Source of the DNA: Parasitella parasitica NRRL 2501
Taxonomy: Eukaryota > Fungi > Mucoromycota
NCBI GenBank assembly: GCA_025201805.1
Contig: MU619262.1
Span: forward strand, 197,817 to 261,816
Length of the DNA: 64,000 bases
Direction of reading: 5' to 3'
Shown here piece by piece: positions 1 to 64,000 of this stretch. The translations under genes were made by a program, and so were the position numbers. The stretch's first letter is position 1, and each line of letters opens with the position of its first letter. The notes below the pieces were generated by a model, which worked only from the letters and a program-made list of their open reading frames with translations, was not told where the DNA came from and did not search any database.

Positions 1-3000
1 GTATTTTTCAAAATCGGAGCGTGAGATTGTCAGGCCAGTTACAGACATGCAGCTACTACCATTAGAAAGCCAAGAAGCGCAACATTTGAATAAACTATGT
101 TACAATAATTTTTTTCTTGAATTGGGTAAGCTATGGCTTCACAAAGCTAATTCTTTCTTCAAAAAAACATCATTTTTCTTTGATAGCGGAGATTAAACGC
201 GTCCAAAATCAGGAAGGAAAACTTCTTTCAGAAACTCGATTTGGACAAAAAGAAATCAAAGTTACTCTTTTGAGGCAAGATATCATCTTCTGATACTATG
301 CATACCACTGGTGTCAATCTATGATAATAGCTGTATTTTTGGGCGCTCTACACGATGGTGTTATTTTTATAATCCCCGTATGCCTATGGAAGGAATTCTG
401 CCAAAAAATCTCAAATACAGATTAAGAGCGAAAAGTCAATATTGTGCTTAATTAGAGCGCATTCCTAGGCATTCAGATCAAGGAATGGCCTTTTACGAGC
501 GTTTTCCTCCAATATATGCTATAGTAAAAAGTTGCATTTTTGGGGTCAAAATCGAGGATAATGCATAATCGATGATTTTGGATGTGTGGATACAAGGAAA
601 AAATTGAAAAAATCCGTCATTTTGCATCGAAAAAAAAATCATGCTCAAATTGCACCAAAATCATATATAATATAGTCTTTTCCCGATGGATACTATTTCT
701 GGCGTTTTCAGGGCACTTTAAATTATGAAAATCAGTCAAAAATGGCACAGGAAGCTCAAGTTTTTGTTTTTAAGCTGCAAAAAATATATATTTGGCGATG
801 ATATCACGTCAATATCGATTCTAGTACATGTCACAGCTATATAAAGTAAGTATTTTGATACCACAAGTATAGGTTTCTTCATAGCAATATGATTTAACAG
901 GTGTGGCTCATCGAGTTTGGGTGCAGACGAGGAAATTAATGAAGACAATGTTTTGCTGTAATAACCCTTTAATGTCAGTTCAAGAGTTCCTTTTTCTGTA
1001 ATTCTAATGCTAAGCATGTAAAATAGAACCTAAAATAGAGGTTAGGATTGAAGTTGAGGATAATTTTACTTACAAAAGTTAAGCTTCATAATAAGCTTTT
1101 GGTAGATTCCAGGTTCCAGGCACTATAATATAGAGTATCAAATTCTGAATAGGAGATAACTCGCTATACCTTACATTTTTGTACACCAGTCCGTCTGTTA
1201 TACTTTCCTTGAAATTAGATATGCTGACTTAGCAGATATGACATAAAATGATAATGCGAAGTCATAAAAATAGAAATTGTCATTTGCTTGAATATGCTAT
1301 GAATTTTGAAAAGACGTATAATCAAAGGAGAAAACAGATTAAATGGTTGGTTTAAACTTTGATTCGGGGATAAACTGCCGTTGTGTAGATGCATAGTTTG
1401 ACGGATACGTACAACTTAATGCCTTGCTAGTATATGCACTGTGATAGTTTGATAGTTTGATACTTTAATAATTTTGCAGTTCTATCGACTTGTCTAAATA
1501 GTTGAGCTTATATAGATGTCTAATATCCAACGGATATATCTAAAGTAATTTATCAACATTTAAACATTAAGAAATTTAAACAATTTTGTATTGTCGCCCA
1601 TTGGTGATTATTCAGTTCCAGGTTCTGAAGTGCATGTCGATAGTGTCGATAAAGAATTTTCATTGCATTGAAAAGTGGGATAATAAAAGGTCCAAATAGT
1701 CATTTATTTAAAAATACTTATTGCTCCTGCAAAAAGGCTGTTTGATCAAAAATAAAATAATTAGGGCGTCGCAATTCCGCATATCATCATAAAATGCTCT
1801 CTATTTTTGGGCTTTTTATTCTAAAAATGTGATTGTATTCAATACTTTTTCTTCTCTCAGAAACTTCTCAGCTTTTATCAGAAATAAAAAATTTGTTATC
1901 AGAAACCCTAATATATACCATCACAAACACCGTGAGATTCATCTTTTCCTTGAGTCATTTCAGAAAGGCTGTAATTCTTTTCAAAGTTTTGAACAGGTGC
2001 TCCTAATATTAGCAAAAGCAGCCACAACAGGACGGAATCAAACTGATTCCAAAGCTAAGCTTTATATTAGACTTTCTGTCTTGAGCCAAGCCAACGAACC
2101 CAATTCGAAGCATCATGTTATAATAAAGCTGCTTTTCTTATAAAGGACATGAATATATCAGATTATAAATGCCAAGTACTGATTATTATGCTAGTTCATA
2201 TGTACAGCACCTAAAAAAATATATTCATTTGTGATCTGGAGGTGATGTAACAGATTGAAAAAGGTTACTATAATATTTTCAATACCTCCTCTTTTTCGTG
2301 TCGTTTATATACGATTTATCATCTTGTTGTATTAGCATCATCATCAATACAAAGGTTGCAGAGAAAAAAAATTACTTGATTATATAGTTTGTTATAGTAA
2401 ACATGGGACACAAGTGTTTACATTGGTGTGGTATTTATATTCGGGTATATGCCCTTCTCCTAGGATTTCCAATTATAATGTCAACTGATTTCAAGGAACC
2501 CTACCCGGTACTTCCCACGTTTATGAAGTTCTAATGGAAATCTCTTTTCGAGTTTTATTGAGATGCCGAAAACCCTGAGGTCCCTACTTATTTTACCAGG
2601 GGAAAAATCGAGTGATTTGTTTGCCGAACCGATGGAGAAAATTCACATCTTCAGTCCAATTAGGGTTTACGAAGGGATTGAAAGGTCCTATATTTCTGTC
2701 ATTTGCCACACAATATCTTAATAAGGCTACCTTTTCGACACTTTTTTGAAGGCAATTGGATCACTTTAACATTTAGGTTGAAGCCCAGTTCCAACAACAA
2801 AGCAAATATAGCTGTGATCATGACATCAAGACCGAGCTACATGTAAACAATAATACTGTACAAACAATAGAGAAAAACCTCAAAAAATGAGATGTGTCAA
2901 GTAATCTCAAATTCTGTAGTCATCTTTAACATATTATTCTATATATTGCTCAATTCAATACGCTTTCACAATCTCTTGTTTGATAAAGGCTCCATTCCAT

Positions 3001-3597
3001 TCCAGACATAGACCCAGAATTTGTTAGAGATTTCGCTATATATTCTCAAACAAACAAGAGCTTAGAGAGTCTTCTTTTATTTAGCTTTGCTTTTTTGTTA
3101 TGAATTCATCCTCGATTACCCTCAGATCATGCTCAATTTTTTTCAATTCAACAATGTGTATTGATGCGAAAATGTAAAGTTTAAGGTCGCATTTTGATGA
3201 GCGCACTGATCATTGTCACAGTGTGATGGTCCAGACATGGCTTAATATTGTTAGCTATGGCCGTGTAAGCTAAAAAAAAAATGGGATAATTGAGTTGGCG
3301 TACATTTTAGTTGCAAAGAGATATCTCTACGAATGCGCTATTATGCAGGCAAAATTGGCATTGTAGGCAGGATTAATTACTGCATTTCAAGCATACGGAT
3401 ATATCAAAGTAATTGGGCCTACCTTTTATGGTTGTATTTTTTTCTTGTATCCCACCAAATAGCAAGAAAGACAAGAAGAAAACCGGGTTATCGTCGTAGG
3501 AACGAAAATCAAAAAGCAAATTATTTTTAGCTTTTCTTTTTTCAGCTTTACAATCCATTTTCTTTCTCGTTTTTTTTTTTTTTTTTTTGTTTTTTTT

Positions 3598-3628
<31 letters not shown>

Positions 3629-3643
3629 CTTGAAAAATTAGTA

Positions 3644-5473
3644 ATGGAAAAGAGGTTCAAATTCCAACGGTCATCAGCCAGTCAAAAGAAATCAAACATC
3701 GACAGACCACAGAGAAAGCAGACAAGCAAAGGTATGGTATACTTGAAGAATACACCCAGTGATATGGTCTTAATAAGCAGCTCCTCTGGATTCAGCAGAC
3801 TATGCGATGCACAATTATCAAAAAGATCAATTATATTTGGAGTCTGATTTCAATGGTGGTGGAGGTTCGCTCAAAAAGACTCTGCTACCACAATCGCCTG
3901 TTCCAACACAAATGAATGATGATTCTTCGCATTATATATCAAAGTCTCAGAGAGACCTTATTCCGCATACATTTGACCTCAATGACGTTATACACAGATA
4001 TGGAGACCATCCTGAAGTATTGGGGTTGATACTCTCTAGCAAGGTTGAAGAAGATAGAAGGAAAGCAGAGGAGGCCCGATTGCGACAAAAAGAGCTAGAA
4101 TACCTCATTCTTTCAAAAAGAGGCAAGTACAAACTACGCCATCATAACAAAATATTTCATTAACATCATGACAAAGATACCTTTCATGAGGAAGCGCATT
4201 CCAAACAAAATGAGTATGTGTCCAGTGAAACTCATGAGCCGATGAAGATAATATCAAAACCCTTTCATGATGCCAAAGACAAAACAACGCAATCAGTATC
4301 AGATCAAGATATTGCATACTTGCACTCAAATTTCAAAGAGTGCAACAGAACTTCATACGCTGTAAAGCATCCTCAAGTGGACTTTGGCGATGCAAATTCA
4401 GCACATCGACCATCAGACAGTAGTGATAATTTCCCCTCCTCATACATTTCGGCCCAGCAACGTCTACTTTATGGAAACCGAGACAGGCATCATGGCAGTA
4501 TCAAACAATTTCTCTCCCCAAGTCAATCTGCGGAAAGCTCGACTAAAACTCCAAGCCGTCAATTACAGACGTCAGATTTCGTGTACACGAAAAGAGATGC
4601 GGGTAATTACTTACCAGCATTGCCCAAATCGCCAAGCAACGAAAATCGACACAAAAGCACCTTTGGAAGAAACATGCTACCTCCGATCAATGTACCTCTT
4701 CAATCACACGGAAGAACCCAAGAGCCGACTTGTTCTAGTTCGATCGTAACAGTAAACTTTCCATCGTCGAGGGCTCAACCTGAAACCCTCAAAAGCGTTT
4801 CAAGCTTGCATTCATTTGGAACTGCAAATATAGACACACTACCTTCTGAAGACGAATCTTACCCATCAAGGTAAAGACTTGAATTTTTTGAGGAAATTAC
4901 AAATAGTTAATTTCTTTTGGCAGTGAATCGTTGCAAAAAGAAAGACGACCAAGTGTCCAAACAGAAAAATATCCCCTTGGTGACAAAAGTCCATCGAGCA
5001 AAGAGCAGCAAACATCAACACAGCCGGATAACAACGTAGATACAAGCAGTTCATCGCCATCAAAAAAGTTACTACTCCCGTCTAATCATTCTCGATATGC
5101 GCAAAACCATGTAGAGATGACAAACAGACCTCGCAGAAGAAAAAGGGAAATGCAAGCTATTAGCATGATTATCGAAACAAGAGAGTTTCCATACAATGAC
5201 GAGTATATTTGGAAAAACAATGGAAACACAACCCAAAAAAACACAGGCCAGAAGAGCATCTACTACAAATGCTCAAACAGCGTAATGGTAAGGTAATTAC
5301 TAAACAAGTGTGATATCTGTGTCTAACATGCATGTAAAAAAAAAAAAAAAAAAAAAAAGGGATGCCCTGTCAATAAAACAGTTACTTTCAAAGAAAATGG
5401 AGAATATCTGATAAAGTATAGAGGAAATCATTTGAATGACTGCAATAAAATAAAGCGGGTTGTTGACATCTGA
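3644..5473 (+). CDS. Fungal-type WRKY-like transcription factor (5 exons)
   Basis: Exons 3644-3731, 3781-4122, 4177-4870, 4924-5287 and 5360-5473 join in frame. The C-terminus reads DEYIWKNNGNTT..YYKCSNSVM|GCPVNKTV..YRGNHLNDC (C-X6-C..H-X3-C). Intron 2 is GC-AG. Confidence 0.85.
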
Positions 5474-6030
5474 ATGTCATCGCAACTACGTGTATTCGAT
5501 AGATCTGGAAGCGTAGCGATTTACCAGATCATTCCAACAAGAAAGGCTGGCCTCATTAATTTGTTGACTTTCTTGAACGCGTGCTAAAGCGCGTCAATGT
5601 CTTTAATAACTTGCGGATTCAACAACGTTCTTGTAAAGTAGACACTCATTTGTGCGTAAAAATTAAAATCCAATGGGTCATAGTATGCAAATATGATGGA
5701 CAAGGTATAACAGGCCAAAAATCATTTGTCGAATACAACGCATGACGCCAATTCTTCCTGTCTACGAATATTGTGCAATGAAGAAATGGGGGTCTTCTGT
5801 TTTAAAGGAGTACAAGTCTGATGTATGGACTTTTATTCATATCAATACTGCAAATATCTAATATCAATTTTGTCTATTGAATTAATAATTTATTTTTCTC
5901 AGCATTAATATATGATATACAACAAAATAGAAAGGATGAAAAGTGAATGTATTTATATAATGATTTACATGGTTTTTGTTTTGTTTTTTGTTTTTCGTTT
6001 TTTTGTTTTTTTGTTTTTTTGTTTTTTTTG

Positions 6031-7689
6031 TTAAAAAGAAATACCCTCTCCACGTAATTCCTTTTCAATGACATCAATAACTAATTGAGGGTCGGCACGA
6101 TCAACGTGAGTTACTCTACGCTCTTTTTCTAGTAAACCATGAAATTCCTTGGGCAGAACATCTTGAGCAAAATCAAACCCAGGGGTGGTTTTTAATGATG
6201 CTTCAACAGCTTCAGAAAACTTGGCAGGGTGAGCAGTAGCTAGACAAATGAAAACATCAGAGCCTGTCGGGTAGGTCTTGGTTTCTGTACTTTGGATGTA
6301 ATCATCTGCGGCAGCTACGCCAACTGCAGTATGAGGATCAAGAACATAAGGGTCTTGATCGGCGTTCTTTGTGACGTAATAAGAAAGAATAGTAGCCGAG
6401 GTTTCAACATCGGTGACACAAGCAGCATCAAAGACCTCACGAGCCTTCAAAACAGCTTCATCAGAAACGCGGAATACACCCTTTTCCTTTAATTCAATCA
6501 TCCAGTCGTTTACAGTTTGACCAGCCTTATCGCACAGTTCCTCGCTATCAGTCTTACCGTTATCAGATTCAGTCTCACGGACAAGATACCACAACAAACG
6601 TTCAAAATTGGAGGACACCAAGATATCCATTGCAGGAGACAAGGTGGTCTTGACACCACCATCAGCACCAGTTTGTTTCTCGTATTTATGCGAGTTGAAG
6701 AAACGATAAAGAATGTCGTTTTCGTTGGTGGCAATCAACAGTTTGTTGGTAGGGAGACCCATACGGTAAGCATAGTAACCAGCCAAGACATCTCCAAAGT
6801 TACCTGTAGGAACTGAGAAATCAAACTTGATAGCATCGGCTTCAGGAGAGGCAGCATCAATGCCCAGAGAGCGTAGCAAAGAAAAGTAGGCTTGGAAATA
6901 ATAGACAGTTTGAGCCAAGATACGGGCCCAATTGATAGAGTTAACGGCACCCAAATGGTGGCGATTGTTAAACTCTTTGTTGCCAAACAAATTCTTGACA
7001 ATATCCTGGCAATCATCAAATGTACCTTCAACAGAGAGGTTGTGAACATTTTTATCCAAAACAGTGGTCATTTGGGCCTCTTGGATAGGGCTTACACGGC
7101 CATTGGGATGAAGAATGAAAACAGAGACATTCTTCTTGTTACGGAGGCCGTAAATGGCAGCACTGGAACGATAAACTGGTCAGCTTGCACAGCTCAAATA
7201 TCAAGGGTTTCTACAAACTTACCTGCCAGTATCACCGGAAGTAGCTCCAACAACGGTCAGGCGGTGAGTCTTGCCGCCTGCGGGTTCCTTGCTGTTACGA
7301 CGCTCCAAGAAATACTCAAAGAGATTACCGACAAACTGAAGAGCAACGTCTTTGAAGGCAAATGTAGGGCCATGGAAAAGCTCCAAAATATAAAATCCAT
7401 TGCGGATCTTTGCAAGGGGGGTAACTTCATTCGAACGGAAGGTAGAGTAAGAGCGTTCAACAAGCTGGGCAAGTTCAGCACGAGGAATCTCGGAATCATC
7501 AATGAACAACGACAAGATCTCAACAGCTAATTGCTGGAAACTGAATTGGGCCCAAGCTTGGCGCCAGTTGGCAGGCAAAGCAGGGATTTCTTGGGGGATG
7601 AAGAGGCCTCCATCAGGCCCGAGACCGGTCATAACGGCTTCCTCGAAAGAGTAGTTTTTGGCTTGGCCACGGGTTGAGCGATACTGCAT
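6031..7689 (-). CDS. THR4: Threonine synthase
   Basis: Motifs MQYRSTRG, LELFHGPTFAFKDVALQ (PLP lysine), ATSGDTG|SAAIYG across intron 7163-7222, NSINWARILAQ, VPTGNFGD and ATAHPAKF. Confidence 0.97.
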
Positions 7690-8912
7690 TTTGAGATAAT
7701 CGAGTGTAAGAAGAAACAAAAAGATCTCTGATTAAATGTATGATAAGATTCTTATGAAGAGATAGTGTAATTGGTTAAGTGCAAATCTGAAGTCGTGACT
7801 CATTTGTCATCCACATTATGGCCATTGGTTGGATTCCATTGCTTCATTTGAGGATGGATAATGGAATGCGACATTTAGCCTTGTCTGTTTCAAAATCTAG
7901 TCATCAAGATGCTTCAAAATTTTATTCTTTCTATTGGCATTTTTATTGCTATTTTGATCAGCCATCGCTAATCAGACAAGTCGCAAGGCACAAATGCAAT
8001 GTTAATTTTTGGTGGCATCAATCAACGGTGTACCAGATGCTAAGGGAATTTTTCCGCCATTCACAGGTCAGCACAATTGCCAAAATGAGATTAAATTGGC
8101 AACCGACATTCCACTGCAAGTATTAAGCAAGAAAATGTAACATTGACCATCTGGATTTAGAAGGCCAAGCTTGCATGCTTATTTTTATCACTAGCTTTTT
8201 TTTCTGTTTTCTTTTTGGTAAGCATTGTCAAGTGTAGACGACTTGCCAAATGCTACGTACAAATAACACTCTTCTTTATGATAAATTCTTTCCAAAATGT
8301 GATGTTGATTTATTCTACTTGCTATTCTTCTTCTTTATCAGCGTTTTACATATTCATACTTATGATACCGTAGGCTGGCACTTTTTTTTAAAAAAAAAAT
8401 TAGCAAAGAATGAAAGATAGAGATTGATCATATAATTGAACTCTTGTTTATATTGCCTATATTATCCGGCCATTTAAGGAGGCAATATAAAAAGCATGAA
8501 TAAGAATGATTATCTATGATAGACTGTAAAGACAAACAGAGTGCTGCGAATTTACTTCTAGCACTATTTCATAATAAATGGCTCGGTAGTAATGCAAAGC
8601 AAAACAATCTTACATTCATTTAATATACAAGAGTGTAAAGGTTCTGTCTATCTTGTCTGCGCAACAGGGTTTAAAGTCTTCTTTAAAACGCACCTCATCA
8701 TAAAATCTTGATTGTCAAAAAGAAAAAAAGGGTTTGTGCAACATTTGTTTGAATAATGATTTATTACTACCAAAGACTGGTATTTATTAATAGCGACATG
8801 GGGTTAGAGAATTAGATGAATAAAATATACTAGCAACAGCGTCAAGCTGTTATGATGGGCGTACAGAGTGTTTTACAACCATCAAAGTTTTTGGTCACGA
8901 ACATGTTGGTAC

Positions 8913-10445
8913 TTAAGCTTCAGCCTTTTCAGACACTCTCTCACTGATGGAAGCGCCTTCTTTGTGCTCATCACTGTCCTCCAAGTTTTCGATTTGTCCA
9001 CCGACCATGGTGCCAACAGCGTGCCCATCTACAAGGTTGTCTACAGTTTCAACAGTGACATTAGGAACGGTCCAAGAAACAACAAATGCGAGGAGAAGGC
9101 CGACAACATTGATGGCGAATACGACGATAAGCTGAGTCATGTAAGCAACTTGTTGGGATTCAAGTTGGTTAGCAATGGCGTTGGCAGCATTTTGAATTGT
9201 CTTGTAGAAGCCACCATAACGAGCAGCGCGTTCTGTGTCGTTGGTCATAGTACCCATCAGCCAATAGATAAAGCCTTGGTAGACGGCATCGATAAGACCA
9301 AAGAGGGCATATTCAATGACTAAACCAGGATATTCTTTGTCATAGACATCAATTGGGACCCAAGTAGATACATCTTGTATGGATGTACGAGTGAATTTCG
9401 TTTGAATAACAACGGCGCCAATCCAAAGCGCAGCGATAACAATAAGTGTGATGGCATTGCCGTACAAGGCACGCTGCTTGCGAGAACCGAGCTTGGAGGA
9501 GTCAAGGAACCAGCCAAAGATACCAGCACCAATGATTTGGAATAGCCAGTACAGTAAATTGTTCAGAGCACGGGCACGAATATGCATAAAACCAGGGCCA
9601 TTATAAACATTAAACTGATATGTGTAGAACCAGTTGGAGCCAGCAAAGAGAGGGATCAAGAGAATCATGCGCCAATCCTTGAAAAGTTTCAAAACCTCCA
9701 AAGATTCACGTTTCCAGTTGGAGAATTTGTGGAGAGAGACATGGGAGCCGTCAGCTCGGACAACTTTGCTAGCAGGAAGAAGAGCAAGAGTCAACATGGC
9801 ACCGAAAGCCATAATCACCATGAATGCAATATAAGTTGTATATTTGACTTCGGATTTGGTACCTGAATTCCATTCGTTACCCAGGGGAATGGCAGCACCC
9901 AATGTAGCACCCCTAGTCATATATTGTGCTCATTAGCCAAGGTATACATAATTAGTTTGACTAAACCTACAAGTTGAAGACCATCCAAAAAAGAGAGAAA
10001 GCCTTGCCTTTATCTTTTTCAGAGGGATAAGACATCATAATACCAGCCTGAGCGGTCCATAAGAAACCAGCACCAATACCGAGAATGGCACCAGCCGCAA
10101 TAGTAAAACCTTCATTAGCGGACAAGAAAGAGCCGACATAAAGAACATAGCAAAGCGCTGCAGGAATAAGCACACGGTGGCCGAAAATATTATAACTACG
10201 GTATATTGAATACGTTAGATTTTGTTGATCTGGTTACTGAATTGTACTTACACAGGGGCGCCAATCAATGAACACAGCGTAAAAGTGACAGCCAAAGCAG
10301 TGCCGCCGTCAGTAGCCGCTTTAGTGGTCGACTGACCTTGGCCTCCAATACCACTAAGGGCATTGAACATACCAGGGCAGCAGAAGCAAATCATGCCAAC
10401 GATGAAGATTTGGAAAACTGGGCTATTATAACGAATCAGACCCAT
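8913..10445 (-). CDS. UNC-93-like MFS transporter (3 exons)
   Basis: Motifs FCCPGMFNALSGIGGQG, AGFLWTAQAGIMMSYP, ASKVVRADG, SNWFYTYQFN and ARYGGFYKTIQ, with many TM segments. Introns at ~10196-10251 and ~9914-9970. Confidence 0.9.
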
Positions 10446-11108
10446 TTTTTTTTTTTACTTTGCAAGCGCTAGGGGTGACTTTAAAAAAAAAAAAAAAAAA
10501 AAAAAGAAAAGGAAAGAGGTTTGAAGAGACTATTAAACCAAAACAAAAGGGATTGTATTTATATATATACAGACATTTGCAATAAAAAAAAAAAGGGTTA
10601 CTGTCAGAAGATCAGGTTATGAAGGGTCCTATTAGAAATTGCAGAGGTCATTGGTACAAATAGTGTTGCTCAAAGGTATCACTGGAAAAAAGCCTTTATT
10701 TGAATCACATTTTTCCCAACGGCTGGTTGGCTGCAATCGTTACATACGCTTGGTAGGTGGTATGATTACGTTAGAAATCCCTGTGAAAAAAAAACCTATC
10801 ATTAGTGCGACAGTTTTATATATCCTATCTTTTGCCATACCTGAAGTTTTGTGATCCAGTTTTCCTATCTCTTTTACTATCGCATTATTGTTGATATACG
10901 CGTATAGACACTGAATGGCATTATGCATGATGGCTGGAAGCCCGGATGATGTATATATACTGCAATAAGACTATATAGGGTACCGAAGGCATCGTATGTA
11001 TCGTACTATATACCACGCAACATACATGCAAACTGAATCATAGGATCAAGGGAATAACCAGACACACCAATCAGGCTAGGAACGAAAAACCCTGCTGAAC
11101 CCTGAACA

Positions 11109-11118
11109 NNNNNNNNNN
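11109..11118. other. Assembly gap (N run)
   Basis: N bases followed by poly-A. Confidence 1.
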
Positions 11119-11223
11119 AAAAAAAAAAAAAAAAAAAAAACGCACATAACTGCCATCAGTTTACTTGTTTGACATTCACTCTAATAAATTCTATATTTTA
11201 TTTCTATATCAACCATTATCTGG

Positions 11224-11599
11224 TCAAACAGCCTTTTCAGAGGCCTTGTATTTGATGAAAGCCACCAAGTTCATCAATGCTTCGTCGCATCTATTTCTCA
11301 GATCAAAGTTTTTTCGTCGATCTATCGATTTGACCTAAAACAATTGATTGGTTAAAAAAAAAATCAGTTGCATTCTTGTGCAACAATATCTCAGTTACCA
11401 TGGTTTTGACTGCAGGCAAAATTTGCTTTAGCTGATTGTTAAATTTGCCTTGGACATAAACAGGAGCATCATAGTCAAAGGCACAATCACTATAAACATC
11501 AAATATGAAATTTAATGCTTCGACAGCAACATCCGGCTTGGTCTTGTGAGAACCGATGTTACTCAATATATCCATAATGAAAACGCCAATGTCCTACAT

Positions 11600-11672
<73 letters not shown>

Positions 11673-14112
11673 GTTGATACGAGAACACAACGACTTTATA
11701 TGGTGTAACCGTTATTACCTTATTTGTGCCAACATCACCCTGTCTCACTGCAATAGGGCCCAAACACCCTACAATTTTGACATGCATAGACCCATTATTT
11801 GTTGTTCTGTATGCACCGAACAAAGAGGGCACATGCGTAGATTCTAATGGCTAAAACAAGAGAATAGCAGAAATAGGAAATAGTGTCAGTTGCGAAATTA
11901 AAAAACAGGGATAGGGTTGTGTGTGTGTGTGTGTGTGTGTGAAAGTCAAGGGATCGTATTATATAATGAGTAAAAACAAATAATCATTTGTGCGCTACCC
12001 TTGATTTTTCCCTTAAAACTTACGATATTCTCACCAAGACCACGGCCAAGGGCCCAAAGACATCCAACGACGACTTCCAATATTTGGTCGCGGTTCTCAG
12101 ACTCTGGAGCAGATCCAATCGCATTTGCTGTTGAGAAGAGCCATGTCCATGTCCTCTGTGCATCGGCAGCGTGTTCTTTGAACCAGAATTTGGAAGGGAC
12201 CTCATTCATAGCCAATAAGAAATTATTCAGACATTCCAGAGCACGTTGATGAGTAAGGGTCAGTCCTTGTGTGACTCCAATGCAAAGGATAGCATCAGCA
12301 GGGAACGATAACACAGTAGGGGTTGCTAATTCGAGCAATTTGGGAAAAACTTTGAATGTGAAATTGCCGAGAACAGGATTTGATCGAACAGCGGCCTCGT
12401 CAACTACGGTCGATGTGGTTTGTCCTAAATTCTCGGCGTCACGCAGATAGGTATCAACGTTGTCCTCGTTCAAATCGTCTGTAATGTCCTCAGTGTCTTG
12501 ATCTTGCTCCATATCGTCACTAGCATCTTCCCAGTCATCTTCTTCTGCAATGCCTTGTAGGCAGATGCTCGCCAACAGTTCCAATGACAATTGCAAGGTT
12601 GCCAAACGTTCTTCCGCTTGTTGAATGTAAAGCTATCGAGAAAGTTAGCTACACAAAGAAAATCAAGATGTTACATGCTTACGTCTTCTTTGGTTAACGG
12701 CTGTGTCGGCTTGTCAGTACTGTCAGTGGTTACATCATGATCGGTGACATTCTATATGGCAAACTTCAGCACATCTACTTTGTTTTTTCTTTTCTTTTTT
12801 GGTGATACTTACGCCGCTATCGATTGCCTGTTTCGTCTCTTCAGCGGCTCTTTGGATGTCAAAATCCAGAGATGAAATCAGAATAGGAATCACGATCTTG
12901 TTCAGCTCACCAAGAGCATCACGTTCATCATCCCACAACCCCGACAGTTTCACAGCCTCACGCACATTCATCAAAGTAGCTATGAAGAAGGTTAAGTGGC
13001 CATGAATTGCTACCCTGTCAGTAGTTACATGATACGTACCACAAGCCAGCACGCGTACCTGTAATTTCTCAGGACTACTGCATTTGCTTAAAACATTTAA
13101 TAGCGTTTGTGCATATTCAGGGTGGCTCTGAAATTCGACATTGATATCCTTGTTGTCATCTGTTAATGTGGTTAAACATTGACCTAACATGGACGAAAAA
13201 AAAAAAAAAATTAGTCTGTTGAGCACGTATCGTCTATTAGTGAAATCCCCGTACCAGCAGCAACTACAACTCGAGTGGGACATTGATCAGCAGCAGACAA
13301 AAACGAGATTAAAAACGCAACGATATTCAAACGGTTGACATCCTTGATGTACTTTTCTGACGCCTCACTAAATAGTCGGTCAATTACCATAGCTTCTGAT
13401 GCCATCTCCGCCCTAAAACAAACCTCAAGCTCCAAATGATACAAATGAAATTCTCAGCAACATCCCAAATAGAGGATCTTCGGTCCTGATCTGCGGTATC
13501 AACAAGAGGAGCATTGGTAAGCACCAAGTCAATAATTTGAGAAATCTGCACTCAAAAAATCTAAGTCTACGGTGTATAACGCAATAACAATTTACCCGTA
13601 CCTGAGGAAGCATGCTGCTTAAAGGAGTCAAAATATCCTTGGAAAAATATTCTTGACAAACGTCAGGATCAACAGCACACAGGTTTCTGTTTCGATACAA
13701 GGCAGTAAATACATTTGCCAACACAATCAACAGTCAAAAACCCACCTCAGTGTCCCTAAAGCTTCTTCAACAACCTCGCGAGTAGTATCGCTCAATAACC
13801 TGATCAAACCACCTACAACACCCTTGGACAGTAATAAGTTGAGGTTTTGACGGTTGGACATGATCAAATTGGAGACCGAAGAAGCAGCCCAGCCTCTCTC
13901 TGTTGCATCAGGAGATGATAACTAGTAAATTTGTCAATCGATTCATTGTCTTGAGAGTCTACAATGCTGATTACCTTTGCAACAACAGGAAAAACTTGAT
14001 CAGGTTGAAGAACCATTTGCTGTGCATTGCTACCTTCCTGGACACCAGCAGCAATTCTGGCTCCAAGAGTATTTGAACGAGGCTTGAAAGTCTTTCTCGA
14101 TGCCTTGCCCAT
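11224..14112 (-). CDS. SYO1: ARM/HEAT-repeat importin-like adaptor Syo1/HEATR3 (about 11 exons)
   Basis: Basic N-terminus MGKASRKTFKPR, then KLSSPDATERGWAASSVSNL, EEALGTLRNLC, an acidic loop, EALNFIFDVYSD and LRNRCDEALMNLVAFIKYK. Ten GT-AG introns restore the frame. Confidence 0.85.
11601..11669. repeat. Poly-A tract (poly-T within a SYO1 intron)
   Basis: About 69 consecutive A bases. Confidence 0.95.
11919..11941. repeat. (TG)n microsatellite in a SYO1 intron
   Basis: Read directly from the sequence. Confidence 0.9.
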
Positions 14113-14826
14113 GCCTGCTGATGATAGTTAACGGACTTGAAAGGGTTATATTCAGAGAAACAGTGGCTTGCCTTTAAAAGATCCAAGAACTTTTTAGGCC
14201 ATAACAGACGTTACTTCTTTTCTTCTACACCACCAGTAGGGTACAACAAAAGACCATTTTCGGGGTAAAGGTCGTACAAAGTAGTAGCGCATGAATTCTT
14301 TTAAAAGCATATTTTGATACAAAGAGCAGAGAAGGTGATTTGCCACAGCAAGAAGAAAAATTGGTATATTGTTGACAGGTAATAAAAAAAAAGTTTTTTT
14401 ATTTTTTATTTGTTCTTTTGCTATTCTTTCAGTCGTAAAGCAGTTGCTTTAGCACATAAATCGTGATATATGCGTCACCCAGTGAAGGAAAAGTGTATAT
14501 CAGATAAACCCTGATCATACCGTAACAGTATCAGTCAAGTATAAATCATGGCTTGGTTTGTTCTTTGTGCAAAGTTATAAGCGTCTATGTGTTTTATTTT
14601 TTCCCCGTATAGAAGTTGATTGTAAAATGGTTTGCATGACAACATCATTCAGAGTGGCAGTTAATACCCTGCAGAAATATTTGAAGCGGTGCAGTAACCA
14701 GCTCGCAATGCTTCAAAGTCGTGTTTATTGAAAAGTGCTGTGCCGCCGTGGCACAAATATATACATGGTTTTTATTTATTTATTTATTTTTTTTACAAAA
14801 GTCGACTAAATTACAATCAACCTACC

Positions 14827-16414
14827 CTACCACTGTTCTTGTTTGATTTTTTGACGTTGATCATTTACTGAATTGGTGACATCTTGCAAGTTACGTTCAG
14901 CCTTCTGAATCATACCACTTAGCTCAGCCATATGTCTATCCAGTCTCTCTTTTGCTGATCGTGAAACCTTGATAGCATCATCCCAAATGGCTTCTTGTTC
15001 CTTGGGATCTTTGACTAACGGAAGCTGCAATTTCTCTCGTTTTTCATTCGATTTGTCCGGGTCGATGTGGGCAAGCCAATCCCAGAGATCTTGCTCTTCT
15101 TGCCGATTATACTGACGACGTTGGGCTCCTGGTATATAAGAAATGTCCACTGAAGGCTCATTATCCGGACCAGGCAAGCTGTTGCTTGGAAGCACATGAC
15201 TCAATTCGTTTAATTGCTGTTCGACAAAGGCCATTTTTTTGGCGATAAAAATATTAATGCCAACCATCAAGACGAGGCAGATCAATGTCAAGTGTGCAGC
15301 GCGAGGTGAGCTGAGGGAGGCGATACCATCTGCTAACAAATTTGAAATACTTCCCATTACTGATTTGGGCTTTTGTACGTTTTTTTCTATTTCTTCTGGC
15401 TTGGGCGAGTGCTGTGATCTAGCTTTTCGTCCCTTTCTTCGTTTGCTTTTACCGCTCTTTTTGTAATCTGCAAATTCGGAGGGATGGTCCTTGAAATATT
15501 GACGAACTGCTGCATCCAAGTCTTTGTAGTAGGTTTGCTGTCCATCAATACTGGCCTTTTCAATCGTAGCTACAGAAAGAAATGAATGATTTGTTTGAGG
15601 AGAAGAGAAAGCATCTTACATTTAAGCCACGATGATTTTGTAAATTCAACTTGCACAGTAACTAGAACTCTGACCTTTCCTTTACCCGCCCAAGTAAAGC
15701 ATGTACGAGTTTTGCAGCTAAATGACCCACCTGAAGGCACATCTGGAGTGCAGGTCGTCGCCAACACTGTAACGTATTTCTGGATGTCTTGATGAAGGAC
15801 TTGTTGTGTGATGATGCATTTGGTCTGCTTGGGTCCAATGGCACCGCCCAAAGGTTTAATATAAGATAATTCTCTTACGAATTCGACATTGCCCTCTCCT
15901 TTCTTCCAGTCTCCCATCTCAAGCTCTAATGTGTCAAGCAAGTTTAGTCACTTGCATTTGACAAACGCAGGCTGCCTTACCCAAACTCTTTTGATTATCA
16001 ACCAAAAACTTTTTCATAAACCCGCTGTCAAAGAGCAGGTTGTAGATTTTTTCTAATGTGCCATTATACACCTGATCCATGACAACATTGGGATAGTGCG
16101 CTTTGTTGAGGCCACATTCGCAATCAGTTTTGTCATGCACTTGGGGCTGTGCATTTCCCTCGTTTGGTTTATCAGTTCCCAAAGCGGTGTTTGCCGCTGC
16201 TGCGTCATTTGACTTTGCTGATTTGCCATCGGTGACCACAGCAGCAGCGGACTTTGTCTTTTCTTCTTCATTTGACTGGGAATGAGGCCTTGGTACTTCT
16301 GACATTGCACGACGACGAGCGGCAGAGTCCAGTTTGCTAGTATCTTTATTGCTAGGCACGGATGCCATTGAGACTTTTCTAGGTCGATTTCCATCTTTCA
16401 CCGGCTCTGTTTAT

Positions 16415-16455
<41 letters not shown>

Positions 16456-16899
16456 TCAATCGAGACATGTGTGTAATAAAAGACAGCCACTCACCTCGGG
16501 AAGCAGTAGTAGTATTTGCATCTGCCACATCCTCAGCATCAGTTTGGTCACTGTATGAATCCTCAGTATCGCTATCGTAGTATGAATCACTTTCATCCTC
16601 GTCAGCAGACAAAGAAGATGCCGAAGATGAATCTGAAGACACGCCATCTGCATCGCACACACTAGCCGCAGTGTCTTTAGGCGGCACAAGATCAGGTCTT
16701 GCAATGCGCCATATATCAACCATTAGATCGTACGCTTGATCACGAGATAGGAAGGAAGCAAAGAAATGCTTTGCGTTGTCTGTGGATATTTGGATAGCGT
16801 TTGGGATGAAATAGGCGGTCGTCTTTTTTTCGATTTCGATAATATCGGCGAATGCGACGACCAGCTACAGAGGAGCCGCTGTTAAAGATGAATGAGGCC

Positions 16900-16970
<71 letters not shown>

Positions 16971-17728
16971 CTTACGTTAGTAACCCATCCAAAGATGTTG
17001 GCGTTGAAGCATAGATAGCTCTCGGAGATGTAGATGCGGCCTTGGAGCAGGATCTCCTTCTGCAGAGCACATCCAAAATCCTCGATCAGATTGTCCTGCT
17101 CAGGCACACTTCTGAACAAAGCGTGAAAGTCTTGGTTTCGCTTTGCATTGGCCAGATATACACCGGTTGAGCCAGCAACGCTATGAGCAATCGCAGACTG
17201 GTTGTCAGACGAGCTTCTTTCTTGAGGAGCCGTATTCGCATCGGTATCGTCCGAAGAGTGTTTAGACTTGATTTTGTTTGTGATTGACTGGATAGTGGAG
17301 CTTTCTTTGATTTCGTTGATCAGATTTGAGGTCACACTTGAAGCTCTTGAACGGGATTTCTTCTTTCGAGTGTGTGAATCGAGCAGATTAGTTGAGCCAG
17401 CAGGTGCTGTGGCAGACGCTCTCGGCAATGGGGCTGGGGCGACAGAGGAGGAAGCAACAGAATCACTATCTGGGGTTGCAGGTCTGCTCATTGGGCTGCT
17501 GTTGTCGTTGAAGAATCCATTAGATGCGCTCTTTGAAGGCTCGATGGGTGTTGGCTCAGAGATGCAAATGGGAGGAGGTACACCAGGCGAACCTTCAGAA
17601 TTTCGTCGTATGTTCATAGGGCGACTAATGCTAATCTCCAAGGCTGGTGGACGGCCACCTGAAATCGTATTTGAATGAGGTCTTGCACGCTGAGTATTTG
17701 TACTTGCAGTTGAAGATTCGGTCGACAT
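14827..17728 (-). CDS. GRAM + VASt (StART-like) + TM sterol-transfer protein, LAM/Ysp2/GRAMD1 family (5 exons)
   Basis: GRAM motif RNQDFHALF..LIEDFGCALQKEILLQGRIYISE..FNANIFGW. VASt motif TCTPDVPSGGSFSCKTRTC..VEFTKSSWLK. C-terminal TM segment and coiled coil. Confidence 0.92.
16419..16450. repeat. (AG)n microsatellite in a LAM-gene intron
   Basis: Read directly from the sequence. Confidence 0.9.
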
Positions 17729-18081
17729 GTAGAAATAAGATGGAAAAAAAAAGAAGGAAAAAAAAAAAAAAAAGCAAATTACCTCAAAAAGACATGGTAA
17801 TAAAACAGATCTCCGCATAAACAACTTTGGTCAAACAACACTGTGTGCAAGTGATTTGATGTATGCTTCAGACGTATCTAAAACGGACCGGCTAAATAGG
17901 CTCTATTATTCATACGCTTTCGTTTATTCATATACATCTGCTGCTATTCTTTTTCCTTTTTTTTTTTTTTTTTTTTTTTTACCAAATGGCGAGAAAAGAA
18001 ACATTTTTTGCACATGAATTCACCATGACATAATGTCTAATTCTCCCCGCCCCAGCAAGTTTCATTCATGACTCGGCAAAG

Positions 18082-18766
18082 CTATTTACCCACCAGCTCC
18101 AGTATCACTTTTTCTAAAATGTGAGCAGGTGCTGTTGTAAACAAGGTAGATGGATAGATATGGCTCTGCCATGTTGGATGGAACAAAATGTGGCAGCATC
18201 CAATGTTCTGTACATAGAAACGACTGGACAGCATTTGGGTGCCTTGGACATCAGGGTATGGGCTTGGTCCAGCCTCAGAAAAGATCTGGGACAAGTTAAC
18301 GGCTGTATAAAAAACATGCGGTGGATTGCAAAAACTTACAGGAAAGCCAGAAGCTGGATCCATAATATCTGCCCACATGCCGATGGATCTAATCCTGTCA
18401 ACAACCGCTTTTCCCCACTCTACAAACTGCGAGTCAGTGGGAGGGAGGGGGGGGGGTTAGATCAGTGGCATGCGCATGGACCTAACATCTCCTTACTAGT
18501 TCTAGCTTGACGTCTCTTTCTTGGTTTACTTGCTCAGTCAGTCCAACCATGTCATGTCTGCACTGCTGTATGACCGGCACCACCAGCAGCTCATTGCGTT
18601 GCTTGGCATTTTGACGAGGAAAGACACTGTCAAAGTCTCTTGTAAATCGTGAGGAGGGCTTGTAGGCTGAATACTCAAACGTAGAGCCTTTGAATTCAAA
18701 GAATGCGGGCTCTATTACGCATGTCGACTGCCTTTTCCTTTCGTCTTGTCCTACTGGTGAGTCCAT
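18082..18766 (-). CDS. MMADHC: Cobalamin trafficking protein CblD/MMADHC homolog (about 186 aa, 3 exons)
   Basis: Exons 18766-18497, 18426-18340 and 18285-18082. Motifs DFDSVFP, L|FVEWGKAV..GMWADIMDPASGFP and IGCCHILFHPTWQSHIYPSTLFTTAP. Confidence 0.88.
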
Positions 18767-18954
18767 TGCCAAACAGAGGAGGTGAAATATCCTTGACCTC
18801 GTCTGTTGAGCTCCCCCCCCCTCATCTGGCATCCTTCCAGTCACGCACCACGCACACGAAAGCGGCAGGAAATTCGCGTACCATGGCCATCAGACAACAA
18901 ATTTTTTTTTTTTTTTTACTTGTTGTTCTTTCCTACGCATACAACTACAGAAAC

Positions 18955-19631
18955 ATGACAAGCTTGACTGTAGAGCTGCGTGTTCTGCTGGACCAAATAT
19001 GCAAACACAGGGCCACGCCATACTCTTTGAAAGCGGCCATGGATCTCAAAGATCAGTTGGATGCGAATAAATCACACTTGCTCAAGCTACTCGACGACCC
19101 ACCCAAGAACAACGAGCATCGCACTACAGTGCAATCTGGTAAGCATACATCTTTTCCCATCCAATGCTGGCACCAGCTAATAGTGCAACAGGCAAAGCCA
19201 TCATCGCTGGCAAAGAATACAGAGTCAACGACGATTTCATCAAAGAAGCCTTATTCTTGTCGGACCAGCTGGACATTGATGAATTCGAAGCATCTCGATA
19301 TTTGCTGGATGGAATCAGCCGAGCACCTTCTATGAATACCGCCAGCACTGATGCTGCTGTCTGCTTGTATCACGAAGAGAGAGGATACATCTTGACTATT
19401 TTGCTTGTTGTGTTGGAAGCTGCCAAAGACGAGTCGCTGGATGCTCGAATCACAAGCATTTTCTACAACTTTATGGCTGATGTGGTTGCAGACAGTACTC
19501 TCAGCACTAGCTTTGTACAAACACTACTAAAGTTAGAAAAGGAATTGGCTGGAATGATTAGTTCTTTATCAAAGACGGGCATGTTGGCGTCCACGGCTGC
19601 TACTATTGCTGCTAAACAGCAGTCAGGCACT

Positions 19632-19670
<39 letters not shown>

Positions 19671-22600
19671 CAACCTACAACATTGTCGTTATTTCAGCCG
19701 CTACAGCAACAGCAACAGCAACAGGCGCAGCAGCCAGCATCTGAAAACGAGTTGAAATTCGACCCCCAAACTACAGCAGTACGCATAGATAAATTAACAG
19801 ACGAACGTGTTTATTTGACAGAGATATTATATCACATTGGCTCCCTATACTGGCTAGGAGAACCTGATTTATTAGCCCTATTGACAAAGGCCCAATCAAT
19901 GAATCTGCCAGACGCTACATGCTCATACATCACTGTTGCTATGCTGTCTGCAATCTCAATCCAATCCAAAAAACCATCGCAACACAATTTCACAACAAAC
20001 ACCGACTTTCTCAAGAACATACACAAACACATTACAACAAAACCGTGGCAAGTAAACATCCTGAAGGCTGCTACTGTGGTCCGTTGGGGTCTTACTATAT
20101 CAGAGTTAGCTGCAACGCAAGCCAGTATCCAAGACACTCTTTCCATGAGCAGATCAGAGCGAGTGAAATTTGTCGAGTCAGCGCTGGAAGTGGACGTCTT
20201 TGGATTTATGAATGACTATCTGCTGTATTTCAAGCAGAACCAAACCGACGCAGCTGACAAAAAGAGCACGATTAAAGCAAAGGATATGGATGTCGATAGT
20301 GGCGGCTCTGCTATGGCAATCGACGGCTTGATTATCGACCCTAACGATTATACCAAATTTGCAGTGGATATTGCAGCCGATTTTCATATGCATGTGATTC
20401 AAGAATTGGAGGCACTAACCCAATCCTTCATTTTCAACATGTCAGACATCTTTAGCAACTTGAAAAAAATGACACTGGAACAAGCGCCAGACACAGCAGC
20501 AGCGAATGGAACAAGGAGCGAGGATGTTGTGTACAGTAGTAGCTTACAAAAATTCTTGACGTTGATGGCAAGCATTTATCGAGATCGTCTTGACGCTGGA
20601 TTGAAATTCTGGGACCCTCAGTCCAACGGATTATTCACGTTTTTACCATGGCTTTTGGAATTCAAGTCGCCTCAAGACCTTGCTGCTATTTTCGATTTTG
20701 TTGGTGCTATTTGCACAGGCGAACAATGTGCTCTTCTTGCTCACAATCACCTTCGATTGGGCACTTCGGAGGTTGACATCTTTGCAAGTCATATGTTCTC
20801 CTGGGGGAAACTGTTTAGTGCGCTTCAATTCTACGGCAAGCTGTATACGGACAGATCAGCCGCAGAAGAAGAGCCTCCTACCATACCGCTTATAGAAGAG
20901 ATCACACTGTGTAAATTCTTGTATGCGTGTCAGCAAGTGGTTCAGTATTCTGATCAGGCACGCTTGAATATCTGGTCGGATCCAGTGCTTAAAGTGCATG
21001 AATCCATTGTCACTATGATTGGCTCCCCCACTTCTACTCGATTTCGTGCTGCTTTGTATGATTTGTTGTCTGCCTTTTGCTCAAATTGGGGTGGTGGAAT
21101 CAACCATGTTGGAGAATCCATAAGTTTGCAAGTGTGGAATACTTTGGAGTATTCTGATATGATCCTTCCGGAAAAGACCATGGCCATCAAAACACCTAAA
21201 GTAGCGAATGATAATAAATCATTTACAGCTACCTCCGCGACAGTACCGCCCGGTTCACTCTTTAACAACGCTACTCCTTCCCAAATGCAACAAGCCGAGG
21301 AGATGCTGAAAAAATCTACAGCTAAATCAGACGGACCTAAAGCAGCAAAACCGACACCTACCTACTACCTGCCAGAGCAGCCTGCTGGTTTTATGCGTGA
21401 ATACGCTGATGAAAAGAGCAGACGACTTTATGCAGAAACCATGTCCGTCTTGAAGCTATTCTCCTCGCTGATCCACACTGAGAGTAAAAGAGACCAGTTG
21501 GTTTCTGGCTTCATCCCTACTGCATCATCAATACCTGCTTGCCTGGGTCACGATAATAACCGCTCTCCTGGCACTGCACCGTACATATCGCTTGTCATTG
21601 ATCACATCTTGCTGAATCTTAAAGATCAGCAATACATATATCCGGAAACTAGATGGCAATTGACAGATGCATGTCTGCAGATAGTCGAAAATAGCATCTT
21701 GGCATTCAACATTGAGCCTGTTTGTGATTATATTTACTACTCTAGTAAAAAGGAACCCGAACCCATCATCAGTTATACTGACTTGTTTAAAGGAAATACG
21801 GGAACCTCTACCGCTGCTGACAGCAAGATGACAATCAAGTTGCAGCAAGCACTGTTGGCCTGTGTATCTCATCCTGGCTATGATATTCTTATTCGTATTC
21901 TTTCTGGCGGCCCCTTGATCCAAGAGATGTTCAAGATTGTTGAAAAGGGCAAAGAGCCATTTTCGTCTAGCTGCAAGACAAGATCTGGGAAAAACATGTA
22001 CTTTAAAAACTGCATGGCTCGTTGTTTACGCATATTTTCCAAAGTCTTTCGTATGCAGAACATGTTTGTCAATATCTTTATGCCACAACTGAGACAAGAT
22101 TTCCAAGTGCTGCCCATGGGCCAATTCAAACTAGGTGCGTACACCTTCCCACTGCCTCCTTCAGAGCTACGCTCGCTTGCTGATCACATGCTGTATAACA
22201 CTCGAGTGATTGTCCAAATTGCATTGATGATTGACTGTGAAGACCATGAAGATATCTCTCGTCTTGGCACTTGTATTCTGGGAGATCTTGCTTCTTCACC
22301 TGAAGACTATCCGATTTGCATTGAGTTTCCTAATCATGTAAATATCCCTATTGGTGGTTTAGGGCCTCGCTTGGCTGGCTTTCTACTCTCTAGCCAAAGT
22401 ACAAATGAAATTATATTCGGTGTTGGGGAACGCCTCGAAATTGGCACTCCTGAAATTACAACATATGATGATTACGAATACGATTTCAATACGATTCCCT
22501 TTTGGCTTGCAGAAAAGACCATGAGCAATATATACCGATACGACCAAGAAGAGGACTATTATCGGTATACTGCATCTGTTCGTATTGGTATTCTTGACAT

Positions 22601-25600
22601 TTTACTAAAGAGTACGAGTAAAGACGTACCCTCTCCTACTATTGCTGAATTTTTGCTGGGCTTTGATGTCAAGGATTCTGCTATAAAGGAGATTCAAGAA
22701 AATTCTGCTGTCGTTGATAAGCGTGCTCGCCTTGCCTGCTTGATGTCCATTTTGTCCATGGTGAAAACTGGCATAGATTCACATGGAGCTGAGCAAGAAA
22801 ATCAACAACAGCCATTGATTCAGTCGCATCCCATTCTGGCAGAAAAGTGCTATCAGTTGATCTACAAGTTGTGCGCTCGAGAATCTACTTCCGGGAGCAC
22901 TCTACAATACTTTCATGGTGGCGATGATTTCATGCTTGAGCAATTCAGAGCCATCACATGTCGTTTGGAACACTGTGTGTCTGTCGCCGAGCCTTATTTT
23001 GCTGGCGAAATGATTACTTTTGACAACACTCGTGTCAAGACTGATTATTTCACCTTGGTTAGCGTTCTGAACCAGCGTGCTTGGTTGATGAAATTGATTG
23101 CATTGGATCTTCATCAACTCGCTGGAACGCCACTCAAATCAGAATCTACCAAGCTGCTCAATTTAATGTATGATATCAATTCAGATGACGATACAAGTCT
23201 CGCCGACAAGCTAGAATCAATGAATTTGGGTGCAAATGTACAAGGCTTTCAACAACCCATGTGGAACTTGATTGAAATCATCAACTCTTTGGATTTCACC
23301 TGGGTTGACCAACTGGACGCGCCTCAAGATGACCACAGAGACGCTCCCACTTTGTATTTCAAAGGCTTTGATGCCAAAAAACACGTTATCAAGAAACTGG
23401 ACGAATATGAAATCTACGATATTCGCAGCATTTACAAAACTTTGCGACAGTATCAACTTGGTGATCCCGTTGCCAGAAACTTGCCTGATGAAGATCGTGC
23501 TAAAATGGAATTCGAGATGGGAAATATTTTGCGACAATTGATATCGCAGAACCGTCATCGTGAAATCGCCTATGGTCGTTTGCATTGTCTTCGTGCCTGG
23601 AAGCAGGTTGTTGAAATCACCGTCTCGGATTGCTTTGAAACTTTTACCTTTGAGTCTCGTGAGCGTATCATCTATGATCTTCTCAATGTCTTGTTGCCCA
23701 AGTTGGAGAGCAACATTGGTCTCCATGTGGATATCCTAAAGGGTCTGAGTGAAGTTGTTCTTAGTTTATTGACTCGATTACGAGAAGATAAACGTCGTCA
23801 GGCCATACTTCAGGTTGCTCCTCCTACGGCCGCTGCGACTACAGATTCAAAACTACCTGTGGATAAACTTCGCACTGTATTTACAATGATCATTAATTGT
23901 ATTTGCAAGGAAAAGTCTTTGGTGGAGGTTCGTAGTACCATGTATTCTGCTCTTGTCAACCTATTGCATTACATTACGCCTGATGCAGGTGGTGATCACG
24001 CCAAAGCCACTGCTATGATAAACAGCAACTTGCCTGACATCTTCAATAGCCAGATGATTCATCTGCTTGACGACCAAAGCAAAAATTCTCTTTTGTCCAT
24101 CATTTGCAGGGATGCTCGTGAAGGATCAGACGATTACAAGACAACTGCTTACATTGTTTTGGAAGCCATATATGTTCTTTTGAATGAAGATGGTCGCTCT
24201 GTTATGCATAAGCTCTTGGTCAAAAACGGATTCTTGAGATATGCTATTGAAGTCATTGAAAGCTCGAATAATGCCTTGCTGCATATCATTGAAGATCGCG
24301 ATGGTAAGATTTACAGGTACATTATGTTTACAAATCACTGACACTAGTTTATATATATATATATATATATAGCTTCTTTGGTTCCACTGAACATTCACGA
24401 AGCCAAGATATCATTTTTTATGCAAATTGCCTTGAATAAGGGCGGTGCTTGGATACTCTTGAATAACGGCATTTTACATAGCCTGAACAATTGCACGTTT
24501 TTGAAGATCCGTCCTGAAAACGACAAATACAGAGACAATCCAAACGCATTGAAACGATATAGACGCTTGTTGATTCCTATTTTGGAGCTAATCAATGTCA
24601 TGCTTAAGGATAACATCAACCACTTTCTGGCCTACGACATGCTGAAGTTTGAAGAATGGGTAAAGAACCAAGATAATCTGCTGCACATATTGACAGATCA
24701 AGACAAGCAAACCACACTTTCGACCCTGCATATATTGCGATTGGCCACTTCATTAGTGTCTCAATTAAGCTGTCAGCAGGATTATTTTGTTGGCCTGGAA
24801 AATAGAGGTCTCGATATTGTGGATTCTGCAATTATGAATCTGATTTCCAAGTATTGCTCATCAAAAAATTGGGCTTCGGTCGTCGTCCCTACAAGCCAAG
24901 AAGAGAAGAAATGGGCCAATGAAAAGGTCCCTGCAACTGTAAATAACCATGAAATGGAATCTATGCTTGTGGCCAAGGCAGATAATTACATTAATGACAT
25001 TGTCAACAATTTACTGTCATACGCTTCGGCATCTACATTTAGAATTGTCAAGCATCAAGGTAATTGTTGATATAAAGGACTCGACATCTTTGTTGCCTAA
25101 CCAATTTCTTTATGGAAGGAGGGTCATTCAAGCCAATCTTTGCCAATACGCTGGACTCCATCAAAGACCGTACCCCTAATTCATTGCGTAAAGGTACGGT
25201 TTCCTGGTTACGAAATATAAAGTAAAACTAACAAGAACAATAGCATTGTCCACGACTCCTTCTTTGACGACCCTTGTTGCTTGCATCTCATTCACTGGTA
25301 AGAAATTAAACACTGTCATTGCAGAATTTGAATCTCTCTGCTCTCAAAAAGACAATGTTGGTTCTTTAAAATATGAAGAAATCCTCGAAATTGCACAAAC
25401 CGCTATTCCCAAGCGACTTGGTATCCTGTATGACAGCTTGAATCCTACACAGCAATCACAATTACTCACTACAGAAATCACAAAACGATGTAAACTAAAG
25501 GCCAAGGAATTGAACGACCTCTTGTTTACGATTGAAAACGCAATTTACATTCTCTGGAGACATTTGGAGTTTTATATGCGGCCAGAATCTATATCCAGTG

Positions 25601-25821
25601 TGCAGCAATTTAGTCCTTGTGAACGCTATGCAAATGAAACCGTAGTTTTGTTGCAGCAAGCCTTGTTTCAAACATCCAATGCTGTTATTTCTCAATTGAG
25701 AGAATCTTGTCAAACAGTATTGGAGCCTGTGTTGCAGAAACTGGAAAAGACTCCTTTGTCTATTCAAAATGACACAAATCTCCCTCAAATGTATAAACGT
25801 CTTCGAAAATGCTACAATTAA
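18955..25821 (+). CDS. NUP192: Nucleoporin Nup192/Nup205 (5 exons)
   Basis: Very large alpha-solenoid ORF with VNDDFIKEALFLSDQLDIDE, FSWGKLFSAL, YPETRWQL, HPILAEKCYQLIYKLC and QRAWLMKLIALDLH. Introns at ~19139-19190, 24303-24372, 25060-25118 and ~25194-25243. Confidence 0.93.
19632..19673 (+). repeat. (CAG)10(CAA)4 polyglutamine repeat in NUP192
   Basis: Read directly from the sequence; in frame. Confidence 0.95.
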
Positions 25822-26183
25822 ATAAACGAACGAAATTTTCTGCTGTGTAGAATAAATTTTATGCACTCTACTTGAATGATTTCTGTCTAGGTTGCATTCA
25901 ATGAGTTAGGACCACATGTCATCAAAGTGTCTGCAGAGAGACATAGAATATCTACAAATCTTTAGCATTGCCCACTGGTAACACACCTGTAGCTCACGAT
26001 GGATTTGGTTCCAACAGTAACCGAAAGATGATGATAACAATAGCCACTAGACTCTGCAACAACAAATATAAATACATGAAAAAAAAAAAGGTGTATCATC
26101 ATGGTCCAAACAAAAGTGTTTTTTTTACTTTATTCTTTTGTCGAAATGATGGTAGAATCGAAAAAGGAGAAAAGACAACAGCC

Positions 26184-27432
26184 TTAGGCAGTGGCAGACT
26201 TTTGCATGGAAGAAGTACGACGGCGTTCAATCTTCTGTTGCTTGGACTCCTTAACACGCTTGGCGAGCAATTGCTTGTACTCGGCTTCAGCTTCACGAGA
26301 GGCCTCGGCTCTTCTGCGCTTGAGAGCTTGTCTGTGTCTCTTACGTTGAAGAGTAAGAGGGGTGACGAGACGTTGGATCTTGGGGGCCTTGGTGTAAGCC
26401 TTCTTACCCTCAGCCTTGGGTTGAACCTCACGACGAATGACATACTTACGGACATCATCTTCCTTGGTCAAGTTCTATAAAATGCAAACAGGGCCAACCA
26501 ACTATCAGTACCAAATGCTAACTTTAGAGATCAAACCCACTTACAAAGAACTTTCTGATCTTGGAAGCACGCTTAGGACCGAGACGCTTGGGGACGGTAG
26601 TATCGGTCAAACCGGGGATCTCTTGCTCGCCTTGCTTAACAACGACGAGAGACAAGACAGAGAGGTCAGAACCGACGATACAACCACGGACAGACTTTCT
26701 CTTGCGCTCACCGGTGCGACGAGGGCGGTAGCAAGAGTGGCCCTTGGACATCAAAAGGCGAACACGATGGGGCAAGAGAACACCTTGCTTCATGGGGAAA
26801 CCTTGCTTGTCGTTACCACCAGAGATACGGAAAACGTAGCCCTTGAACTCATCGCCGAGAGAGTCACCAGAGACCTCTTGGGCCATACGCTTATCGTAGA
26901 AACCACGGCTATAAATATTATAAAAAAAAACAGCCTTGTTAGTTTTTGGACACCCAAGACGACGCTGATTGTGCAAAATGCATGTGTGCAGGTGTGCAGG
27001 TGTGCAAGTGTGTAGAAATAGCTCAAGTGTTCCACTTTTATATTTGATTCGTTACTTTCCAAGCGCAATTGGTGATTTCAACATGTACATTATACTCGAC
27101 CCTCTGCAACAAAATCGACACACCTACTGCACACACATGTTCTTATTTTATCAATAATGTTTACTTACACACGACGCTCATCCTCGATTTCAATCAACTT
27201 TTGGCAGCCAGTGGCTGGGTTGGCGATGTTCAACTATAGGAAACGGCATCAGTAATAATTCAGACATATGTGAAAACAACCCGCATCATCGTCCAAACAC
27301 ACACAAATTTCAAAGGAAAGGTGGATCAATCCGTCTATTGGATCATCCATCTAGCGCTTTTATATGTTGATGCAGCGTTTGATTTGTGTATGTGCATGGA
27401 TGGCGTTTGGTTGACAGTGCACACACCTTCAT
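26184..27432 (-). CDS. RPS6: 40S ribosomal protein eS6 (4 exons)
   Basis: MK|[39 protein letters not shown] and C-terminal RRRTSS. Introns 27234-27426, 26909-27168 and 26475-26544. Confidence 0.98.
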
Positions 27433-27692
27433 GACTCGTCAAATAGGGAAAGACAGTTCATCAATAGCGATTGCTTGCACATTTTATCGCGAATCCAATG
27501 CTTGCAGAATAAGGCTGGACGCGGCTCGGTTCGAACACTTTGGTGTGTCACAGGTAAAGTCCTGGTGGTGAACCGGGCAAATGCTGGCTGAACATGATCC
27601 CCAAAATAACACTGTGAGGGCTATTCACCAAGAGCCCCCAAAATGTCGAAAAAAGTTTTTTCCTGGTTTTGACACATTAAAGATTTGCAAAA

Positions 27693-28586
27693 ATGGCTGC
27701 TGCTGCTCAATCACCTGAAGTTTATGAAATCAGCAAGACTATCGACTACAGTGTCAAGCACCCTCTTCAAAATATTTGGACATTGTGGTTTGATAGCCTT
27801 GAAAAGAAGGCCAACGCTCAATCTTGGGCTGACAGTCTTCAAAAAATCATTGAAATCGACACTGTTGAGGACTTTTGGTGGTAACGACTGAGCGTTCCGT
27901 TTGCGTAAAGATCACTAATCTTGCCTTTAAAAGCGCTTTCAATAACGTAGCCAAGATTAACCATCTTCCTCCCAATTCCAATTACCACCTTTTCAAGCAG
28001 GGTATTCGTCCTGAATGGGAAGATGAGGCCAATGCTAAGGGTGGCAAGTTTTGTATCAAGCTCCCCAAGAATAAGACAGGTGATGCCATCAACAACTACT
28101 GGATGTACCTTGTAAGTGCATCTGTTTGAATTTGATTCCATACACGGCTTGTTCTTACATATGAATTATGCACTCTAGCTTTTGGCCGTCATCGGCGAGC
28201 AATTAGCTACAGAACATGAGGTCTGTGGTGCTGTCATCTCTGTCCGCAAGACTCTTAATAAAATCGCCTTGTGGGTAAAGACTTGTGATGATGAAAAAAA
28301 GATTGAAGAGATCAGGTAAGCAAAGACCGAGTGTGCCCTCCACCTTCTCCTCCTCCCCTCTCTCTAACAATGTTCAATATCTAGCAACCAGCTTCGAGCG
28401 ACTCTCAAACTTTCTGAAGATATCCCTATCGAATTCATTGCTCACGACGAATCGCCTGCAAAGATCGCTGCTGCTTTAGCAGCTGCTTCTCTTGAGGAGA
28501 ATGCTGCCGATGATGTTACGAACGAAGCTAGCACTGATGTGGCTGCTCCATCCACCAAAGCTGATCCTGCAGAGACGGTAGCTTAA
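27693..28586 (+). CDS. EIF4E: Cap-binding translation initiation factor eIF4E (4 exons)
   Basis: KHPLQNIWTLWFD, TVEDFW, YHLFKQGIRPEWED..NAKGG and CGAVISVRK..KIALW. Confidence 0.96.
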
Positions 28587-29002
28587 GTCTTTTTTTCGTT
28601 GAACGTAGTTGAAATAAATGTCCAAATCGCTTTGTTAGTGCGGTGTTGACAAAAGTTGTCTGATGATGAGCTTTTTTTTTTTTTTTTTTGGCCCATCATT
28701 TTATAATCATCACTACCATTTATAAGAGACGGGTAGCTGTCTTGCTCGTATTTTCCAACTGATTCGCTGCAAGGTATTCTATTTGAGGTGAGAATGTGGA
28801 AGCATATCAGTTTCTCAATTGATAAATGTGCTTTCTGCTATAAACAAAGCTTCGCTGTAATAATATGTTGGCATTCAAAGGCCATTCGAAATATTTGAAT
28901 TGAATTCCAACAAGCGCCGAACCGTCAAAATAATGGGCGGGCCACACCAATTGAAATAGGGAGAGGTAAGAAAAAGAGGTCAATGTAGCATCCGTCAAAG
29001 TA

Positions 29003-29015
29003 CTTTCTCTTTTCC
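29003..29015 (+). promoter_or_regulatory. Oligopyrimidine (TOP/TCT-like) tract at the probable RPS7 start site
   Basis: CTTTCTCTTTTCC lies just before the 5' UTR intron donor at 29028. The TSS itself is not known. Confidence 0.35.
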
Positions 29016-29189
29016 GGGTCCTAAAACGTACGTAGATGACTATGGGTCAGGTGTATCATATAGATAGAGAGGAATATGTACATCGTAGAGATGGATGATA
29101 GAATGAATGGATGGATCGATACATCTTTTCGCTCAAGATGAACTGACAGTTTTTTTTTTTGTTGATATCACAGTATATACAAGACGATC

Positions 29190-29928
29190 ATGGCTTCGAA
29201 CAAAATCCAAAAGGCCAACGGTGCCGCTCCTGCTGACGAAACTGAACTCGCTGTTGCCCAAGCTCTTGTCGACTTGGAATCCAGTGTTCCTGAGCTCCGT
29301 GCTCTTTCTATTTCTAGTGCCAAGGAGGTAAACATCTTGTCATGATGTAAACCAGACAAATTGAAACTGATTTCCTACTAGGTCGAACTCGGTTCTGGTA
29401 AGAAAGCTCTTGTTATCTTTGTTCCCGTCCCTATGCTCAAGAGCTTCAACAAGATTCAACAAAAGTAAGTCTTGTGTGTCTTATAAATTAATTGAGCGGC
29501 ATATTGAAGGTATATTAGGCTCACTCGTGAACTCGAAAAGAAGTTTTCTGATTGTCATGTTGTCTTTGTTGCCCAACGTCGTATTTTGGCTATTCCAGGT
29601 CGTCGTAGCAACAACAAACAACCCCGCCCCAGATCTCGTACTTTGACCGCCGTTCATGACGCTATTTTGGATGATTTGGTTTACCCTACTGAAATTGTTG
29701 GTAAGAGACTCCGTCAAAAGGTTGATGGTTCCAAAACTCTCAAGGTGTAAGTAGATGTTTTTGACGTAGAGTGGGATTTTTCCTGACATTTCTCATGTTT
29801 ATAGGTTCCTTGATACTAAGGACGCCACCTCTCTCGAGTACAAGCTCGATACCTTCTCTGCTGTCTACAAGAAGCTCACTGGCAAGGACGTTGCCTTTGA
29901 GTTCCCTGCTAATGCTGATCTCTTCTAA
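29190..29928 (+). CDS. RPS7: 40S ribosomal protein eS7 (4 coding exons plus a probable 5' UTR intron at 29028-29173)
   Basis: [53 protein letters not shown] and [14 protein letters not shown]. Confidence 0.97.
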
Positions 29929-29988
29929 ATTAGATAGATATACAATCAATCTTTTTTTTTTTCTTTTTTTTTTGCTCAAGTAAAAAGG

Positions 29989-30005
29989 NNNNNNNNNNNN
30001 NNNNN
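29989..30005. other. Assembly gap (N run)
   Basis: N bases. Confidence 1.
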
Positions 30006-30547
30006 AAAAAAAAAAAAAAAAAGAGAAAGAGATAAAATGATAGGGTTGGGGTGTAAGGGTTAGGTTTAGGGTTTATATAATGCCTGAAAGAGTAAATAGG
30101 GAGGAAAGTGGGAGATAAAGAAAGTTTATAACATAATCATTGTTATACAATCGATGGATTCGTACGCTGTGTAAATAACGTTAGTTGGGCAATTGTGACC
30201 AAAACAAAAATGCGTATTTTAGATGTATAAAAATGCAAGGGGAGCAAGGGCTGTATTTTATCATATCAGAAATCAAAGGAGTATTGTGCCGTGCATATTT
30301 GATTTCAAAAATAATACAGTGCATGTTTGATTTCAAAAGAAACAAACGATGCAGTATGATAATTTAATGTTCTGTAGAACCACATCCAATAAGGGAAACT
30401 CGTCTCATGCAGCGTGTTACAGAACACTTGCTTTTTAGCGTCTCCTTTCATTGTATGTGTTTATTTCTTTCTTTCTTTCTTTCTTTTTTTCTTTTATCAA
30501 GATTTCTTTTTCCTTATCCTTCAGAAAAGTAATCTTAGCAATAACCA

Positions 30548-31276
30548 ATGTCAAAAGCATCATTTCTTAGAGAGTAAGGATTCTTTTTGCGAACGTTCAT
30601 AACACTGTGTCTGAGTTTTTCATAATTTCAGGTACAAAATCGTTATTGTAGGCGGTGGTGGTGTTGGTAAATCTGCCTTGACTATCCAATTCATCCAAGC
30701 GCACTTTGTTGATGAATATGATCCAACAATCGAAGGTATGTGGCTATTATACGAATGTGACATGCGCAAGCTGCTAATATAAGAGTAGATTCTTACCGTA
30801 AACAGTGCGTTATTGACGAGGAAACTGCTTTGTTGGACGTTTTAGATACTGCAGGCCAAGAGGAGTACAGTGCCATGAGAGAACAGTATATGAGAAATGG
30901 CGAAGGCTTTGTTTTGGTCTATTCAATCACATCTCGCCTCTCTTTTGAAGAAGTGAATACATTTTATCAACAAATTAAACGTGTTAAAGATCGTGATTCC
31001 TTCCCTATGGTGTTGGTGGGCAACAAGTGCGATTTAGAAGGTGATCGACAAGTGTCCAGCCAAGAAGGCAACGATTTAGCCAAAAGTTTTGGGTGTCCTT
31101 TCAAGGAAACTTCTGCAAAGCAACGCATCCAAGTTGACGATACTTTTTACGAGGTTGTACGAGAGATTCGTCGTATTAATAAGGAACAAGAAGGTAGATC
31201 AAAAGGCGGCCAAAGAGAAGCTTTTGAAATGTCAGAGAATCGTAATGATGGCTGTTGTGGTTGTATTTTGATGTAA
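30548..31276 (+). CDS. RAS1: Ras GTPase (3 exons)
   Basis: MSKASFLRE|[39 protein letters not shown] and C-terminal CCGCILM (CaaX). Confidence 0.97.
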
Positions 31277-31601
31277 CTTTATATTTCTTTTTCTTTTTCT
31301 TTATACATATATATATCTTTTACTACTACTATTACCTTTTTTTTTTTTTTCTTTTTTATTTATACTTCCAACTATTACTCTTATTAACCCTCGCAAATTA
31401 ATATACTTTGTTGTATGGTATAATGTTATAGCAATGTGCTCCATCTATTTCTTCCTCCCTTTTTCTTCTCTTCCCCTCTCCCTTCTTGCCTCTCCCTAGT
31501 CAACTCCTAAAAAACCACACAAAAACCAAACAGAAAAGAAATCAGAATTGACAACAACATTTCCTCTTTGTGACAAGAGAAATAAACACGATTTTCATTT
31601 A

Positions 31602-33626
31602 CTATTCCAATGGTCTGTGTCTGATGCTGTTGCGAGGGACAGAGTCAAAAATAGTTTCAGCTTCATCTGTAACTGCATTTGCGGTTAAAATGTGAGGAGG
31701 GATCATCGATCCAGCTTCATCCTGGTCGTTCTCGTCTTGTGCCAGTTCTAGTTCAATCTTGTTCTTATTACTGCTTGAATGCTGGGGATTATCATTCATC
31801 GTCGTATAGTGAGGGGAAAGAGCAATTTCCATGCTTGATTTCTTTGGATTGTCTCATGGCGGAAATTTTAGAGATGCCCTTCGGTCTGCTTCTGCATAAT
31901 CGAATCCTACAAAACAGGGTTTTCGGTCGCTGGCTACAGAATTAGAAGGCGAGGGATGCTTCTGCACAGACGATTGCATATTTTCCATTTTACTTCGAAC
32001 GGAGAAAGCAGTATCCTTCAAAGTGATAGGAACAGGCGTTGCCAAGCTACGATCTACAGTACATATTTAGGGCCCTATAGGCTGATCAAGTTGTGCCTTA
32101 TTCTACATACCTTGTTTTTGGTGATACGCGTTTGTCTTTGTGGACTTGTCGTCCTTTTCTTCTTCAAAGTCAATGCATTTGCGTGAAGGCCTTCTTTTGT
32201 TTCGTGGTGTGTTGGATCGCCATCTATCCGGTGCAGCGCTTTGGGAATCTCCCAGCGCTTGAATGTCTTCATCTAATGGAAAAAAGTCCTCTTTGCTATC
32301 ATCATCGCCTTCCCACGACGAGGAGGTGTTGGAGCAGGTAGTTGCATCAGCAGCGGTGTTTGGCTGTGCAAGAGGATATAAATGATGACGATGCTGACAA
32401 AGAGGAGCTAAAGGAGGATGTTTACGTTGAAACGGAGACGCCTCGGTTGCAGGATTGAATTGACGAGCCTTCTTGAGGCTGCTTTCGTCTAAAACATACC
32501 TGGATCTTCTGCTGGTACGAGATGGAGCAACAAAACCACCCAATAATCCTCTTTTAAAAGCTGAATATCGCCTCCTTGCTCTGTTTCTGATTCAAGCAAA
32601 CAATCCTGCGAGAATGCACATACGATTCGCCTTTCTGCATCTCTATCTCAGCAGAGTCGAAATCGGTATCACGAATGGTTTGGCGATGATGCGATTAAAT
32701 AAAATTTGATCGGTGACACCGTTCGTTGTCTTTTGGTAGGTCAGTCAACGTACTCGTTATAATCTCTTTGATTCCTGGTCATAGAATGGCACAGTCGTAA
32801 GTAGCCCTTTCTCTTTCTCTTTCTGTTTCTGTTTCATTTTCTCTTTCTGTTTTCGGTAGGCTTTCTTGCTCTTTTCGAAATTCTTGGATTTTCTTTTTAG
32901 TGGTTGTCTCTAGATCGACGAGAGATTGCTTTAGCAATTGCTACACTTGACCATGTTGAGTTTTTACCTCAGGGCTGCGTGTGCTTTGTTTAAATTTCAA
33001 GTTGATTTGCATTACCAGATGTTATGTATTATACTCGTAATCATCTTCATCTTCATTTTCTGCTGCATGATTCAATAGTGGGTAAATCTGGATTCAAAAT
33101 GATGTGAAATGTGCTCGAGTAGGCAGCTTTCTTCTGCAGTTCTTTTATGTCATTGCCAAACTTGATGAGAAGCGTGTGAGCAGCAATGCGTTGATCATCA
33201 TGTAATTTTAGTACTTACGAGAGCGCGCCTTTATAAACAATAACTTGATCTCCAAACTTGCCCAGGATGGAATTATCAAACGGGTAGGTAAATATAGTAT
33301 TATACCGTTTAACCTAGTAAATATCTCCAGAGGTGTAATTATGACAGCGAACAGTTATCAAGCCTTGGGGGGGGGGGTTATCCATAATAATTCTGACACG
33401 AATTAAACTTGCATATTCCTACCTGCAGATCCCATGTGCATTTGTAATACATACCACTGTAACGCCTCCCATACTCAAGTCAAATTTCAGTCAAGTAATT
33501 GGTGACGCTTTTAAATGAGTAAACATGTAATTTCTAGATTTCTCATGACCTTCTAGATAGTATTTATTGGTCAAATGGAATTTTGACATTGAGGCAGTTA
33601 CAAGTGTATGTAATGCGGGCTGTCAT
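31602..33626 (-). pseudogene. Disrupted gene with PRAS40/AKT1S1-like motif architecture
   Basis: ATG at 33626 (MTARITYTCNCLNVKI), two GT-AG intron remnants, several frameshifts, and in-frame stops (e.g. 33491, 33314, 32103, 32067, 31854). The three 3' ORF pieces share one frame and give FFPLDED..LATPVPITL..MIPPHIL..ETIFDSVPR. Confidence 0.75.
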
Positions 33627-34278
33627 TGCTCTATTGTTGGTGATAATGTAAAGAATGAAGGATTGTCTCTTTGAGAGTATCCAGAAAATGACCTGGATAG
33701 ACATTTGTTTCAACATGGTCATGTAATAATCGTGCCATACGAGGCAAACCACTTGTATAAAAATATCAAGCAACGTCGTTTAATAATATAGTGGCTATAC
33801 ATGTTCTGTGATTTGAAATCTCAGCAGGGTGAAATTCTCAAAAGTTGCATAAAAGGCAAGGAAATGCTGTGATTTCTCCCAATGCGTCAAAATGTTCATC
33901 AGAACAGTCAGTATTCACAAAGCTGTCCACCCGAACATATATTAATGATATGAATATGCCTATCGGCTTTTGTATGACCGACTGTCGTTGCCTGTACGGA
34001 AATAGGGGCTTTCCTAGCAACATATGACTATTAGATAACGTCTTCACATTGCTCAAAGCAACCATTAACAGGATTCAAGGCATAGCATCATCACCATCAT
34101 CACGGAAGCATTGAATCGCCGAATGAGTCGAAATTGGGGATGGGTGCACACACATATTAAGCACTTTTCAGTGAGCCAAGCTCTCTAGTTAATTTCCACG
34201 TTTGTTTCTTTTTTTTTTTTTTTTTTTTTTTTTAAATCTATATTACCTTTCTTCAGCATAATAACAAGGAAATAAAAA

Positions 34279-35871
34279 ATGACAAATCTGCCTGTTGTAG
34301 TTATGGATAACGGTACTGGGTAAGACGACTAAACCCAATCTACATAACCATGCAAGACGCGTTATTGAAACACACATTTTAGGTACACTAAGCTCGGTTT
34401 TAGTGGCAACAATGAGCCTTCCTTTGTTTTTCCAACTGCTATTTCCACTCGTGAATCGCCTTCAAGCACAGGAAGACCTGGCATCCCCAGTAAGCCTTCC
34501 TTTTTGAGCAACAATTTGGCTTCGAAACGTGGTATTGAAGACCTCGACTTTTATATTGGAGACGAGGCTCTTGCCCAATCCAAGACAATGGCCTTGAACT
34601 ATCCCATCCGTCATGGCCAAATCAACAATTGGGATCATATGGAAAGATTTTGGGAACAGTCCATCTTTAAATACTTGCGTTGCGAGCCTGAAGATCACTA
34701 CTTTCTTATGGTAAAGCCAAAGAATGTTTATAATACCTTGCATACTCATGACATTTAGACCGAACCTCCTATGAATACTCCCGAAAATCGTGAAATGACA
34801 GCAGAGATTATGTTTGAATCATTCAATGTTCAAGGTCTTTATATCGCTGTTCAAGCTGTGTTGGCTTTGGCTGCATCTTGGACCTCAAGTAAAGTGAGCG
34901 AACAAACATTGACTGGCACAGTTGTCGATTCTGGTGATGGTGTCACTCATGTTATTCCTGTCGTAAGTAGCTTTGTGGGGTATATTGATTCTAGAGGGGG
35001 GGGGGGAGAGGTGACAGACTTATTAATATGACCTTGTAGGCCGAAGGCTATGTGATTGCAAGTTCTATCAAGAGTGTGCCTATTGCCGGCAGTGATATTA
35101 CTTCCTTTGTTCAAAACTTACTGCGTGAACGTGGGGAAACAAACATCCCTCCTGAGGACTCTTTGCGCATTGCTCAAGCTATCAAGGAAGATTACAGTTA
35201 TGTTTGCCCTGACATCGTCAAAGAGTTCAAAAAATACGACCAAGAGCCTTCGAAATATTTCAAAAAGTATGATGGTATCTATTCCTCAACGGGCAAGGTA
35301 AAAAAAAAAGAATTTGAAAAGTTGAGCGTAAAAGCAATGCATCTAACCAAAGAAATAGAGTTATTCCGTTGATATTGGTTTTGAGCGTTTTCTTGCACCA
35401 GAAATCTTCTTTAATCCAGAAATTGCGAGTTCAGATTTTTTAACACCTTTACCAGAAATCGTTGACACAGTCATTCAAACCAGCCCTATTGATGTTCGTA
35501 GAGGATTATATAAAAACATTGTACTATCTGGTGGCTCTACCATGTTTAAAGGGTTCGACAAGAGACTGCAACGTGATATAAAGCGTACTGTTGATAGACG
35601 CATTGAAGCGAGCGAAGTTACCAGCGGTTCAGATATGAAAGCTAAGCCTATGGAGGTCAATGTTATCTCCCACAAGAAACAAAGACATGCTGTTTGGTTT
35701 GGCGGCAGTCTGTTGGCTTCTACTGTAAGTCGATCAATTTGCAATTGTACATGATACTCACACAATGTTACATAGGGTGAATTTTACAACTCTTGTCATA
35801 CAAAGGCTGAATACGACGAATATGGTCCTAGCATATGCCGTCATAACAGAGTCTTTAACTCACTTTTGTAA
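34279..35871 (+). CDS. ARP3: Actin-related protein 3, Arp2/3 complex (6 exons)
   Basis: VVMDNGTG|[38 protein letters not shown] and [13 protein letters not shown]. Confidence 0.98.
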
Positions 35872-38800
35872 TACACAAGTAAATAAACCTTTTTATTACT
35901 TAATACATTTCGATTTATGCCTTTTCCTTCTTGGCTACTTCATTTGCGTGAGCTTTTTTATTTTTATTTATAAGTTTGCCAGAGGTTGGTGCCAGATAAA
36001 AATAAAAAACTAAAAGGCACAGCAGAAAGAGAGAGATGTTTGAAGTTTTGATTTTAAGTATGTGAAAACGCTATTAAACATTATAGATTTGCTTTATAAA
36101 AGGAACTAATGGCAAAAAGATCCATTTTGACAAAATCAATCTCAAAAAGTTTTATATTTGAAGTCTATTAACCAGGAACTGCGGACATGTCGACATGAAA
36201 ATAAAATGCCTGGCAATAATCTGATAGTCAAGAAGCAGAAAAACGTGATAAGTACAGCATCACTTTTATATACTTTGATTCCAGGCAACTATGGCTTTCT
36301 AAAGCTGTCCAAAAACATATCGGAAATAGTATTTCCGCGCTTTGTGGGGAACAATTTTGCATGAAGGCCTCATTTTTCGACGGTTTGACACAATAAAATG
36401 TTTTTCCTAAAATACTTCACACATTTATTATGTAAAGCCTTCCTACTATGTTAAGGCATCAAGTGTATTTTTGAATACTATACATGCTGGCGCATTTATG
36501 TTGCTTCAAGTGATGTAAAATTCAAAAAAACTGCCTAATAAAAGCTTGATTTATTGCATTCAGGTAAAAGAGATAACTCTATAAAATCAAATATCTGTAG
36601 CTCATTTGAATTTTGTTTTATTTATAACAAAGTAAAATATAGTTTATTCAAATCATTAATATAATAACTTTATCTTGATTAAATTAAACTTTATAGGAAA
36701 ACAGCAGTAAGCATTGCTCGATTAATTGAGGTGGGGTATCAGGCTGTATCTACAGAATACCATGGTTACCACTACTATTCAACTTAATTGCCATGGCAAC
36801 CGTTCCTGACCGGATTTAAGGTTAAATGTCATCGATTATTCTATATAGTAAATAGAAGTAATTTTGTATAAATAAACATCTATAATTTAGGTTCTACTGA
36901 TTCCAAATTGTGAAGCTTAACCTATCGATGAACGCTTTAAATACATATATAGCAATGAATAGCAAATTAATAGATATACAGATAGGGCTTAATCGGACTA
37001 CTACTGTGTTATCAACTTGTTTTGCAATTGAATGTCGACATAATCTGATTGTATTCATAGATTGATACATGTATTAATATAAATACACAGCTGCTCATCT
37101 CAATCAATAATATCAACGGTTTCATATCGGATAAATTAATATTCTTTTTTACTTTGTTCTTATATCTTTTATCTTATAAAATTCCTGCTGTGTTCACTTT
37201 CAAAGAGACCTGGGGCAACAGAACTCCTAATCTACTTATTGGTTTTCTAAACCGTTATGATGTGACAAACGGTATGTAAAAGGATGGCGAAATTAACCAA
37301 GCTTTAAAAAACAAAAAAAAAAAAACGAATTTAAACACAGAGTATATCACGTGGTTTTTATTTCAAACTCCGGCACGAAAAACGCGATAGTATTTTTGCA
37401 GATAACTTTTGATAGAGACATTGCCCAGTGGAAATCAAGTTATGCTCAGATAGCGATGATTATGCCTATTTTTATGAAGCATAAAACAGGGTTTATGTTG
37501 CTCTTTATAGTAGCCTATCAGCGTTTATATACGATTTTGGGATGGTTTCTGCAGATAACTTTCTAGATTTCAATAAAAGCATCATACAAATGTTTTCGCC
37601 AGATAGCGCCAAGTCAACACTAAGTTTTCCAAGTTAGATCTCGATTCTACGGTCATTTTAGCACAAGTTATGAGCAAATATCTGATATTTATGATAAATT
37701 TTGATGGATTATTGTTAAAAGTCTACAGTAAAGGTTGTATTTTAAAAATAACTATCAAACTGCTTCTCAAACCATAGTAGCCTTGCAATAAGTGCAAGAT
37801 CAACAACAACATCAATATAACTCTCATTCAATGAGTACGTTATGTATCATTCATGGTAATCCTTTCTTTTATTTGAATACTCGAATTTACGTGTCTAAAA
37901 ATTGTAAATAGTGATTTATACTCCATAATCTTGAAGACAACAATTCTTGTACAGTTAATATTTTAACTTTTTCAACATAAATTTGATAATATCATGTAAC
38001 GGGATATCAGCTAAAGGCTTTTCAATTTAATGAAAGCTTTTGACTATAGAATCCAAAGTTTCCGCACAAAAGTCTTTCTGTAGGGGCTGCAGGATATAGA
38101 ATCACAGGCTTCCGCGCTGTGCCGAAATGACAGAACTTCCCACGAAAAGTAATTGAATGTCATCTCTTACGGAACCACCTTAAAGATTCCAGATCAAGTT
38201 AACAAACAAATTACTTGAATATCTAATTGTGAAACCACAAAGCATTTGTATAATCAATTAAGACCAACAAAAAGAAATCGAAGCACAAACCACATTGGAA
38301 CACATAGACCAATGTGAGGACTGGTCCATGCATACCATTTACAAATGTGCCAGAAATATCGATATTAAAATACCGTACCTGATTATGTAAAATTAAATAC
38401 AGACAAACTTCAACTTGGTCCAACTGCCAGTTACGACATAACTGGCAGACAAACTGTTTGCAACAACGAATATAAATAGAGTAGAAATGTCTGGCCATTG
38501 CACGTTATTCTATTTCCAAAATAAAGAAGGAGTTAAATTGCTTCTATTATTGTTTTTAAACGTTTTACTACACACGCTAAGGCCTTTTTGTAGGGACTCG
38601 ATGATGGTGTATAGCAGGATAAATTTAAGTAGGGAAGCACTACGTGAGGACGACTTTTCAACGCTTGACAAATTGTGTTATAATGCTTGGTATACGTTTA
38701 ATTTCAAGTTTTTAGACGAGGTACTATAAGGGAAATTGTCGAAAAAGAAAAAAGTGAACAAAAAAGCGAGTTAATGGTATAGAAAGTATTTCTTTATTTG

Positions 38801-39819
38801 CAAATGTTGATTTCTACTTGAGTAGAGACTAAAAAAACAACTATAACACGAGAAATAGCTCATAAAAACATGGGTTTAGCATTTTCCTTAAATTTTTATA
38901 TATTCCATCATTGAATCTTACTCTCATTGTTTGCTGCACAGAGAAAGTAATAAAAGTACGAATATGCGAATTTGAAAGCGGCTATAGGTAGTGGTTCACT
39001 ATTTTATTTTGTGCATTTTTGTATTGCCATTTGTTGTACATAATGATTTTGATTTTACCAAGTATCAAGGACGATGCAGCAAAATCTCTCTCTGGCAATA
39101 AAATAATTCAAATGGTTGTTTAGCGTATGTCTAGATTATGTTCATCAGATAGCGCTGTATAAAAATGGCCACCGAGTTTTACTTTCGTGCATAAATTGTC
39201 GGATGGATCATCATCCGAAAATTATGACACAATCCCATGCAGGAATTTGCAATCCCATTTTTTTTTATTTGAATACAATATGTATGGCGCACACAGTAAA
39301 AGTGACCATAATGTGATCTATTTATTTCATTCATCCTAACCTTATTGTAAACACTTGATGAAAAGAGGAAAAAAAATTAGTGTGAGGTCATTTTAACTTT
39401 GTAATTTCCTGCAGATATTTCCCAAAAATAGGTTATAACATCCCAGAGGCGCATGTTCCAAGTTAATTTTGACGGCTCACAAAGTTTGGTCCTTGTAAGC
39501 TTGATCTGTTTCAATACCAATCAGGATTATTGGGTGATATGAAATAGGATGAGAAAGGTTCGGATATTTTTTTGGATGAAGCCAGATGGTATTGATTCAA
39601 ATCACTTGTTTATCATAAAGTATTATCATTTTTCTTTAGCTTAAAGAAGTCTAACTTGTGTAATAACGTCACATATTGAGATTCCCAAATCTATAGAAAA
39701 GAAGAAGGTGGGAAAACTTCTACGCTTCTTTTCTTCCTCTTAATTTTCTTTTTCTTTTCTCTCTTATTTTTTTTTTTCTTGCAAATAAACAAATATATGC
39801 GATTTGAATAAATATAAAT

Positions 39820-42029
39820 ATGAGTCAGCCATGGAATCAACTCGATGAGCAGCAAGTAGCAGAGACAAGTAAGTATTCTTTAAAGTTGGTAGTTTCACTT
39901 TTGATGTTTAGTCAAATCACTAGTCAGAGACAGCAGAGCAAGTCAACTGCAATCCTGTAGGCAGCGTATAGCATTATTCAAAGGACTGCAAGTAGACAAT
40001 TACGAAGAGAGAGTGCTGGCATTGGAGAAGATCATTCAAGTTGTCAGATCTTTTGTCCGCAGCTCGCTTTCGCCCAGTTCAAATACAACATCGCCTTGCT
40101 TGAGTGATTCGCCTGTACATATTTTACACCTTTATGATCAAGACGATGAAGAGTACAGCGAACAGCTTCTTTATTACCTGCTAACAATACTGCGACTGGC
40201 TTACACTTGTCCTTACTCTGATGTAAGACAAACATTCCAAGAAGCATTAACTACCTTAAAAGTGAGTGCTATTTTTACTATGTGCATGTCATGGGTCATT
40301 TATGCAGCCTTATATATAGGAAACCGCAGGCATTGTTATACCAAAACCTCGATATAAATCGCCTTCTCACTTTATTCCATTGTACGATATTTTCTCTCTC
40401 GAGTCAAGCACTTCCTCATCATCCAATCATGTTATTTATCCTCGTTCTTCAAATTTATCTTTTTCACCATGGTCTATAAACTCCTGTGATAATGATCAAC
40501 ACACTATACATACGCAACCGAACAACAGCAATCCAAGTATACCAAAAATCGTGCAGGATTACACGGGTGGAAGGCCCTCCGACGAATATGTGCGTCAAAT
40601 GATGGTAAAGACTTTTACTGATGAAGGACGGTTAGCAAATCTATTTCGCATCTTGTCTTTTTTCCCGACTTTTTATGAAGTATTCCACGTAACTTTTACC
40701 AAGTTACTCAAAGGGTCTATGGGTCCATTGAATCGCATATGGAAATCCTACATTGGGTTGATGGTAGCTTCAGAACAGCAATGCCAATACCTGGTTTCTG
40801 CCATGAAGATTGACTTTTTATACAACGGTGGTGATCCCAACTGGCTTATTGGGTTGGACTATGTGCCCAATAAATTGCGCAATATCTCTGCATTGATCCT
40901 GAAATTGGCACGACAGCCATGGCGCCTGAATTTAGATGATGTCAGCCATTTATTGGCGGGAGGAAGCTTCGGTGATGCTTGGAGTAAAGGAGAACTCGTG
41001 CAGGTTACATTGATCATCGGTACCTTATTAGGTTTATCCAGCTTTATCATGGGTTGTGGAATTGTTCCTGAAATTGACATGACTGGTGGATTCGGTATTT
41101 CAGTCCAGCAACAGGTTTGTGGTGGCATTGAGACGGAATTGGATTTACCAACGATTCATTTTGATAATGAATCACTCAGACAGCACGAATTCCAAACAGA
41201 TCATGGTGCAGGACTGGGCCTATCAACTGCCAGTAAAGACTTGGCCGACACGGAAAGGACAACCAAAGAGCTAATACATAGGTTAAAGGCTAAAAAGAAT
41301 TGTGCCATCAAAGAGCAAATACTAGAAAGCTTTGAGAAGATGAAGATTTCAGACGATGGACCACCCAAAATAACTGTCGATACCAATTTAAGCCCTGAAA
41401 CACCTAGCGAAGAAGATGATCATACTACTAGCGATATCATCAATGTTATTTTTGAAGATCTGCAGCGCTTTGTAGAACCAACGTTAAATGACAGCATTCA
41501 ATTAGAAAGCTTCAATTCAGATACTGAAGAATACTTTATGCTGGGAGACTATTGCTGGGAGGACCATGGATGTGATTTAGCCAACCATTACTTACCTGGC
41601 ATTGGAGATGACCTAGTTACTGAATTTCAAGAAGCTCAAACCATCACGGATTGGAGGTAAGAAAGCGCAGATTGCAGAAAAGCATGACATTTATAGCTAT
41701 TTATGCACTGTAGCATTTTTCATCCTGTGGCGGAGGATATCGTGGATACAACACCTCTAAGAAATGCAATTTGGTATTATACTCAAAAGATGATGGGTGT
41801 TACCAAAGAAGATTACACGTATGCTGATATTCCAACCTATTTAAATGATCGTACCACCCAATACATCCAGGATCTCTGCATGTCCCCGTACAAAATTCAA
41901 AAGTCTGATTGGGTCAACATTGGCATCGTTCTCCGCCCCGAAGAGAAATGCCATGTTAACCTGCTGGTAGCCTCTGCACGAAAACAAGCAGTTTTATGCC
42001 AAGGATTAAGCATAATTTCTGAGCTTTGA
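39820..42029 (+). CDS. SESN: Sestrin homolog (4 exons)
   Basis: GPL..WKSYIGLMVASEQQCQYLV, GGDPNWLIGL..VPNKL, WSKGELVQV..LSSFIMGCGIVPEID, DYCWEDHG, VDTTPLRNAIWYY and EKCHVNLLV..ARKQA. Introns 39869-39923, 40262-40319 and 41657-41712. Confidence 0.93.
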
Positions 42030-42215
42030 GACGTCTTCTCTCGAGGTATCGATTCACATGAATAAAACTTGACGGCATTTGAGTGAAATAGAACTCATTT
42101 ATGTATAAATTGACCCATTTTCATTATCGTTTATATTTAGAATCCTTTCAGTTTAAATTAGTTTGTGTAATATTATGATAGTGATCATATAATCCAGAAC
42201 ACCTATATACTCCCC

Positions 42216-42270
<55 letters not shown>

Positions 42271-42317
42271 TTGTCTTTGTACATTTCATTCTTTTCTTTA
42301 CGTTTACATATACAGAC

Positions 42318-43393
42318 ATGAAAATATCTTTACTTTTGGCTTGTTTTGTAGCCATTATTGCCATTTCCTACGTTCAAGCTGACGCCCTTCAAGATGAAAT
42401 TGATGCTGCCTTGAAAAAATTTTGTGGTGGCATTGCCGTTACTGGCCCTACAAAGGGACAAACATTTACCAACCCCAAAAAGATCAAGGTGACAGTCAGT
42501 AAAGTATCCCTGCTTTGTGGCTCTGCTTTATACTAACATTTCTTGTAATAAAATAGCCAGAAAGCCCAATGCTCAGGCCAAGGTTATCAACGGTGTTGAC
42601 GTACGTTTATAATACAAAAACTATCACGTAGAATATGTTTATTCACATTTAATACCATAGGCCTACTCTATCGACAGCAAAGGAAAGGCTACTTATCTCA
42701 ACACTGTTTGGAAGGGTTCTTACAGCTTAAATGAGAAGGCTACGTTAACGTATGGAGACTTGGGAAATCGCATATGCACGTATACTAATGTCCTTTGTCT
42801 ATTAGTGTTGATTTAACAAAAGCAACAAAGGCCAAGTTCCCTGGACAATTTGAATTCCGGTAATTAAGCACTTGCCATATAATCTTTCGAAGGTATAACA
42901 GGGTTTTAACTAAAAATAACCATTGCATAGTGTTTGGGTTCACAACAAGGCAGGTCCCGATTGTACTTTGATGTCCAAGGTCTTCAAGGCCAAGTCCTCT
43001 TCTCATTCCAATGCCGTTGAAGAGTCTGAATACAAGAATTTGAGCGAAAACATTGACCGTGGATGTTTTGGTGTTGAATTAATTGACCCTAAGCTCGGTG
43101 GTAAAGTTACTGCTGATGAAGATTTCTCTGTCCAAATCAAGCGTGACACTGCTGCTCACACTGAATATCTGACTAGTCTGGAACTTTACAACATCAATTT
43201 GGAAACTCGTGATTCTAGCAAGGTTCATGTCTCCTGGACTGGTAAAGAAATCATTAATAACATGATGAACATTAAAGATACCATTCCCGCCTCTGCCAAA
43301 GCTGAAAACACTGCTTTCTATTACAAGTTAAGCGCCACTACTCAGCATGAGGAGCCTTGCGAATTCTTTTCGCATCCTTTCTATCTCGATTAA
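42318..43393 (+). CDS. Secreted protein of unknown function with two tandem beta-rich repeats (5 exons)
   Basis: Signal peptide MKISLLLACFVAIIAISYVQA. Introns 42499-42556, 42601-42660, 42750-42804 and 42859-42930 give a continuous frame. Confidence 0.85.
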
Positions 43394-43830
43394 ATAGATC
43401 AAGTGAAATTTAATAAAACATGCTGTACATCTTTACTTGTTTAACTATTGAATGGCACTGTAATTAGTTTCTGTAGACCATGCTAATTTATGAATTGTTC
43501 TTATTTAGCGAGTGAAAGTGTAACGTGGCCATGAGCACCATTTTTGATTATTTGGATTTTTGAGCTCCTGTGAATTGGCTTAATCTTTAGAATTACATTT
43601 ACAATAACTTTAGAAATTCTATGCCATTAAAATTTACAAGTCTAATTTCATCTGATGATTCATTACGACAAGTTAAAGTGCATTTGAAGACAACAATGGT
43701 ATCAAGAGCAAATTGAAGTTGTTGCCAAGAGTGTGATATAGAATAAAAATCAAGGTAAATTCCATTCGTCCATTAGTAATTGATCCGAGTAATATATGCT
43801 GTCGTTCACACACTGTTTTATTATTCACGC

Positions 43831-44843
43831 TTAATCCCAAATCAATTGGCCGTGTTCATTAATTCCAGCAGTAGAAGTGGGCAATTTTGATGATCTTTGT
43901 TGTTGGCCATTTTTACCCCAAGAGGTGTTCTTTCCTTTGCCAGAGGAATAGAATTCTTGAATTCTAATCTTTTCTAATTCCTTTTGATGTTTACGAAGTC
44001 TTTCCTCTTGTAATGCATCGGCAGTAGCCTTTTGCTGCTTCTTTTTTTGCTGGCGAGCCAAGTTTTCGCGCTGCTTCTTGTCTAAACCAGGAATATTGTT
44101 ATCAAATTGGCCTGCGTTGATGGCAGCGTTTCTGTCGATAGAATTTTTAAAGGATGCATTGCTGGTTTGAGGATGACGACCTAAGTGGGATCAATTGAGT
44201 GCTAGGGCATCCAGTCATGCTCTTTATAAAACCTACTTTTGACTTGGCTCCAGCCTTCTTCGGCTGGAACAGCTTCCCATTCCTCCTCCTCCTCTTCAGC
44301 CTTGATGCGCATTACACGGGCATAATTGGCAGTAGGATCCATGTGATCGTCAATCTCCTTTACTTTTTCTAGCTCATCTTTCTCGATACTTGGTAAAGGC
44401 TTCTTGTCCTCCTTGTTCTCGATAGCAACATCATTGTCCTTGTCTTCTTTATTGGTGGGCTCTTTCTTTTCTTCTTCTTTAGAAGAAATGGGTAGCGGGG
44501 CAAGTTCCTCCTTTTTTGCATTTTTTCTCTTTCTTAGTTGTTGCTTTTGTTGAGATTGTGCAGTATCCTTGGTTGTATTGTCTTGCACAGCATTGGAAGA
44601 GGCTGCTTTAGTCTTTTTGTTGCTTTTTTTTTTGCTGGATCTTTGTGGGGATTCTTTTGAAGCTTCCAACAAGGCCTTCTTTTCCCTCTCTTCAGCAAGA
44701 GCCTTTTTTCGCTTTCTTGCCTCGTATTCGACATCATCTAATAAAGGCTCCTTGTCAGGCCCACCAGTTAAATACACAACAACCACAGGGAATGCAGCAG
44801 TCAGAATCCAACCCAGGATTCGAAGATATTCTGTAAAATCCAT
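43831..44843 (-). CDS. Hypothetical protein with an N-terminal membrane anchor and Lys/Glu-rich body (2 exons)
   Basis: MDFTEYLRILGWILTAAFPVVVVYL is the TM segment. Intron 44181-44236. C-terminus LDKKQRENLARQQKKK..LIWD. Confidence 0.8.
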
Positions 44844-45110
44844 TTTTTTAACCCGATAATGAAGAAGAGATTGGAGAGAGAGAGGGAGAAGAAGAAGAAG
44901 AGAAAACACGATACTCTGCACACCAAACGAATGATAAATGGCATCTCAGAGATCGCCTCTTCAATGCAATGACGTGTAACATTAAAATCTGACTAAAGCA
45001 GTTGCCTCTCAAGACCAGTGAGCGACTTGCACTCAATTAGGCACAAAAGACATACATGCGCATGTATACGTATGTACTGATTCTATTATAATAGTGAATG
45101 TATGGTATAG

Positions 45111-46269
45111 TTATTGTTCTCGAACTGAAGGCTGCTCTTTGTCTCGCTCAGATGTTGACTGAGACCGGGGGCGAGGTAAATAGAGGCCATGAGCGTGTAT
45201 GTAATCAATGACAGGATTAGGCAGCAGGTATTTGATTGACATGCCTCTTTTCACAAAAAGTCTAATCTTTGTTGAACTAATGTCGTTGTGAATCAACTGC
45301 TTGATGACAGTAACGTTCATCTGATTGAGAAATATTAGCTACAGGTGCACCGCGCAGTGCAGACTTTACTCACTCTATGTTGGTACAATATATCGTGCGA
45401 TAATAAAAACCCATACACATCCGTGCCTGTTCTCTCGATAATGACGCTACCATAATGACCTACAATATGATGCAGCTTTTGACACTCTATTAGACGGCCA
45501 AGATATGCACTAGAACCAAGACAACTTACATCTTCAGGCGCCCAAACACCAGGATGGCCAAAAGAGGCTATCAAATCACCACCAGCCAACAGCATGATTC
45601 GAATCGTGCGTCTCTCGCCTTGAAAATGCGCATCATGAATACTGTACTCTTAGGTCAAACGAATACCTCACATACCTGATGCTGTCAAAATCCCGCCGCC
45701 GACAGTGTTCAATTCATGATCGAAATGGTCAAGCACAACGGCGGTTCTCTGGTACGTTGTCTGACGTGGTTCCCATGAATCGACCATCAGCCAATCCGAC
45801 GTTGTTTCCACAGCCAATTGACACATTTTTACACGATCCTCTGCTTTTGCTAATCCTTCCTTCATATAGTAATCAGAAACAGGAGAATAATACCCAGTCA
45901 GCAATTCGAATTCATTTCTTTCCTTGAAATGATCTTGAGCCATTTCTGTTTTTTTTTTTTTTTTTTTTTTTNNNNNNNNNNCAAGTTAAATGTTGTCAGT
46001 CGTCCAGAAATAAGCTTACCGAACATTCTCAAATGGAGATAAGTGACAGGCGAGAATGAGCCACATGCAACTAAAACTAGAGGGATTTTGCTGTCATCTA
46101 CAAGATACGTTAGTTGCCAGAAGGTTTCCTTCAAAAAATCCCACTTGCCTTTCATCACTGTTGGTAAAAAATGGCGAGGAAATTCATAAGCTGCGTTGAA
46201 TGAAAGAGGAGATAATTCGTACGGTGTCGATACTCTAGTGATTGAAGTTATATCCTCGCTAGGCTCCAT
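45111..46269 (-). CDS. NMA1: Nicotinamide/nicotinate mononucleotide adenylyltransferase (6 exons)
   Basis: ACGSFSPVTYLHLRMF, YYSPVSDYYMKEGL, WLMVDSWE, MLLAGGDLIASF and NDISSTKIRLF. The first intron (46098-46148) is GC-AG. Confidence 0.95.
45972..45981. other. Assembly gap (N run) in NMNAT intron 2
   Basis: N bases. Confidence 1.
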
Positions 46270-47573
46270 TCTTGTAAAGTAGGGCAGTAGTGTATATGAA
46301 TTACTGGAAGAAAAAGGGAAATATCGTATGGACGCCCATTAATCTTTCTAAATCAGCTGAGAAATCAATTTTATGAATTTTCCCGCAATTATGGTACGAA
46401 AAGATTTTACATCTTTAAAATAGTAGTATCAAGATCTTGGTATAAAATAATTGGATATTTTGGCGTCAACAGTATAGCAGGAGCTTTATCAATGCCATGT
46501 ATTGTAACTGCTTGCGATTGAATCAAGCAGTTTGCTAATTTATATGAGGTTCAAGCCTGGTATACATTTTGCCTTAGATGAAACCTGCTCAGAGAAAAAG
46601 ATGGATATAATAAGCCTCCTTTTTTTTTTATCTTTTAGATGTGCTAAGTACGAATATTTTTCAATGTTGTAAGAATGCGCTGTCAAGCATGCAGCAGTAT
46701 ATCTTTTATCAGGATTGAGGTAAGGTTATCATGTACCGAATGTATACAAATACGTAAATACAATGCAATGATGATTCAAAGATATATGAACTTTGCAAGA
46801 TTTGTGTAAAGCATTGTAATTTTATTGAACAAAGATGATTACCATGGATTAGCAATTTTTCACCAAGGTGTGTATTAGTCGAATACGGCCAATAAAATAC
46901 AATTTAAGACAAAAAAGAAGCATATTAGTCGGAATAGCCATTTTAGTCCGAAATTGATATCAATTGCCTTTTTAATTAACGGTGAAAAGAAACCACATTT
47001 TACTTGAAATGTCTACCATTAGATGCACAGTTAAATGTTCTGCGACAGTTTTCAGAGCAATTATTAAAATTATTAATGAAAGAGTGGAGAAATTCATTTT
47101 TCTAATAAACCGAGTCTTGTCAGAAGATTAAAAGTGAAAACAAGGCATTAAATGTTTGGAAGAAGCATTCCTTTAAAAGAGGTGAGGTCATGATCCAATC
47201 GCATACATAAGCTAAATGCTAATTTCATCGTATGCTAGATGAGCTCTATATTGTCTGTACAAGATTGATACATACTGTCAGATTGCACAGTTTAGTTTTA
47301 CTCGGCAAAGGACCCGATGCTGACATTTCATCACTATAAGTATTAGAACAAACACACTATGACACAGCAAGAAAAAGAAAAGGCAATTGTGTTTGAACGA
47401 TGCACTAATAAAGGAGGAATCAGCTTTTTGCCGTAGCTGTCGCAATCTCGGGGGCGGAAAAGTAAAATAAAACCAAAATATTGTGGAAATTTCAAAAGCG
47501 TTCCTCTTCCTTTTTGTCATTATTATTCTTCTTTTTATATATACATATCAATCAACCCTTCGTATTGTTTAAA

Positions 47574-48357
47574 ATGGCAAAAGGTAAGGTTTCCTGATAT
47601 TGGGTTAATAAAATAAGGGGGAGGGAAATTGTATAAAGAACAAAGCGGGAAAGGATAATGTTAAATTACGACTTTGCGAAAAAAGACAAAAAAGAAACAC
47701 CAAGAGGCGGCTGGGTGTTAGCCAACATGTTTCCACAAGTTTTATGCTAATACGCGTATTATTTCCATGATAGTTCCTCGCAACTTTCGTTTATTAGAAG
47801 AACTTGAAAAAGGTGAAAAAGGAATTGGCGATGGTGCTTGTAGCTATGGATTAGCTGACGACGACCTTCTTATGCACAAATGGCATGCTACTATCCTCGG
47901 TGCTCCTCATGTAAAAAACCAAGGATAATTAGACCACCACTCAAGACTACAAACTGACGTATTTATATTGTTTATTATAGTCAGTCCACGAGAATCGCAT
48001 CTACAGCTTAAACATATGTTGTAGTGATGATTATCCTGACAAGCCTCCTTTGGTTCAATTTGTATCCAAAATTAATTTGCCTTCGGTCGACCCTAAGAGC
48101 GGAAAGGCAAGTTTGAATAGAAAAAAAAAGGGGGGGGGGAAGAGAATAAATGCTGATTACGACCATGAATAGGTTGATTGCGCTCGTTTGCCTTGCCTTG
48201 CCCAATGGAAGCACAACTATACAATTGAGACTGTCTTGACTGAATTGAGAAGGTATGAGGTACATTTGAATGAATGTCAGATTCTGATTGACTTTGTAGA
48301 GAGATGGCTACTCTTGGACGCAAGCTGCCTCAACCCCCTGAAGGTGCAACATATTAA
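47574..48357 (+). CDS. MMS2: Ubiquitin-conjugating enzyme variant Mms2/UEV1 (5 exons)
   Basis: MAK|[41 protein letters not shown] and [11 protein letters not shown]. Intron 48107-48172 is GC-AG. Confidence 0.96.
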
Positions 48358-48787
48358 TCAATACTATACACATCAACATGAATACTTGAAATAAACACAT
48401 TTTTATACGCTAAGCGAGAGCTTGAGATTGCATACATGTCAATGGACACCCCCAAAACAATAGAGTGAAAGGGGAGCTCACGTTTTCACAATGGGTGTTC
48501 ACCCTTTGCCATTATTTCAGACTACACAGATTTATTCAAAACTTGACCTCTCTCATTGAACGATTGAACTGTTTTTGCGATTAAATGAATTTTATTGTGT
48601 TTTGGTTTGATATTTATATATATAAAAAGTTTTGGGGTAGGAGACATATTGGGAATTTAATACACATATATGTTTAAATGTATGAACACAAGATTTTTGG
48701 TTGTTTGTTGTTGTTGTTGTTGCTGACTATTTACAGTTGTATGTGTGTCACAAGATGATGAAACAAGAAGGAAGCAGGAAGCCATCT

Positions 48788-48979
48788 TCAGACCCTTTGT
48801 GCTGAAGAGTCCATTCGCTGCTCGTATGAAGGGACAGCTTTTCTTGCTCCACGATAGTTGATACGAACTTCATGCATTAAAGGGCTTGCTGCCAATTCAG
48901 CATCAAACACAGGTAAAGCCTGGCCAGTCGCAATGAATGTTATCAAGAATAAAGCAGTAATTTGGAAAAGACGGTTCAT
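48788..48979 (-). CDS. Small secreted peptide (63 aa)
   Basis: ATG start and signal peptide MNRLFQITALFLITFIATGQA followed by LPV. Flanked by UTR-like low-complexity sequence. Confidence 0.6.
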   Translation of the reverse strand: MNRLFQITALFLITFIATGQALPVFDAELAASPLMHEVRINYRGARKAVPSYEQRMDSSAQRV

Positions 48980-50593
48980 TTGGAATATAAGAAAAGAAAG
49001 AGAGATATCTGTAACAATTTCAAATTGGGGTGAGTATTTATGTGGTTGCTATGTGTAACAAACACCTATAAAAGGGAGCCTCCCCTCTCAAGTATCACAA
49101 TCTATACTCATGACGCGCCACCTCTGGCTTGCCAGACGATGTGACTCAACCGTTAATGTTTTTCAATGAATGCATGATTCAGTCATTTGTAGGATTCGTG
49201 TAAAAAAAACGTGATCATTTCTTACATACCGACTACAAAGATACGATTTTTTTTATAGTATCAAATCTTGAAAGACGATGCCCGGAAACTTATTTCCGAA
49301 GGTTAGCAGTGGGACAATATGTACCGTTGTTATTACCCACTCTCAGTACGAATCATTTATGGATATTAGGCAAACTTTACTTTTCAAAATTGATAAGAAA
49401 TTTCAATGCTATCAGATAATGGCCATTTACTTTGATAATATCACAGCATATATACCCTATGATCCTTACGCATCTCATTGTACTGTATGGTAATCGCCTC
49501 CTATGCAATCTACCTGTAATGTACGTATGTCTTAATCCTAAAAAGGCACAATTACACTCATTATGATGAAATGCAACAAAAGGGGTAAATTGTCTGTTGT
49601 TTGAAGAAAATGAAATACGGCGTAAGCTCGCATTAGTCACAGTTTGATTCAGCTCCTTTTTGTTCCGTGATGAATACAAACTATCAAGGTATTAGATTAG
49701 TCATTGGTTCATGTACGACGAACAGCTTTTCAATGCCCCAGGTTACTTTGTACAGACCTCAACTTTTGATATTGTTGTGCTGATGGCATATTCTTGGTTG
49801 CTTTCTCAACTTTTTGATTTTAAATATTTCTGTAAAACCTTGGATTGATTGGCCATGTACGTAAGCCTTATTTACAATCGCAGTGTTTGCAAAATGTTAT
49901 TTAGGGTGAGATTAAGTTGTGGAATAACATGTCTAATATGCGGATAATTAATATAATACCAACTGCTTGCTTTTATTTGCATTATTGTTATCAAACCTAA
50001 ATATGAATGTTTATCCATATTATTTATTATTTAATCGATCTGACCAACGATAGTCCAGGTATGAAAACAGTGTTGTTATGGCAGAGCTGCATCTTAATAT
50101 TGACAAAGCAGACTTGGCAATGAAAAGAATTTGAAGCGCAAAATGCGTGGAAAGTAGAAAACAATGAAATCCTTGGCTTCCTCGTATATATCGGTGCACG
50201 TTTCAAGTCGTTTTTGGGATGTTTTAGGACGGTTCAAAAGCGGCTTGAACCAAGTAAAATTTAGATGATAATCGTCATATAAAACTAGCTGAAATTGAAG
50301 CCATCGATAGCATATGTCAAGAGCGTTGTACGTCTGCTACCTAAGCATTAACTTTGAAAATACAAGTGGCAAGGTTTAAAATAATCATGAGATGTCTATA
50401 TTAAAAAAAAAACTGATTCTAATCCATGGCAGATGGCAGAAGCTAAAACTTGAAGCTGATTTAATTAGAGTTGCTGTGTTCTCGTCTTTAGCCAAAAGAT
50501 TGTTACGAGGATTGAATGTGACCTTTTTTAAACTGGAAGCCTTGATTCATCTTTGCAGCAATCCACGTCTTTTGTTTTTTCAAGACTTGGAGT

Positions 50594-51208
50594 ATGGCAT
50601 CACCTGGAGAGGCAGCATACAAATTGGCCAAAGAAGCAAAACGCTCGGCAGACTTGACGGTTGCACCATACAATGACGACCTCGTTCAGAGCATTTGCCG
50701 AGAGATTCGACTTTTACACAATAGAGCCAAAGAAACTGTCAACACGATGAAATCAGACGAATCAGGCACTGCAGTGAACAATCCAAGCAATATGTCGCAA
50801 GTCATGCTGTATCATTTATCGGTAAAACGAAATAAAAGAGTACTGTTTGCGTATCATCGGCAACGGGTGAATAAACTGAAAGATATCCTATGGAACGTTG
50901 GCTTAAACTCAAAGTATCGCAGGGAAATCCTTGCCAGTTTAGGACCAAATGAACAGAAATTTCTAGATGAATATGGAGAATTAGTGAATTCTTATAAACA
51001 AAGCTTCTTGGAGGTGGACATTGGTGGACCCAGTGGAGGCGGATTAGATCCACCCGTTGATTTGTTTATTGAAGTGCGTGTTTTGCGAGATGCAGGAGAA
51101 ATCAACACAGAGTACGGCTCACTAAATCTGTCAAAAGGAAACCAGTTCTATGTGAAAAGAACCGACGTTGAATCATTGATTAAAGCTGGATATCTCGCCC
51201 ATGTATAA
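50594..51208 (+). CDS. PSF1: GINS complex subunit Psf1 (intronless)
   Basis: GEAAYKLAKE, PYNDDLV, RNKRVLFAYHRQR, DPPVDLFIEVRVLRDAGEINTEYG and RTDVESLIKAGYL. Confidence 0.95.
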   Translation: MASPGEAAYKLAKEAKRSADLTVAPYNDDLVQSICREIRLLHNRAKETVNTMKSDESGTAVNNPSNMSQVMLYHLSVKRNKRVLFAYHRQRVNKLKDILWNVGLNSKYRREILASLGPNEQKFLDEYGELVNSYKQSFLEVDIGGPSGGGLDPPVDLFIEVRVLRDAGEINTEYGSLNLSKGNQFYVKRTDVESLIKAGYLAHV

Positions 51209-51277
51209 ATAAGCAAAAATAACAAAAATAAAATATCCATCACCATTGTATGTAGTTTTTATTATGTATACATGTGT

Positions 51278-51865
51278 TTACTCTTCGGCTGCTGTTAAGG
51301 GCTGTTTAAAGAAATCCTTTTCGTGCTGTGTCTTTTCCTCTCTTGTCTTGTTGGCAAACCCTCCCTTTAATCCGCCTGAAGCCTCGTACGCATACATGGT
51401 AGCTCCAACAGCAGCGCAACCAGCGCACATTTTGGCAAATGAGTGACCTACGCAAATGTCAATATGCTGCTTTGGCTGATGCTCGACGCTTAAAAAAAAT
51501 AAAAAAAAATAAACACTCACTCTTGATGCCAGCCAACATGCCAGCTGCACAGCCACCAACAGCAGCGTTGATGGCATCATCTTGCTCACGAATACCCTTT
51601 GCTGCACACTCGCCAAGAGAGAAAATACCGCCCATAGCAGCTGTTTTCATACAATTAGTTGAAAATGCCATGTTTTCGCTTTTTTTTTTTTTTTTTTTCT
51701 ATTACCAAAGAAAGCAATAGTGCCACCAGTTCTAGTGAAAACACCTCTAGCGCCAGTTGTGTGCTTTTGAGCTGTGTTTTGCATAGTAGATACAAAAAGA
51801 CCGATACCGCCTGCAATACCAGCGGTTTTACCAGCTTCAACAATGCAATCCTTCGAGTTGGTCAT
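51278..51865 (-). CDS. NDUFA11: Tim17-family complex I accessory subunit (NDUFA11/B14.7-like; 3 exons)
   Basis: GLFVSTMQNT..GVFTRTGGTIAFF|AAMGG..IREQDDAINAAVGGCAAG. Confidence 0.85.
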
Positions 51866-52137
51866 ACTTTTTTGATATTAGTTTTTTTTTTGTTTAGGTA
51901 CAAGGAAATCAAAAATTTAAACAGAAAGAAGCGGGGTGATTCAAATTGGAAGCAGCCAACCCCCTCCCTCACCATTAAAACAGAATCATAGAGATTCTTA
52001 GGAATACGTCACTGGGTCTATTGATCATCCGAAGCTGCTAGGGACACACTACATCCAACTCTTTTTTGTCTTCCATTCAAGAGGCGCAGAAGGCTGCGAA
52101 AAGCTTTTTTCAAGTTGTTTATAAACATTTTTTCATC

Positions 52138-55100
52138 ATGGCAGACGGTAAGTGGATGGGCAGTATATCTTATTGGAGACGGTGCATACTAAAGAATCAA
52201 TTAATGTCGTAGATATTGAAAACGAAATCAAGGCAGCTCAAACGAAACGCACTAAAATCACAGACAAAGACATCAGTAAAGCCGTGCTCGATAATGAAAA
52301 CCACGCCAGCTTGACTGGCCTCTCGTACGACACAGACCTCTATACGACAGACAAATTTGCCGGCTACTCTACATCATTGGCTGCGGACGACGAGGAAGAT
52401 GAGGACGATGAAGTATATCAAGAAACAAAACGCAGATTAAACTCTTACACAGCATCAAAAGACATTTTGAACGAAGCAAGAGAAGGCTCTGATGCTCATG
52501 ATCCGTTTGCCGATACAATGCGTGAACGTACAATTGCCGGCAGACAAGATGAATATCAGCAACGCAGATTCAATCGCATGCTGTCACCTAGCAGAAAAGA
52601 CGCCTTCAGCCAAAATCAAGTTGATGAGGGAGAATCTAGAACTTATTCAGAGGTTGCTCGCGAAGCAGAATTAGAGAGAGAAGAAAAGCGAGTTCTAGCT
52701 ATCATTGCTCAAAAGAAGAAGGAGGAATCCGAGACTGGTGTTAGTGCTCGAGTGCAACAACAACAGCATGTAGAGGAAACACCAACCTCCCGCAAAAAGA
52801 GAAGATGGGACGTAGCCACGCCTATCAGCCAAAACGTGGATGCTACGCCTGTTGGCAGCGCTAAAAGATCTCGCTGGGACGCGACTCCTGTACGCAGCAA
52901 CGACCCTGACGCCACGCCTGTTCGTTCCTCCGAGTGGGATGCGGATGCCACTCCTCGCGACACAGCCAAAAGATCTCGTTGGGACGCAACTCCTGTTGCT
53001 GGCTCTGTGAATGATTTATCAATGGCGACACCTGTTGGCGGTATGGGTATGATGACACCTACGCCTGGCCAAATGTCTCAACTGACTGCTGAAGCTACAA
53101 ATGCGTTGCGTTGGGAGCGTGAATTAGATAGTCGCAATAGGCCTCTTTCTGACGAGGAACTGGATGCCATGTTCCCTACTACCGGCTACAAGGTCCTTGA
53201 ACCTCCAGCAGGCTATGAGCCTATTCGTACACCTGCTCGTAAATTGACAGCTACTCCCACACCCATGGGAGACAACGGTTTTGTCATGCATGAAGAACAA
53301 AGGCAAGTTGTAGCTCTAGATCTTCCTCAAGAGATTCCAGGTGTCGGTGCTTTGCCATTCTTTAAGGAAGAAGATATGCAACACTTTGGCAAATTGTTGG
53401 ACGATAAAGATGAAGGAGCCATGTCAATGGATGAACTCAAAGAGCGTAAAATCATGCGTCTGCTTTTAAAAATCAAGAATGGCACGCCTCCTATGCGTAA
53501 AGGTGCTTTGCGTCATATCACTGACAAGGCTCGTGATTTCGGTCCTGGCCCGCTATTCAACCAAATCCTGCCATTGCTCATGTCGCCCACGTTGGAAGAC
53601 CAAGAACGCCATCTTTTGGTCAAGGTCATTGATCGTATTCTGTATAAACTGGATGATTTAGTCCGCCCCTTTGTTCACAAGATTTTGGTTGTTATTGAAC
53701 CTCTTTTGATCGACGAGGATTACTATGCTCGCGTAGAAGGCCGTGAAATTATCTCTAATCTGTCAAAGGCTGCTGGTCTCCCTACCATGATTACTACTAT
53801 GCGTCCAGATATTGATCATGCTGATGAATATGTGCGTAATACCACTGCTCGTGCTTTCTCTGTTGTGGCCTCAGCTCTTGGTATTCCAGCCCTCTTGCCT
53901 TTCTTGAAGGCTGTTTGTCGCTCCAAAAAGTCATGGCAAGCTCGCCATACTGGTATCAAGATTGTGCAGCAAATCGCCATTCTTTTAGGCTGTGCTGTGT
54001 TGCCTCATCTCAAAAATTTGGTTGAAGCCATAGGCCATGGCCTTGAGGATGAACAACAAAAGGTGCGCACCATCACAGCTTTGGCTATCGCTGCTTTAGC
54101 TGAAGCTGCTGCTCCTTATGGTATTGAATCGTTTGATTCTGTTCTCAAGCCTTTGTGGACAGGTATTCGCAAACATCGTGGTAAGGGTCTTGCTGCCTTT
54201 TTGAAGGCCATTGGTTACATTATCCCTTTGATGGATGATGAATATGCCAACTACTATACAAAAGAAGTGATGGTCATCCTGATTCGAGAGTTTCAATCCC
54301 CTGACGAAGAAATGAAAAAGATTGTCTTGAAAGTGGTCAAACAATGCGCTGCCACGGACGGTGTTATGCCTGCCTATATCAAAGAAGAGATTTTGCCCGA
54401 GTTCTTCAAGCATTTCTGGGTACGCCGTATGGCTCTTGATCGTCGTAATTATAAGCAAGTAGTCGAAACCACTGTCGAACTTGCCAATAAAGTGGGTGTT
54501 GCTGAGATTGCTAGTCGCATCGTCAATGATTTGAAGGATGAGAGCGAACCCTATCGTAAAATGGTCATGGAAACAATCGAGAAGATTGTGTCCAACCTGG
54601 GTGCTGCTGACATTGATCCTCGGTTAGAAGAGCTACTGATTGATGGTATCTTGTATGCTTTCCAAGAACAAACTGTAGAAGATGTTGTCATGTTGAATGG
54701 TTTTGGCACAGTTGTCAATGCACTTGGCATGCGTATCAAACCCTACCTCCAGCAAATTTGTTACACTATTTTATGGCGTCTTAACAACAAATCCGCCAAG
54801 GTGCGTCAACAAGCTGCGGATTTAATTTCACGCATTGCTGTTGTTATGAAAAGCTGTGGTGAGGAGAGCCTAATGAGCCAGCTTGGTCAAATTCTTTATG
54901 AATATTTGGGCGAAGAATATCCAGAGGTTTTGGGTTCCATCTTGGGAGCACTTAAATCCATTGTCAATGTTATTGGTATGGCTAGTATGACACCACCCAT
55001 TAAAGACTTGCTCCCTCGCTTAACACCCATTCTGCGTAATCGTCATGAGAAGGTACAAGAGAACTGCATTGATCTGGTGGGCCGTATTGCTGATCGTGGA

Positions 55101-55947
55101 GCGGAATATGTCTCTGCTCGGGAATGGATGCGTGTTTGTTTCGAACTGCTGGATCTTTTAAAGGCACACAAAAAGGGTATTCGTCGTGCTTCTGTCAATA
55201 CCTTTGGTTATATTGCCAAGGCCATTGGCCCTCAAGACGTATTGGCTACATTACTCAACAATCTTAAGGTGCAAGAACGTCAAAATCGTGTGTGTACAAC
55301 AGTTGCTATCGCTATTGTAGCAGAAACTTGTGCTCCCTTTACCGTTTTGCCTGCTTTAATGAATGAATATAGGGTCCCTGAGCTGAACGTGCAAAATGGT
55401 GTCTTGAAATCGCTTTCTTTTATTTTTGAATACGTTGGCGAAATGGGTAAAGATTATATCAATGCTGTAGCACCGCTCTTGGAAGACGCTTTAATGGATC
55501 GTGATCTTGTTCACAGACAGACTGCATGTACCACTATCAAACACATGGCATTAGGTGTTGTTGGCCTTGGGTGTGAAGATCCTCTCCGCCATTTACTCAA
55601 TTACATTTGGCCCAATATCTTTGAAACTAGGTAAGTTTCTTTTTAATTCATCCTTTGTTTTTTTTTTTATTTTGTTTTTTAATTGATATCTTTTGTCTAG
55701 TCCTCATGTCATCAACGCAGTGATGGAGGCTATTGAAGGTCTTCGCGTGGCGCTTGGCGCAGCAACAATCCTCCAATACACTGTACAAGGCCTTTTCCAC
55801 CCGGCAAGAAAAGTCCGTGAGGTTTATTGGAAGATTTATAACACATTATATATTGGTAGTCAAGATGCTTTGGTCCCATTCTATCCAAGGCTAGAGGATG
55901 ATGAACGAAACAAGTATCGACGTACGGAATTGGATTACGTTCTCTAA
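52138..55947 (+). CDS. SF3B1: U2 snRNP splicing factor SF3B1/Hsh155 (3 exons)
   Basis: RWDATP repeats, [15 protein letters not shown] region [11 protein letters not shown] and C-terminal ELDYVL. Introns 52148-52212 and 55631-55700. Confidence 0.99.
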
Positions 55948-56174
55948 TCACATCATTCTTTGTTATTCATAACACAAATTATATAATAAAACGCACTACT
56001 ACATCATTTCAGACAAAGTTTATGTCATTTTTTATTCAGTTCTAAAAACTATCAGTCGCCTACTTTAATATCATCTTTTGTATTGCAAACAATATCTATT
56101 GCCTGTCTCTGAGTTCTTCTACAATGTCATATGTAGTAGGCATCAATACACACGTTTTCAAATATGATAATACA

Positions 56175-56175
<1 letters not shown>

Positions 56176-56229
<54 letters not shown>
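56176..56229. repeat. (TAA)n microsatellite
   Basis: About 18 perfect units between the convergent SF3B1 and PRS genes. Confidence 0.95.
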
Positions 56230-56230
<1 letters not shown>

Positions 56231-56650
56231 CCCCTCTTTAGACGTTATGATATCAATAAACCACTAGTAAGGGCAAATCTAGTTGTATAGTAGTAGTGGT
56301 TAAATAACAAAATAATGCCAAGTTGCTAAATAGTGTTGAGATCACGATTCACGCCCTCAAGTAATAGCAATACATATCCAAACTTGTACCTTGTCTATTG
56401 CTAGGCAATTACTTTTATAACAACTACAGCACATAGGACTGATCAACGATATGCAAATATACCTCTATGGTAAGAGATCTAAATTAATCTACACTTTGTT
56501 TTCCGGATCAAGACAACGAATATTAAATAACGATCCCAATTTTTATGGTTTAAAATTACATAACTAAAGACAAGCTAACTTGCAGAATTATAATTGTAAA
56601 TTTTCTCAAATTTACTGCTGCATCTGTATATAATTTATTGTACAAGCATA

Positions 56651-56687
<37 letters not shown>

Positions 56688-56749
56688 TGTATATATATAT
56701 TATCGCCAGTCAAAAATGTTTTGTTCTGTTGAGTGAAACGGGCATTGTC

Positions 56750-57972
56750 TTAAGCTTCTTCAAATAATTTTGACAGTGATTCACCAAAGTGTGTACGACG
56801 AATAGCTTCTGAAAACAGAGAGGTTACATCAAATACTTTGATCTTTGGGTGGGTCACATGTTCCGCTTGAGGTACCGAGTTACTAACGATTAGTTCATCA
56901 ATGACACTTTGATCGATATGATTTACAGCGTCAGCAGAAAGGATGGCATGGCTCACAAGAGCATATATTTTATGAGCACCCTTCTCTTTTAATAAACGTG
57001 CTGCTTTTGTAATTGTATATGAGGTATCGGTAATATCATCGATCAAGATACAATTGCGACCACGCACATCTCCAACCAGCATCGACTCTTTCTTCTGAGA
57101 GTGGACCTTGGGACGTTCTTTATGAACAAGCGCAAAATCCATACATAACTTCTCGGCAATTGAAGTTGCTCTACACAATTTCCGTCAAAAATTCAACCCA
57201 CTATAGAAGTGTACTATACAATTTCGTACCTTTTAGCTCCACCCGCATCAGGAGATACAATGACAGCTCCGGAATAATCAGGGATGTTTAGGCGGATATA
57301 GTTGGTAACTGTGTACAAGCTGGTGAGATTGTCGACAGGACAATCAAAGAATCCAGGGTACTGGGCATCGTGAAGATCCATAGTGATGATGTGATCAGCA
57401 CCTACTCAGAATTCAATACATCTTTATAACCGAGAATAGTTAAAATAGCTAAAATTACCAGCACAGGTTAAGAGATCTGCAATCAATACGCCAGGACGAG
57501 CACGCCACTCTCTGTAAGGAGCATTGTCCTTCTTTTGCTCTTCAACAGAAGCTTGGCCAAGTTTGCGCAACAATTGGCTGGATACATCATCTACTTTGTT
57601 GGGTTGATTAGGCTGATAGGGCGGTGTCTGGGGAGGTAGAAATGTCAGTGGAGCTCCTGATTGTTTGAAGGGAACATCAGGCTGACGAGAATATGGAAAA
57701 TAAGGAATGACAGCAGTGATGCGTTTAGCGGAAGCAATTTTACAGCCATTGATCATGATAAGCAATTCGATGAAATTGTCATTGACACTACCACAGGCAC
57801 TTTGAATAATGTAGACATCTTGCTCACGAACGGACTCCTTCATTTCGACGCTAGTTTCGTTGTTGGAGAACTTGCTGAGACAAGTTTTGCCCGGTGAAAT
57901 GCCCAAACGATTGCAAACCTTCTCAGTAAAATCAGGATGAGAAGAGCCGCCAAGTACAACAAGATTTCTCAT
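56750..57972 (-). CDS. PRS5: Ribose-phosphate pyrophosphokinase, Prs5-like subunit with an insertion (3 exons)
   Basis: [31 protein letters not shown], a ~50 aa insertion, then [28 protein letters not shown] and [14 protein letters not shown]. Confidence 0.85.
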
Positions 57973-58199
57973 TTTGTTTATATGTTGCAAATGTTTGTGT
58001 TTGACAAGAAGAATATCTGATCGAGATGAAGAAAAGCTTTTCTTTGCGTCGTGACTACAGTGTTTCTCCAAGGACGAATTAAATGATTTATTTGTCTAAA
58101 AGGTAGCTAAATTACATTACAGTATCGTATTGGGAATACTGGATACTTGGAAGATTATTCGTAAAGGAAGATTTTTATTAATCGTTGTAATTTCTAAGT

Positions 58200-59303
58200 T
58201 TATGAAATGGAACTACTACAAGTCGAAACAACTGTAGAAAATCCAGTAGTTTCATTTTTTTGGAGCTTTAATCTACCTTCAGCCAAGTCCTTTACGACTT
58301 TCTCAACCTCTTTAAACGAGTCAAAGCCAATATAAGGGATACCATGACGATCACAATAGGTTACAAGGTCTCTGCCATTTCTAGCAAACAAAACATCAGC
58401 ATGCCTGGCAGCAGATATATCTGACACGCCATCACCACAAAATACAAAAATAGTTTCATCAGACACACTTGATCGAGCCTTTATTATAGCTAATTTGACA
58501 GCTTTAATATACAAACGAGCAGCGCATGCAAGAAAGGGTCAACTTACTTTTAGACTTGTCGTTACCGTAGGGACTATAAAAGATATGAGTAGATTGTCAT
58601 CATGCCAAAATATTTTCCTTACGTATCATCAATGTAAAGAATCTCCCATTCTCTACCTTCAATTCTTCCATTATTTGCCACGATATTGAGCTCATCTGCC
58701 TCCTTGCCCATGTACTTGACAAGAACCTTGTAAATCAATGGCCTCATCCCACTAAAAAAAATCATAAAGTAAGTGATCTTTGGCAAACTGACAGCTTTGG
58801 CTCAGCATTACCTGCTCACAACAGTAACTGGAATAGCATTCTTCTTACAGTACTCATAAAATCCAGGAAAGCCTGGGTCAATACTACATTCTATTTATAA
58901 TATATGCTCATGATTAAATAACCACGATGCTTGACTTTATTGAACTACAATTGACTGGAACTTACTGCTTAAATGATCATTCCAAGCCTCTTCCCAGGAC
59001 AAAGTACAGGAGGCCCACATTTTGTACACAGCATCTCTATTTAAGATTCTAGTAAAGTGTTTTTTTTAAAAATTTTGTCAAGTTGCTACCTATATGGAGT
59101 TTCATGGTCCATAATCTGACGTTCCAATTCTTTCCTAGCTTTACTTCCCATGCAACGAGGATCATCAATGATCAAAACACCAGTATCTGCGTGCCGATTC
59201 ATTTAGTCTTAAGTATCTAAACTCAAAAACTACCTTATGTACCTTCAATAGACAATGTGCCATCGAAGTCTGTAAAAACTTGGATATTAACCTTGGATGA
59301 CAT
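58200..59303 (-). CDS. HAD-superfamily phosphatase (MtnX/Pyp1-like; 7 exons)
   Basis: VFTDFDGTLSIE|DT, IDPGF..VTVVS|SG, YGNDKS and FCGDGVSDISAARHADVLFA. Confidence 0.9.
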
Positions 59304-60346
59304 TTTATAGCTATGACTGAAAGAGTTGGGAAATATTTTTTTTCTTTCAACCCGGAATTGAAAAAACACAAATGAATTGACTGGAGAGTAGTCGATTTTT
59401 GAAACATTGAAAGCCTTCGCAAATAGACTAAAAATGTTCAACATGCAAAAAAGCTATGGTAGCCCCACCCCCCCCCAGGTTGCTGTGAATCCTGCAAGAA
59501 TCGTCAGGCTTAAGTATATATCGATTATACGTGGTTTGGCAAAGTATTTAATACAACACTTTCTTCAGATGTCCTTTTTTTAAAAACACATTGGTTTGAT
59601 TGCAATGGCTGTTTTGAAAAAGAATAGACGATTACATTTCTAAAATTTTGTCTTTTGCACAGCACAGAACAGAACAGTATTTTACCCAAGACACAATGAA
59701 GTGTGCCTGATGATTAGACATAAAAGTCTTTGATAATGAGGTACAAGTTCAATGTATATTCTTGTACAACACTGATGGACCGATTCAAGCAACTGCATTA
59801 AAAAAAAAGGGCCAGAAAAAAATTTGTTATAATATGTGTTGATCGAATATGATCCAGATTACACCAAAGCTGGTATCAAGCTGTCATTTTAGGCTTCGAC
59901 TGAACAAAATGTATACTTATAATTGAAAAACGAATATTCTTTAGGTGAAGATTACTCTAAATTTTTTGTGAAAAAATTATTTTTTAGGTCTACCATCAAA
60001 CGCTCTACAGACTTAATTAGATAGCAAGTATTTATTGTTTGGTACTGAATTGTTTCAACCACAACAACAATAAGCAAGTAGGTAGTTGTATGCTTGGTGA
60101 AGGGGCTATAATGGTAGATTGAACAGCGTAACAGATCATAACCAAGAAACCAATGTTAAAACAACATGAGTTTCGCAAAGGACTTGGTCGCTTATTTTTA
60201 CAGTGTTTTGTTGCAGAAAATCATCAGATAAGTACCCCCTTCTCATTAATCAAGCCAATAATATTGTTCGAAGCTCTCTCTTTGAATATTCCCTTTGGCT
60301 CATGAGTTCCTCTTCTCCTTTTTCTTTACTTTTCTTTTTCTATAAA

Positions 60347-62107
60347 ATGATTGTACGAAACTGCTATTCTGCAATAATAGCTGTGAATATACTCTTATTT
60401 CACTTGGGTCTGCTACATGCGTCGATTGATCACCAAATAACAGATTGCAGCCACCCAAGCAACTACTCTGACTTTACAATCTTATTGATAAACAAAACCA
60501 TTGTAGTTACTGCTGGAAATTCAGTGAGTTTTTTTTTGTGTGTTCAACTAATTGATCCCATCAGCTTTACTGACTTTCAAGCAGAAAAACCTGCAAGTCT
60601 GGCAACAGGATATATCAAATGGGTTGAATGTTCACCAAAACTGCTGGACAAATATGTTTGATAACAGCGTTGACGAAGTAGCAACAAACACGGCAAAAGG
60701 ATATCTGCCGTATAAACATGGAATAGGGTTCAGGGTATCAGACAGTTTATTCGCTGTGCAGGGAGGCGATAATGCATCAACGTCGATGTCAAAGTTGGCC
60801 TACTTTGACCTTGCAACTCACTCATGGTCTAGCCGTAAGAACATATAAAAGATAGCAGATACAAAGATAACAGGGGTATTAATTTGATCATACAGCGATA
60901 ACGCAAGGCAGCGAACCGTCGCCAAGAGCTCGCATGTCTGTGTCATTGAATGCAACGAGCAGCATTGCTTGGTTTTATGGAGGTCGAACAGAATTAACGG
61001 ATCAATCAAGTGACTATGTAAATGGACACCGAAATACAAAAATAATGAAATACCAACGATTTCTGTAGTTCAACTCGTTTTATTATTTCGACATTCAAAC
61101 ATCCACCTGGAACTGGCCTGATACCTACTATTCTGGGGGGCATAGACCAGCAAGATATGGCCACAGTAGCAATTTAATGTGAGATTTGCCAAGCCAAAAG
61201 TAAAAAGATGTGAAAAATTAATTGTTTGGTAGATCTGAGCGCCTGTTTATTATTGGTGGCAAAACGGCGGTTCATTCTGCTGATTCTAATAGCTGGGTGC
61301 AGTCGTCTGGTGATTTCCAGAGCGTATTAATATATGACACTGCTCATCACCAAGCGATTACCATGGCCACGATTGGAGATATCCCACCGGCTAGATACAG
61401 GTAATTGACAAGAATTCTCTTGTGACCCTACAGCTTCTAAACACCACATCAGCTTTTCTACCGTCAATGGTCTTGATGGAAAATCCATCGTTTTATTTGG
61501 CGGTCAGAACGCAACTGATACACAGGGATTTGATGCTACGAATGATGTCTACGTACTGGATACGTGCACCTTGAAATGGTCTCGGCCTGTCATTAGCGGC
61601 GAACCGCCTGTTGCTCGTGCAGGCCACGAAGCAATTGTTTATGGAGATCAATATATGATTGTCGTGATGGGAATACAGAATTACGATAGTCTTGCAGGCC
61701 CAATTTACACGGATGAAACTGCTATTTTGGACATGAAATCATGGACTTGGGTTAGTCAAATACCTGCAACGAGCATAATCACTACGTTGGCTACACCTAC
61801 TTGTAAATTTACGTTTCCTGTTGTGATACCAAACACTGATGGTGACGATGGAGATTATAACAATAGTGGCAATGCCACGGTTGTGTCCAATACAAATAGA
61901 TCACCTACAACGACACAATTGGCCGTTGGGATTACGTTTGGTATCCTTGGGTTCCTACTATTGTCTACGGGTGCCGTTATATTCATAATGAGAATTAGAA
62001 GAGATGTCGATGCCAAGCAGAATCCAAGATGGGTGCCCAGCGTATTCAAGAGAAAAAACAGAGAGAGATTGTCATCGACATCTGTATCGTCAACAACATC
62101 TTCTTAA
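60347..62107 (+). CDS. Kelch-repeat type I membrane protein (about 6 exons)
   Basis: Signal peptide, kelch blades (RPARYGHSS, LFIIGG, IPPARY|SFS, IVLFGG, PVARAGHEA), a Thr-rich stalk and TM segment LAVGITFGILGFLLLSTGAVIFI. Confidence 0.85.
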
Positions 62108-62271
62108 TTGTACATACATTACATACCTTGCATTATTTACATAATCCATAGCCTTGCGCTAAACATAAAGATCACATACTAGCTGTTACACTAAGCAACC
62201 AAAAGAAAACCCACCTTTTGTCAGGTTTGCTTGACAACATTAAATCTACTTATATAAAGTTAAGCTTTTAG

Positions 62272-63663
62272 ATGATATGTAAAATTTCCCCATTTTCAAT
62301 GCACTATTCAAACATGTGCGATGCTTCATCGTATGATAAAAACACTGGCTATTACCGAGGAGCACCAATCTCGAATGCAGAAGACTCTCGCCAGATGTCT
62401 CGGCAGGATTTAGTGGCTACTCCTTGGGATGATGACAATTTCTCGCTGTGTCTTGATACGTTTCCTTTGTCTCGTTTAGCTAGAACAAAATACAATCAAT
62501 ACCCCTCGACTGCATCACCATTAAGAAAGCATTGGGACTCTTCTTCAAGCTGTTCATCCGATCCTATGAATGTGAACGATAGGGAAATCACTTATGCTTT
62601 AAAAGATACTCCACTGCCAGGTTTAACAGAGACCGAAAAAAAATTGACTTTTACCAAGAGCAAGAAAAGCAGATCCATAGCTACTCTCGACAGAGTTTCG
62701 TCCAAGCAGGATACTGCCGTTGTTGGCGGTGTATTTCCTTACAAAAATAACTCCAACTTCTTAGCTCGCGTCAATTCTGAAAAGAACCCAAACAAGGTCA
62801 TTGCACGGCCAAAGCCTATTCAACGCAGTAATAATAACGGCAGAGTAGAGCATATCTCGCCATTGTTTAGCTCACCTACTATTCTCCAAAATGAAAATAA
62901 TGTATTGAATAAGTCGTCTTCTTTGTCAAGATCACCTTTTACGTACAAATCGTCAAATTCATCAGTCAAAAGCAAGTTTTCAGGCCATAGCACAATGTCT
63001 TTTCCTACTGCTAATGCTGCTGCTCATCGACCGCAGCAAGATCATATTTGCAGCAATGAAAGTCAATTTTCTGACAGTCAATACTCTTACAGTGGTGAGA
63101 GCTGGAAACTAGTGCAGAGAAAATACAGCAGTTCAGCCATCGCTGTGATGCCTTCTTCACCTCCAATATCTCAATATGGCGATCCACAGTATCAAATAAC
63201 TGTATCTAGAAGCTGTTCATCTCCGCGACACCAGATGCAGCAAGCCACGTATTCATCCAGCAGATCTGCTAGTGTAATATGCTGCGACGCATATTCTAAC
63301 GGAAAGCATTCTCCTCTGCAATATAGCAACAGTGTTGGCTCTTTGGGTGGCTTCTACACGCCACAAGGATCTCCTGTACCTTCAATTGCTTCTCGCCATG
63401 GCAACGAATCTATTTCTTCTTATCGTTCCCTCCCAGTACTCAGAAATGCTGACCATCTTGTGCTTTACTCGGACGATGGATTATCATCCCACTGCGAACC
63501 AGCCAGCGCAAAAAACCGAGATTCCACTTACTCTCAAGTATTTGATCCTGCTTATAACGGAAAAAGAAAAAATACGCATCACAAGAAGGTCTCAGTGAGC
63601 ATCTTTACAAAATTGGTCAAGAATTTAAAGCAGCATTTTATCAAAACTGCCAGCAAGGAATGA
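62272..63663 (+). CDS. Ser-rich, probably disordered hypothetical protein
   Basis: An uninterrupted 463-codon ORF in AT-rich DNA with no recognisable domain. The start codon is uncertain. Confidence 0.7.
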   Translation: MICKISPFSMHYSNMCDASSYDKNTGYYRGAPISNAEDSRQMSRQDLVATPWDDDNFSLCLDTFPLSRLARTKYNQYPSTASPLRKHWDSSSSCSSDPMNVNDREITYALKDTPLPGLTETEKKLTFTKSKKSRSIATLDRVSSKQDTAVVGGVFPYKNNSNFLARVNSEKNPNKVIARPKPIQRSNNNGRVEHISPLFSSPTILQNENNVLNKSSSLSRSPFTYKSSNSSVKSKFSGHSTMSFPTANAAAHRPQQDHICSNESQFSDSQYSYSGESWKLVQRKYSSSAIAVMPSSPPISQYGDPQYQITVSRSCSSPRHQMQQATYSSSRSASVICCDAYSNGKHSPLQYSNSVGSLGGFYTPQGSPVPSIASRHGNESISSYRSLPVLRNADHLVLYSDDGLSSHCEPASAKNRDSTYSQVFDPAYNGKRKNTHHKKVSVSIFTKLVKNLKQHFIKTASKE

Positions 63664-63800
63664 GTGATATATTTAAGAAACTAATAAAAAATGCAATCAT
63701 TTCCAGTGCTTTCAAATATATATTTTGTCTGGAATACACGCCTACGTATGCATGTCTAGCGTTTCTACTGTTTATTCTGTATAGTTTATATTTTTATCAT

Positions 63801-64000
63801 CTACCACTGAGTGATGTCTACTTCAGCTTCACCAAACAGGCTGGTTTTCGTAGCCTTGACAACTTGGCTTTGTTCGAGTTCCTCATCGGTAATTGTAATC
63901 GAGCTGTAAATTTCAGGCACAACGCGCTTGATAAAGTTCAAGAGATGGCGATTAATTTGGTCAAATTCAAGCAAAAATCCATCGTGCCCGTCAGGAGAGT
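63801..64000 (-). CDS. MET2: Homoserine O-acetyltransferase, 3' end only (absent from the ORF track)
   Basis: The minus strand translates as SPDGHDGFLLEFDQIN..ATKTSLFGEAEVDITQW*, containing the catalytic GHDxFL motif. Confidence 0.9.
   Translation of the reverse strand, partial: SPDGHDGFLLEFDQINRHLLNFIKRVVPEIYSSITITDEELEQSQVVKATKTSLFGEAEVDITQW

Follow-up and report, generated by a model that had tools for sequence, protein, structure and literature searches.

The described systems closest to this locus are unitary pseudogenes and, for the protein that it would once have encoded, the TORC1 regulator PRAS40 (AKT1S1, PF15798) and the zinc-fold protein STEEP1 (CXorf56, PF25809). PRAS40 is animal-specific by phylogenetic profiling (PMC3236823). 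It binds FRB through a helix at its C-terminal element (PMC6325617, PMC7464330), and the pocket of Raptor that receives TOS motifs favors an acidic run (PMC6325617). Fungi outside the Dikarya retain animal-type TORC1 regulators such as sestrin, CASTOR, and KICSTOR; PRAS40 was among the components searched for in the same work, was not reported in fungi, and is absent from the supplement (PMC11836306).

We analyzed a window of 64,000 nucleotides from the genome of Parasitella parasitica NRRL 2501 (assembly GCA_025201805.1, contig MU619262.1). Judged from sequence comparison, the locus studied is very probably (probability about 0.92) a unitary pseudogene, unprocessed and syntenic, of an uncharacterized family restricted to Mucoromycota, and it would have no present function. 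It shares with other unitary pseudogenes synteny, intron positions, multiple lesions, relaxed constraint, and the lack of a functional copy of the same group. It differs in that the annotation pipeline made a protein model of the wreck; otherwise there is nothing unusual about it. Searches and structure predictions used the exon pieces of the window and database orthologs as queries, not a joined model of the window gene.

Position and gene order

The pseudogene occupies positions 31602-33626 of the window on the minus strand. The ancestral ATG (33626-33624) and the ancestral stop codon TAG (31604-31602) lie exactly at the ends that the first-pass annotation, made from the sequence alone, had given to the gene. 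That annotation had also proposed a tblastn search for homologs. With P0018, an intact protein of 638 aa from Mucor fragilis, as query, residues 1-638 are colinear with window positions 33626..31605, minus strand, in a match that crosses five frame switches and reads through in-frame stops. Intact Mucorales orthologs are 560-640 aa long and the pseudogene is colinear with them over its entire length; the order of gene parts given earlier was right.

The pseudogene is 78% identical in DNA to the intact ortholog in another Parasitella parasitica assembly (L008:6001-8077). The gene order Arp, this gene, Ras, RPS7e, eIF4E is common to Mucor fragilis (L003), the CBS assembly (L008), and the window. 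The Arp neighbor has 85-87% DNA identity between the two Parasitella parasitica assemblies, with 93-95% protein identity in the stretches that lie in the coding frame, and both flanking genes (Arp and Ras) align cleanly to their orthologs with high protein identity. Since the syntenic position and the ancestral introns are kept, the locus is not a processed copy.

Exon remnants, introns, and lesions

Only four of the interruptions are real introns, found at the same positions and in the same phases in both intact orthologs (L003 and L008), and every other interruption in the window is a lesion. Introns 1, 2, and 4 can be clearly recognized at their ancestral positions. The features are given below in the direction of transcription, with lesions placed by alignment with the ortholog DNA.

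33455-33626, minus strand: exon 1 remnant, first half of the predicted zinc N-domain with the CxC motif (YTCNCLNVKI, 33608-33579); +1 base at about 33578, and GGA to TGA at 33493-33491.
33419-33454, minus strand: intron 1 remnant, GT..AG, phase 0, 36 nt against 54-56 nt in the orthologs; the alignment with the ortholog places deletions of 4 and 14 nt here.
33219-33418, minus strand: exon 2 remnant, second half of the N-domain, with CxxC decayed to CHNY (C83Y); in-frame +6 in a poly-C run at about 33377, TCA to TAG at 33316-33314, and +2 bases right before the donor at about 33223-33219.
33161-33218, minus strand: intron 2, GTAAGT..AAG, 58 nt, position conserved with the orthologs.
32984-33160, minus strand: exon 3 remnant (YSSTFHIIL, 33121-33095) and a blurred intron 3 (donor GT 33015-33014, acceptor near 32985), boundaries uncertain; +1 base at about 33066, and TAA at 33024-33022.
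32111-32983, minus strand: exon 4 remnant, coiled coil (including ETTTKKKIQEFRKEQE, 32910-32863), RRxS-rich linker, and TOS-like motif; stops CAG to TAG at 32943-32941 and TGG to TGA at 32781-32779; indels of +30 (in frame) at about 32852, -23 at about 32757, -16 at about 32685, -1 at about 32615, and -1 at about 32578.
32265-32285, minus strand: FFPLDED, the acidic TOS-like F-x-L-D-E-[DE], kept in every family member that has the region.
32054-32110, minus strand: intron 4, GTATGT..TAG, 57 nt, phase 1, conserved and apparently intact.
31605-32053, minus strand: exon 5 remnant, with LATPVPITL at 32045-32019 and the FVGFDYAEADRRASLKFPP block at 31913-31857; stop TTA to TGA at 31856-31854.
31632-31706, minus strand: C-terminal motif of exon 5, MIPPHILTAN..EAETIFDSVPR (EAETIFDSVPR at 31664-31632), with Pro to Ser and Gly to Asp at invariant positions.

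Five stops arose by base substitution in sense codons of the intact ortholog, and a sixth (TAA 33024-33022) sits in a poorly aligned stretch. Seven exonic indels shift the frame, with lengths that are not a multiple of 3. In the DNA alignment these are real differences from the intact syntenic ortholog and not merely introns, which bears out the pseudogene status given in the first-pass annotation; all the peptide strings that it quoted are present as well. It had read the ATPVP of exon 5 as decay of ATSVP from Ser to Pro, and the codon is indeed CCT (32036-32034) in the window and TCT in the ortholog, with ATSVP as the family consensus. A gene interrupted by introns only, with no decay, is ruled out by exons that are contiguous in the orthologs and interrupted in the window. 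A de novo reconstruction of the splice chain by dynamic programming gave only implausible long-intron models and was discarded.

Relaxed constraint and other copies

At sites that are invariant in three Mucor species, the window has 78 replacements of its own against 21 in the intact ortholog (binomial p = 7e-9). They include a Cys to Tyr change at a predicted zinc ligand, two Trp to Leu changes, and changes in all three tail motifs. Over the aligned codons, amino acid identity with the intact ortholog (68%) is lower than nucleotide identity (79%). Pairwise dN/dS against the same ortholog is 0.31 overall and is highest in the tail (0.44). Because the overall value is only 0.31, decay did not go on for the whole period after the two lineages split; as a rough estimate, made with saturated dS, it lasted about a third of that period.

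We find no second copy of the gene in the 32.8-Mb assembly by six-frame searches with two exons and P0041 and by a search with the L008 DNA; the assembly is in 450 contigs and may be incomplete. The only other family member in the genome is a divergent paralog on contig C150, 36-40% identical in the N-domain. It looks intact, has the same architecture, and ends directly after PPH. The earlier suggestion that an intact paralog might survive elsewhere thus found no close copy, only this distant paralog on another contig.

Family architecture and N-terminal domain

The parent family is found throughout Mucorales and Mortierellomycotina; no function has been published for it and it contains no Pfam domain. 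Pfam searches with the exon pieces and the orthologs gave no significant match. In AlphaFold models of orthologs, an N-terminal beta domain (about 135 aa) is followed by a coiled coil (about 80 residues) and then by a disordered tail rich in Ser and Arg (about 380 residues). The N-domain has a CxC...CxxC pattern with cysteines C10, C12, C79, and C82, each conserved to 90% or more, and we infer that the domain binds zinc through them.

The N-domain has the CxC...CxxC pattern of this genome's STEEP1, with the coiled coil next to it, and is weakly similar in structure to STEEP1 chains 9fmd_56 (Z 4.2 over 88 residues, rmsd 3.8) and 8c6j_j (Z 3.8). Also comparable are the wider beta-tent zinc folds (GFA-like RSP_2168 and Gfa, Mis18/Yippee, MsrB, cereblon, and Mss4). 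Similar values were found for GFA-like RSP_2168 (3fac, Z 4.5) and Gfa (1x6m, Z 4.1), and Z is about 3-3.6 for Mis18, MsrB, and the thalidomide-binding domain of cereblon. STEEP1 clusters are the top three language-model matches for the N-domain at a score of 0.77, which is below the confidence range, and the fold comparisons (VIA-align Z 3.8-4.5, Foldseek E 0.02-0.8) are below the confidence ranges of their tools. The fold assignment is tentative because all scores are in the weak range. A wide structural search was swamped by the long helix.

PF25809 does not match the family members; the same profile finds the true STEEP1 of this genome elsewhere, on contig C32 (G000:C32), with 72 bits. In an hhalign comparison of the family with the exon of this STEEP1, only CxC was aligned. 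Mis18, which combines a Yippee-like domain with a coiled coil, is not favored as a relative: PF03226 gives no match, the first zinc motif of the family is CxC and not CxxC, and Z is only 3.3-3.6. At the other end of the protein, the C-terminal motif that contains PPH weakly matches HMM positions about 103-142 of the plant S40 family (Senescence_reg, PF04520) in several members and in the paralog. The best match has E 0.063 (14.6 bits), all are below the 22-bit cut-off, no other region matches, and the matches are not independent because the sequences are related.

Tail motifs and comparison with PRAS40

Mucorales and Mortierellomycotina alike conserve three tail motifs: an acidic F-x-L-D-E-E, [FY]ATS[VL]PI, and PPH...FGSVP. 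The intact homologs thus keep the TOS-like, S-x-P, and F-G-x-x-P-R motifs named in the first-pass annotation. By pattern match, the TOS-like [ED][ED][LMV]F.[LM]DE[DE] is found in 21/21 aligned members, in 19/19 full-length Mucorales and Mortierellomycotina proteins scanned, and in the C150 paralog. The pattern [FY][AG]TS[VLFM]P[IL] is conserved 55-110 residues downstream of it and is unstructured in the AlphaFold model. It would resemble the mLST8-binding 'KSLP' segment of human PRAS40 as that segment is quoted in the first-pass annotation. Readings as LIR, FFAT, PxIxIT, or RVxF motifs were dropped by eye, with spacing that misfits or a key residue that is not conserved.

From these motifs the earlier reading had proposed a PRAS40-like family. 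The parent family would then be a fungal ortholog or working equivalent of PRAS40/AKT1S1, acting as TORC1 inhibitor or preferred substrate. The TOS-like motif would dock on Kog1/Raptor, and ATS[VL]PI together with the C-terminal helix and FGSVP on Lst8 and the FRB of Tor. We consider this unlikely. What stood is the conservation and order of the motifs, which follow the order of the PRAS40 elements quoted in that annotation and each rank with the best-conserved parts of the tail in Mucorales and Mortierellomycotina. Much as PRAS40 (including Drosophila PRAS40) appears to, the family has in its disordered phospho-rich tail the acidic F-x-[LM]-D-E first, followed by aromatic-A-x-S-hydrophobic-P-hydrophobic and then, in Mucorales, by a helix-prone stretch and F-G-x-[VL]-P-R near the C-terminus. 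The F-x-[LM]-D-E core lies within an acidic run, as favored by the TOS pocket of Raptor (PMC6325617). The AlphaFold model of P0018 has short helices (608-613 and 618-624, pLDDT about 54) ahead of FGSVPR, where PRAS40 has its FRB-binding helix. The many RRxS sites elsewhere in the tail would fit a substrate of AGC kinases. Raptor is present in this genome, and animal-type TORC1 regulators are kept in non-Dikarya fungi (PMC11836306). The language-model matches of the N-domain include an arthropod cluster with PF15798 in 25% of its members, at a score (0.75) within the noise range of the tool.

Homology to PRAS40 did not find support. The profile test that had been proposed gave no match of PF15798 at E<=10 in six frames of the genome, a null that is weak on its own because no control genome matched either. 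It also gave no match at E<=10 to 9 orthologs, C-terminal fragments, the paralog, or the Mortierellomycotina members; the filters of HMMER conceal matches weaker than about E 0.1-0.25. Profile searches of the PDB with three family alignments returned coiled-coil noise or nothing, and two family profiles found no PRAS40 chain, which is informative only if the set holds a PRAS40 chain of at least 20 residues. A language-model search with the tail gave no usable match.

The proteins also differ in build. The fungal proteins are 2-3 times longer than PRAS40 and have a folded, putatively zinc-binding domain and a coiled coil; PRAS40 is not known to have a zinc N-domain or a long coiled coil. No Akt-type RxRxxS/T is found at the fungal C-terminus, where the sequence is ..VPRNS.R.RP.E and no Ser/Thr is preceded by Arg at -3 and -5. 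In Mortierellomycotina the gap from PPH to [FV]GS is 7 residues against 14, there is no acidic helix, and the protein continues for about another 100 residues. The last motif is there neither equally spaced nor C-terminal, and the paralog lacks this element. The motif matches were made post hoc and on short sequences, and the animal-specific profile of PRAS40 (PMC3236823) also speaks against a fungal member. Because there is no profile match, the N-domain and coiled coil are extra, and the last motif differs in Mortierellomycotina, the name 'PRAS40-like family' would describe a motif-level analogy at best.

The deposited gene model

The database holds a protein model for the 3' half of the locus.

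31605-32640, minus strand: deposited model P0001, 279 aa, with exons 32640-32624, 32550-32111, 32053-31911, and 31841-31605.

Two of its three introns (32623-32551 and 31910-31842) occur in no ortholog and cut out conserved coding sequence. Seen in the alignment, they are almost certainly artificial and pass over two frameshifts and one stop. The model may point to continued transcription, and one could suppose that the locus still works through a 279-aa or other spliced product of its 3' half, with the 5' half dispensable; a single frame still covers the TOS-like motif and the larger part of the C-terminal motif. We regard a working gene as very improbable, as the two introns are placed exactly at the frameshifts and the stop, and the part that is kept has Ser to Pro in ATSVP, Pro to Ser in GPMIPPH, Gly to Asp in FGS, and the peak of dN/dS.

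It is hardly credible that the gene is intact in the organism and that its stops and frameshifts are mistakes of sequencing or assembly, even with a fragmented assembly, some 1-base indels, and one lesion in a homopolymer run, given the five substitution stops, the 16- and 23-nt deletions that are atypical of errors, the excess of replacements at conserved sites, and the clean alignment of both neighboring genes, Arp and Ras. An individual lesion could still be an artefact of assembly; long-read assemblies typically contain errors such as the poly-C run and indels of 1 base.

Loss of the gene and its meaning

The unitary pseudogene has probably formed as follows. The ancestral protein, of about 620 aa, would have had a zinc-binding beta N-domain, a coiled coil, and a disordered tail with conserved short motifs. 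The gene was probably released from selection once this lineage and that of the other Parasitella parasitica assembly had separated, and nonsense substitutions, frameshifts, and replacements at invariant residues would then have accumulated. The intact-looking divergent paralog may have made the loss tolerable. Most likely the ancestral protein was a dimeric scaffold, with a tail that would have served as a multi-site substrate of AGC kinases and docked partners by short motifs. One of these partners may have been Kog1/Raptor, via the TOS-like motif.

The locus itself is a case of ordinary gene loss, and its practical value is a correction of the annotation: the 279-aa 'protein' in the database is pieced together from a broken gene. 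Of more interest is the parent family, with a deeply conserved TOS-type motif in fungi that are now known to keep animal-type TORC1 regulators. There is some small chance that Mucoromycota have a PRAS40-like TORC1 partner invisible to profile searches, a dimeric zinc-domain protein with a tail that docks Kog1/Raptor, Lst8, and FRB. If so, a TORC1 brake or preferred substrate of the PRAS40 type would predate animals or have arisen by convergence, and a Parasitella-like lineage would have lost one of two copies of such a partner. If the family binds Kog1/Raptor, it would be the first TOS-dependent client or inhibitor of TORC1 in early-diverging fungi and would open a way to study growth control in the fungi that cause mucormycosis. 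This natural knockout can readily be compared with the intact ortholog in the sister lineage.

A unitary pseudogene in a conserved neighborhood

Window 31602-33626 (-), with its start codon at 33626-33624 and stop at 31604-31602, is a unitary pseudogene whose parent family, in Mucoromycota, is uncharacterised. This conclusion is well supported, since the syntenic position is conserved and no second copy was found in the genome by six-frame searches with two exons, the intact ortholog P0041 and the DNA of its locus (L008, on LN719426.1 of GCA_000938895.1). The surrounding DNA is fungal nuclear sequence (G+C about 40%, short GT..AG introns) on contig 26 of an assembly of 32.8 Mb in 450 contigs. 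Mucor fragilis, the other Parasitella assembly and the window have in common the gene order Arp / gene / Ras / RPS7e / eIF4E. The flanking genes, RPS6e included, look intact and keep the Mucor order:

about 26400-31300: Ras (ends CILM), RPS7e, eIF4E and RPS6e, on one flank
34276-35940: actin-related protein (Arp), on the opposite flank, transcribed divergently from the pseudogene

More than 20 consecutive A stand at about 34209-34232, in the upstream region common to the pseudogene and the Arp gene.

Across the syntenic block (window 26414-35887), DNA identity to L008 is only 75-87%, including the Arp gene (85-87%; its coding-frame stretches are 93-95% identical in protein). Given this low identity, GCA_025201805.1 and GCA_000938895.1, both labelled Parasitella parasitica, are unlikely to represent the same species or strain, and one label may be wrong.

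The biggest open piece, window 32106-32591 (-), is 100% identical to P0001, a deposited 279-aa [quoted passage not shown]. Searched by phmmer against 1.84 billion representative proteins, P0001 had only 16 matches; all those with a source name are from Mucorales, and they include the full-length P0018 (638 aa, Mucor fragilis), P0036 (588 aa, M. hiemalis) and P0016 (561 aa, Radiomyces spectabilis). Homology searches used the pieces of the window gene separately and database orthologs as full-length queries. By tblastn, P0018 residues 1-638 map colinearly to window 33626..31605 in three reading frames (order 2, 0, 1, 2, 1, 2), crossing in-frame stops. Four introns interrupt the Mucor fragilis gene (L003:4001-6126), following residues 57 (phase 0), 121 (phase 0), 157 (phase 1) and 474 (phase 1), and P0041 (L008:6001-8077) has the same four. 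The fifth intron of the deposited P0041 model (L008:7650-7706) is 57 nt, in frame, stop-free and homologous to Mucor coding sequence, which makes a protein of 617 aa, not 598 aa, probable; with four introns the gene has 617 codons and no internal stops.

Lesions and relaxed constraint

In a MAFFT DNA alignment the window copy is 78% identical to the L008 gene, against which lesions were called.

Lesions and introns of the window copy (all minus strand)
33493-33491: substitution stop, GGA>TGA
33316-33314: substitution stop, TCA>TAG
32943-32941: substitution stop, CAG>TAG
32781-32779: substitution stop, TGG>TGA
31856-31854: substitution stop, TTA>TGA
33024-33022: additional stop TAA, in a poorly aligned stretch
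about 33578: frameshift, +1
about 33223-33219: frameshift, +2, directly before the intron-2 donor
about 33066: frameshift, +1
about 32757: frameshift, -23
about 32685: frameshift, -16
about 32615: frameshift, -1
about 32578: frameshift, -1
33454-33419: intron 1, shrunk from 54 to 36 nt
33218-33161 and 32110-32054: introns 2 and 4, normal-looking

In-frame indels of the window copy are +6 (11-C run), +30 (GAAA-rich), +3, +3, -12, -3, -24 and -12; the 11-C run, at 33373-33383 in dead exon 2, gives this exon two Pro codons more than in the ortholog. The P0001 model joins exons 32640-32624, 32550-32111, 32053-31911 and 31841-31605 (-). Its introns 32623-32551 and 31910-31842 have a counterpart in none of the orthologs and cut out conserved coding sequence precisely where two frameshifts and one stop fall.

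Solely for these counts, the broken copy was translated in register with the codons of the ortholog, gaps being written as X. Where three Mucor species share a residue, private amino-acid changes number 78 in the window copy and 21 in the intact Parasitella ortholog (p = 7e-9). The two are less alike in amino acids (68% identity) than in nucleotides (79%), with a pairwise dN/dS of 0.31 overall and 0.44 in the tail. One of four conserved cysteines is hit (Cys>Tyr), two invariant tryptophans are replaced, and private changes in the tail motifs affect Ser in ATSVP, Pro in GPMIPPH and Gly in FGS. The first-pass annotation had proposed a pseudogene here, and colinearity with P0018, lesions relative to P0041 and relaxed constraint bear this out; its start, end and every quoted peptide were located in the interval, and its guess that ATPVP had decayed from ATSVP was correct (TCT>CCT in the DNA alignment with the ortholog).

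Range and architecture of the family

In alignment-based searches the family turned up in many Mucorales and in many Mortierellomycotina, whose forms have about 800 aa. The label of every named match is hypothetical, uncharacterized or unnamed, and no Pfam domain occurs in any of them. AlphaFold2 predicts a beta-rich N-domain (residues ~5-135, block-mean pLDDT mostly 70-90), a single helix of ~80 residues (163-243, pLDDT 84-98) and a tail with pLDDT below 50 and a few short helices. The cysteines C10, C12, C79 and C82 (CxC...CxxC) are kept by at least 90% of family sequences.

Fold searches with the N-domain gave a weak yet one-sided likeness to zinc "beta-tent" domains: RSP_2168 (Z 4.5), Gfa (Z 4.1), the confirmed STEEP1 chains 9fmd_56 (Z 4.2) and 8c6j_j (Z 3.8), and Mis18, MsrB and cereblon (Z ~3-3.6). 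When residues 1-150 were searched with a protein language model, STEEP1 clusters came out on top, at a score (0.77) in the noise range. Neither PF25809 (STEEP1 / CXorf56) on family members nor hhalign gave a link, and the genome's own STEEP1 shares the CxC motif with the family N-domain. With low confidence, we predict a zinc-binding, beta-tent-like module nearest STEEP1. The bona fide STEEP1 / CXorf56 homolog lies at G000:C32:40988-41430 (-) on contig 32 (loci L012 and L013; PF25809, 72 and 31 bits) and scores 39.9 bits against human spliceosome chain 8c6j_j.

The tail carries, family-wide and in order, RRRSSAF.RDL.GG, RRSS..LDES, an acidic run ending [LMV]F.[LM]DE[DE], RR.S.KY and [FY][AG]TS[VL]PI, followed by SFVGFDYAEADRR (Mucorales only) and, at the C-terminus, G.MIPPHI.AANT.TDETEA.FGS.PR.S.R.RP.E. 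Mortierellomycotina retain VVFDLDEEL, FGTSLPIQI and EPPHLYSAR.YVGSTPWEMP, with a shorter PPH-to-GS gap and ~100 more residues after it. The PPH motif gave repeated sub-threshold matches to PF04520 (plant Senescence_reg / S40; HMM positions ~103-142, best E 0.063), e.g. in L003:5944-6123, P0015, P0036/P0009 and L011:6143-6919, a likeness that may stem from a common short motif or arise by chance.

Relationship to PRAS40

The first-pass annotation had named the family PRAS40-like from three tail motifs, and the intact homologs do conserve the TOS-like, S-x-P and FxxxPR motifs in the order of the quoted human strings. In PRAS40, the TOS motif binds Raptor, whose TOS pocket favours acidic flanks, an amphipathic helix (residues 212-232) binds FRB and a beta-strand binds mLST8 (PMC6325617, PMC7464330). 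Phylogenetic profiling finds PRAS40 to be animal-specific (PMC3236823). As a statement of homology the label is unsupported, all statistical tests run being negative: PF15798 (Pfam PRAS) matched nothing in the genome (nor in control genomes), the nine orthologs, the short C-terminal fragments, the paralog or the Mortierellomycotina proteins; profile searches did not find PRAS40 among PDB sequences, and a language-model search with the tail gave no link. The only positive hint, from the N-domain language-model search, is an arthropod cluster at rank 5 with PF15798 in one quarter of its members, at a score (0.75) that the tool itself warns is noise level. An additional folded domain and a coiled coil, a last motif that varies within the family and the absence of an Akt-type C-terminal site likewise speak against placing the fungal proteins with PRAS40. 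A PRAS40 homolog or functional equivalent is improbable, at best a functional analogy. That F-x-L-D-E-E is a real TOS docking site for Kog1/Raptor is doubtful too, if somewhat less so; Raptor is present in the genome.

A divergent paralog

An intact paralog elsewhere had also been suggested. The six-frame searches found no close copy, and a divergent paralog lies on contig C150 (about 37142-39002; L011 about 8003-6143 (-)), with all exon frames open, the first two introns at the same positions and an N-domain 36-40% identical. It follows the family plan (CxC..CxxC N-domain, coiled coil, EEDLFNLDEEF, LATSMPITI, LPPHEWAAS) and terminates at the LPPHEWAAS block (LPPHEWAASYKE). This paralog may be covering for the lost gene.
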